A stretch of DNA of 60,067 nucleotides. Origin: Ginglymostoma cirratum. Its lineage: Eukaryota. The stretch covers positions 788,658-848,724 of the forward strand of contig JAHRHZ010000019.1 of the NCBI GenBank assembly GCA_024137785.1, written 5' to 3'. A program made the position numbers and the translations under genes. The notes below the pieces were generated by a model. It was not told the DNA's origin and searched no databases. It saw only the letters and a list, made by a program, of their open reading frames with translations. Below are positions 1 through 60,067 of this stretch, piece after piece; the first letter of the stretch is position 1, and each line of letters begins with the position of its first letter.

Positions 1-1174
1 GTGTCACGGACGTAGGTAGGGAGTTCCTGGACCAAGGGGGTGAAAATGGAGTCTAGGTAGGTGGAGATGAGTTCGGTGGGGCAGGAGCAGGCGGAGACAA
101 TGGGTCGACCAGGGCATTCAGGTTTGTGGATTTTGGGAAGGAGATAGAAGCGGGCGGTGCGGGGTTGGGGAACGATGAGGTTGGAGGCGGTGGGTGGGAG
201 GTCACCTGAGGTGCTGAAGTTGTGGATGGTTTGGGAGATGATGGTTTGGTGCTCGGGGGTGGGGTCATGATCTAGGGGGCGGTAGGAGGAGGTGTCAGAG
301 ACTTGGCGCCTGGCCTCAGCAATGTAGAGGTCAGTGCGCCATACTACGACTGCCCCTCCCTTGTCCGCGGGTTTTATTGGTTGGGATTAGAGCGGAGGGA
401 GTGGAGGGCTGCACATTCTGCGAGGGAGAGGTTGGAGTGTTTGAGGGGTAGAGAGGTTGAGGCGATTGACGTCTCAACAGCAGTTGGAGATGAAGAGGTC
501 GAGGGAGGGTAGGAGGCCTTGGGGTGGTGTCCAGGAGGAGGGCTTGTGTTGGAGGCGGGAGAAGGGGTCAGTAGAGGGAGGGTTAGATTCGTGGTTGGAG
601 AAGTAAGCGTGGAGGCGGAGGCGGCGGAAAAACTGTTCAATATCCAAGCGTGAGCGGTATTCGTTGATATGTGGGTGGAGGGGGACAAAGGTGAGCCCTT
701 TACTGAGGACTGACCTTTCGTCCTCAGTGAGGGGGAGGTCTGGGGGGATGGTGAAGACTTGGCAGGACTCAGTGTTGCTGTCTCCTCTGGAGCTGCTGGC
801 TCTGGAGGCAGTGGGCGGAGCGGCGGCGGCGGCGGCAGCAGCGATGACGGTAGTGTCTGTGGCGTTGGTTTCGGTGATGGAGGCGGTGGTTTCAGCAGCG
901 GCAGCGTTCGCTGTCCCGGAAGTGGGGTGCCCGGTGGTGGCGGATGTGACGTCACCAGTGGGTTCTCCGACAGTGGCCTGGTGGCCAATGGCGGCGGGTA
1001 CATTGTGGGGGAGGTCCTGGGTACGGCTGGGGATTTGGGGAGTGGGGGAAGCCCGTTTTGGGTGGGGGGCATCAGTAAGTTTACTGTACTTACGGTTTTT
1101 GGTGTCCAATAAAGCTGAGTAGAATTGTGAATTCAAGCTGTGGATCCTACGGAGAATAAAAAACAGAAGAGGTC
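1..1174 (-). mobile_element. Penelope-like retroelement (PLE), N-terminal and RT region, frameshifted, runs off window start
   Basis: Minus-strand translation has LSKGLTFVP, FFRRLRLHAYF, KPADKGGAVVV, FYLLPKIHKP, GRPIVS and PTYVRDT, typical of PLE RT; same family as 6829-9203 and 46477-47785. Confidence 0.9.
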
Positions 1175-1176
1175 TT

Positions 1177-1414
1177 GTTTGAGAGAAGCTGTTGCCCTTG
1201 AGACATATAAACAATGTCAGGATCAGGGTGCTGTGCCTCGCTGGCAGTGTCTGTAACTGTAAACCACAAGGTCCAGAATCAAGTCCCACCCTCTGGTACA
1301 ACACAAACCCACAGGCTGCTGAGAAATAATTTCAATGGGATTAGGGCTGGGTCTGCCCGAATAAACTTAGGCTGCATTCTGATTGGTGGTCTCCGGCTGA
1401 GACCACAATGAATG
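1177..1414 (+). repeat. Paralogous block matching 44648-44881 (upstream flank of the duplicated gene unit)
   Basis: gtttgagagaagctg...caatgtcaggatcaggg...caagtcccaccctctggtacaacac...gagaaataatttcaatgg...ccacaatgaatg is colinear at both sites. Confidence 0.9.
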
Positions 1415-1769
1415 AGGCAAGCTGCTCCCTCACACTCACTGAGACTGTCGTATCACACTGTGCTCCCACCATTTCCCAGCTGTTTAATGGACAGACAATG
1501 ATATGGAGCAAGCTGAAGATTTCACCATCTACAGACCAGAGTGAATGCCTGTAGGAAAAGTGATTTGGACCATTTGGCTGAGATGTGGGTTGCCTTTTCT
1601 GAACAACGGCTTCAAACTGAGCCCAGGAAACAGAAAAGTTGAAGGGCCATTCGCCGCGCAAAGTGTAATTTCACCGTTCCCACAATCACAGAAATGTTCT
1701 GATCAAGAAGGAAGCCTTTGGGCCCATCATTTCAGCACTGGCTTTCTGAACACTTAAACTTTAAGCACA

Positions 1770-3530
1770 GGAGATGAATGAGATCCTGAACAAGTATTTT
1801 GTGTCAGTATTGACTGTAGAGAAGGATATGGAATATGGAGGGCATGGGGCAATAAATAGTGATATCTTAAAGTGTTCATACTATGGAAAAGGAGGTGCTG
1901 GATGTCTTAAAATGCATAAAGTTGGATAAATCCCCAGAATCTCATTAGGTCTATCCCTGAAATTTGTGGAAAGCTAGGGGAGAGATCGCTGAGCCCTTTG
2001 CTGAGACATTTGTACCATTTGAGAGCCAAAGGTGCTGTGTCGGAAGACTTGAGGTTGGCTGATGTGGTGAGGAAAAGCTAGGGAACTGAGATTGGTGAGC
2101 CTGACATCAGTGTTTGGCAAGTTGTTGGAGGCAATTATGTGGGACAGGATTTATATGCATTTAGAAATGCAATGACTGGTTAAGGATTGTCAGCATGATG
2201 AATTGGCCATGCTAAATTGCCCGTTCAGGGATGTGCACCTTAGGGAGATGTGTCTGGGTGGGATGCTCCAAATGTCGATGGACTTGTTGGTCCGAAGGGC
2301 CTGTTTCCACACTATATGAATTCAATGAACTTCAATGAACTTTTGAAGAAGTGACAGGCAAGGTTGATCAAGGCAGAACGGTAGACAATGTCTACATGGA
2401 CTTCAGCAAGGGGTCAACAAGTTTCAGAATGGTAGACTTGTCAGCAAGTTTAAATCACATAGGATGCAGGGGGACCAAGCAAATTGCATATCAAATTGGC
2501 TCAAAAGTAGTTGACAGAGGGTGATAGTATTTTTTGGACTGGTGGTCTGTGACCAGCGATGTTCCGCAAGGATCAATGCTGGGTCCAATGCTTTTTGTCA
2601 TTTATACAAATGATTTGAATGTGAATGGAGGACATATTCTCAGTAAGTTTTCAGATGACAGCAGAACTGATGATGTTGTGGACAGTGAAGTAGGATATCC
2701 GAGTACAGTGGGATCTTGATCAGATGGGCCAATGGCTGAGGAGTGGCAGATGGAGTTTAATTTAGATAAATGTGAGGCTTTGCATTCTGTTGACGGAAAT
2801 CAGGGCAGGGCTTGTATAATTAATGGGAGGACTCTGTGGAATGTTGCTGAGCAAAGAGACTTTGGAGTGCAGATGTGCAATTCCTTGACGGTGAAGTTGC
2901 AGGTAGACAGGGTAACGAAGAAGGCATTTGGAAAGCTTGCCTTCATTGATCATTGTATTGAGAATAAGAGTTAGTCCACTTTTAGAATACTGCATTCAGT
3001 TTTAGTCTCCTTGCAAGAAGAAAGATGTTGTTAAACTTGAAAGTGTTCAGAAAAAAATTGAGAAGGGTGTTGCTGGGATTAGAGAGTTGAATCTGTAGGG
3101 AGAGGCTGAATAGGCTGGGGCTATTTTCCCTGGATTGTCAGAGGCTGAGGGGTGACCTTATACAGATTTATAAAATCCTGAGGGTCAAGGATAGGTTGAA
3201 TATCCACAGTCTTTTTCCCAGGGTAAGGGAGTCCAAAACTGGAGGGCATACATTTAACATGAGAGAGGAAAGATTTAAAAGTGACCTGTCAGGCAACTTT
3301 TTCACGCAAAGGATGATGTGTGTCCGGAATGAATGGCCATAAGAGGTGATAGGGGTTGGTACAATTACAGCATTTAAAAGGCATCTGGATGGCTACACGA
3401 GTAGGAAAGGTTTTGAGGGATATGGCCAAATGCTGGCAAATTGGGCTTGATCAGTTTAGGATATCTAGTCAGCCAAGACCAGTTGGATTGACTGGTCTGT
3501 TTCCTTGTTGTACAGTTCTATGATTTACTG
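1770..3530 (+). mobile_element. Degenerate 5'-truncated CR1 LINE (RT and 3' end), with a V-SINE 3' fragment at about 2198-2335
   Basis: ORF pieces SDVPQGSMLGP, KFSDD and WQMEFNLDKCE; paralog at 52490-54180 lacks the SINE fragment. Confidence 0.85.
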
Positions 3531-3639
3531 ACTCCCTCACTTAGTGCAAATCGCTTGCCTTTTCCCCTTCATCCTACACATTGTTTCTGTTCAAATAATC
3601 ATCCAATACCCTGCTAAGTGCCTCATTTGAACCATAACA

Positions 3640-4810
3640 CCGTTAGACCAGAAGACATAGGAGCAGAATCGTTCCATTCAGCCCATCGAGTCTGCTTGCC
3701 TTTCAATGACACCAAGGCTGCTCTGATAAACCCCGATTGACTTTCCTGTTTCTCCTCTATATCCCTTGATTTAGTTTTTGATTAAAAATATGCCTTTCTC
3801 AAACTTGTACATCCTGAACAACCCAGCCCCAACAGCCTAGTTTTGTACAGATTTCCCCTCACAGTGAATAAATTCCTTCTCATCTCTGCCTTAAGTGTGC
3901 ATCCCCTTATTCTGAGATTCTGTCCTCTGCTCCCAGACTCTCCCACAGTGGAAACAATTTCTTTGCATCTATTCTGTAAAGTCCTGTGAAACATAAAAGG
4001 TTTTTTACTAAGGTTTCCTCTCATTCTTCCATATCATCATGAGTACAAACCCAATCAACTTAATCTCTCCTCATAGGACATTCCCTCCAAACCAGGTATA
4101 AGTCCAGTGATCCTTCTGTAGACAGCCACAAATGCCAGAACATCTTCAGATAAGGGACCAAACTGTTCACAGTATGTTCTGACTTATGCTTTGTATAGTT
4201 TTAGCAAACCCTTTCTAATTTATTGTCTATTTCCTTTGGAAATAAAGGCCAACTCTCCATTTGCCTTCCCTATTACCCACAGAACTTGAATGTTAGCTTG
4301 TACTGATTTCTGGACATGGACTCTTGAATTCCACGGTTCAGAAGTTTTACTGCAGTTTTTCACATTTCAATAATATTCAGCTTCTCTATTCTTCCTGTCA
4401 AAGTGAATGACCTCACATTTCTTAACGTTATATTCTATCTGGCAAGTTTTTTGCCCTCTCACGTACTGAGTCAATGTCGCTCTGCAGACTTCGTCACTAC
4501 TTGTCTTCCCACCTATTCTTGTGTTATCTATAAACTTAGCGATAGTACATTTTCTTTCCTCATCCAAGTCATTAATATATATTGTAAATAATTATGGGCC
4601 CAGCACTGATCCCCGTCACAATAGCTGCAGCTTGCTATCCTGAAAATGTCCTCTTTATCCTCAATCTCTGTCTTCCATTCGTGAGCCAATCCTCTACCCA
4701 TACTCGTATCTACCTTCAAGACCATGTGGCTCTTATTAAATATCCCAATGTGTGGGACCTTACCAAATGCTGACTGAATATCCCTAGGTATTACTTCCAT
4801 GGCTTTCTCT
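3640..4810 (-). mobile_element. Degenerate CR1 LINE 3' fragment
   Basis: Minus-strand AFGKVPH, IAKFIDNTRIGG, YNVKKCEVIHF and LRIRGCTLKAEMRRN; paralog at 54290-55470. Confidence 0.8.
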
Positions 4811-5189
4811 TCTACTAAAGGCAAAATATTGCAGCTGATAGAAACCTGAAGCAAAAATAGAGAATGCTGGAGAAACTCAGCAGGTCTGATAATATCTGTA
4901 GAGAGAGAAACAGAATGAACATTTCATACCCAACCAGACTCTTCTTCACAAATGTACTGTAATTGAGCCGTTATTTCATTTATTTTGTTACGAATGCTCT
5001 GTGCGTTCAAGTGGCTTTAACTTAGCCTTTTTAAAACTATTTCCCATGGTGATCCTATTCACTCCTGTTGTTTCTGAGTGTTTATCCTCTGTTCCTGTCC
5101 CACTCTGGGTACTGTTATCCAAGTACCTGCCCTATAATGCTGCTGTATCCAACCTGCTTTGTTGGGCTCAAGACCCTTTCACCTGAACC

Positions 5190-5990
5190 CTTCCCCCTTC
5201 TAATTAGTTTACAGCCCTCTCGACAGCCCTGGTTGTTCAATTCACCAGGGCACTAATCCTAGCATGGTTCAAGTGATGCCTGTCCTAGGAGATCAGCCCT
5301 TTTTTACCTCAGTTCTGGTGCCAGTGACACATGAACGAAAACTTATTCCACCTAGACCAAACTCAAAACAATGTGTTTCACTGATTGACTGTATATACCC
5401 TATTCCCGTTTGCCTGTGGCTCAGGCAGTAATCCACAGATTCTTACCTTGGAGATTCTGCTTTATAATTTAGCTGCGAACTGTTCAAAGTCTTTCAGTGA
5501 AAACTCCTTTCATGTGTTTCCGGTGTCGTTGGCCACAATGTGGGTGATGATCACTGGATCCTTCCCCTCCCTCGCCAAGTTCTTCTCCAGCCCTGCGGAG
5601 ACATCCTTTACCCTGGCACTGGTCAGGCAGCACATCCTTTGGGAATTACGCTCATGTCTGTCGAGAGCAAGATCTATCCTCCTCATGACCCTGTCTCCTC
5701 CCACAACGACATTCCTATTTCCTCTCCCCACTTGAATCACTTCCTGTCTCAATGTGCCATGGACAGTTTGCTTATTCTCCCTGCAGTCCCCACTCTTGCC
5801 CAAACACCTTGCAAGAACCTTACAATTGCTGGATAACTGTAGGAGCTGAGGCTCCTCAAATGTAATTCCATGTACCTATATACGCTGTCACAGCATCCTG
5901 TCCCTGATCCACGACAAATCTCAAAATCCTTAATCCGCAGAAAGATTTCCAGGGAACTTTCCATTTCCCCAATATGACACATTGTCTGCA
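5190..5990 (-). mobile_element. Old CR1 ORF1 (esterase-type) fragment
   Basis: VVVGGDRVMRRID...RMCCLTSARVKDV...PVIITHIVANDTG resembles ORF1 at 18775-19722; paralog at 55960-56770. Confidence 0.75.
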
Positions 5991-6828
5991 GTTTAGACTT
6001 TTGCTCCTCAACTCAAACGTCCTCGATCTGTAAAAGACATCAACCAGTGTTTCCCATCAGCTGATCTGTAGGGCCAAAACAGTAGTGTAGTGGGTGTATG
6101 CTGGTAAGGTTTAACTCTGGTTAAATTTAAGGTGGAGTAAAAATTGTCTCCAGTGCTTCTGGGGGCTTGGCAGAATAAAATGCTCTTGTTGTGCCTTCAT
6201 TGGCCTGATCACTGCGCTCTGGAACTGAGTATCTCAACCTCTTCATCTCTCAACCTCCCTTTCCTTCTTTAAGAGGTTCCTTACAATCCAATTAATGACT
6301 AATTCATTCATTTCAGTTACAGTGCTTGAGGGACAATCAAAGAATCACTTGAACGAAAACAGAAAATATGGGGGTTCTGATGCAGAGTCCCTGGACTCGA
6401 AGCTTCCCATGAATGCTGCCAGACCTCCTGAGTTTCTCCAGCAATCTCAGTTTGTAATCCAATTCTAAAGTATCTGCAGTTATTAGTTTTAACAAAAAAA
6501 TCACTGGGGTGGGTTAAGGGCCAAACAATAAAATGTTCTCATTGAGAATAGGGACACAGATGAGAGACCAGATATTCCCATTGTTCCTTCACTGCAGAAG
6601 AGGAAGCTGACACTGTCACAGGAAAAGAGTGAGCGGGGTAAGATATTGACTGGGATCCAGGAGGAGGTGCTCGAGGTGGGAGGCAGTGATATAAAGATAA
6701 TGACCTCATCATTGACCCCCACAATGGAGAATGTGAAAGAAGGATCCCGAGGCAGTCACCACCAATTAGAAGAGCATCTGGTCTATCCAGTCCAGTCTGT
6801 GTCCCTCAGACAGAAACCAACCTCCTTT

Positions 6829-9203
6829 TGACACCACCCCAAGGTCTCCTACCCTCCCTCGACCTCTTCATCTCCAACTGCCATCGAGACATCAATCGCC
6901 TCAACCTCCCCACCCCACTCACCCATTCCAACCTCTTCCCCCACGGAACATGCTGCCCTCCACTCCAAACCCAACCTCACTACAAAACCCGCAGACAAGG
7001 GAGGCGCAGTTGTAGTATGGATTACTGACCTCTACATCGCCGAAGCCAAGCACCAGCTCTCCAACACCTCCTCCTATCACCTCCTTGATCATGACCCCAC
7101 CCCCGACCACCAAAACATCATCTCCCAGACTATCCACAACCTCATCATTTCAGGTGAACTCCCACCCACAGCCTCCAACCTCATCGTTCCCCAACCCCAC
7201 ACCGTTCGTTTCTATCTCCTTCCCAAAATCCACAAACCTGACTGCCCTGGTCGACCCATTGTCTCCGCCTGCTCCTGCCCCACCGAACTTATCTCCACTC
7301 CATTTTCTCACCCCTGGTCCAGCAATTCCCCACCTTCGTCCATGACACCACCCACACCCTTCACCTCCTCCAAAACTTCCGATTTCCTGGTCCCCAACAC
7401 CTCATCTTCACCATGGACATCTAGTCCCTGTATACTTGCATTCCCCATGCAGATGGCCTAAAGGCCCTCCTCTTCTTCCTGTCCTGCAGGCCCAACCAGT
7501 CCCCCTCCACTGACACCCTGATCCGCTTAGCCAAACTCGTCCTCACCCTCAACAACTTCTTCTTCAATTCCTCCCACTTCCTACAGACAAAGGGGGTGGC
7601 CATGGGTACCCGTATGGGCCCAAGCTGTGCCTGCCTCCTTGTAGGATAAATGGAACAACCCCTCTTCCGAAATTACACTGGCCCTATCCCCCACCTCTTT
7701 CCCTGTTATATCGATGACTATATCAGCGCCGCCTCGTGCTCCCATGAGGAGCTTGAACAGTTCATCCACCTCACTAACACCTTCCACCCCAACCTTAAGT
7801 TCAACTGGACCATCTCTGATACCTCTCTCTCCTTCCTGGATCTCTCTGTTTCCATCTCTGGCAACCACCTAGAAACTGATATCCATTTCAAGCCTACCAA
7901 CTCCCACAGATACCTAGAATACACGTCCTCTCATCCACCTTCCTGCAAAATGCCATCCCCTAGTCCCAATTCCCTCGCCTCTGCCACAGCTGCTCCCGAG
8001 ATAAGGCATTCCACTCCCGGACATCTCAGATGTCCTTGTTTTTCAAGGACCGCAACTTCCCCTCCACAGTGGTCGAAAACGCCCTTGGCCACGTCTCCCG
8101 CATCTCCCGCAACTCAGCCCTCACACCCCCTTCCTGCAATAACAACCAAAACAGAATCCCCCTCATCTTCAAATACCACCCCACCAACTTCCGGATCCAA
8201 CGCATCATCCTCCACCACTTCCGCCACCTGCAATCTGATCCCACTACCAAGGACACTTTTCTCTCCCCACCCTATGTGCCTTCCGGAAGGACCACCGTGA
8301 CTCCCTTGTCCGCTCCTCACTCCCCTCCATCCCCACCACCCCTGGCACTTTTCCCTGCAACCGCAGGAGGTGCTACACCTGCCCCTACACCTCCCCCCTC
8401 ACTCCCATCTCATGCCCCAAGAAAGCCTTCCACATCAAACAGGTGTTCACCTGCACATCTGGTAATGTGGTATACTGCATCCGCTGTTCCCGATGCGGCC
8501 TCCTCTACATCAGGGAAACCAAGTGGAGGCTTGGAGACCGCCTTGTGGAACACCTACGCTTGGTTCGTGACAAGCAACTGCACCTCCCAGTCATGAACCA
8601 CTTCAATCCCCCTCCCACTCCTTGGACGATATGTCCATCCTGGGCCTCCTCCAGTGCCACAACGATGCCACCCGAAGGTCGGAGGAACAGCACCTCATAT
8701 TTCGCTTGGGAACCCTGCAGCCCAATGGTATCAATGTGGACTTCACAAGCTTCAAAATCTCACGGCCTCCAACCGCATCCCAAAACCAGCCCAGCTCGTC
8801 CCCGCCTCCCTAACCTGTCCATCCTTTCTCCCACCTATCCACTCCTCCCACCTCAACCCACACTCCCACCTCCTACCTACGAGCCTCATCCCTGCCTCCT
8901 TGACCTGTCCATCTTCCCTTGACTGACCAACCCCCACCCAAACTCCTCACCTACACTCACCTTTACTGGCTCTATCCCCGTCCCCTTGACCTGTCCGTCT
9001 CCTCCCCACCTATCTGCTCCATTATCCAGCTCCCATCCGCCTCCCCCTCTCTCTCTCTTTGTTTCAGAATCCTCTTCCCCTCCTCCATTTCTGAAGAAGG
9101 GTCAGCTTTCCTGCTCCTCTGATGCTGCTTGGTCTGCTGTGTTCATCCAGCTCTACACCTTGTTATCTCAGAGTCTCCAGCATCTGCAGTTCCTACTATC
9201 TCC
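6829..9203 (+). mobile_element. 5'-truncated Penelope-like element (RT + GIY-YIG), frameshifted
   Basis: GVAMGTRMGPSCA, YIDD, LSFLDLSV, NVVYCIRCSRCGLLYIRETKWRL and LGTLQPNGIN; absent at the paralogous site near 56995. Confidence 0.92.
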
Positions 9204-10599
9204 TCTTCTCTTGCTGCTTCTTCCTACCAGATTCCCTCATTGACATTCACTGTTTCGCTTTTGTGTTCGTTTTTTCTTGCCCCCTGCTTCCCAGCTCCAG
9301 ATTTCTGAATCTATTTGTGGGAATTGCTGCCTCATCCATTTCCTGTCAGTTTGGGTCTGTCTGCTCCATCACATTTTCGCTCAGCTTCTAATCTCACAAT
9401 TTCATCTTCCATGACAGGAAACAGTTTCTTTGCTGCCTGTGACTCTGTTCCTGTTGTCACTCTCACTGTTTGAATTCCTGAGGCTGTTGTTTATTCTGCC
9501 TTGTGTTTGTTCAGGGGCAGTCGAGAGTTACATTTCCCATTCCATTAAACCACGTTCCCACTAGCTCCAGCTGTCTGTACAAGAATTAAGTGTTGTTTAT
9601 TTCCCCTTCTGTACTGGCTGAGATTGTCTGGTAAATGAGAGCTGTTTCTCATTGCTGGGTGGATATTGTCCTGTGAGACAGTTAGTACCTGAAAAGGTTA
9701 ACTCACATCACAAGATGAGCACCACTAAAGGACTGTTCCTCGAGGAGCTAACCATTTCGAAATTGTCGGTTCAGTGCGAAGGTCTTTGTTGAGAAAGAGT
9801 AATTTACCCTTTTCAGTAAGGCCTGAGGTCCCACAAGAGACTCTCTCGTCACTCAGATGGAACGTAACTCACTATTCAGCACGATGTCATAAACCAACTC
9901 TGTTTATTGAGACCAAGCCACTTTTCTGCCAAAGAGTTCATGTGGGCATCCTTCCCCACTTGGTTACTGAAACTGAAATGGATATCAGAAAGAATCTACA
10001 CACAGCATCTCTGATGGTGCGAGTGGGCATCACACAACAAACAGCATGGAGCGGGGGGAGGGGAACAGCAGTGGACGGGGATGGGATTTATCTGAAAGGT
10101 TCGAAAATACCCTTCCAGTTCAACAAATGACTGCAGTTATTCCAGGAAAAGAAAGAAAACGGAAGTAGAGAAATTGCATAAAGGAAACTGTGAGTGAGTG
10201 TATCAAAATTCAGCAGCTGATCAACACACAGCTGGTTTGTGTCTGCGATAGCCAGCAGGCAGTCGCTAAAATGCTATAGAAGCAACTAAAATAAACCTGG
10301 TTCCAGAAACACACAGTTGTTTAAACTCATGAAAAAATTTGAAACAGCTTGTGGAAAGCACAGAGAATCTCACTGACACACCAGGGGGAATGCAGTTACC
10401 ACTGGACGTACAAAGTAAGATAAATCCCATCATGAAGGGTGAAAATTCTTATGTGAAAGAAATAAACCCAGCCTGAGAAGCTAAACAAAACCTTAAATCA
10501 CTGTATTTACTCAACAGCATCATGACATTCATTTAAAATTTTCTGAAAAAGGCCACAGGAGATAGTGGTCCTAAAATCAACTGGTGAGATCTAAGCTCT

Positions 10600-11520
10600 G
10601 CAGTTCTGTCACTTCCAGCCATGAATGATGGTGGACAATGAAACAACTAATAGAAGGGACAAAGTACAGAAACATTCCCAGCCTCAATGATCAGGGAACA
10701 CAACACATCATTGTATCAGACCTGTGCTCCCAAATGAGCTGTGCTCCAGCTGTTCCAACACTAGCAGCTGCCTGACAATGTGGGAAATTGCTCAGGTATG
10801 TCCTGTCCATGAAAAGCAGGACAAATATAAACCAATGGTTTACTGTCCCATCATTTTACTTTCGAACGTCAGTATACTGATGCAAGGGGTTATCAACAAT
10901 GCTGTCAAGCAGCACATGTTTTTCAATAACCTGCTCACTGACTCTGAGCTGGGGCTCCAGAAGGGTCACTTGGACCCTGACCTCTTTGCTGCCTCACTTC
11001 TAACAGGGGAAATAAAGCTGATCTCCAAAACTGAAGTGAGAGAAACTCACCTCCTGACTGTCTGACACATGTCCATCATCTACAAGGCACAAGTCAGGAG
11101 TGTGATGGAATACACTCCACTTGCCTGGATGGGTGCAGTTCCAACAACACTGAAGAAGCTTGACACCATCCAGCAGAAAATAGTCGTTTCATTTGACATG
11201 CTATCACCACTTTTACATTCACTCCCTTCCCCACTGTTGTATAGAAGCAACAGTGTGTAATGTGTAAGATGCACCACAGGAACTTGTCAGGGCACCTTCA
11301 ACAGCGCCATCCAAAACTACAGATACTTCTATCTAGCAGGACAAGGGTAGCAGATAAAAGGGAAGCCCACCTACTTGTAAGGTCCCCTCTAATCCACTCA
11401 CCATCCTGACTGAGAAAATAAACACTATTCCTTGGCAGTTCTTAGTCAAAATCCTGAAAAAAATCCTCCTTAATGGCATTGTGGGTCTTCCTACAACACA
11501 GGGACTGCAGCAGTGCAAGA
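10600..11520 (+). mobile_element. Old CR1/L2-group LINE RT and 3' fragments
   Basis: AQVCPVHEKQDK...YCPIILLS and IYKAQVRSVMEYTPLAW...TTLKKLDTIQ; related pieces at about 17715-18030(-), 23110-23570(-), 36455-37050(-), 37655-38150(-) and 38705-39120(+). Confidence 0.7.
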
Positions 11521-13460
11521 TCATAGGAGAAAATAGGAGCAGGAGGAGGCCATTCGGCCATTGTAGGCCCTCACATCTGCTCCACATTTCATTATCATCA
11601 CGGCTGATCATCCAACTCAATAACCTGTTCCTTCTTTACCCCCATATCCTTTGATCCCTTCAGTCCCAACTGCTATATCCAGCACCTTCAAGAAATCATG
11701 CAAAGTTTTAACCTCAACTGTTTTAGTGAATACCACAAGTTCCCCACTCTCTGGGTGAAGACAGTTTTCCTCATCTCAGTCCCAAATGGTTTACGCAGCA
11801 TCCTCAGACTGTGATCCCTGGTCTGTGCTCACCTGCTATCAGCAACATCCTTCCTGCATCTAACATGTCTCATCATGTTCAAATGTTATAGGTTTCTTTG
11901 AGACTCCCCACCTCAAATTCTTCTGAAGTCCTGTGAATTCAATCGGAAACGATTCAACTTCTCTTCATGCTTAGTATCAACAACCAAGGGATCAGTCTGG
12001 TAATCCTTTGCTGCATTCCCCCTGGAGCAAGAATAACCTTCCTCAGTTAAGGAGACGAAAATTACTCACAATATTCTAGGTGTGGTTTCTCCAAGACTCT
12101 GTATAATTGCAGCAACACATCCCTGCTCCTGTATGCGAATCTTCTTGCTGTGAAGGCCAATGCACTATTTACCTTCTTCACTGCCTGCTGAATCTGCAAC
12201 ACTTCTTTTCAGTGACTGGTGTACAAAGACACCCAGGTCTCATTGTACATCCACCACTCCCCAACCATCATCCTTCATATAATAATCTACCTATTTGCTT
12301 TTGTATCAAAATGGATAACTTCACATTTAACCACATTATCCTGCATCTGCCATGCATTTGACCATTCACTCAACTTGTCCAATTCACACCGAAGTATCTC
12401 TGCATACTTCTCACAACTCAGCTTTATGTCACCCGCAAACTTGGAGATATTATGTTTGGTTCCCTCATCTAAATCATTCATATATATTGTGAATAGCTGG
12501 GGTCCGAGCACTGAGGTATCCCATTAATCACTGTCTACCGTTCAGAAACCAACCCATTTATTCCTGCTCTTTGTTTCCTGTTTTCTAACCAGTTCGCCCT
12601 CCATCTCAATATACAACGCCCCAAGTTCATGTCCTTTAATTTTACACATTAATCTCTCTTGTGTGATTTCTCAAAAGCCTTCTGAATATCCAAATAAAGC
12701 ACATCCACTGGCTCCCCCTTATCAACCCTACAAGTCACGTCCATGAAGAATTCCAGTCGATTTGTCAATCTTTTGTAAATCCACGCTGACTCATTTTTCA
12801 AAGTGCTCTGCTATTAAATCTTTTATAAAGGAATCTAATATTTTCCCCAGTCACGCCATCACTGCCTCTCTTTTCAAAAAGTGGGGCTACATTAGCTACC
12901 CGCCAATTGTTCAGAATCTGGATAATCTTGGAAGATGACCAACAATGCATCCATTTCCAGGGCCACCTCCTTAAATTCTCTGGGACGGAGATTATCATAC
13001 TTGACAGATTTATCATCTTTCAATCCCATAAATTTCTCCAACACCATTTCGTGACTAATCCTGATTTCCTTCATTTCTTCCCTCTCAAGGGACCCTTTGT
13101 TCTGGAATGTTATGTGCGTCCCCCTTTGTGAGGGCAGAACTAAAGTGTGTATTTAGTTCCTTGGCCAGTTCTTTGCTCCCCATTACAAATTCTAGTTTCT
13201 GACTGTGAGGGACTAAATTTATCTTCACCAATCCTCTTCTCTACAGATCTCAACAGAACCATTTTCAGTTTTTTATGTTTCCCTTGAAAGCTTACACTTG
13301 AACATTACTTTCTCTTCCTGAATCGATCATTAACCAAACACTCCTCGGGCTGTTGCTTGTCAGGCCAATTTGTTTGCCTCTTCCTTGGATCTAATACTAT
13401 CTCTAATTTCCCGTGTAAGCCATGGTTTGTCGCGTTTCCCGTTTTACACTTGCACAGGCA
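11520..13460 (-). mobile_element. Degenerate CR1 LINE ORF2 fragment
   Basis: LGPQLFTIYMNDLDEG...ISKFAGD...WQMQDNVVKCEVIHF and WRVANVAPLFEK; paralog at 57820-59840. Confidence 0.85.
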
Positions 13461-13993
13461 ACAGTAGCTGTGGTAAGGGTCCTGTAACCGGGGAGTGAAA
13501 GGAGACACTCCCCATTTCCCCCTTTCTGACGCCTGGGAGTCTTCGCTGTGGAGCGGCTTCAGTTTGCTGAGGCTGTAGAGGATGTATCTCTTTTGATCTT
13601 TGGGGAAATCCTACTCCTTTAAATGCTACCTGGCTTGCTTTACTAATACAGCAGATCGTTCCCATTTCCAACCCTCAACTTCTGCTGTGTATTGTGAGGA
13701 AGCCTCTCCCACAATGAATAGCCCAGGGAAGAGAATTGCATTATGAGACAACTTAGCCTGTGTCAGACAGCGGTTCGACAGTGTGAGCTCAACATGTCAC
13801 TGTTATAGCACCATCTGTATTGCTGTTCTCAGCATGCAGTGTCTGAGAGCCAGGATATCAATCAGGAATAAATGATCACAACTGGTTCAGTCTAACATCT
13901 TGTTCCATCCCTCAACATTGAACTCAGACTGCTGGGCAGGACCCTTTAAATCCTGGCGGGTATTTAGAGCAAACAGACTGCTTTTCATTTATT

Positions 13994-14164
13994 ATAACAA
14001 GGCGTACAGCTGGATGAACACAGCAGGCCAAGATTTTTCTGAAGAAGGGTCTCGACCCGAAACGTCAGCTTTCCTGCTCCTCTGATGCTGCTTGGCCTGC
14101 TGTGTTCATCCAGCTCCACACCTTGTTATCTCAGATTCTCCAGCATTGGCAGTCCCTACTATCT
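13994..14164 (+). mobile_element. 171-nt non-autonomous PLE terminal-repeat element with inverted arms and 16-bp TSD
   Basis: TSD ctgcttttcatttatt at 13978-13993 and 14165-14180; 13994-14032 is an inverted copy of 14091-14129. Confidence 0.88.
14039..14066 (+). ncRNA. Minimal hammerhead ribozyme-like motif (PLE-associated)
   Basis: CTGAAGA-A-GGGT(CTCG)ACCC-GAAA-CG-TC matches the CUGANGA/stem II/GAAA/UH core with a palindromic ACGT helix III. Confidence 0.65.
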
Positions 14165-14199
14165 CTGCTTTTCATTTATTGATTTTTTTTATTCTGAAG

Positions 14200-14544
14200 G
14201 TGTAAATGACCCAGACCTTCTCCGGTCTCCAATCCTGGAACATGTCACTGAGGGTCACACTGCCTGGCTACAGTGCACCATGAGGAACACCGCACTGACA
14301 CACACTGGTGTTCACTGGTACTGGAAGCGAAAAGGACGTCAGCGGGAGCGGATTTCGATACATTACACGTGGAATTATGTAAATAGGTATTCAGGATTCA
14401 CTGATCGATTCCAGCCTTCCAGAGACCCCTCCAGTTACAGCTTCATTCTGACCATCACAAACGTGCAGCCCAGTGACACTGGGGTCTATTACTGCTCAGT
14501 CTGGGGAAGGATTTATGGGAGAGGAAGCCTGCTCAATGTCACCA
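14200..14544 (+). CDS. Exon V1: Ig V-set domain with germline-joined J-like strand
   Basis: Acceptor ttttattctgaag, donor gtaagt, phase 1-1, 345 nt; WLQC...VHWYW...DRF...FILTITNVQPSDTGVYYCSVWGRIYGRGSLLNVT. Confidence 0.93.
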
Positions 14545-15629
14545 GTAAGTAGAGTTTACATGACAATCACTTAGAGCAAATACCCCTTGCCCAATGAATG
14601 AATTGGAGATCTGTTTGTGGGTGTCACTGGCTGGGCCAGCATTTATTGCCCATCCTTAACTGCCCTTGAGAAGGTGGTGCTGAGCTGCCTTTTTGAACCA
14701 CTGCAGTGACCCATTGGTTGCCATTCCTGATTTTAGGTCGGGCTCCTACACAATCAATTCAGACTCTGCTAAACGGCTCTTCAAAAGCTATGATCTGAAT
14801 TAATGGTGAAGCTTTAATTGAATATTAGTCCTGCAATGGAGCAGCTTGTCTGGTAAAAATTAACATCTTTATATAATTCTGACCAATATAAGTGTTTTAA
14901 TAAGTTTAGACTGTGTATTCCTTGTCCATAAATGATCAGCCATTGGAATTTCATGAGCTAATTTGTAAAATTTCATTCTGATCCTCAGATGGAGTGACCA
15001 ACTGATGGACCACTGTCCATTCCTCATGGCCTGGTACTTCGGGCAGACTCTATTCCCTCATTAACACTTTGTCTTTCAAGCAATAACACTCAGGGATTGT
15101 TCCTGATTCCATTTCTGAGGAGGCTTTCTGGTAAAACTCTCTCGATTCAGCATCCATTCATTGCATTTCTGTTTAAGAAGATTTTCTGAACATATCAGAC
15201 ACATTATCTGTACCTTCATTCTTCTCTGCTACATTTTTGAAAATTGATTCTGATCGCAGACATTCCAATCCAAATCAATGTCTCATAGATTCCTTGTTCT
15301 ACGACTCTAACTACGTGAACCTGTGATCTAGTCACAACATAGTCAGAAACCATTTTAGTATATTCCTCCCATTTTTAATCTCTGTTAATATCTCCAATGA
15401 ATATTTTGCCCTCCATTAACCCTGCAGGAAATCAAACAGGACCATCTGGCAGCATCAGCAATTGACTTTTTTGATTGTCTCTTTAAATCTTTATTGGTTT
15501 ACATGCTTGATTTGAAGCTGAAGGAAATGGCTTTCCTTTTGAGACTGAATTCTCAGAACCTCGAGTGTTCTGAATTGATTAAAACTGTCTTTTGACTGAT
15601 TGTCCAGCTCTTTATTTCTACAAATTGAC

Positions 15630-16145
15630 TCTAAGACAGGATGAGCTGGTGTTGGAGGGGGTTTGAAAGTAGGTTATCCATAATGATCCCTGGGATGAAG
15701 GGCTTGTCATTTAAGGAGCAGTTGAGGCCTTTGTCTCTGTACTTAATGGAGATTAGAAGGATGAGGTGGAATCTGATTGAAACAGACTGAATTCTGAGAG
15801 GCCCTGATAGAGTGTACATGGAGAAGATGTTTCCACTAATAGGAGAGATTAGGACCTGAGGGCACAGCCTCGGAGTGAATGCATGACCCTTTAGTCCTGA
15901 GATGAGGAGGAATTTGTTCAGCTTCAGGAAGATGAATCTGTGGAACACATTGCTGCAGAGGGCTGTGGAGGCCAAGTCATTGACTGTATTTAAGACAGAG
16001 AGAGATGAGTTCCCAATGAGTAAAGATTACAGGCTAAAGGCAGGAGAATGGGCTTGAGAAACATGTCAGCCATGATCGAATGGCAGAGCAGGCTCAATGG
16101 GCAGAATGGCCAAATTCTGCTCCTAAATCCTGTGGCCTTATGGTC
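15630..16145 (+). mobile_element. CR1 LINE 3' fragment
   Basis: agaaggatgaggtggaatctgattgaaac...gagatgaggaggaatttgttcagc...gcagagggctgtggaggccaagtcattg, CR1-type 3' tail. Confidence 0.75.
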
Positions 16146-16256
16146 TAAAATGCCTTGTTTAATTTGAAGAATTAAACCCACTCTTACAATCTGTCCTTTC
16201 TTTTCAACTTTACATTGGAGCCCTTCAAAAACTTCAGACTGTTGTAGATTTATTCA

Positions 16257-16385
16257 TAAAAAACCAAAAGGACTGAAGATGCTGGGAACAAAAATAGAAA
16301 ATGCTGGAAAAGCTCAGCAGATGTGGCAGCATCTGCAGAGAGAAATTAGAGTTAACGTTTCTGGTCAGTGACTTTCCTCAGAATT
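16257..16385 (-). mobile_element. Short PLE terminal-repeat element with hammerhead-like motif at 16354-16381
   Basis: Reverse complement reads CTGAGGAaagtcactgaccaGAAACGTTaactct; imperfect TSD gatttattca (16247-16256) / gattaattca (16386-16395). Confidence 0.75.
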
Positions 16386-16412
16386 GATTAATTCAATATC
16401 TTTATCTGCTAG

Positions 16413-16757
16413 GTGCAAATGCCCCAATCCTTCTCCAGTCTCCGATCCTGGAACGTGTCAGTGAGGGTCACACTGCCTGGCTACAGTGCACCGTGAGGAA
16501 TGCTGCAGTGACACACACCGATGTTCACTGGCACTGGAAGCAAACGGGGAACAACACGGAGTGGGTTTTAACACATAATGTGAGGAACTTCCCATAATGA
16601 AGCTCAGGATTCACTGAGCGATTCCAGTCTTCCAGAGACCCCTCCAATAACAGGTTCATTCTGACCATCACAAACATGCAGCCCAATGACACCGGGGTCT
16701 ATTATTGTAAAGTGTGGGGAGATATCAATGGGAATGGAACCCAGCTGACTGTAATAG
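16413..16757 (+). pseudogene. Exon V2: Ig V-J-type domain with two in-frame stops (missing from the ORF track)
   Basis: Acceptor tttatctgctag, donor gtaagt, phase 1-1, 345 nt; ANAPILLQSPILERVSEGHTAWLQC...VHWHW...RNFP**SSGFTERF...DTGVYYCKVWGDINGNGTQLTVI; TAA 16595-16597, TGA 16598-16600. Confidence 0.92.
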
Positions 16758-17281
16758 GTAAGTCCTGCTTACCTTAAATAATCTGACACAGCAAATCCTT
16801 CCATAAGCATTTATTGGAGAGCAGAATGCATTAAATTCCTCTGGTAAAGAGAAAGCAGAAAGCTTGATGTTAATATAAAACAGTTACCTTCTCTTGTTTT
16901 ACTCACAGGTAGAATAAACTTTTTCTCCTCTTGGACTAGTTCCTAAATGACAAAATCTTTCTCTTCTCCCAGTCTTTCTGCTTCATCTTGTTTGCTCTCA
17001 GTGTTGTGTTTAACATTTTCCTGTCTCTATCTGGTTCTGTTTCATTCATTCTTGTGACATGTCCATCACAGGCCATGCCAGCACTTGTTGTTCATCTCGA
17101 GTGGTCCTTGAGAAGAATTGTCTTCACCCAGAGAGTGGGGAGCCGACGGAATACTCTGTCACAGGAAACAGCTGAGGCCAAACCATTGTATGATTTCAAG
17201 GATGAGTTGAATGTAGTTCTGATTGGGGAAAAAGGATCAAAGGTTTTGGTGAGAGATGGGGATTTGGGGACTGAGTTGGAT

Positions 17282-17600
17282 GGTCAGTGGCATGGTGACT
17301 CAGTGGATAGCACTGCTGCCTCATAGAACCAGGGATCTAAGTTCAATTTCACCCTTGGGTGACTGTCTGTGTGGAGTTTGCACATTCTCCCTGTACCTGA
17401 CTGGGTTTCATTCCACAGGATTAGTGGATTGACCATGCAAAATTGCCCATAGTGTCCATGGATGTGTAGGTTTGGTGGATGAGCCATGTGAACTGCTGGG
17501 AGATGGTAGGTGGAGAGGGAGAGGGTGATGGTGGTGAGATGCTCTTCAGGTGTGGACTTGTTGAGCTGAATGGCCTGTTGCCGCAGTGTAGGGATTGTAT
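17282..17600 (+). mobile_element. HE1-type tRNA-derived V-SINE nested in a CR1 3' fragment (about 17110-17660)
   Basis: A-box-like tggtgactcagtgg, V-SINE core ctgtgtggagtttgcacattctcc, CR1-like tail. Confidence 0.8.
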
Positions 17601-18774
17601 GAACATGTTGAATGGTGGTGCAGGCACAATGGCTGAATGGCCTACTCCTGCTCCTATTTTCTCTGTTTGGAGAAGATGATAGTGAGGTGCTTTCCAGACC
17701 TGCTGTGGTCTACTTGGCGTTGGGACATTTGACCCAGTGACACTGGAGGAACGATCATGACATATTTCCAAGTCTGGATGGTGAGAGCCTTGGAGGGGAA
17801 CCTGAAGGAGGTGGTGTCACGTGCATCTACTCCCCTTGTATGTTCTGTTGGAAGAGTCTCTGGGTTCAGAAGTTAGTTTTGGAGGAGCCTTAGTAGGATA
17901 TCTTGGAGATGGTACAAGCTCTATATCAGTTTTGAATGTTGAATGTGTTAGTTGTGGCATTGCTTTGTCCTGGATGGCGTGGTGCTTTTTGAATGCTGTT
18001 GGAGCTGTACCCACCCAGGCAAGAGTAGAAGGAGGCAGTTCAACCCATCTTGTCTGCACTGACTCTTAAAATGATCATCATTCCTGACTGTCAATGTCCT
18101 GCATTGGATACAGAATCAGATGTAGCAACGGTGAATCAGAAAGGGCGTGGTCAGGGTGCATCAAATGCAGGCTGTTTGAAACTTTCAACCTTTTCCTTTC
18201 GGTTTTTGGTGAGAATGAAACTTTTCAAATGGCTGCTCGAACTCTTCAATCAGTCAGCTGTGCACTTTGTGAAATTCTCTTCTCGATAGTTTATTCTGTT
18301 ACAGGATCCTGCACAAAATGAATCAAAGCAACAAATTGGAAAGCTTTCTGCTGATGGATATATTTCAAATCATTCCCTCTCAAATCACAAACAGCAATAT
18401 TCACACACAAATCTTCAGTTCATTCCCTGCAAATCATCATTTAACAAGGAGGAGATTTTACAAAATGTTACAATTCACATTACAAGATTTTTCCTCTTCG
18501 ATATTTTTCCTCTCCTTCATTTTGGTGTCGGCGGCAGTTCGAAGCGGGAAGAGTGGCAGCGAGCACCAGAGGCCTGACGGGAAGGTAAGTCGGTTTAAAA
18601 ACTTACCTCGAGCGGCAAGCGGTCTTTTCCTCACCAGGAGCGGCGGGAGACGGAGCGGAGGTGACGTTGGAGACCAGGAGGTTGTGAGGAAGGTAAGGAA
18701 TTAGTATATATTTGGGCAGCAGCATTAAGTGCATTGTTTGGTATTAGTTAGTTGAGTCAGAGCTAAGGCTTACA

Positions 18775-19722
18775 ATGGCAGGGGACCTCAGACCCGTGGC
18801 ATGTGCCTCTTGCTTGATGTGGGAGATCAGGGACGTGACTGATGTCCCTGACTGTTACACTTGCAGGAAGTGTGTCCAGCTGCAGCTCTTGTTGGACCGC
18901 ATGACGGCTCTGGAGTTGCGGGTAGACTCACTGTGGAGCATCCGCGATGCTGAGAAGGTCATGGATAGCACGTTTAGCGAATTGGTCACACCGCAGATTA
19001 GGATTGCTGAGGGAGACAGTGAATGGGTGACCAAAAGGCAGAGAAAGAGCAGGAAGGCAGTGCAGGTATCCCCTGCGGTCATCTCCCTCCAAAACAGGTA
19101 TACCGTTTTGGATACTGTTGGGGGAGATGGCTCACCAGGGGAGGGCAGCAGTTGCCTGGATCATGGCACCATGGCGGGCACTGCTGTTCAGAAGGGCGGG
19201 AAAAAGACTCATAGGGCCATAGTCATAGGGGATTCTATTGGAAGGGGAGTAGATAGGCGGTTCTGTGGCCGAAAACGGGAGTCCCGGATGGTGTGTTGCC
19301 TCCCAGCTGCTCGGGTCAGGGATGTCACCGATCGGCTACAGAGCATTCTGAAAAGGGAGGGTGAACAGCCAGTTGTTGTGGTGCTTATAGGCACCAATGA
19401 TATAGGTAAAAAACGAGATGAGGTCCTGAAAGCAGAATTCAGGGAGCGAGGAGAGAAGTTAAAGAGGAGGACCTCAAAGGTAGTGATCTCAGGGATGCTA
19501 CCAGTGCCGCGTGCTAGCCAGGGTAGAAATGAAAGAATAGGCAGGATGAACACGTGGCTTGAGGGATGGTGTAGGAGGAAAGGGTTCAGATTTGTGGGAC
19601 ATTGGGACCGGTTCTGGGGAAGGTGGGACTATTACAAATTGGATGGTCTACACCTGAACCAGACTGGAACGAGTGTCCGAGGGGGAGTTTTTGCTAGGGC
19701 TGTTGGGGAGGGTTTAAACTAA
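18775..19722 (+). CDS. CR1 ORF1p: zinc finger, coiled coil and SGNH esterase-like domain (315 aa)
   Basis: CASC...CRKC, leucine-rich heptads, IVIGDS, IGTND and DGLH; uninterrupted ORF. Confidence 0.93.
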   Translation: MAGDLRPVACASCLMWEIRDVTDVPDCYTCRKCVQLQLLLDRMTALELRVDSLWSIRDAEKVMDSTFSELVTPQIRIAEGDSEWVTKRQRKSRKAVQVSPAVISLQNRYTVLDTVGGDGSPGEGSSCLDHGTMAGTAVQKGGKKTHRAIVIGDSIGRGVDRRFCGRKRESRMVCCLPAARVRDVTDRLQSILKREGEQPVVVVLIGTNDIGKKRDEVLKAEFRERGEKLKRRTSKVVISGMLPVPRASQGRNERIGRMNTWLEGWCRRKGFRFVGHWDRFWGRWDYYKLDGLHLNQTGTSVRGGVFARAVGEGLN

Positions 19723-22514
19723 TGTGGCAGGGGTCTGGGAACCAGAGGAGAAGACGAGTAGACAGTGAGGTGGAAACTAGAGACTGTAAGGATCATGAAG
19801 TTAGCATTACCAAGGGCAAGAGTAGGCAGAGAGCAGATGAACGCAAAGGAACTGGTGGTCTGAAGTGCATATTCTTTAATGCAAGGAGTATAGTGGGTAA
19901 GGCAGACGAGCTTAGGTCTTGGATTAGTGCCTGGGAGTATGACGTTATTGCGATCACAGAGACTTGGTTGAAGGAAGGGGATGATTGGCAACTAAATGTC
20001 CCAGGATATAGATGCTTCAGACAGGACAGGGAGGGAAGTAAAAGTGGGGGAAGAGTTGCATTGCTGGTCAGGGATGATATCACGGCTGTGCTAAAGGAGG
20101 GCACTATGGAGGGCTTGAGCAGTGAGGCATTATGGGTAGAGCTGAGAAATAAGAAGGGTGCAGTTACGTTGTTGGCGCTGTACTACAGGCCTCCCAACAG
20201 TGAGCGTGAGGTAGAAGAACAAACAGGTCGACAGATTATGGAAAGATGTAGAGGTAACAGGGTGGTGGTGATGGGAGATTTTAATTTTCCCAACATTGAC
20301 TGGGATACACTTAGTGTCAGAGGTCTGGATGGGGCAGAATTTGTAAGGAGCATCCAGGAGGGTTTTCTAGAGCAGTATGTCAATAGTCCAACTAGGGAAG
20401 GGGCCATATTGGACCTAGTGTTGGGGAAAGGGCCAGGCCAGGTGGTAGAAGCTGCAGTGGGGGATTTCTTTGGGAATAGTGACCACAATTCTGTAAGTTT
20501 TAGAATACTCGTAGACAAAGATGAGAGTGGTCCTAAGGGAAGAATACTAAACTGGGCCAGCGCCAATTATATCAAAATTCGGCAGGAGCTGGGAAATGTG
20601 GATTGGGGACAGCTATTTGAAGGGAAGTCCACATTTGATATGTGGGAGGCTTTCAAAGATAGGTTGAAGATAGTGCAGGATAGGCATGTCCCTTTGAAAA
20701 CAAGGGATAGGAAAGGAAAGATTCGTGAACCGTGGATGACAGGAGAAATCGTGCGACTAGCCAAGAAGAAAAGGGAAGCGTACATAAGGTCCAGGCAGCT
20801 AAGAACAGAACGGTCCTTGGAGGAATATCGGGAGAGTAGGACCAATCTTAAACGAGGAATCAAGCGGGCTAAAAGGGGTCATGAAATAACTTTAGCGAAC
20901 AGAATTAAGGAGAATCCCAAGGCCTTTTATTCATGTATAAGAAGCAGGAGGGTAACTAGAGAAAGGGTTGGTTCACTAAAGGATAAGGAAGGAAGGTTTT
21001 GTGTCGAACCTGAGAAAATGGGTGAGATTCTCAATGATTACTTTGCATCAGTGTTCACTGAGGAGAGGGACATGATGAATGTTGAGATTAGAGATAGAAG
21101 TTTGTTTACTCTGGATCACGTTGACATAAGGAGGGAAGATGCGTTGGGTAGGCTAAAGGATATTAAGGTGGACAGATCCCCAGGACCGGATGGGATCTAT
21201 CCCAGGATGCTGAGGGAGGCGAGAGAGGAAATAGCTGGGGCCCTGACAGATATCTTTGTAGCATACTTAAACACAGGTGAAGTGCCAGAGGACTGGAGAG
21301 TTGCTAATGTTGTCCCCCTGTACAAGAAGGGTAGTAAGGATATTCCAGGTAACTACAGACCAGTAAGCCTGACGTCAGTGGTGGGAAAGTTGCTGGAGAA
21401 GGTACTGAGGGATAGAATCTATTTATATTTGGAAAAGAATGGGCTTATCAGTGATAGGCAACATGGTTTTGTGCAGGGGAGATCATGCCTTACTAACTTA
21501 ATAGAGTTCTTTGAGGAAGTGACCAAGTTGATAGATGAAGGAAGGGCTGTAGATGTCATCTACATGGACTTTAGTAAGGCGTTTGATAAGGTTCCCCATC
21601 GTAAACTAATGGAGGAAGTGAAGTCACATGGTGTACAGGGTGTTCTAGCTAGGTGGATAAAGAACTGGTTGAGCAACAGGAGACAGAGAGTAGTAGTTGA
21701 AGGTAGTTTCTCGAAATGGAGAAAAGTGACCAGTGGTGTTCCACAGGGATCAGTGCTGGGGCCACTGTTGTTTGTGATGTACATAAATGATCTGGAAGAG
21801 GGCATAAGTGGTCTGATCAGTAAGTTTGCAGATGACACGAAGATTGGGGGAGTAGCAGAAAGCATAGGGGATTGTCAAAGAATACAGGAGAATATAGATA
21901 GACTGGAGAGTTGGGCGGAGAAGTGGCAGATGGAGTTCAATCCGGGCAAGTGTGAGGTGATGCGTTTTGGGAGGTCTAATTCTAGAGCAAACTATACTGT
22001 AAACAGAAGAGCCTTGGGAAAAGTTGATGAGCAGAGAGATCTGGGAGTTCAGGTCCATTGTACCCTGAAGGTGGCTGCACAGGTGGATAGAGTGGTCAAG
22101 AAGGCATATGGTATGCTTGCCTTCATCGGACGGGGTATTGAGTATAAGAGCTGGCAGGTCATGTTAAAATTGTACAAGACTTTGGTTCGGCTGCATTTAG
22201 AATACTGTGTACAGTTCTGGTCGCCACATTACCAAAAGGATGTGGAAGCTTTGGAGAGGGTACAGAGAAGGTTTACGAGGATGCTGCCTGGTATGGAAGG
22301 TGCTAGCTATGAAGAGAGGTTGAGTAGGTTAGGATTGTTTTCATTAGAAAAAAGGAGATTGAGGGGGGACCTGATTGAGGTCTTCAAAATCATGAAGGGT
22401 ATAGACAGGGTTGATAGAGATAAGCTTTTTCCCGGGGTGAGGCATTCAATAACGAGGGGTCACGCGTTCAAGGTGAGAGGAGAAAAGTTTAAGGGGGATA
22501 CACGGGGAAAGTAA
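19722..22514 (+). CDS. CR1 ORF2p: APE endonuclease + reverse transcriptase (930 aa, one premature stop near the C-terminus)
   Basis: FNARS, TETWL, GDFN, NSDH; [35 protein letters not shown]. After TAA at 22512-22514 the frame continues FTQRVVGAWNALP... to TGA at 22656-22658. Confidence 0.95.
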   Translation: MWQGSGNQRRRRVDSEVETRDCKDHEVSITKGKSRQRADERKGTGGLKCIFFNARSIVGKADELRSWISAWEYDVIAITETWLKEGDDWQLNVPGYRCFRQDREGSKSGGRVALLVRDDITAVLKEGTMEGLSSEALWVELRNKKGAVTLLALYYRPPNSEREVEEQTGRQIMERCRGNRVVVMGDFNFPNIDWDTLSVRGLDGAEFVRSIQEGFLEQYVNSPTREGAILDLVLGKGPGQVVEAAVGDFFGNSDHNSVSFRILVDKDESGPKGRILNWASANYIKIRQELGNVDWGQLFEGKSTFDMWEAFKDRLKIVQDRHVPLKTRDRKGKIREPWMTGEIVRLAKKKREAYIRSRQLRTERSLEEYRESRTNLKRGIKRAKRGHEITLANRIKENPKAFYSCIRSRRVTRERVGSLKDKEGRFCVEPEKMGEILNDYFASVFTEERDMMNVEIRDRSLFTLDHVDIRREDALGRLKDIKVDRSPGPDGIYPRMLREAREEIAGALTDIFVAYLNTGEVPEDWRVANVVPLYKKGSKDIPGNYRPVSLTSVVGKLLEKVLRDRIYLYLEKNGLISDRQHGFVQGRSCLTNLIEFFEEVTKLIDEGRAVDVIYMDFSKAFDKVPHRKLMEEVKSHGVQGVLARWIKNWLSNRRQRVVVEGSFSKWRKVTSGVPQGSVLGPLLFVMYINDLEEGISGLISKFADDTKIGGVAESIGDCQRIQENIDRLESWAEKWQMEFNPGKCEVMRFGRSNSRANYTVNRRALGKVDEQRDLGVQVHCTLKVAAQVDRVVKKAYGMLAFIGRGIEYKSWQVMLKLYKTLVRLHLEYCVQFWSPHYQKDVEALERVQRRFTRMLPGMEGASYEERLSRLGLFSLEKRRLRGDLIEVFKIMKGIDRVDRDKLFPGVRHSITRGHAFKVRGEKFKGDTRGK

Positions 22515-22757
22515 TTTACACAGAGGGTGGTAGGTGCCTGGAACGCGTTGCCAGCAGAGGTAGTAGAGGCAGGCACGGTAGATTCATTTAAGGTGCATCT
22601 GGACAGATGCATGAGTAGGTGGGGAGCAGAGGGATACAGATCCTTAGGAATTGTGTGATAGGTTTAGACAGTGGATTTGGATCGGCACAGGCTTGGAGGG
22701 CCTAAGGGCCTGTTCCTGGGCTGTAAGTTTTCTTTGTTCTTTGTTCTATATGAACAG

Positions 22758-23105
22758 ATCCATTGGCTGATTCAGTCCTTATTCAGCATCGAGTGGTCAG
22801 CAAGGTACCAGAAGGTGAAACTGTTGAGTTCCAGTGTGCCATGTACAATGCCAGTGTGATTGACACTGATGTACACTGGCACTACCAGCGACCTGACAGC
22901 AACACGGAGTGGGTAATAAGCCAGTTTGTGAATGGCACCCTCACCAAGGCCCAGGGTTTCCGCGATCGTGTTCATATTTCCAGGAATGTCTGCAGGAACA
23001 GTTACATTCTGAGCCTTGTGAATGTGACTGTCAATGATAGTGCTGTGTACCACTGCAGTGTGTGGAGCTACACCTATGGAGCAGGGAGCCAGCTCAATGT
23101 AACCG
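22758..23105 (+). CDS. Exon V3: Ig V-J-type domain, rich in N-glycosylation sequons
   Basis: Acceptor gaacag, donor gtaagg, phase 1-1, 348 nt; EFQC...VHWHY...DRV...YILSLVNVTVNDSAVYHCSVWSYTYGAGSQLNVT. Confidence 0.92.
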
Positions 23106-23637
23106 GTAAGGCAATGGTAGGGAATGCTGGTGTGAACAGGGAAGGGAGAACATGACTGCTGTGCTTCATCAGTGGAAGGGCCGAATGGTCATGTGGCCAG
23201 GCATTCCCAAGGAGGATGGGGAGAGGCTTGCAGGGGAAGTTGTTCACACGTATCTGCTGCCCTGACCCTTCTAGATGGAGGAGGATGTGCGTTTGTGAGG
23301 TGCTGTCTGAGGAACTTTGCTGAATTTCAGCAGTGTATATTGTAGTTAATACACAGTAGGGTGTCAGTGGTGTAGGGATTGGATGCTTGTGGCTATGGTG
23401 ACAGTCATTAGGGCTACATTTTCCTGGATGATACCAAGCTTCCTGAGTGTTGCTGGAGCAGCACCATCCAGGCAAGTGGGGAGAATTCCATTACACTCCT
23501 GACTTGTTCCTTGTAGACAGTAGGCAGGGTTTGGGGAGTGAGGAGGGATATTACTATTCTGAGGATCTCAAAATTACTGTTGCAGACAATTTTGGACTTT
23601 GTTCTGACTGCGTGCCTAACATTCTGATATTTTACAG

Positions 23638-23786
23638 AAAAATCTTCCCATGGCTTTCCCTGGGTTTCATATCCTATTTTAATCAAAGGCATTATTCTGT
23701 TTTTCGCTGTTGTGATCTGCATTATCCTGTCCATACCTTTTCTTTGGAAACAAAAACTGCTCATCACTAAAGAACTCCACGCAAGG
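23638..23786 (+). CDS. Transmembrane exon with intramembrane lysine
   Basis: Branch-like cctaac, acceptor ttttacag, phase-1 start matching V3; (E)KSSHGFPWVSYPILIKGIILFFAVVICIILSIPFLWKQKLLITKELHAR, donor gtaaat (phase 0). Confidence 0.85.
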
Positions 23787-24832
23787 GTAAATCCCATTTC
23801 ATCTTGCGATTCTGACACTGCAGTTATTGATTTTTGACATTGGGGTGATTTTTTTTTTGAGTTCTGATTTTCCCACTGAAGTGTAAAGATCCATTGTAAA
23901 TGGGGGATCGGTGACTGTTGAGACCATCCCCCATGTCCAGATGCCCAATCTCTGCCAATTACTCCATCTCTGGTATCACACGCCCTCCAGTGCCAGGCCA
24001 CAAGCACCTGCTGGTGACAGTTAGAAAGCTTTGCATGGGTCAAGCATTAGACATCACCTGCAGGATCCCCAGTAGATACCGGATCATTATCCACCAAGCC
24101 CAGTGTTAAGGTCTGCCTTAGTGCTGGTGGCTCACTGGCAGCACAGATCCTCCTGCTGGGAAGACCATGCAAGTGCCAGACCACTCGGACCAACAGCCTG
24201 AGCTGGTCTTTGACTTCCCTTTCAGAAATCACAATTCACATTTCCCTGCCCTGTTCCCACATCCATTCAATCCTCTTTGTTTCTCACACCACTCTCCAAC
24301 CGAATGCAGAATGTTGAAACTAGTTCTACACCTGCCATTAATCTGAAGTGACTACTCGCGCCTTCCCACCCTGTGGGTGAAGCAATTTCCCAAGCATCTG
24401 GACTGAATCTTTTCTGTTGTACTTTATGTCTATGATCCCTCATTCTTCATCCCTTCAGTAGTCTGTTTTCATCTCGTTCATTGCACCTTTGAAGTGTTTT
24501 ATATACTTTGATCGTAGCCCTGCAGTCTATGTTCTTGCAATGATATAAAGGTATTCTGAAGTTTTTTCTTGTATTTGCTCATCCTGGGCAGCATCCCAGT
24601 GAGTTAGTGCAGCTCTCTCGCTCAGTATTTTCTCGATCAGAACCAACTGAAAGTGCAGCAAGTTTTTTTATAAAAGAAATCTCTCCCTTGCACCGTTGGA
24701 AACAACAACAACTTGGTCAAATTTCCTAGCATACACTCTGGTTTTGGTTAAATTCTTTCCTTTGTTGTTCACACAAATTCTGCTCTTTTTAGCAAATGAT
24801 ATAAGTTTCTAGATCATTCTTTTGTCTTTAAG

Positions 24833-24885
24833 CTGGTCTCAAAAGTCCGTCGTGAAAAACCTAAGGTCCATCAGCACCGAATGAA
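24833..24885 (+). CDS. Possible small cytoplasmic exon (LVSKVRREKPKVHQHRM)
   Basis: Acceptor ttcttttgtctttaag, open and basic in phase 0; donor unclear, and a PLE is inserted immediately downstream. Confidence 0.3.
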
Positions 24886-24894
24886 GTTTACAGT

Positions 24895-26371
24895 CCTCTT
24901 CTAGCCCACACTCACAACTCTTTCACTGATACGTTGGTGAGATTATTGGTGCTGCTTCACTCTCTCGTCTGGAATTGGAACAGCTCATTGATTTAGCCTC
25001 CAATGTCCATCCTGCCCTCACTTGCACCTGGTCTATCTCTGACTCCTCCCTTCCCTCCATTGACATCTCTGTTTCCATTTCTGGGGATAGACTGGCCAAC
25101 AATATCCACTATAAATCCACTGACTCCCACAGCTACCTGGACGATACATCGTCACACCCTGCTTCCTGTAAAGATTCCATCCCATTCTTTCAGTTCCTCT
25201 GTCTCCATTGTACATGTTCAGATGAGGCCAACTTCGACAAGGGAACCTCTGAAATGTCCACCTTCTGCCTCAACCGAGGATTCTCCAGCTCTGTGGTCGA
25301 CAGGGCCCTCAACCAGGTCCAACTCATCTCCCGCACTTCTGCCCTCACCCCCGTCTTCCCTCCCGCAACAGCGATTGGGTTCCCCTTGTCCTTACCTACC
25401 ATCCTACCAGCATCCACATCCAGAAGACCATCAGGCGCCATTTCTGCCACCTCCAGCGAGATGTCACCTCCAGACACATATTCCCCTCCCCTCCCTTGTC
25501 TGCATTCTGCAGGGACCATTCCCTCCAGGACACCCTGGTCCACACTTCCTCCACCCCCGACACCCCACCACAGCCCCATGGCACATTCCCCTGTAATCAG
25601 CGAAGGTGCAACACCTGCCCATTTACCTCCTTCCTCCCCAGTATCCAAGGGCCCAAACATACCGTCCAGGTGAAGCAGCACTTCACCTGCACTTCCCAGA
25701 ATCTAATCTACTGTGTTCGCTGCTCACAATGTGGTCTCCCCTACACTGGGGAAACGAAGCGTAGACTGGGTGACCGTTTCGCGGAACATTTATGTTCTGC
25801 TCATAAAAAAGACCCTGCATTACCTGTTGTCTGCTTCTTTAATGCACCACTCTGTTCCCTGGCCAATCTCTCTCTCTGGCTTGCAGCAGTGTTCCAGTGA
25901 AGATCAACGTAAGCTGGGAGAACAACATCTCTTTTTCCGCAGCCCTCTGGACTCCATTTTGAGTTCAATAATTTTAGGGCCTAAACTCTCCCATGTCTCA
26001 GCCCCCTACCCCATGCACCAGGCCTTGTTAACACATCACCTGCCATTACACACCCCCTGTTGTTAGTCACTAACAGTCCCCATTAATAACTATTCACCCT
26101 CCCAGCCTGATCGTCATCAACTCCTTTGTCTGTCCAACTGCTCGTCTCTCTCTTTAGGCTCAATCCTATCGTTTACTTCCAACCCCATCCCTCTCCCCTA
26201 TTTTCTGCATATAAACTGATGTTTTCCCAGCCGCCATCAGTTCTGAGGAATGGTTAACCTGAAACGTTAACTCTGATTTTGTCCTTCACGGATGCTGCCA
26301 GACCCGCTGAGCTTTTCCATCAACTTTGTTTTTGTTCCTGATTTACAGCATCTGTAGTTCTTTCAGTTTTT
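24895..26371 (+). mobile_element. 5'-truncated Penelope-like element (RT thumb + GIY-YIG + terminal repeat; hammerhead-like motif at 26243-26268)
   Basis: NLIYCVRCSQCGLPYTGETKRRLGDRFAEH; imperfect TSD atgaagtttacagt (24881-24894) / atgaagattacagt (26372-26385). Confidence 0.88.
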
Positions 26372-26435
26372 ATGAAGATTACAGTGTTGTTCTGTGTTAA
26401 ATGTGCACTAAATCTAATATGTGGCATTTTTTTAG

Positions 26436-26473
26436 GAGCCCTGGTGAAGACCAGAACACTGTGTATGAAACAG
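26436..26473 (+). CDS. Probable small cytoplasmic exon (SPGEDQNTVYET), non-canonical donor
   Basis: Acceptor gcatttttttag; tyrosine motif; ending at cag|gaaagc gives the phase 1 needed by the 30470 exon, but the donor is GA not GT. Confidence 0.45.
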
Positions 26474-26810
26474 GAAAGCAAACTAATTCAATCATCATGA
26501 CAACATTTGGCAAGAATTTCTCTCTGTTCAAAATATCCCTTTTACACGATTGGATTCCTGATGCGATTAATAAGTTAACTGTTCGAGTAGGTCATTGTCT
26601 GGTGAACACAATTGACCTTGAGAGATGGTGACCTCACAGCTGATAGAATGAAGGTGATAAGATCCCCCTGGGCTTTTAGCTACAGCTTGTAACTGCCCCC
26701 CAGGACGGCAATGCTGTAAAGAATGGACCTGAAAATGGATGGACCTTCAGACACAGAAACAGCCTCCTATAGTCCACCAGCCAACAGAGACAGACCTTTG
26801 TAAATGTGTT

Positions 26811-27390
26811 ATAGAACACAGAATATAGAACATAGAACAGTACAGCACAGTACAGGCCCTTCGGCCCACGATGTTGTGCCAAACTTTTACCCTAAACCTA
26901 AGGTCTATCTAACCTCCACCCCTACCTTATACTATCATCCATATGCCTATCTAATTGCCGCTTAAATGCCCCTAATGAGGCCGACTCCACTACCCTCTCT
27001 GGCAATGCATTCCACGCACTTACCATTATCTGAGTAAAGAATCTACCTCTGACATCTCCCTTATATCTACCTCCACTCACTTTAAAACTATGCCCCCTCG
27101 TAATAGCTACCTCAACCCTAGGAAAAAGTCTCTGGCTGTCCACTCTACCTATACCTCTGATTATTTTGCACACCTCTATCAAGTCACCTCTCATCCTTCG
27201 TCGTTCTAAAGAAAAAGCCCTAGCTCTGTCAACCTTTCCTCGCAAGACCTTCCCTCCATTCCAGGCAACATCCTGGTAAATCTCCTCTGCACCTTTTCCA
27301 ATGCTTCCACATTTTTCCTGTAATGAGGCGACCAGAACTGGACACAATGCTCCAGATGTGGCTGAACTAGTCTTTTGTATAGCTGGAGCT
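26811..27390 (-). mobile_element. Young CR1 3' fragment
   Basis: FSLERRRMRGDLIEV...FFTQIMVSAWNALP; (agaacat)n tail. Confidence 0.88.
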
Positions 27391-27639
27391 ATATTATCTA
27401 TATATTATATTGTCAGAACCATTCCTGAGATCAATGAATGCTGACAGGGGATCGAATAGGGTTTTCAAGATGATGAGATGATGTGCAGAAGAGAGAAAAA
27501 CATACAAGCTGTGGATGAATATTTATTACAGTTGGAATAACCTTAACACATGCAATAAAACAATGTTTCACCTGACCGCTCATCACTATCCATTACATAG
27601 ACTCAAGTCCAGAGAAATTATCCTCCAATCTCTTTAAGG

Positions 27640-30245
27640 ACAAAAGTAGTAGGAACAGGAATGGACCATGTGGCCCCTTGGGTCAGCTCCATCATTAAAT
27701 AGGATCATGGCTGATCTGACATTCCCACATTCATTTTCCTATGTTTTCTCCGTAGCTCTTGATTCCTTGACTGAAAGAGAATTATCCATCATAACCTTAA
27801 ATATACGCAAGGACTGTGCCCCCACAGCTGTCTGTTGCTAGAAGTTCCAAAGACTCACAACCCTGTGAGAAAAGGAACTCTTCCTCTTTTCAGTGTTCCA
27901 TTGGTGACCCTTCATTCTCTGAGTCTGCCAAATGGTCCTAGTCTCTTATGTGAGGGCAACATTCTCTCAACATTTACCCTGTCAAGCTGCTTAAGACTCT
28001 CATATGGACAGCCTGGTGGCTCTGTGGTTAGCAAAGCTGCCTCACAACATGAGGGGCCTGGGGTCGATTCCACCCTCAGGTGACTGTCTGTGTGGAGTTT
28101 GCACATTGTCCCTGTGTCTGGGTGGGTTTCTTCTGGGTGCTCCTGGTTCCTCTCATTGTTGTAAAAGTCTACTGACTTGCAGGTTAAGTGAACTGGCCAT
28201 GCTGAAGTGTCCAGGGATGTGCAGGCCAGGTGGTTTAGCCATGAAAAATGTGGGGTTACTTGGATAGTGTTGAACTGGGCAGGGTGCTCTTTGGAGGTGC
28301 AGACTTAATGGGCTGAATATTCTGCTTCCACATAGTAAGGATTCGATGTTTCAATGAGATCACCTCTCATTCTTCTAAACTCCAGTGAGTAGAGTCCCAA
28401 TCTGTTTAGACTTTGTTTATGAAACAGTCTGTCCATACTAGGAATCATCAGAGTCCACTTTCTCTGAACTTCTTCCAATGAAATCATATCCTTTCTTAAA
28501 TAAGGGGATCAAAACAGCACACAGTACACCAGATGTTGTCTCAGCAGCACCTTGTTCAGTTGCAATAAGACTTCCCCAAACTTAGACTCCAACCCCCTTG
28601 AAATAATGGCCAATGTTCCATTAGCTGATTACTTGCTGCCCCTGTATGCTAGCTTTCTGCCATTCAAATAATATTCTGTTTTTTTTCACATTCTATTCCA
28701 AAATGATCAACTTCATATTTTCTGACACTACACTCCATTTGGTAACTTATTTATCCTGTTCCTACCTCTCTGTAAGCTGTTAGTATCCCTCCCACAACTG
28801 ACTTTTCCATCTCTTTTTGTGTCATCTGAAAATTTAGCTACAGTACATTCACTTCCTCCTTCCTGGTCATTAATATAAATTGTAAACAGTTGTGGTCCCA
28901 GTTCTGAATCCTGTGGACCCCACTGGCCCCATGTATCCTTGACCTGAGAATAACCTCTATCATCATTCGCTATTTCCTGCCCATCAGCCAATTCTCTACC
29001 CAAGATTCCCTAGTACCATTGTCGACAGGGCAATCAACCCGGTCCTACCTATCTCTTGCACTTCTGCCCTCACTCCTCTCTTCTCTCCCACAACAGCAAT
29101 AGGCTCCCCCTTGTCCTTACCGACCATTCCACCAGCGTCCACATCCAGAAGACAATCAGCTGCCATTTCTGCCACTTCCAGCGAGATGCCACGACCAGAC
29201 AGTTATTCCCCTCCCCTCCCTTGTCTGCCTTCTGCAAGGATGATTCCCTCTGTGACACCTCGGTCCACTCTTCCTTCGCTCCTAACACCCCCTCAAAGCC
29301 CCACAGCATGATTATCTGGAAATTAACACCTGCCCATTTACCTCCTCCCTCCTCAGTATCCATGGGCCCAAGCATTCATTCCAGGTGAAGCAGAACTTTA
29401 CCTGCACTTCCCACAATCTAGTCTACTGCTTTTGCTGCTCACGTTGTGGTCTCCTCTACACTGGGGAAATGAAGCATAGACTGGGTGACTGCTTCGCAGA
29501 ATATATATGTTCTTCCCTCAGAAAATTCCCTGAGCTTCCTATTGCCTGCCACGTTCCCTGACTGACATCTCTGTCTGAGGCTTGCTGCAGTGTTCCAGTG
29601 AAGCTCAGTGCAATCTGAAAGACCAACACCTCATTTTCCACCTGTGGACCCTGCAGCCCTCCGGACTCAGCATCAAGTTCAACTCTCCCATGACCTAAAC
29701 CCCTACCATACACACCAGGTGTTGTTATCTCATAGTCTGCCATTATACACTGCCTGTTATTAGCCACTAACAGTCTCCATTAATAGCTATTCATCCTGCT
29801 AGACTCTTTGTTATCGACTCCTTTGTCTGTTCAACTGTTCTTCTCTCTCTTTGGGTTCTATCCCTACCTATCATTTATTCATTAAACCTCCCCTACCCTT
29901 TCATCTAAACCGACATTTTCTGAGCTACCATCAGCACTGAGAAAAGGTCACCGGACTTTAATTTCTCTTCACGGATGCTGTCAGACTTGCTGAGCTTTTC
30001 CAGCAACTTCTGTTTTTGTTGCCAATTATCTGTGCACTCCAGTACATCTCTACCACGGTGGGATGTTATCTCATGACTTATCCTTTTGTAATATACATTG
30101 TAGAATGTCTTCTGTAAATCCCAATAAAACACATTATTAGTTCCATCAATCCACTCTGGTTTGATTTCCTCTAAAAACTATAATGAATTTGTCAGACACA
30201 ATTTCCCTTTCATGAATCCATGTTGACTCTGCTTGATCAGATTAA
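27640..30245 (-). mobile_element. Old CR1 fragment interrupted by a V-SINE (about 28013-28345, +) and a PLE (about 29003-30022, +)
   Basis: LYSLEFRRMRGDLIET, LGPQLFTIYIND, KFSDDTK and YWDLQKTFYNV on the minus strand in three pieces. Confidence 0.75.
29003..30022 (+). mobile_element. Degenerate Penelope-like element 3' part
   Basis: RLPLVLTDHSTSVHIQKTI...FPSPPLSAF; colinear with about 25290-26340. Confidence 0.8.
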
Positions 30246-30469
30246 ATCACAGAATGTTAACGCATTCTGAAGCCAGATGGTGGGAGAGAAAGGCTGGTGC
30301 CGCCTTTTCCATCTCCTTCCATACTTTCCTTGGTTTAAAGCAATATCCTCGTCTGATTTTGGTCCACAATCCAAAATAAAGACTGTTATAAAGATGTGGT
30401 CTTTATTCGGAAATGGTCTCAGCAACATCTCAGCTGCCTACTTGTGACGTTTTACTCTTTGTCTCACAG

Positions 30470-30543
30470 GGTCATTGGCAGCAACTGGTGACCAGTATAT
30501 GCCTGGAGCTTACAGAATCCCTCCTTCAACAGGACATAGAAAG
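30470..30543 (+). CDS. Cytoplasmic exon (GSLAATGDQYMPGAYRIPPSTGHRK)
   Basis: Acceptor tttactctttgtctcacag, strong donor aag|gtgagc, open in phase 1 to 0, compatible with the next exon. Confidence 0.72.
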
Positions 30544-31835
30544 GTGAGCTTCAATGTACTTTACTGTACGTGTTCCTAGAGCAGGAAACAGGCTAGGGGA
30601 AGAGCTGGTGTCATTGTCAATTTATGTTTTCAAATCAGAGTCTCCTGTGCAGCCAGCCTTTTATCTTAAGCCGCTTGTTCCACCTCACTGGGGTAACACG
30701 CTGAAAATCGAGCCCAGCTGTGTCTGGAGTTGTCACAAAATTTAAAGATTTTATAAACTACGCACAAGTCCCCCATTTCCCTGTATTGTAGTCACATATT
30801 GTCAGAAAGCATGGACAGGGCTTTTCTCCTTAACAAGAGTTCCTGTTTATAACAAAGAAATTGAATCTAAATGCATGAAAATAATGATGAACTGTTCACA
30901 TATAACTCTATCAGTTAAAACTTATAAGCTTTTACACAGACCCCCTTACACACATATAGACTGACACAGACAGATAAAAACATGGGTGTTATGGACAGAG
31001 GGAAAGACTGGGAAGACAGTTTAGAGTTCCCTGTCGACAGGGTTTTCTGAGATGATTCTTGTGCTGCTCAGATGCCGCTTCTCAATCTTCCTTCTCCAGA
31101 TGCTTTCCCTTGTTTACTGAATGCACAGGAGGTCTAATTCATACTTATAACAGCTCTCTGATTAATTCACACTTATAGCAGCTCTGTGACTATTCCTTAA
31201 AAGTTGCAGTTTACGGGAACTACTGAAGGTGAAATCAACTGACTTTCTCCAGGCTCCAAGTGCTATTTACTGCAAAGAAAAGAGAGATAGGTTCTAAGCT
31301 GGTGCAAATCCAATAACTTCTCCGTACTTTTTTCAACACTTCCATAGTTGTTCAGCTCCCTGTGAGCTTTCCTCACTCACCCCTCCCTCTGCCCCAGCTT
31401 ACTCCACCTCCGTTAGAAGAGACCTGTATATGAATGACATGTTGCACCTGATTTGGAGGGGGACCAATGTCCTGGCGGGGAGATTTGCTCGTTGGAATGC
31501 CATTTTTACGTACCCTCCTGCCCCATCACTCCCATCCACCCACGCCGCTCTCTGTCCACCCTCCATTCCATTTGGCCTGTAGACACTCTCCCACTGCTGC
31601 CCCAACAGGCAGCTGTGTAAACAGCACTTACAATGAGGAACAGGTTGCTTGATTTCAGAAAGTGCAGCATTGCCTCAACAATGCTTGTTTTGCAAAAGAC
31701 ATAACTTCCCATTTCAGTCCACAATCGAAAATACAAATCATAAAAAGATTCCCACTCCATGACAGCTTGTGTCTCTCGTTCATTACTTCCTGGCATAGAG
31801 AGAGATCAGATGAACAAATCCCAGAACTCGACATT

Positions 31836-32165
31836 ATGGTGTGGCACAGTGGCTTAATGGCTCAGCACTGCTCCGTCACAGTACCACTGTTGTAGGTTTA
31901 ATTCCACCCTCAGGTGACTGTTTGTGTGGAGTTTGCACATTCTCCCCATTTGTGGGTTGGTTTTCTCCAGGTGCTCCCGTTTCCTCCCACGGTCCAAAGA
32001 TGTGCAGGTTAGGTGGTTTGGCCATACTAAATTCCCAACACTGTTCAGGGATGAATGGAGTAGGTGGTTTTTAGAGGGATGTGTCTGGATGGGATGCTAT
32101 GTGGGTTGGCATGGACATGTTGGGCCGATGGGCCTGTTTCCACATGGTAGGGATTATTCTATCTT
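31836..32165 (+). mobile_element. HE1-type V-SINE
   Basis: ggtgtggcacagtggcttaatgg...tgtgtggagtttgcacattctcccc...gggcctgtttcc. Confidence 0.82.
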
Positions 32166-32195
32166 CTAACCTTTCTTGTTTCCATTTTATTACAG

Positions 32196-32237
32196 AATGT
32201 AAAAGATTCTCGAGCAAATTCTGACTCCACATACATG
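32196..32237 (+). CDS. Cytoplasmic exon with first half of ITAM (NVKDSRANSDSTYM)
   Basis: Acceptor tccattttattacag, donor atg|gtaaat, 42 nt, phase 0-0. Confidence 0.82.
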
Positions 32238-33459
32238 GTAAATATCTCACACTGCAATTAACATCTGAGTTTTATAAAATTCATCCTATTCCCAAAGAGT
32301 TCTCTTTCTGAGATTTCATTGGTTCCATCATCTGACAGAAATCTGTATTAACCAATCAACAACAGTGAGAATGAACTCAGGACTGAGCAAATCAGATTGT
32401 CCTTCATGCTGGATTCCCAATTTGATTACAGGGATCTTCATGCTCAGGTCCCATATTATTGTCTGAACTCTCTGATCTTGTTGTTTTCCAATCCCGGGGT
32501 CAAACCACCACCTCCTGAGCCCCGCCTGGACCCCACAAGTTCAAGGCTCATCCTCTTCCACTCAGCCCGACAAACTCAGTGCTATCCCTTCCTCCCTCAT
32601 GCCCAATCATCTGGCCTCCTCAGTTTCCGCCAACTTCAGGGGCAACTTTGGTCATCACTGCATTCCACAATTCTTGGAAAGAATGATCATTTTCCATTTA
32701 TATCACTCCTCCCATAATCTCAGCATTGCTTGGGAGCCTTTACACTGAGTGAAGTGCTTTTGAAACGTGGTCACTGTTACCAGAAAGAAAGGCACCAATT
32801 TAAACACAGCAAGGTTACAGGGAGAACAATGCTGCTGTAGAATATTAGAACATAAGAGAAAGGACCAAATGTAAAGCCGACAGCTCCTCCTCGTTGCTCC
32901 ACAATTCAATACAATCCTGGTGGATAATCTGCCCCAATTCTACTTTCCAATCTGCTCCTCATATCTCAGAAATTCTCAGAAAGACAAGATGTCTCCACGT
33001 TTCAGCCCAAAACGCGCTTACTGATGGAACATCGTCAAGTCTTTAGCGGAGAGAATTCCAAAGATTAGCAACCCTTTGAAGAAAGAAATTTCTTCCAAAC
33101 AGATATACCCCTGATTGTGAAAACAGGGCTTCAGTTTGATATCTGATTGAAAAGCCTGTCCTGCTGACACTGCTGCACTGCCTCTGTCCTGCACTGAGGG
33201 ACCAGCCTGGATGGTATGATCAAATCTAGGGACTCAGCTTTCAATCCAAAATCTCCAGTCTCAAAAACCAATGTTTTTCCACCGAGCCAACACTAATAAA
33301 TGAAGGAGGCTGTAAAAATGCGTCAGGTTCCAGTGAGAGAAATCTCTTTTGTCCATAAGCAGTAAATGTTGTTAGAATGCGAAATAATTCTGAGTAAGCC
33401 ACCATTGCGTTCATTGTCTAGATCACAACATTTTTTTAACATTTCTCTTTCCCTGTTAG

Positions 33460-33502
33460 GCATTGCAGCAACATGATTGCTCTATTTACAGTGAGCTTAG
33501 AG
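33460..33502 (+). CDS. Cytoplasmic exon with second half of ITAM (ALQQHDCSIYSELR)
   Basis: Acceptor atttctctttccctgttag, donor gag|gtatgt, 43 nt, phase 0 to 1; completes YMAL-x7-YSEL. Confidence 0.85.
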
Positions 33503-33824
33503 GTATGTTTCTGGTTTTGCCTCCAACAAAGTATTTTTACCTGATGCAGCAAGGTTTATGCTATCTCCTGTAAAATAAGAATTTTGGTGTGGGCGTTGTG
33601 TTATTAATGAGTGTAAGATCTACTATTATATACAGCAACTTCAAAATGGACGAGGCTCCTATTGTATACAATATGACATCACTTAGGCATGTCAACGTCT
33701 GGGCTAACATGAGCGATTGGGTTACATAGAACAGGGTTATTTCCCATAGGATCTCATGCTCCATGGAATCTGAGAGCTTTGTACTCTCAGGTCATAGGCT
33801 GAGATGCTGTGATGATGTCATCAG

Positions 33825-34450
33825 CATGTAGAACCATCGAATCATTCAGTACTAAAAAAGCCCTTCAGCCCATCAAGTCTGTTCCATTAAATACTACAGT
33901 ACACCTACACTAGGCCCAATTTCCACCACTATGCCCACAGCCTTGAATGTTATGATATTCCAGTTGCTGATCCAAGTACATTTTTAATGGTTGCGAAGTT
34001 TCCTGCCACAACTATCCTCCCAGGCAGTGCATTCCAGAGTCCCTCCACCCTCTGGGTGAAACGTTTTTCTTCCTCATATCCCCAGTGAACCTCTCACATT
34101 TCATAGAATCACTCAATTATACAGCACGGAAACAGACCCTTTGGTCCAACTTGTCCATGTCAACCCAGTTTCCCAAAGTAAACTCATCACATTTGCCTGC
34201 ATTTGGCCTGTATCCATTGAAACCTTTCCTATTCATGTACCTGTCCAAATGTATTTTAGGTGTTGTAATTGTACCTGCATTCTCACTGCCTCTAGCTGCT
34301 CATTCCACATATGAACCACCCTCTGTGTGAAAATGTTGCCTCTAAGGTCCTTTCAAATCTTGCTCCTCTCACTTTAAAAATATGCCCCCAAGTTTTGAAC
34401 TCCCCTTCCCTCAGGAAAAGGCCATTGACATTCTCCTTATCTATGCTCCT
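33825..34450 (-). mobile_element. Two adjacent or nested CR1 3' tail fragments
   Basis: Minus-strand KTWGHIFKVRGARFERTLEATF-like sequence and CR1-type tails. Confidence 0.6.
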
Positions 34451-34469
34451 CCTAATCTTCCACAGTGCA

Positions 34470-34725
34470 CAATGATGACCATTGAAACCCAGTGGATGAT
34501 CACCAATAATTTTCCAGTTAACGAACATACCTCTCAAGGAGAGAAACCAGTCTGTTATACTTGGTCTGGTCAATATGTGACTCCAGACCCATAGCAACGT
34601 GATTGACTCTGAACAGCCCTCTGAAATGTCACTCGCACGACAGTCAGTTCAAGGGGCAATTAGGGATGGGCAATGAACGCTGGCTCAGCCAGTGACATCC
34701 ACATGCCATGAATGAAGAAAAAATA
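34470..34725 (+). mobile_element. DeuSINE/SacSINE1-like 3' fragment
   Basis: tggtctggtcaatatgtgactccagaccc...gggcaattagggatgggcaat...agccagtgacatccacat; related pieces at about 36165-36300(+), 38228-38440(-) and 14615-14708(-). Confidence 0.6.
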
Positions 34726-35181
34726 AGCCTTCACTCAACATGGCCCTGGAGCAGGAGCCCTGCGTCTATTACAGTCATTCTGGGGATATGAGTGTGCCTG
34801 TTTGGGCCAGCATTTATTGTCCATTAGTAGTTGCCTTGGTGGTGGCATGTACTCATAGTGGGCAGTGAGTACAGTGTGGTAATAGACCATTATTGGTCAT
34901 ATGCGACACACACACACTCATCCAATGAAGGGAAGTGAGAATACTGAACAATTCTCCCTTCAGAGCCCTGAGGTGTTAAGACTAACTGCAGCTTTGACTG
35001 ACATTGTGTCTGGGATACACATATTCACCACCGGCTGGTGAGAGAGGCTGGTAGCGTCCAGGCAGAAATCACTGAGTTACTTCCTGGATCAACCCAGAAC
35101 GTCTGAAATTACAACTTGTTGCTGCATTTGTGTAAAGATTAATTTTGGAAACTAATATCGGTTTTAATTTTGTTTGGACAG

Positions 35182-35207
35182 GCTCTAAACAAACTCCTGA
35201 AACCTAA
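35182..35207 (+). CDS. Terminal coding exon (GSKQTPET*)
   Basis: Acceptor ttttaattttgtttggacag; phase 1 gives GSKQTPET-TAA; phase 0 gives ALNKLLKPNVQKQSFRGCLGPGA-TAA (35253). Confidence 0.6.
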
Positions 35208-35687
35208 CGTACAAAAGCAATCCTTCCGTGGATGCCTGGGTCCTGGAGCATAAGGATTATCAGAGACAGTGTGATAAATCCCCCTGATGGGGCGGCGGAG
35301 TGGGGGTGGGGGAGATAATATGCCATAAAATCGTACCCCACATTTCCCATGGCCTCACCAAATGGAGATTTGTTTTATGAGCATCAGACTGCAATTTCCC
35401 AAATGCAGCAGTTTGTGTAACATGTGGCACTGAGTTCCCTGGCCGTGCCTTGTCATTGTCTGAAACTTACTGTCCTTCTGTAACCTCGCTCTCCTTCCCA
35501 TGCCTGACATTGGCTTTGTGACATTATGTTATAATATTGTTCCTGACATTCATTTATTTCTGGTGCTCAACGATGTATTTTTGTAACTTAAAGCAATTTA
35601 CAGGTCGTCCCTCAGTGCAGTTTCTTACCAGTCAACAAACTTAAAGATGTTCTGTGATGTCACTCTTGTGTTGTTCAACAAACAGAA

Positions 35688-35805
35688 TTGCAGGGCACCC
35701 TTCCCAGAATGATTCACCGTGACACTGACTGCAGGGCACCCTTCCCAGAATGATTCACCATGATGCTGACTGTAGGACATGCTTCCCAGAATTCTTCACT
35801 GTGAT
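35688..35805 (+). repeat. About 40-bp tandem repeat, three copies plus a remnant beyond the SINE (about 36066-36097)
   Basis: Unit tgcagggcacccttcccagaatgattcaccgtgacactgac, decaying in later copies. Confidence 0.8.
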
Positions 35806-36064
35806 AGAATTCATACAGTGTGGAAACAGGCCCTTCGGCCCAACAAGTGTACACCAAACCTCAGAGCATCCCACCCAGACCTCCTTGAGGACTACAGGCA
35901 ATTTAGCATGGCCAATCCACCTAACCTGCACATCTTCGGACTATGGGAGGAAACCAGAGCACCCGGAGGAAACCCATGCAGACAGATGCCTGAGGCTGGA
36001 ATCGAACCTGGGTCCCTGGTGCTGTGAGACAGCAGTGCTAACCACTCAGCCACCGTGCCACCCC
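35805..36064 (-). mobile_element. HE1-type V-SINE
   Basis: Reverse complement begins ggggtggcacggtggctgagtggttagcactgctg, with B-box ggttcgattcc. Confidence 0.85.
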
Positions 36065-39000
36065 TACGATACTGACTGCAGGACTCTCTTTCTGGAACAT
36101 GCACACTCATTGATGCAGATTTTAAATTGTTGTGGCCTCAGGACTGATCCCTGGCACAATCTCTGACTCTTACCCTGTCTGGCCTAATATGACTCCAGAA
36201 GTATAATTTAATTAACTCATAACTCCCCTCCAGGCACTTCAGAGTGGGCAATAAATGCTGCCTAGCCAGTGAGACCCAATATTCATGAATAAATGAAAGG
36301 AAAACTTCATTATTTACAGCCTGAAAATAATTCATTTATCCCTGTTCTCTGTTTCCTGTTGCAAATCCATCCTCTACTGATGTTAATTTCGACTCTGCCT
36401 GTCTACATTGAGATTTCGATTATTATCATCACTATTATTATTATTAACATTGCTATCACTGGGTTGAGCTGCCTTCTTGAACCGCTGCTGTCCATGTGCT
36501 GTAGGTAGACCCACAATGCCCTTAGGAAGGTAATTCCAGGATTTTTTACTCAGCGACAGAGGAGGAATGGCAATCTATTTCTTAGTCGGGTTGGTGAGTG
36601 GCTTGGAGATGAACTTGCAGGGGGTAGTGTTCCTGTATATCTGCTGCCCTTGTCCTTCTAATTGGAAGTGATTGTAAGTATGGAAGGTTCTCACTAAGGT
36701 CCTTTGGTATATTTTTGCAATGCATCTTGGAGATGGCACATACTGCTGTTACTGAGAGTTGGTGGTGGAGGGACTGGGCATTTGTGGATGTGGTGCCAAT
36801 AAAGAGGGATGCTTTCTCCTGGATGGTATCAAGCTTCTTGAGAGTTGCTGGAACTGCACTCATCCAGGAAAGTGAGGAGTATTCTATCATGCTCCTGACT
36901 TGCGCCTTGTAGATTTTGGACAGGCTTCACCGAGTCAGGAATTGAGTTACTCAGTGCAGATCACCGAGCTCTTGTTCAGGTCTTTTTGAATGTGAACATG
37001 CACTGCTTCAGTATCTCAGGAGATGTGAATGGTGCTGAACATTGTGCACAAATGGGCGGGACAATGCGACCCTATCTTTATGATTTTTGGAGGGAGCTGG
37101 TTTTCTGATTTCTATCAGATATACTGTTTACTCAAAAACAATAATTGTTGACATCATAAACATACGTGCAGAATAATATAACTTACAACACAGACTGAGA
37201 CCATTCAGTCCATCAATCTTACAATAATTACGTTGGAGTAAAATCTCTCATGGAGCTTTACAAGGTCCAGTTGAGTAAGAGAAATATTTGGACAGTTAAC
37301 TGAACTGTAATGGCCTGAGAAATAAACCACCATTATCAATGACAGGAAATCATCCTGGATCATGATATCATGGAATGAAGCTCACAGGTAAAGGAAACAT
37401 TTTGGTTTCATTATAACGCATTGTTTTTTGTACTCCAGTACAGGAATTCTCAACCACATGAAGCAATTGAGGCCAAAACATCGAACGTTTTCAAGAAGGA
37501 ATTAGATATAGTTCTGAGTACTAAATGAATCAAAGGGTGTGTGGAGAAAGTAGGAACAGGGGCCTGAGCTGGAAGATCAGCCATGATTATGTTGAAAGGC
37601 AACGCAGGCACAATGGGCCCAACAGCCTACTCCAGCTCCTATTTTCTATGTATTGAGAAGGTGATGGTGAGCTGCCTTCCTGACCTGCTGTGGTGCACTT
37701 GGTGTTGGGACATTTGACCCAGTGACACTGAAGGAATGATGATGATATATTTCCATGTCCGGATGGTGAGTGCTTTGGAGGGGAACCTGAAGGAGGTGGT
37801 GTCGAATGTGTCTACTGTCCTTGTCCTTTCACTTGGGAGAGTCTCTGGGTTCAGAAGCTGCTGTTGGAGGACCCTTGGTGAGTCACTGAAGGGCATCTTG
37901 GAGATGGTACACACTGTTCATTGGTTTTAAAGGGAGGGAATGTTGAATGTGTTGGTTGTGGTGCTAATCAAGCGGGCTGCCTTGTCCTGGATGGCGTGAA
38001 GCTTCTTCAGTATTGTTGGAACTGCACTCATCAAGGCAATGGAGAAGAATTCCATCATATTCATACCCTATTCCTTGTAGAAAGATGGTAGACAGGCTGT
38101 GGGCGTCGAAGTGTGAGTTACTTGATTTCACCTGCTCTTCGAGCCACAATATTTATTAAAATGTTGCAGTAAATGGACAGGTAATTGTGGAGACCCTGGG
38201 AATATTTTTTCTTCATTTTCTGATAGGCTGTGGGCATCGCTGGCAATGGCCAGCATTTGTTCCTCATCCCTAATTGCCCTCAAACTGAGTAACCTTTATG
38301 GTCATTTCAGAGGTGAATAAGAACAATCCACATTGCTGTGTGTCCAGGGTCACATGTCGACCAGACCGGATAAGGATGGCAGATTTTCTTTCCTGAAGGA
38401 CATTAATGAGCCATATGTGTTTTTACAACAACTGATGAGAACATTAGGAATTAAGGTGACATGTTTCCAGCCCACAGTTTCATCGTAATTCTCTCAGTAT
38501 CAGTCCATCTGGCTGCATTTATCATCAAAAATAGAGATTTGAGACTTTAACATAATAAAAAGTATTTGTTTTGTAGAAACATATTGTATTTCTTAGACAT
38601 TCACTGCCATGAGCCAGTTCCACATTCAGATGGACCATGGCTGATCTGTACGTCAGTGGCATTTAGACTAAAGGTTAAATTGGTTTACAGTGTAACTCAC
38701 CCAGATGCTTGATTGGCAATACATGCGCAAGCACTCACTCTCTCCACCACCGATGCTCAGTAGCAGCAGTGTGTACTATCGACCAGATGAACTGCAGAAG
38801 TTCACCAACAATCCTCAGACAGCACCTTCCAAACCCACGACCACGTCTGTCTGGAAGGACAAGGGCAGCAGCCATATGTGAACACCACCACCTCCAAGGA
38901 CCGTTCCAAGCACACTCACCATCCTGGAAATATATCGCAGTTCCTTCACTGTCACAGGGTCAAAATCCTGGAATTCCCTTCCGAATGGCCTTTTTGGGTC

Positions 39001-39139
39001 AACCTACAGCAGCAGGAGGACTGCAGCAGTTCAAGAATGCAGCTCATCACCAGCTTCTCAAGGGGCAACTAGGGATGGGCAAGAATTGCTGGTCTATTCA
39101 GCGATGCACGCATCTGACAAATAGAAAAAACATAAAATG

Positions 39140-39500
39140 AGAGTCCTGATTAGAGTGGATGTGGAGAAAAGTTTTCCACTAGTAGGTGAGATGAGGACCT
39201 GAGGGCACAGCCTCAGAATGAACAGACGATCTTTTACAACTGAGATAAGGAGGAATTTCTTCAGCCAGATGGTTGTGAATCTGTGGAACCCTTAGCCGTA
39301 GAAGGCTGTGGAGGTCAAGTCATTGAGTGTACTTAAGACAAAGACGGATAAGTATTTGGTCATAAGGTGATTAAAAGTTCCAAGGAGAAGGCAGGAGAAT
39401 GGGGCTGAGAAACATTTCAGTCTTGATGAAAATGTGCAGCAGAAACAATGGGCTGAATGGCCTAATTCTGCTTTTGTATCTTATCACTTTATGGTCTTAA
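39140..39500 (+). mobile_element. CR1 3' fragment
   Basis: Colinear with about 15800-16145. Confidence 0.7.
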
Positions 39501-40115
39501 GGTTTTAAATGGGAAATTTCAAACTCTCTGCACTCGTATCTTTCGGCCACCATTTCCCACAACCGTCTGCAGCTCCTGTTCTGCTTAATGACACTCCACC
39601 TACACCTCTGATGTCCCTGTCCTGAGCTACTTCACACCCACCTTGGTTGCACTCTTTCTTATGACTCTCATTCATTCCTTTAGTTCAAGAGACACAGACA
39701 GAGGGACATAGGAATGGGAGTAAACAATTCAGCCCATCAAGTTTGCTCCACCACTCAACTAAATGACGATGGTCAATGACCTCATTTAACACACAATCTC
39801 CATATCCTTGTTGTAAATCATCTCCAGAGAGCTGTCAATTTCAGTCTTGAACATTCCGAATGACTCAGTCTCCACAACCTGGGGAATGCAGTTTATTGGG
39901 ATTTAAGCACAGCCTTTGACAAGGCCCACTATAGGAGACAGATAACAAAGTAAAAGCGGATGGGATCCAGGGTCACTTGGCAAGTTGGATCCAAATTTGG
40001 CTCCATCACAGCAACAGAGTGTGGTGGTCAAGGGCTGTTTGTGTGAATGGACACCAGTGTCCAGTGGTGTACCACAGGGTCAGTGCTGTGTCCATGATTG
40101 CCCATGCTGTATACA

Positions 40116-43100
40116 TAGAACTTAGAACTTAGAACATAGAACATAGAACAGTACAGCACAATACAGGCGCTTTGGCCCACGATGTTGTGCCGAACTTTTA
40201 CCCTAATCCTAGGGTCTATCTAACCTCCACCCCGACCTTATACTATCATCTATATGCCTATCTAATAGCCGCTTAAATGCCCCTAATGAGGCCGACTCCA
40301 CTATCAATTCCAGCAATGCATTCCATGCCCCTACCACTCTCTGAGTAAAGAACCTACCTCTGACGTCTCCCCTGTATCTACGTCCACTCACTTTAGAACT
40401 ATGCCTCCTCATAATAGCTACCTCCACCCTCGGAAAAAGTCTCTGGCTATCCACTCTGTCTATACTTCTGATCATTTTGTACACCTCATCAAGTCACTTC
40501 TCACCCTTTGTCGTTCTAAAGAGAAAAGCTCTAGCTCTCTCAACCTTTCCTTGTAAGACTTTCCCTCCATTCCAGGCAACATACTGGTAAATCTCCTCTG
40601 CACCTTTTCTGATGCTTCCACAACTTTCCTGTAATGAGGCGACCAGAACTGGACTGAATACTCCAGATGTAGCCGAACCAGGGTTTAGTATAGCTGGAGC
40701 ATAACTTCACAGCTCTTGAACTCAATCCCTCTATTAATGAAAGCTAACACACCATACACTTTCTTAACAACTCTATCCACCTGGATGGCAGCTTTCGGGC
40801 AACTGTGGACATGAACCCAAAGATCCCTCTGCTCCTCCACACTGCCAAGAATCTTTCCGTTAACCCTGTATTCTGCTTTCAAAATTGTCCTTCCAAAATG
40901 AATCACTTCACACTTTTCAGGGTTAAACTCCATCTGCCACTTCTCAGCCCAGTTCTGCACCCTACCAATGTCCCTTTGTAACCTAGAACAGCCCTCCGCA
41001 CTATCCACAACTCAATCCACCTTCGTATCATCTGCGAACTTGCTAACCCACCCTTCCACTCCTACATCCAAATCGTTTACAAAAATCACAAATAGAAGAG
41101 GGCCCAGAACAGATCCTTGTGGTACACCACTCGTAACTGAGCATCATGTTGAATATTTTCCGTCCATGACCACCCTTTGTCTTCTAAGGGTCAGCCAATT
41201 CTGAATCCATTTTGTCACATTTTCCCCTATCCCATGCCTCCTTACTTTCTGCATGAGCCTACCATGGGGAACCTTATCAAACGTCTTACTTAAATCCATG
41301 TATACCACATCCACTGCTCTACCTTCATCCATGTGTTTGGTGACCTCTTCAAAGAATTCCTTAAGGTTTGTGAGGCATGATCTACCCCTCACAAATCCAT
41401 GCTGACTATCGTGAATCAAACTGTACCTATCCAAGTGATCATAAATCCTCCCTCTCAGAGCCCTTTCCAATAATTTGTCCACCACTGAAATAAGACTAAC
41501 GGGCCTGTAATTTCTGGGGTTATCCCTATTCCCTTTTTTGAACAAGGGAATGACGTTTGCCACTCTCCAATCTTCCGGCACTATACCCGTGGACAGTGAG
41601 GATGAAAAGATCATCGCCAAAGGCCCTGTGATCTCTACTTTTGCTTCTCACAGAATCCTTGGTTAAATCCCATCAGGCCAGGGGGACTTGTCTGTCTTCA
41701 GTTCCTTAAAATTTGTAGTACATCTTGCTTACTAAGATCCACCTCTTCTAGCCTACCAGCATCTACAGCTAGGTCCCTTTCTTCCCGAAGAAAAGTATTC
41801 ATTAAGGACCTCTCCTATCTCTTTAGGTTCTGTACACAAATTCCCTTTAAAATCCTTGATTGGCCCTACCTTTTTCTGGTTATTCTCTTATTCACCACGT
41901 CCGTTTAAAAAGCCTTGGAGTTTTCCTTGATCCTGTTTGCCAAGGTTTTCTCATGCACTCTTATAGCTCTCCTAAGCCCTTTCTTCAGTTCCTTCCTGGC
42001 TAACTTGTATCCCTCCAGAGCCTCTTTCGATCCTGTTTCCTAAACCTTATGTAAGCCTCCTTCTTCCTCTTAACTAATCGTTTGACCTCTCTCGACCACA
42101 TTTTCCCTGCCTGCTAGGGACAAACATATCGAGCACACACAGTACGCATTCCTTAAACAATCTCCACATTTCTCTAGTGCTCTTCCCTGACAGCATCTGT
42201 TCCCATTTTATGTTACCCAGCTCTTGCCGAACAGAATTATAATTACCCAACCCTCAATTATAAACCTTACCCTACCCTCAATTATAAACCTTACCCTGCT
42301 GTATGTACCTGTCCTTTTCCATGACTATTGTAAAAGTAACAGAGTTATGATCACTACCGCCAAAATGCTCTCCTACCAACAGGCCTAACACTTGGCCCGG
42401 TTCGTTGCCAAGCACCAAATTCAAAGTGGCTTCTCCTCATGTTTGTCTATCTACATACTGTGTCAAGAATCCTTTCTGAACTCACTGGACAAAATCTGCT
42501 CCCTCTAAACTATTACAACTAAGATGTTTCCAATCAATATTTGGAAAGTTGAAGTCACCCATGACTACAATGCTGTGACTTCTGCACCTTTCCAGTATCT
42601 GCCTCCCAATCCGCTCCTCCACTTCTCTGCAACTGTAAAAGTGTGAGCTGATTCACTTTGGAAGAAAAGTGCGAGGTGATTCACCTTGGAAGGAGTAACA
42701 GTAATACAGAGTACTGGGCTAATGGTAAGATTCTTGGTAGTGTGGATGAGCAGAGAGATCTCAGTGACCATGTGCATAGATCCCTGAAAGTTGCCACCCA
42801 GGTTGATAGGGTTGTTAAGAAGGCGTACGGTGTGTTAGCTTTTATTGGTAGAGGGATTGAGTTTCGGAGCCATGAGGTCATGTTGCAGCTGTACAAAACT
42901 CTGGTGCGGCTGCACTCGGAGTATTGCATACAGTTCTGGTCGCCGCATTATAGGAAGGATGTGGAAGCATTGGAAAGGGTGCAGAGGACATTTACCAGGA
43001 TGTTGCCTGGTATGGAGGGAAGGTCTTACAAGGAAAGGCTGAGGGACTTGAGGCTGTTTTCGTTAGAGAGAAGAAGGTTAAGAGGTGACTTAATAGAGAC

Positions 43101-43890
43101 ATACAAGATGATCAGAGGATTAGATAGGGTGGACAGTGAGGGCCTTTTTCCTCGGATGGTGACAGCTAGCACAAGGGGACATAGCTTTAAATTGAGGGGT
43201 GATAGTTATAGGACAGATGTCAGAGGTAGGTTCTTTACTCAGAGAGTAGTAAGGGCGTGGAATGCCCTGCCTGCAACAGTTACAGACTTGCCAACTTTAA
43301 GGGCATTTAAATGGTCATTAGATAAACACATGGATGATAATGGAATAGTGTAGGTTAGATGGGCTTCAGATTGGTTTCACAGGTTGGCGCAACATCGAGG
43401 GCCAAAGGGCCTGTACTGCGCTGTAATGTTCTATGTTCTATGTTCTATGACGGGGTCTGTAAAAAAGCCACAACAAAGTGACTGCTCCTTTCTTGTTCTG
43501 GGCCTCAACCCAAACTGACTCTGTAGACATATCATTCTCCAACTGCCTTTCTGTAGCTGCTATACTAACCCTGACTAGCAATGCCACCCCCCCACCTCTT
43601 TTTCCACCCTCCCTATTTCTTTTAAAGCATATAAATCCCAGGACTTCCAACAACTATTCCTCTCCCTGAGTTACCCAAGTTTCTGTGATGGCCATAACAT
43701 CGTAGTTCCATGTACTAACCCATGCTCTAAGTTCATTCGCCTTATTTCTGATACTTCTAGCATTGAAGTATACTCACCTCATACCATCCCTGTGTCCACA
43801 ATTATGCTCCATTGACCGCATTTCTTCATTAACCACCTTACTGTTGGAAGGCTGAACACTTCATCCTCTGAATTACAAATTCGGTTCCCC
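40116..43890 (-). mobile_element. CR1 LINE, nearly complete but broken ORF2, containing a nested CR1
   Basis: NYRPVSL, DLSKTFDKVPH, WQMEFNPEKCEVIHFGR and GGGVALLVR; (agaacat)n tail at 40116-40150; same subfamily as 44960-50352. Confidence 0.9.
42636..43448 (+). mobile_element. Young 5'-truncated CR1 nested in opposite orientation
   Basis: Open 231-aa C-terminal ORF2 at 42658-43353 and (tctatgt)n tail; host sequence resumes in register on both sides. Confidence 0.9.
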
Positions 43891-44647
43891 ATATAATGCT
43901 GCAGGTCTGAGTTGAGGGATGGTAATTAGATTGCAACTGACACAAAGATTGGCTGGGTAGTTAAGAGTGAGGAGGAAGGTCTTAGGGTACAGGAGGATAG
44001 AAACAGATTGGTCAGATGGGCAGATCAGTGGTATCTAGAACTTAACCTTGATAAATGTGATATGACACACTTCGGAAGAACTAACAAGACATCATTTCAG
44101 TTGCCATTGTGGAATGTCACCAGACCAATATCTCCTTATTGACTCCATGTGAGAAATCCTGGAGCATTTTACTGTGTTAAAGGGACAATCAAACTGCAAA
44201 TTATTGTTGATTAAGCAAGTTTGAGCCAATCCATACGTCAGCTGTTTCATTTTGACGTAATATGGGTTCAAATGTTGCAGATAGAGACTGGCAAATAACA
44301 CCATTGACAACAGAGAACAATAGTTGCTGCCTGTGGTTTGAGTGGTTTTTATAACATTGTCAATTATTTTTGACAGAGTCTGTTCATTTTTATTTTAAAT
44401 TATGCTTTATTTCACTGACATATCAATTGCTGAGGAAATATTTAATTATCTGAACATTAATCAATGTGTCTCTGATATTCAGCTAATTCATTCAAAAGTA
44501 TGATCAGGAGCTGCTGGCAGCTAGTGCACTTTTGAGGTGATAAAGTTTTCACCTCAAACATCACCCTAACTCGTTGTGTACTGATGTGTTATAAACAACT
44601 GTCTTGTAATGAACAGCAACTGAAATGACCAATGGTTTGAGCCACTC

Positions 44648-44881
44648 GTTTGAGAGAAGCTGCTGCCCTTGAGACGTATAACCAATGTCAGGATCAGGGT
44701 TCTGTTGCTCGCTGGCAGTGTCCCTAACTGTAGAACACAAGGTCCAGGATCAAGTCCCACCCTCTGGTACAACACACCCCACAGGGGTCTGAGAAATAAT
44801 TTCAATGGTATTAGGGCTAGCTCTGTACTTAACTAATGCTGTGTTCTGCTTGGTGATCTCCAGCTGAATCCACAATGAATG
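44648..44881 (+). repeat. Paralogous block matching 1177-1414
   Basis: See 1177-1414. Confidence 0.9.
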
Positions 44882-47514
44882 GCCATCAGCAAATCACACA
44901 CTGTGATCGCTGAGTTCTGAAGAAGTTCTAAGGAAGTGTCACTGGACCCGAAACGTCAACACTTTTTAAAATTCTTCCAGAAATCTAGAGTAGAAGGAAT
45001 GGACGCTAGGGCAGTTGCATGCTCCTGTTGCAGGATGTGGGAGGTAAGGGTCACTGCTGGTGTCCCCTCTGACTTTACCTGCGAGAAGTGCACCCAACTC
45101 CAGCTCCTCAAAAACCGCATTAGGGAACTGAAGCTGGAGCTGGATGAACTCCGGATCATTCGGGAGGCTGAGGCGGTGAGAGAGAGGAGTTATAGGGAGG
45201 TGTCACACCCAAGGTACAGGAAAAAGGTAGCTGGGTGACTGTCAGGAAGGGGAAAAGGGATAGGCAGACAGTGCAGGGATCCCCTGTGGTCATTCCCCTC
45301 AACAATAAGTATACCATTTTGGATACTGTTGGGTGGGACAACCTGCCAGGGGAAGGCCATAGCAGACAGGTCTCTGGCACTGAGCCTGGCCCTGTAGCAC
45401 AGAAGGGAAGGGGGGAGAATAGGTGAGCAATTGTAGTGGGGGATTCGATAGTAAGAGGCACAGACAGGCGGTTCTGTAGACGCGAACAAGATGAGCGGAT
45501 GGTATATTGCCTCCCGGGTGCCAGGGTCCATGATGTCTCGGATCATGTCTTCAAGATCCTTAAGGGGGAGGTTGAACAACCAGTAGTCATGGTACACATC
45601 GGTACCAATGACACAGGTAGAAAAAGGACAGAGAATGTGAAAAATGAGTACTGGGAGTTAGGCTGGAAGCTGAAGTCCAGGACAAACAGGGTAGTTATCT
45701 CTGGATTACTACGAGTGCCACGTGATAACGAGGTAAGAAATAGGGACAGAGTGCAACTAAACACGTGGCTACAGGGCTGGTGTAGGAGGGAGGGCTTCCA
45801 TTATGTGGATAACTGGAGCCCATTCTGGGGAAGGTGGGGCCTATACAGTAAGGATGGGTTGCACCTGAACCAGAAGGGCACAAATATCCTGGGAGGGAGG
45901 TTTGCTCGAGCTATATGGGATGGTTCAAACTAGATTGGCAGGGGGTGGGGAACCGGATTTATAATTCAGAGGATGAGGTATTCAGCTTTCCAATGGACAA
46001 AACAGAGAGTGATATAACAAGGTGTAGAGCTGGATGAACACAGCAGGCCAAGCAGCATCAGAGGAGCAGGAAAGCTATTCTACTCGGCTTTATTGGACTC
46101 AACCTGACCTCACAATTCTACTCGGCTTTATTGGACTCATCTCTGAAACAAGAGGGAGTTTACAAACAAATGCGGTCGATGGAGCGTAATTGTGGACACA
46201 GGGATGGTATGAGGTGTGTATACTTCAATGCTAGAAGTATCAGAAATAAGGCAAATGAACTTAGAGCATGGGTTAGTACTTGGAACTACGATGTTATGGC
46301 CATTACAGAAACTTGGGTAACTCAGGGAGAGGAATGGTTGTTGGAAGTCCCGGGATTTAGATGCTTTAAAAGAAAGAGGGAGAGTGGAAAAAGAGGCGGG
46401 GGAGTAGCATTGCTAGTCAGGGCTAGTATAGCAGCTGCTGAAAGGCAGTTGGAGAATGATATGTCTACAGAGTCAGAGATAAAAGGTACTGCAGATGCTG
46501 GAGAATCCGAGATAACAAGCATGGGGCTGGATGAACACAGCAGGTCAAGCAGCATCATAGGAGCAGGAAAACTTGACGTTTCGGGCCTAAACCCTTCTTC
46601 AAGGACCACAACTTCCCCCCAACAGTGGTTGAGAACGCCCTCGACCATGTCTCCCGCATTTCCCGGAACACATCCCTCACGCCCCGTCCCCGCAACAATA
46701 ACCAAAAAAGAATCCCCCTCGTCCTCACATACCACCCCACCAACCTCCGGATCCAACGCATCATCCTCCAACACTTCCGCCATCTGCAATCAGACCCCAC
46801 CACCAAAGACATTTTTCCCTCCCCACCCTTATCTGCCTTCCGGAGGGACCACTCCCTCCGCGACTCCCTTGTCCGCTCCGCACTCCCCTCCAGCCCCACC
46901 ACACCCGGCACTTTTCCATGTAACCGCAGGAAGTGCTACACCTGCCCCCACACCTCCTCCCTCACCCCAATCCCAGGCCCCAAGAAGACTTTCCACATCA
47001 GGCAGAGGTTCACCTGCACATCTGCCAATGTGGTATACTGCATCCGCTGTACCCGTTGTGGCTTCCTCTACATCGGGGAAACCAAGCGGAGGCTTGGGAA
47101 CCGCTTTGCAGAACACCTGCGCTCAGTTCGCAACGAACAACTGCACCTCCCAGTCGCGAACCATTTCAACTCCCCCTCCCATTCCTCAGATGACATGTCC
47201 ATCCTTGGCCTCCTACAATGCCACAGTGATGCCACCCGAAGGCTGCAGGAACAGCAAATCATATTCAGCCTGGGAACCCTGCAGCCCAATGGCATCAATG
47301 TGGATTTCACAAGCTTCAAAATCTCCCCTCCCCCCAACCGCATCCCAAAACCAGCCCAGCTCATCTCCACCTCCCTAACCGGTTTTTCCTCTCACCCCAA
47401 GCCACACCCCCATCTCCTATCTACTAACATCATCCCGCCCCCTTGACCTGTCCGTCCTCCCTGGACTGACCTATCTCCTCCCTACCCCCCTACCTACACT
47501 CACCTTTACTGGCT

Positions 47515-47614
47515 NNNNNNNNNNNNNNNNNNNNNNNNNNNNNNNNNNNNNNNNNNNNNNNNNNNNNNNNNNNNNNNNNNNNNNNNNNNNNNNNNNNNNN
47601 NNNNNNNNNNNNNN
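47515..47614. other. Assembly gap (100 N)
   Basis: Run of N inside the PLE; matching TSDs on both sides support a correct join. Confidence 0.99.
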
Positions 47615-47697
47615 ACCTATCCTCTCCTCTATCCATCTTCTATCCGCCTCCCCCTCTCTCCCTATTTATTTCAGAACCCTCTTCCCCTCCCCCATTT

Positions 47698-47725
47698 CTG
47701 ATGAAGGGTTTAGGCCCGAAACGTC
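47698..47725 (+). ncRNA. Minimal hammerhead ribozyme-like motif in PLE terminal repeat
   Basis: attt-CTGATGA-A-GGGTT(TA)GGCCC-GAAA-CG-TC-aagt. Confidence 0.68.
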
Positions 47726-49801
47726 AAGTTTTCCTGCTCCTATGATGCTGCTTGACCTGCTGTGTTCATCCAGCCCCATGCTTGTTGTCTACAGAGTCAG
47801 TTTGGGTTGAGGCCCAGAACAAGAAAGGAGCAGTCACGTTGTTGGGGTTTTTTTACAGACCCCCTCACAGTTGCAGAGAAGTGAAGGAGCGGATTGGGAG
47901 GCAGACACTGAAAAGGTGCAGAAGTCACAGGGTTGTAGTCATGGGTGACTTCAACTTTCCAAATATTGATTGGAAACATTTTAGTTGTAATAGTTTAGAG
48001 GGAGCGGATTTTGTCCAGTGTGTTCAGGCCGTAGCAGGCAGGGGAGATGCGGTCGCTTGAGGGAGCCTTGGTTCTCAAGAGAGGTTGAACGACTGGTTAA
48101 GAGGAAGAAGGGTGCTTATGTAAGGTTTAGGAAACAATGAACGGAAAAGGCTCTCGAGGGATACAAGTTATCCGGGAAGGAGCTAAAGAAAGAGCTGAGG
48201 AGAGCAATAATAGGGCATGAGAAACCTTGGCAGATAGGATCAAGGAAAACTCCAAGGCTTTTTACACGTATGTGAGGAATAAGGGAATGACCAGAGAAAG
48301 GGTAGGGCCAATCATGGATTGTAAAGAGAATTTGTGCACGGAGCCTAAAGACAGAGGAGATGTTCTTAATGAATACTTTTCTTCGGTATTCACAACTGAG
48401 AGGGACCTAGTTGTAGGGGAGGACAGTGTGAAACAGGCTGGCAGGCTAGAGGAGGTCGATGTTAGTAAGGAAGATGTGCTAGGAATTTTGAGGAAGTTGA
48501 AGGCAGATAAGTCCCCTGGGCCTGATTTATCCAAGGATTCTATGGGAAGCGAGGGAAGAGATCGCAGGGCCTTTGGCGATGATCTTTTCGTCCTCACTGT
48601 CCACGGGTATAGTGCTGGAAGATTGGAGAGAGGCAAACGTCATTCCCTTGTTCAAAAAAGGGAATAGGGATAACCCCAGAAATTACAGGCCAGTTAGTCT
48701 TACATCAGTGATGGGCTAATTATTTGAAAGGGCTCTGAGAGAGAGGATTTATGATCATCTGGAAAGGCACAGTTTGATTCATGATAGCATGGATTTGTGA
48801 GGGGTAGATCATGCCTCACAAACCTTAAGGAATTCTTTGAAGAGGTGACCAAACACGTGGATGAAGGTAGAGCAGTGGATGTGTTATACATGGATTTAAG
48901 TAAGACGTTTGATAAGGTTCCCCATGGTAGGTTCATGCAGAAAGTAAGGAGGCATGGGATAGGGCGAAATGGGGCAGATTGGATTCAGAATTGGCTGACC
49001 CTTAGAAGACAAGGGGTGATGTTGGACGGAAAATATTCAACATGGTGCTCAGTTACGAGTGGTATGCCACAAGGATCTGTCCTGGACCCTCTTCTAGTTG
49101 TGACTTTTGTAAATGATTTGGATGAAGGAGTGGAAGGGTGGGTTAGCAAGTTCGCAGACGATACAAAGGTGGGTCACGTTGTGGACAGTGGGGAGGGCTG
49201 TTCTCGGTTACAAAGGGACATTGATAGGATGCAGAGCTGTGCTGAGAAGTGGCAGATGGAGTTTAACCCTGAAAAGTGTGAGGTGATTCATTTTGGAAGG
49301 ACAAACTTGAAAGCAGAACACAGGGTTAATGGAAAGATTCTTGGCAGTGTGGAGGAGCAGAGGGATCTCGGGGTTCATGTCCACAGTTCCCTGAAAGCTG
49401 CCTCTCAGGTGGATAGAGTTGTTAAGAAGATGTATGGTGTGTTAGCTTTCATTAATAGAGGGATCGAGTTCAAGAGCCGTGAAGTTATGCTCCAGCTATC
49501 TAAAAGCCTGGTTTGGCCACACCTGGAGTATTGTGTCCAGTTCTGGTCACCTCATTACAGGAGAGATGTAGAAGCGTTGGAAAAGGTGCAGAGGAGGTTT
49601 ACCAGGATGTTGCCTGGAATGGAGGGAATGTCTTATGAGGCAAGGTTGAGAGAGCTAGTGCTTTTCTCTTTCAAACAATGAAGGATGAGAGGTGACTTGA
49701 TAGAGGTGTACAAAATGATCAGAGGTATAGATAGAGTAGACAGTAAGAGACTTATTCCTCAGGTGGAAGTAGCTATTACAAGGGGGCACAGTTTTAAAGT
49801 G

Positions 49802-50095
49802 AATTAGAATCAGAAGCCCTACAGTGTGGAAACAGGCCCTTCAGCCCAACAAGTCCACACCAACCCTTGGAGCATCCCACCCAGACCCATCCCCCTATAA
49901 CCCACACATTCCTGAACACTATGGGCAATTTAGCATGGCCACTCCACCTAGCCTGCACATCTTTGGACTGTGGGAGGAAACCGCTGCAGACACATGGAGA
50001 ATGTGCAAACTCCACACAGACAGTTACCTGAGGCTGGAATCGAACCCAGGTCCCGTGAGACCGCAGTGCTAGCCACTGAGCCACTGTGCCACCCC
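49802..50095 (-). mobile_element. HE1-type V-SINE inserted in CR1
   Basis: Reverse complement ggggtggcacagtggctcagtgg...ggttcgattcc...ctgtgtggagtttgcacattctcc; candidate TSD aagtg. Confidence 0.87.
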
Positions 50096-50959
50096 AAGTG
50101 GAGGTAGATACAGGGGAAATGTCAGAGGTAGGTTCTTTACTCAGAGAGTGGTAGGGGCGTGGAATGCATTGCCAGAGAGGGTAGTGGAGTCGGCCTCATT
50201 AGGGGCATTTAAGCGGCTGTTAGAAAGGCATATGGATGATCTTTTAAGGTCGGGGTGGAGGTTAGATAGACCTTAGGATTAGGGTAAAAGTTCAGCACAA
50301 CATCATGGGCTGAAGGGCCTGTACTGTGCTGTACTGTTCTATATGTTCTATAACCCTGTTTTTTCCGTCACAGATGCTGCCAGACCTGCTGATCTTATCC
50401 AGCAACTTTGTTTTTGTTGTTGTTGTGACTGTGATCGCTGGGTTTTTTTTTGGGTATCCTCCATTTTAACTTATCCAGTTTCTCCATCGCTGCCTGCTCT
50501 TTCAGACTCTGCTTCAGATCTAACCATTTGATCAAGTTTCTGAAACAAGAGTTGCACAAGACTGGAAATGGCAACGTTGTTTCTCTCTCCATAGATGCTG
50601 TGGGATCTGCTGAGTTTCTTCAGCAATTTTTGTCTTTTAATCACATTTCGGGGTTTTTGTTTTAAGGTCTCATTCCTCAACTGGTGATAACACTTGATCA
50701 CTTCCTCACTTGTGCAAAGATTTGACATCATTTTACTCAGTGCATGCTGCTAAATAAATGGCAGTTGTTGTTGTAGATATGATGGGTTTTGACCCAGTGT
50801 TTTTGAATAAGTGTTTTCACCATTTACAGGATTGTAACAAATGTGTGAATTCTTAATGTTTAAGTCACTGATTGTGAGAAACTTGCACTGAAAAATAATT
50901 AAGGCCACTCCTGAAATAAACCTCTCCGAGTCTCATTTAGAATATGCAGCCAGTAATAT

Positions 50960-51147
50960 CCTTCCTCAGGAAAGAGCAGTCATTGGCGTATTGTCACTGC
51001 TTCCTCTTTACGGACACTTCAGCTTCTTTAACTCCTGAGAAAAGGAACATTAAAGAAGCTGCAGTTGGCTGGCACACTTTGTGTTTCGATGTATTAACTG
51101 AACGTACAATAAACTGTGTGGATAAACAGGGTTGTTGCACTGTTGAG
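50960..51147 (+). promoter_or_regulatory. Putative promoter/5'UTR of copy B
   Basis: Immediately upstream of the leader ATG; PU.1/Spi-like site (reverse complement AAAGAGGAAGCAG, 50997-51009) and inverted CCAAT (attgg, 50982-50986). Motif matches only. Confidence 0.4.
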
Positions 51148-51199
51148 ATGATCAGTGGAACTCAATTTGCTGTGACCCTGTCCCTCTGTGTTGCTTTGG
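51148..51199 (+). CDS. Leader (signal peptide) exon of paralogous copy B
   Basis: MISGTQFAVTLSLCVAL+G then consensus gtaagt; phase 1 as required by the V exons; followed by sequence paralogous to that preceding V1. Confidence 0.82.
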
Positions 51200-54100
51200 G
51201 TAAGTGTTTGCTTTGGAGAAGTTTAACTTGTTAGAAAGACCTTCCCATGGTTTGTGCTGCTCTGGAGTTTATGTGAATTCTATACGTTTGAACATTCAGA
51301 ACTGGAGGGGAGTGTCACAGGGAGAATTTCTCACTGTCTGGAAATAGTTTGTTGCAGCTGACACAGAGCTCCATGGCTGGGAACACAGACCAGAAAACAT
51401 AGTGTTCCTCCCATCCTTTCCTGTCATTCATTGAATGGGAGAATGGGATTGAGGAGCAGGTTGCACATTAAAGTGTGTATTTGGGGTGGATTGGATTAGT
51501 CTGTGTGTTCACTGGGTCTTGTTGGGGTGGATTTGAAAGACAGCCAACTGTTTTTTTGAAATTGGTGATTTTACAGCTTTCTGATTCAGAATGCGTTTCA
51601 CCAATGGAACCATGCTGACACTCACAACAATTCTCTACAATCAATAATATTTAATTTGTTCCATTAAAACATCTCCAGGACTTCACAAACTGTGAATCAG
51701 TTTGAAGTTCTGTACCTGTGACAGCTCAGAACCCTGGGACTGGTCCAAACCGGGAACATTTCAAATGTGCTGAAAGTCAGTTCATGTTTTATGTGATGGT
51801 GTTAATTGAAGGAAGGGTTTTAATGGTCAGGAGACTGTTCTTTTTAAAATTCTGTTTTGTGATCTTTAAATCTTCAAACTAGACCACTGATCACCCCACG
51901 AAAATCTGATGGAAACAACGGCAGAGTGCAATCTTCTCTCTGTTGTTGCTGCTTGTAGTCACTCCTGCCAGGTGATCTGCTGCCACTGTGACACACTCGT
52001 CTGTATCTAGCAGCCTCACACGCTCACTGTATCTTTTCTGTAACTGCTCTGTGACATTTGCCCATTCTACCAGAATGTCAGCTTTGAGCCAAGCTCCTGG
52101 AAGCTGTGGCTACCAAAACCATGTGTGAGTGACCAACTGAGGCAAGCTTTCCCCCTAGAATCACAGAGACTGTAATATCCCCCATTGCTCCCACCATTTC
52201 CCAACTGTTTAATGGACAGACTATAATGTGTAACAAACTGAGGATTTCACCATCTACAGACCAAAGATAGAGATTGCCTGCAGGAAATGCGATTTTGACA
52301 ATTCAGCTGAGATGCGGATTGCATTTTCTGCACAATAGCTGCAAAGTGAGCCCAGGAAGCTGAAAGGGGAAACAATATTTGCTGTGCAGTGTGTAATTTC
52401 ACTGTTTCCACAATCACAAACATGTTCTGATTAAGAAGAAAGCCATTGGTCCTAGCGTTTCAGTACTGGTTCTCTGAGCGCTTTAACTACAGGAGATCAG
52501 TGAGATCCTAAACAAGTATTTTTTGTCAGTGTTGACTGTAGAGAAGGATATGGGATATAGTTGGCATGGGGCAATAGGTAGTGATATCTTGAAAAGTGTC
52601 CATACTATGGAAGGAGAGGTGCTGGATGTTTTAAAATGCATAAAGTTGGATAAATCCCCAGAATCTGGTCAGGTCTATCCCTGAACTTTGTGGGAAGCTA
52701 GTGAAGAGATGTCTGAGCCCCTTGCTGAGATGTTTGTACCATTGAGCGCCAAAGGTGCTGTGTCAGAAACCTTGAGGTTGGCTAATGTGGCACCATTATT
52801 TAAGAAAAGGAGTAAGGAAAAGCTAGGGAACTGTAGACCGATGAGCCTGACATCAATGTTTGGTAAGTTGTTGGAGGGGATTATGTGGCACAGGATTTAC
52901 ATGCATTTGGAAATGTAATGACTGATTAGGGATAGTCAACATGGCTCTGTGCGTGGGAAACTGTGTCTCACTAACCTGATAGAGTTTTTTGAAGAAGAGA
53001 CAAAGAAGATTAATGAAGGCAGAGTGATAGACATTGTCTACATGAACTTCAACGAGACATCGATAAGGTTGTGCATGGTAGATCATTGGCAAGGTTAGAT
53101 CTTGTTGGATGCAGGGGGACTTAGCAAATTGCAAATCAAGTTGGCTCATCAGTAGTAGACAGTGGGTGATAGTGGAGGGTTGTTTTTCAGACAGGCGGCC
53201 TGTGACCAGCGATGTGCTGCAAGGATCAGTGCTGGTTCCACTACTTGTTGTCAGTTAAATAAATTATTTGGATGTGAGTAGAGGACGTATGCTCAGTAAG
53301 TATGCAGATGACAACAGAATTGATGGTGTAGTGGACATTGAAGAAGGTTATCTCAGAGTACAATGGGACCTTGATCAGATGGGCCAATGGGCTGTGGAGT
53401 GTCGGATGAAGTTTAATTTAGATAAACATGAGGTTTTGCATTTTGGTAAGGCCAATCAAAGCAGCACTTGTACAGTTAATGGGAAGGCATTGGGGAATGT
53501 TGCTGAGCAAAGATACCTTGGAGTGCAAATGTGTAATTCCTTGAAAGCGGAGTCTCAGGTAGAGACGGTAGTGAAGAAGGCATTTGGAAAGCTTGTCTTC
53601 ATTGGTAATTGCATTGAGATTAGACGTTAGTCCACTTTTAGAATATTGCGTTCAGTTCTTATCTCCTTGCCAGAAGAAAGATGTTGTTAAACTTGAAAGC
53701 TTTCCAAAAAAAATGAGAAGGGTGTTGCGAGGTTAAGAAGGTTTGATCTATAGGGAGAGGATGAACAGGGTGGGGCTATTTTCCCTGGATTGTTGGAGGC
53801 TGAAGGGCGACCTTATAGAGCTTTATAAAATGCTGAGGTGCACAGATACGGTGAACATCCAGAGTCTTCTTTCCCAGGGTAAGGGAGTCCAAAACTGGAG
53901 GGCAGAAGTTTAACAGGAGAGAGGAAAGATTTAAAAGTGACCTAATGGGCGACATTTTAACGCAGAGGGTGGTGTGTGTCTGGGACGAGTTGCCAGAGGA
54001 GATGATGGAGGCTGCTACAATTACAGAATCAAAAAGGCACTTGGATGGGTACATGAATAGGAAGGGTTTTGAGGGATCTGGCCAAATGTTGGCAAATTGG

Positions 54101-55818
54101 ACTTGATCAGTTTAGGATATCTGGTTGGCCAAGGCCAGCTGGATCGAATGGCCTGTTTCCTTGCTGCACAGCTCTATGACTTAGTGACTCCCTAACTTGA
54201 CGCGAATCACTTGTCTTTTCCCCTTCATTCTGCACATTGTTTCTGTTTAAATAATCATCCAATACCCTGCTAAGTGCCTCAATTGAACCATAACACTATT
54301 ACACCAGAAGACATAGGAGCAGAAACATTCCATTCAGTCCATTGAGTTGCTTGCCTTTCAATGACATCAAGGGTTCTTTGATAATCCCCAACTTGACCTT
54401 CTTGTTTTTTTTCTCTATATCCCTTGATTTACTTTCTGATTAAAAATCTGCCTTTCTCAAACTTTTACATCCTGAACAACACAGCCTCAACAGCACTGTG
54501 TTGTACAGATTTCTCCTCACAGGGAACAAATTCCTTCTTATTTCTGCCTTAAGTGCGCATCCCCTTATTCTGAGATTCTGTCCTCTGCTCCCAGACTCTC
54601 TCACACCAGAAGTAATTTTTTATGCACCTACCCTGTCAAATCCTGTAAGAATCTTTTACTTTCCAATATGGTTGCCTCTCATTCTTCAATATTTTGATGA
54701 GTACAAGCCCAAGCAACTTAACCTCTCCCCATAAGACAATCTTTCCTCACTGAATATCAGCTCAATGATTCTTCTGTAGACAGCCTCCAAAGACAGGACA
54801 TCTTTCCTCAGATAAGGAACCCAAAACTGTTCACACTATTCCAGTTATGTTCTGAATTTGTGCTTTGTATAGTTTAAGCACAACTTCCTAACTTTATGGT
54901 CTATTTCCTTTGCAAATAAAGGCCAACTCTCCATTTGACTTCACTATTACCAATGGAACTTGGATGTTAGCTTTTTGTGATTCATGGACATTGACTCCTG
55001 AATCCCACTGTGCAGAAGCTTTCTGCAGTTTTTCACATTTCAATCATATTCACCTCCTCTATTCTTCCTGTGAAATTGAATGACCTCACATTTCTTCATA
55101 TTATGTTCCATCTGCCAAGCTTTTTCCCTCTCACTTTCCAAGTCAATGTCCCTCTGCAGACTTTTTGTCACTACTTGCCTTCCCAACTATTTCTGTGTTG
55201 TCCTCAAACTTGGTGACAGTTCATTCACTTTCCTAATCTAAGTCATTAAAATATATTGTATATAATTATGGCCCCAGCACTGATCCCTGTGCCACTCCAA
55301 TAGCTGTAGGTTGCCATCCTGAAAATGCCCCTCTTTGTTAGCCAATCCTCTATCCATATGCATAAGCTACCTTCAAAACCATGGGGCTCTTATTAAGTAT
55401 CCTCGAGTGTGTGATCTTGTAAAATACTGACTGAAAATCCTAAGGTATTGCATCAATGGCTTCCTATTTTACTAAAGGCAAAATACTGCATATGATAGAA
55501 ACATGAAGCAAGCACAGGGAATGCTGGAGAAACTCAACAGGTCTGGCAGTATCTGTAGAGAGAGAAACAGAACAAACATTTCATGTTCAATCTGACTCTT
55601 CTTTACAATTCCACGTTAACCTGTAATTGAGTCGTTATTTTCGTCACTTTGTCCAAAATACGATGTGCTTTCAAGGAAAGAGTCATTAACTTATCGCCTT
55701 TTTAACATTATTCCCCCCCCCGGTGACCCTGCTCACCGCTGTTTTTCTGAGTTTGTACACTCCGCCTGTTCCTGTCCCACTCTGGGTATTGTTATTCAAA
55801 TACCTGCCCTGTAATGCT

Positions 55819-55903
55819 CTCGGCCCGAAGAGTCAAGCTTTCCTGCTCCTACGATGCTGCTTGGCCTGCTGTGTTCATCCAGCTCCACACCTTGTTATCT
55901 CTA
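55819..55903 (+). mobile_element. Short PLE terminal-repeat insertion, 14-bp TSD
   Basis: TSD tgccctgtaatgct at 55805-55818 and 55904-55917; empty site in copy A near 5128-5141. Confidence 0.85.
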
Positions 55904-57402
55904 TGCCCTGTAATGCTGCTGCCTCACCTTGTTTTGTCAGCCTCCAAATGCTTTCTCCTGAACTCTGCCCCCTTCTAATTAGTTTACATACCTCTCCACA
56001 GCCCTGGTTGTTCAATTCACCAGGGCACTAATCCTAGCATTGTTCAAGTGAAACCTGTCCCAGGAGAACAGCCCCCTTTTACACCAGTACTGGTGCCAGT
56101 GACCCATGAACGAAAACTTATTCCACCTCAAACTCCAAACAATGTATTTCACTGATTGACGCCATATCCCTATTCCCATTTGCCTATGGCTCAGGCAGTA
56201 ATCCAGAGATTCTTATCTCGGAAGTTCTGCTTTATAATTTAGCTGTGAAATGTTCAAAGTCTGTCAGTGAAACCTCCTTTCATGTGTTTCCAGTGTCATT
56301 GGCCTCGACATAGATGATGATGACTGGATACTTCTCCTTCTTCTCCAAGTTCTTCTCCAGCCCTGAGGAGGTATCCTTTACCCTGGCACTGGTCAGGCAG
56401 CACATCCTTCTGGAATTATGCTCATGTCTGTAGAGAGCAGGATCTATCCCCCTCATTATACTGTTCCCTCCCACAACGACATTCCTATTTCCTCTCCCCA
56501 CTTGAATCACTCCCTGTCCCAAGGTGCCATGGACAGTTTGCACATTCTCCCTGCAGTCCCCACTCTTGCCCACACACCTTGCAAGAACCTTATAACTGCT
56601 GGATAACTGCAGGAGCTGAGGCTCCTCAAATGTAATTCCATGGAACCCATACTGGCCTCACACGCAGTCACAGCGTCCTGACCCTGATCAATGACTAGTC
56701 TTCAATTTCCTTGTCCAAGATGTGTGAGCACCCTCTGCAGAAAGGTTTCCAGGGAACTTTCCACTTCCCTAATAAAGGAGTGAGTGAGGTAAGATATTGA
56801 CTGTGATCCGGGACGCGGTGCTCAAGGTCGGAGGTAGTGATATTAAGATAATGGCCTCATCAGTGACCCCCACAATGGAGAATGTGAAAGGAGGATCCCA
56901 AGGCAGTCACTACCAGTTAGAAGAGCATCTGGTCGATCCAGTCCAGTCCATGTCCCTCAGAGAGGTGCGGCTGCATTCAGAGAGAAATCAATGTCCTTTA
57001 CTTTTGCTGCTTCTTTCTACCAGATTCCCTCATTTATATTCACTGTTCCCCTCCTGTGTTCATTCACTTTGAGTGAAGTGCTGGCCTCTCTTTTTTTCTT
57101 GCCTCGTGCTTCCAAGCTCCAAATTTCTGAATCTATTTGTGGGAACTGCTGCCTCATTCACTTCCCTGTCAGTTTTGGTCTGTCTGCTTGGTCACAGTTT
57201 AGCTCAGCTTCTAATTTCACAATTCACCTTACATGGCAGAAAACAGTTTCTTTGCTGCCTTTAAATCAGTTCCTGTTTTCAGTCTCACTGTTTGAACTCC
57301 TGAGGCTGTCATTTGTTCTGCCTTCTGTACTGCCTGAGAAAATTCTTATATTAAAGACATAAAACCAGCCTGCGAAACTAAACAAAGCATTAAATCACTG
57401 TA

Positions 57403-57601
57403 GGCCAAGCAGCACCAAATCTCGGATTCTCCAACATCTGCACTACCTATTATCTCTGATACAATTTTAACCCCACTGCGAAGCCTCTTGTAAGGATGCC
57501 TAACCTTTCCTGCTCCTGTGGTGCTGCTTGGCCTGCTGTGTTCATCCAGCTCCATACCTTGTTATCTCGGATTCTCCAGCATCTGCAGTACCTATTATCT
57601 C
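57403..57601 (+). mobile_element. Short PLE-derived insertion with partial tandem termini, 15-bp TSD
   Basis: TSD cattaaatcactgta at 57388-57402 and 57602-57616; empty site in copy A near 10492-10506. Confidence 0.85.
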
Positions 57602-59950
57602 CATTAAATCACTGTATTTATTCAAAAGCGTTATGATATTCATTTAAACTTGTCTGAAAAAGGCCACCATAGGTAGGGCTGTGTTTCCTAAAACAAATTT
57701 GTGAGATCTAAGCTGTAAAAATATTGCTATTCGTTGAGAGTCTGTAGTTGAAATCCTGAAAAAAATCCTCCTAAATGGCATTGTGGGTCTACCTGCAGCA
57801 CATGGACTGCAGCAGTGCAAGACCATAGGCACAAAGAAAATAGGAGCAGGAGAAGGCCATTCGGCCATTGTAGGCCCTCACATCTACTCCATGTTTCATT
57901 ATCATCATGGCTGATCCTCCAACTCAATATCATGTTCCTTCTTTTCCCCCATATCCTTTGATCCCTTCAGTCACAAGTACTATATCCAGCACATTCTAGA
58001 AGTCATGCAAAGTTTTGACCTCAATTATTTAGTGAATACCGCAAGTTCCCCACTCTCTGGGTGAACACAATTCTCCTCATCTCAGTCCCAAATGGTTTAC
58101 TCAGTATCCTCAGACTGTGATCCCTGGTTCTGGACTCACCTGTTATCAGGAACATCCTTCCTGCATCTAACCTGTCTAGTCATGTTCAACTTTTATAGAA
58201 TTATTTGAGACTCGCCCTCAAATTCTTCTGAAGTGCAGTGAATTCAATTGGAAATGGTTCAACTTCTCTTCATACTTAATATCAACAACCAAGGGGTCAG
58301 TCTGGTAAACCTTTGCTGCACTCCCCCTGTAGCAAGAACATCCTTCCTCAGATAAGGAGACAAAAATTACTCACAATATTCCATGTGTGGTCTCTCCAAG
58401 ACTCTGTATAACTGCAGTAACACATTCCTGCCCCTGTACTCATATCCTCTCACTGTGAAGGCCAATGCACTATTTTCCTTTTTTACTGCCTGCTGTATCT
58501 GCAACATTTCTTTTCAGTGACTGGTGTACAAAGACACCCAGGTCTCATTGTACATCCACCACTCCCCAACTATCATCCTTCAAATAATAATCAACCTTCT
58601 TGCTTTTGTATCAAAGTGGATAAGCTCACATTTAACCACATTATCCTGCATCTGCCATGCATTTGACCATTCACTCAACTTGTCCAATTCACACCGAAGC
58701 ATCATTGCATCCTCCGCACAACTTATCCTCCCACCCACCTTATGTCACTTGCAAACTTGGAGATATTATGTTTAGTTCCCTCATCTAAATCATTCATATA
58801 TATTGTGAATAGCGGCGTCCTAGCATTGAGGTATCCCATTAGTCACTGGCTACCAATCAGAAAAAGACCCATTTATTCTTGCTCTTTGTTTGCTGTTTGC
58901 TAACCAGTTCTCTATCCATCTCAATATTCAACATCCAAAGCCAATGTCCTTTAATTTTACACATTAATCTCTCATGTGATTTTCTCAAAAGCCTTCTGAA
59001 TGTCCAAATAAACCACATCCACTGTCTCCCCTTCATCAACTCTATGAGTAACATGCGTGAAGAGTTCCAGTCAATTTGTGAAGCTTTTGTAAATCCCTGC
59101 AGCCTCAGTTTTCAAAGTGCTCTGTTATTAAATCTTTTATGATGGAATCTAATATTTTCCCAGTAGCACTGTCAGGTTGACTGGTCTATAATTCCCTGCC
59201 TCCCTTTTCAAACAGTGGGGTTACATTAGCTACCCACCAACTGTTCAGAATCTGTAGAATCTTGGAAGATGACCAACAATGCATCCATTACTTCCAGGGC
59301 CACTCCCTTAAATGCTCTGGAATGGAGATTATCAAACCCTGCAGATTTATTAGCTTTCAATCTCATAAATTTCCCCAACAACATTTGTTGACTAATCTGA
59401 TTTCCTTCAGTTCCTCCTTCTCAATGAACCCTTTGTTCCCCAACATTTCTGGAATGTTACTTGTATCCTCCTTTGTGAGCACAGAGACAAAGTTTGCACT
59501 TAGTTCCTTAGCCAGTTCTTTGCTCCCCACTAGGAATTCTAGTTTCTGACTGTAAGGCAACTACATTTATCTTCACCAATCTTCTTGTCTTCAGATCCCA
59601 ACAGAAAAAAAAATTCTGGTCAGATTTTATGTTCCCCTCAAACATACGCTCATCTATTATTTTCTTTCCCTTAATCCTTTCTTTAATCCCTTAATCTTTC
59701 CAATAATCAATCACTCCTCTGTTCCGTTATTTTGTTAGGCCAATTTGTTTGCTTCTTCGTTGGATCTTACACTATCTCCAATTTCCCGTGTACGCCATGG
59801 TTTGGTCACCTTTCCAATTTTACTTTTGTGCAGGTGGCAGTAGCTATGGTAAGGATCCTTGTATACCCCCTGTTGTTAGTCACTAACAGTCCCCATAAAT
59901 GACTATTCACCCTCCCAGCCTGATCGTTACCAACTCCTTTGTCTGTCCAG

Positions 59951-60067
59951 AGATAAAAGGTACTGCAGATGCTGGAGAATCCGAGATAACAAGCATGGGG
60001 CTGGATGAACACAGCAGGTCAAGCAGCATCATAGGAGCAGGAAAACTTGACGTTTCGGGCCTAAACC
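59951..60067 (-). mobile_element. Terminal repeat of a young PLE inserted into an older PLE remnant (about 59866-59950); runs off window end
   Basis: The 117 nt read identical to 46477-46593. Confidence 0.88.

What the first reader, a model, noticed from the sequence alone, without database searches (positions are those of the whole stretch)
32196..33502. Canonical ITAM split over two micro-exons at the CD3/FcRgamma/DAP12-type position
Seen: the 42-nt exon ends DSTYM in phase 0 and the 43-nt exon begins ALQQHDCSIYSELR, giving DxxYxxL-x7-YxxL, which is invisible in the ORF track. Known: ITAMs of CD3 chains, FcRgamma and DAP12 are interrupted by a phase-0 intron one residue after the first tyrosine. 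Inference: the motif is homologous to the adaptor ITAM module rather than a chance match, suggesting exon shuffling or an ancestral self-signalling receptor.
Basis: partly seen in the sequence, partly recalled or inferred. Interest (0 to 1): 0.72.

Follow-up and report, generated by a model that had tools for sequence, protein, structure and literature searches.

The report
Split ITAM in broken shark receptor
The two tiny exons do spell a standard immune 'on' signal, split the way such signals usually are, but they sit in a broken and likely dead copy of a shark-and-ray receptor family that comes in predicted 'on' and 'off' versions and whose outer domains most resemble an antibody light chain.

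Summary
Confirmed: exons 32196-32237 (42 nt) and 33460-33502 (43 nt) join in phase 0 to DSTYM|ALQQHDCSIYSEL, an ITAM with a 7-residue spacer. A contig from a related organism (RNA is a guess) reads across the junction; 24 of 120 family proteins (12 shark/ray genera) carry the motif; this genome's CD3-zeta is split at the same place (2 of 2 ITAMs found). But the split is the general ITAM layout (also CEACAMs), so it does not single out shuffling from an adaptor. Only 1 of 14 splice routes tested keeps the ITAM in frame. The gene belongs to an apparently unnamed cartilaginous-fish family: tandem single-exon VJ domains, uncharged TM, ITAM or ITIM/ITSM tail. Its closest outside relative is the Ig light-chain sigma-2 V (tree 94/87; alternatives not rejected). 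The scan noted this family, the split ITAM and the sigma-2 link before, on other genomes.

The parts
14200..14544 (+). VJ exon 1 (single-exon V-set domain with J-like G-x-G end), phase 1-1, open frame
   Evidence: Pfam V-set E 2.5e-16; ends AG/GT
16413..16757 (+). VJ exon 2, splice sites intact, two in-frame stop codons at 16595-16600
   Evidence: 6 of 6 paralog exons of this type aligned are open here
22758..23105 (+). VJ exon 3, open frame
   Evidence: Pfam V-set E 5.7e-15; 93% to a whale-shark family protein
23638..23786 (+). Stalk/transmembrane exon, 149 nt against 151 nt in paralogs: 2 nt missing near 23758, frame shifts just after the TM
   Evidence: 6 of 6 paralog rows that cover the site have the 2 nt; 4 of 4 in the alignment; lengths
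26436..26473 (+). Remnant of cytoplasmic exon A (44 nt in intact paralogs); 6 nt missing and no GT donor
30470..30543 (+). Cytoplasmic exon B, phase 1 to 0 (3 nt shorter than a paralog)
32196..32237 (+). Cytoplasmic exon C, 42 nt, phase 0 to 0, ends D-S-T-Y-M (first ITAM tyrosine +1)
   Evidence: paralogs
32238..33459 (+). Phase-0 GT-AG intron inside the first YxxL
   Evidence: junction contig in a relative
33460..33502 (+). Cytoplasmic exon D, 43 nt, phase 0 to 1, A-L-x7-Y-S-E-L
   Evidence: paralogs
35182..35207 (+). Terminal coding exon E (G-S-K-Q-T-P-E-T-stop)
   Evidence: matches the contig end and the C-termini of P0009 and P0076
51148..51199 (+). Likely leader exon (52 nt, phase 1) of the next family gene, whose three VJ, TM and ITIM/ITSM-type exons lie just past the window and read open
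   Evidence: downstream exons at C19:856-868 kb

Best explanation
The two micro-exons encode a split ITAM at the tail of a broken, likely dead copy of the predicted activating member of a cartilaginous-fish paired-receptor family. Shown: exon structure, motif, the lesions in this copy, conservation of the motif in relatives, two tail types on shared ectodomains, uncharged TM. Inferred: intact activating members (1-6 VJ domains, TM, exons A-B-C-D-E or a variant) signal by themselves; ligand clustering lets a Src-family kinase phosphorylate both tyrosines, the tandem SH2 domains of Syk/ZAP-70 dock, and an upstream Y-E-N-V motif in many members would recruit Grb2. Sister genes with near-identical ectodomains and ITIM/ITSM-like tails would recruit SHP-type phosphatases. 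The cluster turns over by duplication, tail swapping and decay; this copy would give no signalling receptor. The ITAM exon pair is most likely an old vertebrate module shared by descent with CD3/CD79/CEACAM-type ITAMs, donor unknown.
For: Lesions: stops in VJ exon 2, 2-nt loss in the TM exon, lost donor of exon A. After the TM exon only 1 of 14 routes tested keeps the ITAM in frame, and it needs exons A and B skipped, besides VJ exon 2, whose splice sites are intact. Exons C+D are no better conserved than their intron against three paralogs (0.77-0.84 vs 0.79-0.81; p 0.33-0.78). Of six other tail copies found in this genome three are broken in C or D, one lacks a D match, one has a frameshifted V exon, one could be read only from exon D on. 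Family: 24 of 120 proteins ITAM, 41 ITIM/ITSM, 25 other, 29 no TM; none of the 24 has a charged TM residue. P0047 (ITAM) and P0048 (ITIM/ITSM-like tail) are 90% identical and share TM and proximal tail. CD247 split at the same place.
Against: No transcript data for this copy or this species could be laid (no holder above 0.26 of the words). dN/dS of the window's V exons (private changes about 0.5) does not differ from open paralogs (0.1-2.4), so decay is recent or the test is too weak. The route TM-C-D-E is in frame. The tally of 24 was selected by the motif itself; its value lies in the spread over 12 genera and in the spacer (27 matches of 7 residues against 1 of 10 when 6-12 were allowed). 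The proteins are database gene models. Pfam ITAM (PF02189) was not hit by any of 5 ITAM-bearing proteins at E <= 5. Signalling was not tested.
Confidence: 0.8

Rival explanations
1. This copy is alive through exon skipping: leader - VJ1 - VJ3 - TM - C - D - E, where the TM frameshift brings exon C into frame and gives a short-tailed ITAM receptor.
For: TM-C-D-E translates open to the normal stop with the ITAM intact; exons C, D, E and their splice sites are all intact, whereas most paralog copies are broken there; V exons are phase 1-1 and can be skipped; skipping of exon C and an alternative D acceptor are seen in gene models of relatives (P0062, P0026).
Against: Needs three skips at once, two of exons with good splice sites; no leader of the neighbour's type found in the 14 kb before VJ1 (other leader types or an unread stretch could hold it); TM has gained Lys and Pro; no exon-over-intron conservation.
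Confidence: 0.1
2. The ITAM exon pair was shuffled into the family directly from a CD3/CD79/FcR-gamma/DAP12-type adaptor gene.
For: Same phase and place as in CD247 of this genome; exons B-C-D form a phase 1-1 cassette that is duplicated in P0047, exon C is duplicated in P0052, so the module is mobile.
Against: The same split is found in CEACAM receptors and called the rule for classical ITAMs; Ig receptors with their own ITAMs exist in hagfish (NICIR3, PMC3634110, passages; its exon layout not seen); exon sizes differ from CD247 (69 and 39 nt first halves against 42); a search with a family tail found only family members (6 of 6).
Confidence: 0.2
3. The ITAM and its intron position arose independently (convergence) by joining two single-tyrosine exons.
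For: Only four positions define the motif; no sequence similarity to adaptors beyond them.
Against: An intron falling at random in an 18-codon motif would hit this exact place about once in 50 (inference); 2 of 2 CD247 ITAMs and both tail subfamilies here share it.
Confidence: 0.12
4. The gene is intact in life and the lesions are assembly errors or one null allele.
For: The 2-nt loss lies in a short TG repeat.
Against: Adjacent stop codons by substitution and a 6-nt loss with donor change are separate lesions 7-10 kb apart; decay of neighbours is common.
Confidence: 0.05

Closest known systems
Classical ITAM subunits (CD3, CD247/TCR-zeta, FcR-gamma, DAP12, CD79; PMC4536121, passages read)
   Same: D/E/N-x-x-YxxL-x7-YxxL on two exons, boundary inside the first tyrosine module; identical place and phase to CD247 of this genome.
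   Different: No acidic TM residue; 1-6 VJ domains of its own; part of a multigene cluster with inhibitory sisters.
CEACAM paired receptors, CEACAM1 with CEACAM3/4/28 and Xenopus ceacams (PMC2832619, PMC2110893, PMC5112662; passages read)
   Same: Own ITAM split by a phase-0 intron in the first YxxL, four short cytoplasmic exons, YxN motif, ITIM/ITSM sisters with similar ectodomains, many pseudogenes. Best functional model.
   Different: Ectodomain is tandem disulfide-type VJ domains with a J-like end, closest to Ig light chain V; no CEACAM came up among named hits.
Ig light chain sigma-2 (sigma-cart, NS5, type I) of cartilaginous fish (PMC4279169, PMC5192425; passages read)
   Same: Best-scoring V domains outside the family (94-124 bits against 63 or less for other V domains among the listed hits; 89-122 against 55-66 in this genome); the joined sigma-2 VJ of this genome has the same junction length as 31 of 33 family domains.
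   Different: No C1 domain, no rearrangement, tandem V exons, TM and signalling tail.
Non-rearranging VJ genes UrIg, UrIg2, NCR3/NKp30, PRARP (PMC12227049 abstract, introduction, one results section; PMC10751288 passages)
   Same: Single-exon VJ domains, no rearrangement.
   Different: Those have one VJ, with C1 domains (UrIg, UrIg2, PRARP) or with an adaptor-binding charged TM (NKp30, recalled); this family has several VJ, no C1 and its own ITAM or ITIM. They were not in my trees.
Hagfish NICIR3/ALA (PMC3634110, passages read) and mammalian NFAM1 (recalled)
   Same: Ig V-containing receptors that carry their own ITAM.
   Different: V-C or single V ectodomain; Ig_NFAM1 profile stays under its cut-off; exon layouts not checked.

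Membership tests
Classical ITAM | D/E/N-x-x-YxxL/I-x(6-8)-YxxL/I in a cytoplasmic tail | tested here: met
   (met in sequence; in this copy out of frame by the normal splice route)
Classical ITAM | Two exons, phase-0 boundary inside the first YxxL | tested here: met
   same as CD247 here
Classical ITAM | Phosphorylation and Syk/ZAP-70 binding | not testable with these tools
   needs a reporter or binding assay
ITAM adaptor subunits (CD3, CD247, FcR-gamma, DAP12, CD79) | Acidic residue in the TM | tested here: not met
   0 of 24 ITAM forms have a charged residue in the TM core
ITAM adaptor subunits (CD3, CD247, FcR-gamma, DAP12, CD79) | Short or single-Ig ectodomain | tested here: not met
   three VJ exons here, up to six in ITAM-bearing relatives
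Paired immune receptors (functional class) | Clustered genes with similar ectodomains and opposite tail motifs | tested here: met
   cluster map; P0047/P0048 90% identical with opposite tails; 24 ITAM and 41 ITIM/ITSM of 120
Paired immune receptors (functional class) | Opposite signalling shown in cells; shared ligand | not testable with these tools
   no ligand or expression data
CEACAM | CEACAM-type N domain and relatedness | tested here: inconclusive
   no CEACAM among named hits; family V has two cysteines and a J-like end; no direct alignment to a CEACAM was run
Ig light chain sigma-2 | V related to sigma-2 V | tested here: inconclusive
   top outside hits; family + sigma-2 one side of a branch 94/87, 92% of bootstrap trees; a tree with all light chains together and the family outside is not rejected, p-AU 0.465
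Ig light chain sigma-2 | V-J-C1 cluster, secreted chain | tested here: not met
   no C1-set match over cut-off in 6 of 6 proteins; TM and tail exons follow the V exons
SIRP / VJ-C1 receptors | V followed by C1 domains | tested here: not met
   database names such as 'SHPS-1-like' are automatic
NCR3/NKp30 | Single VJ, charged TM, MHC linkage | tested here: not met
   several VJ and uncharged TM; linkage not tested; an NCR3-like cluster is a feature look-alike only

The most novel reading that the evidence does not exclude
Before chimaeras and sharks parted, a germline-joined sigma-2 light-chain VJ exon was recruited out of the antibody system, multiplied in tandem and fitted with ITAM or ITIM/ITSM tail cassettes, giving an innate paired-receptor family: a real case of the proposal that RAG acting in germ cells can create new non-rearranging receptors (PMC2193156, abstract). 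The window holds a dead activating copy.
Probability: 0.4. Interest if true: 0.75.

Novelty: new variant of a known kind. Interest (0 to 1): 0.45.

Why it matters
The split itself is ordinary for ITAMs, and this copy is broken. The family matters more. Sharks were reported to lack LRC- and FcR-type receptors (PMC4016189, passages), so what fills the paired-receptor role in them is open; here is a family present in sharks, rays and chimaeras with both tail types. Its VJ domains give a test case for an old question: are single-exon VJ receptors relics from before RAG, or products of RAG in the germline? Intact members (for example P0076, P0036, P0082) can be tested directly. Ten literature searches listed no description of the family, but the library lacks most subscription papers, and four relevant papers (shark NCR3 family 2021, primordial immune complex 2019, shark light-chain isotypes 2007, a 2024 Ig review) were not held, so 'unnamed' is provisional.

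Tried and rejected
Locating other adaptors in this genome: PF16680 no match; PF16681 best match was an unrelated I-set exon (the 14 stretches were not used further); PF07213 one weak match with stops, not followed; CD247 TM exon found only itself, no FcR-gamma; PF25830 no match. None of these shows absence. Sequencing runs: no RNA holder on record listed; 3 of 4 runs laid showed no contig bridging the junction, no evidence either way. dN/dS was uninformative. A leader-like protein hit in L037 was a repeat. PDB search gave only antibodies. Atlas search gave generic V-set clusters. The splice routes used a wrong TM exon end and were redone; stop positions noted early (16597-16602) were corrected to 16595-16600. 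First tree (66 rows) left the family + sigma-2 node open; 14 rows (5 long branches, 9 near-redundant) were dropped for the 52-row tree, after seeing the first. The joined sigma-2 gene of this genome nests among its split sigma-2 V genes (100/81), so it is not itself the source of the family; holding it with the family is not rejected either (p-AU 0.37). The RSS scan at the sigma-2 loci printed no match; 'split' and 'joined' rest on the translation after the second cysteine. One ITAM copy whose exons D and E match P0076 could not be read upstream, so whether this genome keeps an intact activating gene stays open.

Full report
Observation. The window is a stretch of a 4.36-Gb cartilaginous-fish genome (G000:C19:788658-848724; all named homologs are sharks, rays or chimaeras). 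Exon 32196-32237 (42 nt) reads NVKDSRANSDSTYM and exon 33460-33502 (43 nt) ALQQHDCSIYSELR; both have AG/GT ends and join in phase 0 to D-x-x-Y-M|A-L-x7-Y-S-E-L. They are 2 of 16 candidates kept by a splice-site scan of the + strand. A rough chance figure is 5e-5 per in-frame junction. In run X2 (another organism; RNA is a guess) one 1113-nt contig covers exon D, with loose ends that read like exon C before and the terminal exon after; the other 3 runs gave no such contig.

Gene model. Homolog-guided mapping gives VJ exons at 14200-14544, 16413-16757 and 22758-23105, a TM exon at 23638-23786, cytoplasmic exons A (26436-26473), B (30470-30543), C, D and a terminal exon E at 35182-35207. This copy carries three independent lesions: two adjacent stops in VJ exon 2 (16595-16600), a TM exon 2 nt shorter than in 6 of 6 paralog rows that cover the site, and loss of the donor of exon A. 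Of 14 splice routes after the TM exon only TM-C-D-E keeps the ITAM in frame; it needs A and B skipped, and VJ exon 2 as well. Exons C+D are no more conserved than their intron against three paralogs (p 0.33-0.78; those paralogs are broken too). dN/dS of the V exons does not separate this copy from open ones. No leader of the neighbour's type lies in the 14 kb before VJ1. I read the copy as a pseudogene (about 0.8-0.85).

Cluster. The V exon has 39 matches in the genome, most near the starts of C18 and C19. Six more tail copies were found: C19:926-928 kb (acceptor, stop and donor lesions), C19:1008-1009 kb (acceptor lost), C18:45-46 kb (second Tyr codon is a stop), C18:51 kb (exon C, no D match), C18:257 kb (intact 42+43-nt pair of a second subfamily, YM|TL-x7-YSDL, but a frameshifted V exon) and C19:749 kb (exons D and E intact, D identical in protein to P0076; upstream part unreadable). 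The gene next to the window (leader at 51148-51199) has open exons and an ITIM/ITSM-type tail.

Family. Of 120 proteins from three searches, 24 carry the ITAM, 41 an ITIM/ITSM-type tail, 25 other or partial tails (some are inhibitory tails that my pattern missed) and 29 no TM. The 24 come from 12 genera of sharks and rays; none has a charged TM core residue. The selection was by the motif, but with spacers of 6-12 allowed, 27 matches had 7 residues and one had 10. Gene models expose the exon borders: P0062 lacks exon C, P0052 has it twice, P0047 repeats B-C-D. P0047 and P0048 are 90% identical, share TM and proximal tail and end in opposite motifs. Chimaera members exist; no ITAM tail was seen in them. 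These are database gene models, not tested proteins.

Intron position. CD247 of this genome (PF11628) has EDQYQ|PLQKRDQDAYSHL and NDIYQ|GLSTATQDTYDQL, both phase 0 one residue after Tyr. Other adaptors could not be located; their Tyr+1 position in mammals is recalled, not checked. PMC4536121 (passages) states that the classical ITAM is always on two exons with the border in the first tyrosine module; PMC2832619, PMC2110893 and PMC5112662 (passages) show the same phase-0 split in CEACAM receptors. Hagfish NICIR3 has its own ITAMs (PMC3634110, passages). So common descent of the module is likely (inference, about 0.85), but the position names no donor. A tail search found only family members and Pfam ITAM was not hit.

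Ectodomain. A profile of 13 family V exons read against 1.84 billion representatives (best 150 listed, so weaker single domains are not seen) gave, outside the family, cartilaginous-fish light chains first; one cluster holds a record named Ig sigma-2. Per domain they score 94-124 bits against 63 or less for other V domains; in this genome sigma-2 V exons score 89-122, other light-chain and TCR V exons 55-66. The reverse search is less clear: a sigma-2 chain scores family V exons (up to 85 bits) about as high as other light-chain V exons (80). On V regions without J, family + sigma-2 form one side of a branch at 94/87 in 52 rows (14 of 66 rows dropped after the first tree, where the node was open). 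A tree with all light chains together and the family outside is not rejected (p-AU 0.465). 31 of 33 family domains share the junction length of the joined sigma-2 gene here, yet that gene nests among this genome's split sigma-2 genes. Joined sigma-2 genes and RAG activity in germ cells are known (PMC4279169, PMC5192425, passages), and PMC2193156 (abstract and passages) proposes that joined genes may become new receptors. Kappa, UrIg, NCR3 and PRARP were not in my trees.

Mechanism. Shown: anatomy, lesions, conservation, two tail types. From established ITAM biology and by analogy with CEACAM3/CEACAM1: intact ITAM members would signal without an adaptor through Src-family kinases and Syk/ZAP-70, inhibitory sisters through SHP phosphatases, on leukocytes, with a shared and unknown ligand. 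Inferred: birth-and-death turnover with tail exchange; the window's copy is one of the dead.

Novelty. The split is known; the family was not found in ten searches (listings only, except the papers named), and four relevant papers were not held. No supplements were read; those of PMC12227049 may list such genes. Earlier notes of this scan describe the same family, split ITAM and sigma-2 likeness on other genomes; I had reached both readings before that look-up, and they are not independent proof. Verdict: real motif, ordinary layout, broken copy, interesting family. Interest 0.45.

Noticed in passing
window 23680-23760: The TM of this copy has gained a lysine near its outer end and a proline near its inner end, absent from 4 of 4 paralogs aligned; probably decay, though a TM lysine is the mark of adaptor-binding receptors.
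   Followed up: partly
window 51148-51199 and G000:C19:856061-867701: Leader exon and open exons of the next family gene with an ITIM/ITSM-type tail: an apparently intact inhibitory neighbour.
   Followed up: partly
G000:C168 (L091, L092, L093): Three sigma-2 light-chain V loci, two split and one joined VJ with a very short junction like that of the receptor family.
   Followed up: partly
G000:C32:134733-158835 (L050-L052): CD247 gene; my scan found two split ITAMs only, a middle ITAM exon may have been missed.
   Followed up: partly
L064:643-8322 (G000:C19:260-270 kb); P0074, P0075, P0078-P0080, P0083: A third tail type, Y-E-N-I then an exon ending I-Y-T: looks like the first ITAM half with the second half replaced.
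   Followed up: no
P0047, P0052 (catshark): Duplicated ITAM exons (B-C-D cassette or exon C), a route to multi-ITAM tails as in CD3-zeta.
   Followed up: no
starts of G000:C18 (30-260 kb) and C19 (0.2-1.04 Mb); C18:57.75 Mb: The cluster lies near the starts of two contigs, which may be two sides of one locus; genes occur in both orientations; one lone V exon with a stop lies at the far end of C18.
   Followed up: no
window 18748-22514, 42652-43353, 46577-47446 and others: Most of the window is retroelement debris (reverse-transcriptase and endonuclease-like ORFs, one of 938 aa at 19698-22514 inside the intron before VJ exon 3); family names not checked.
   Followed up: no
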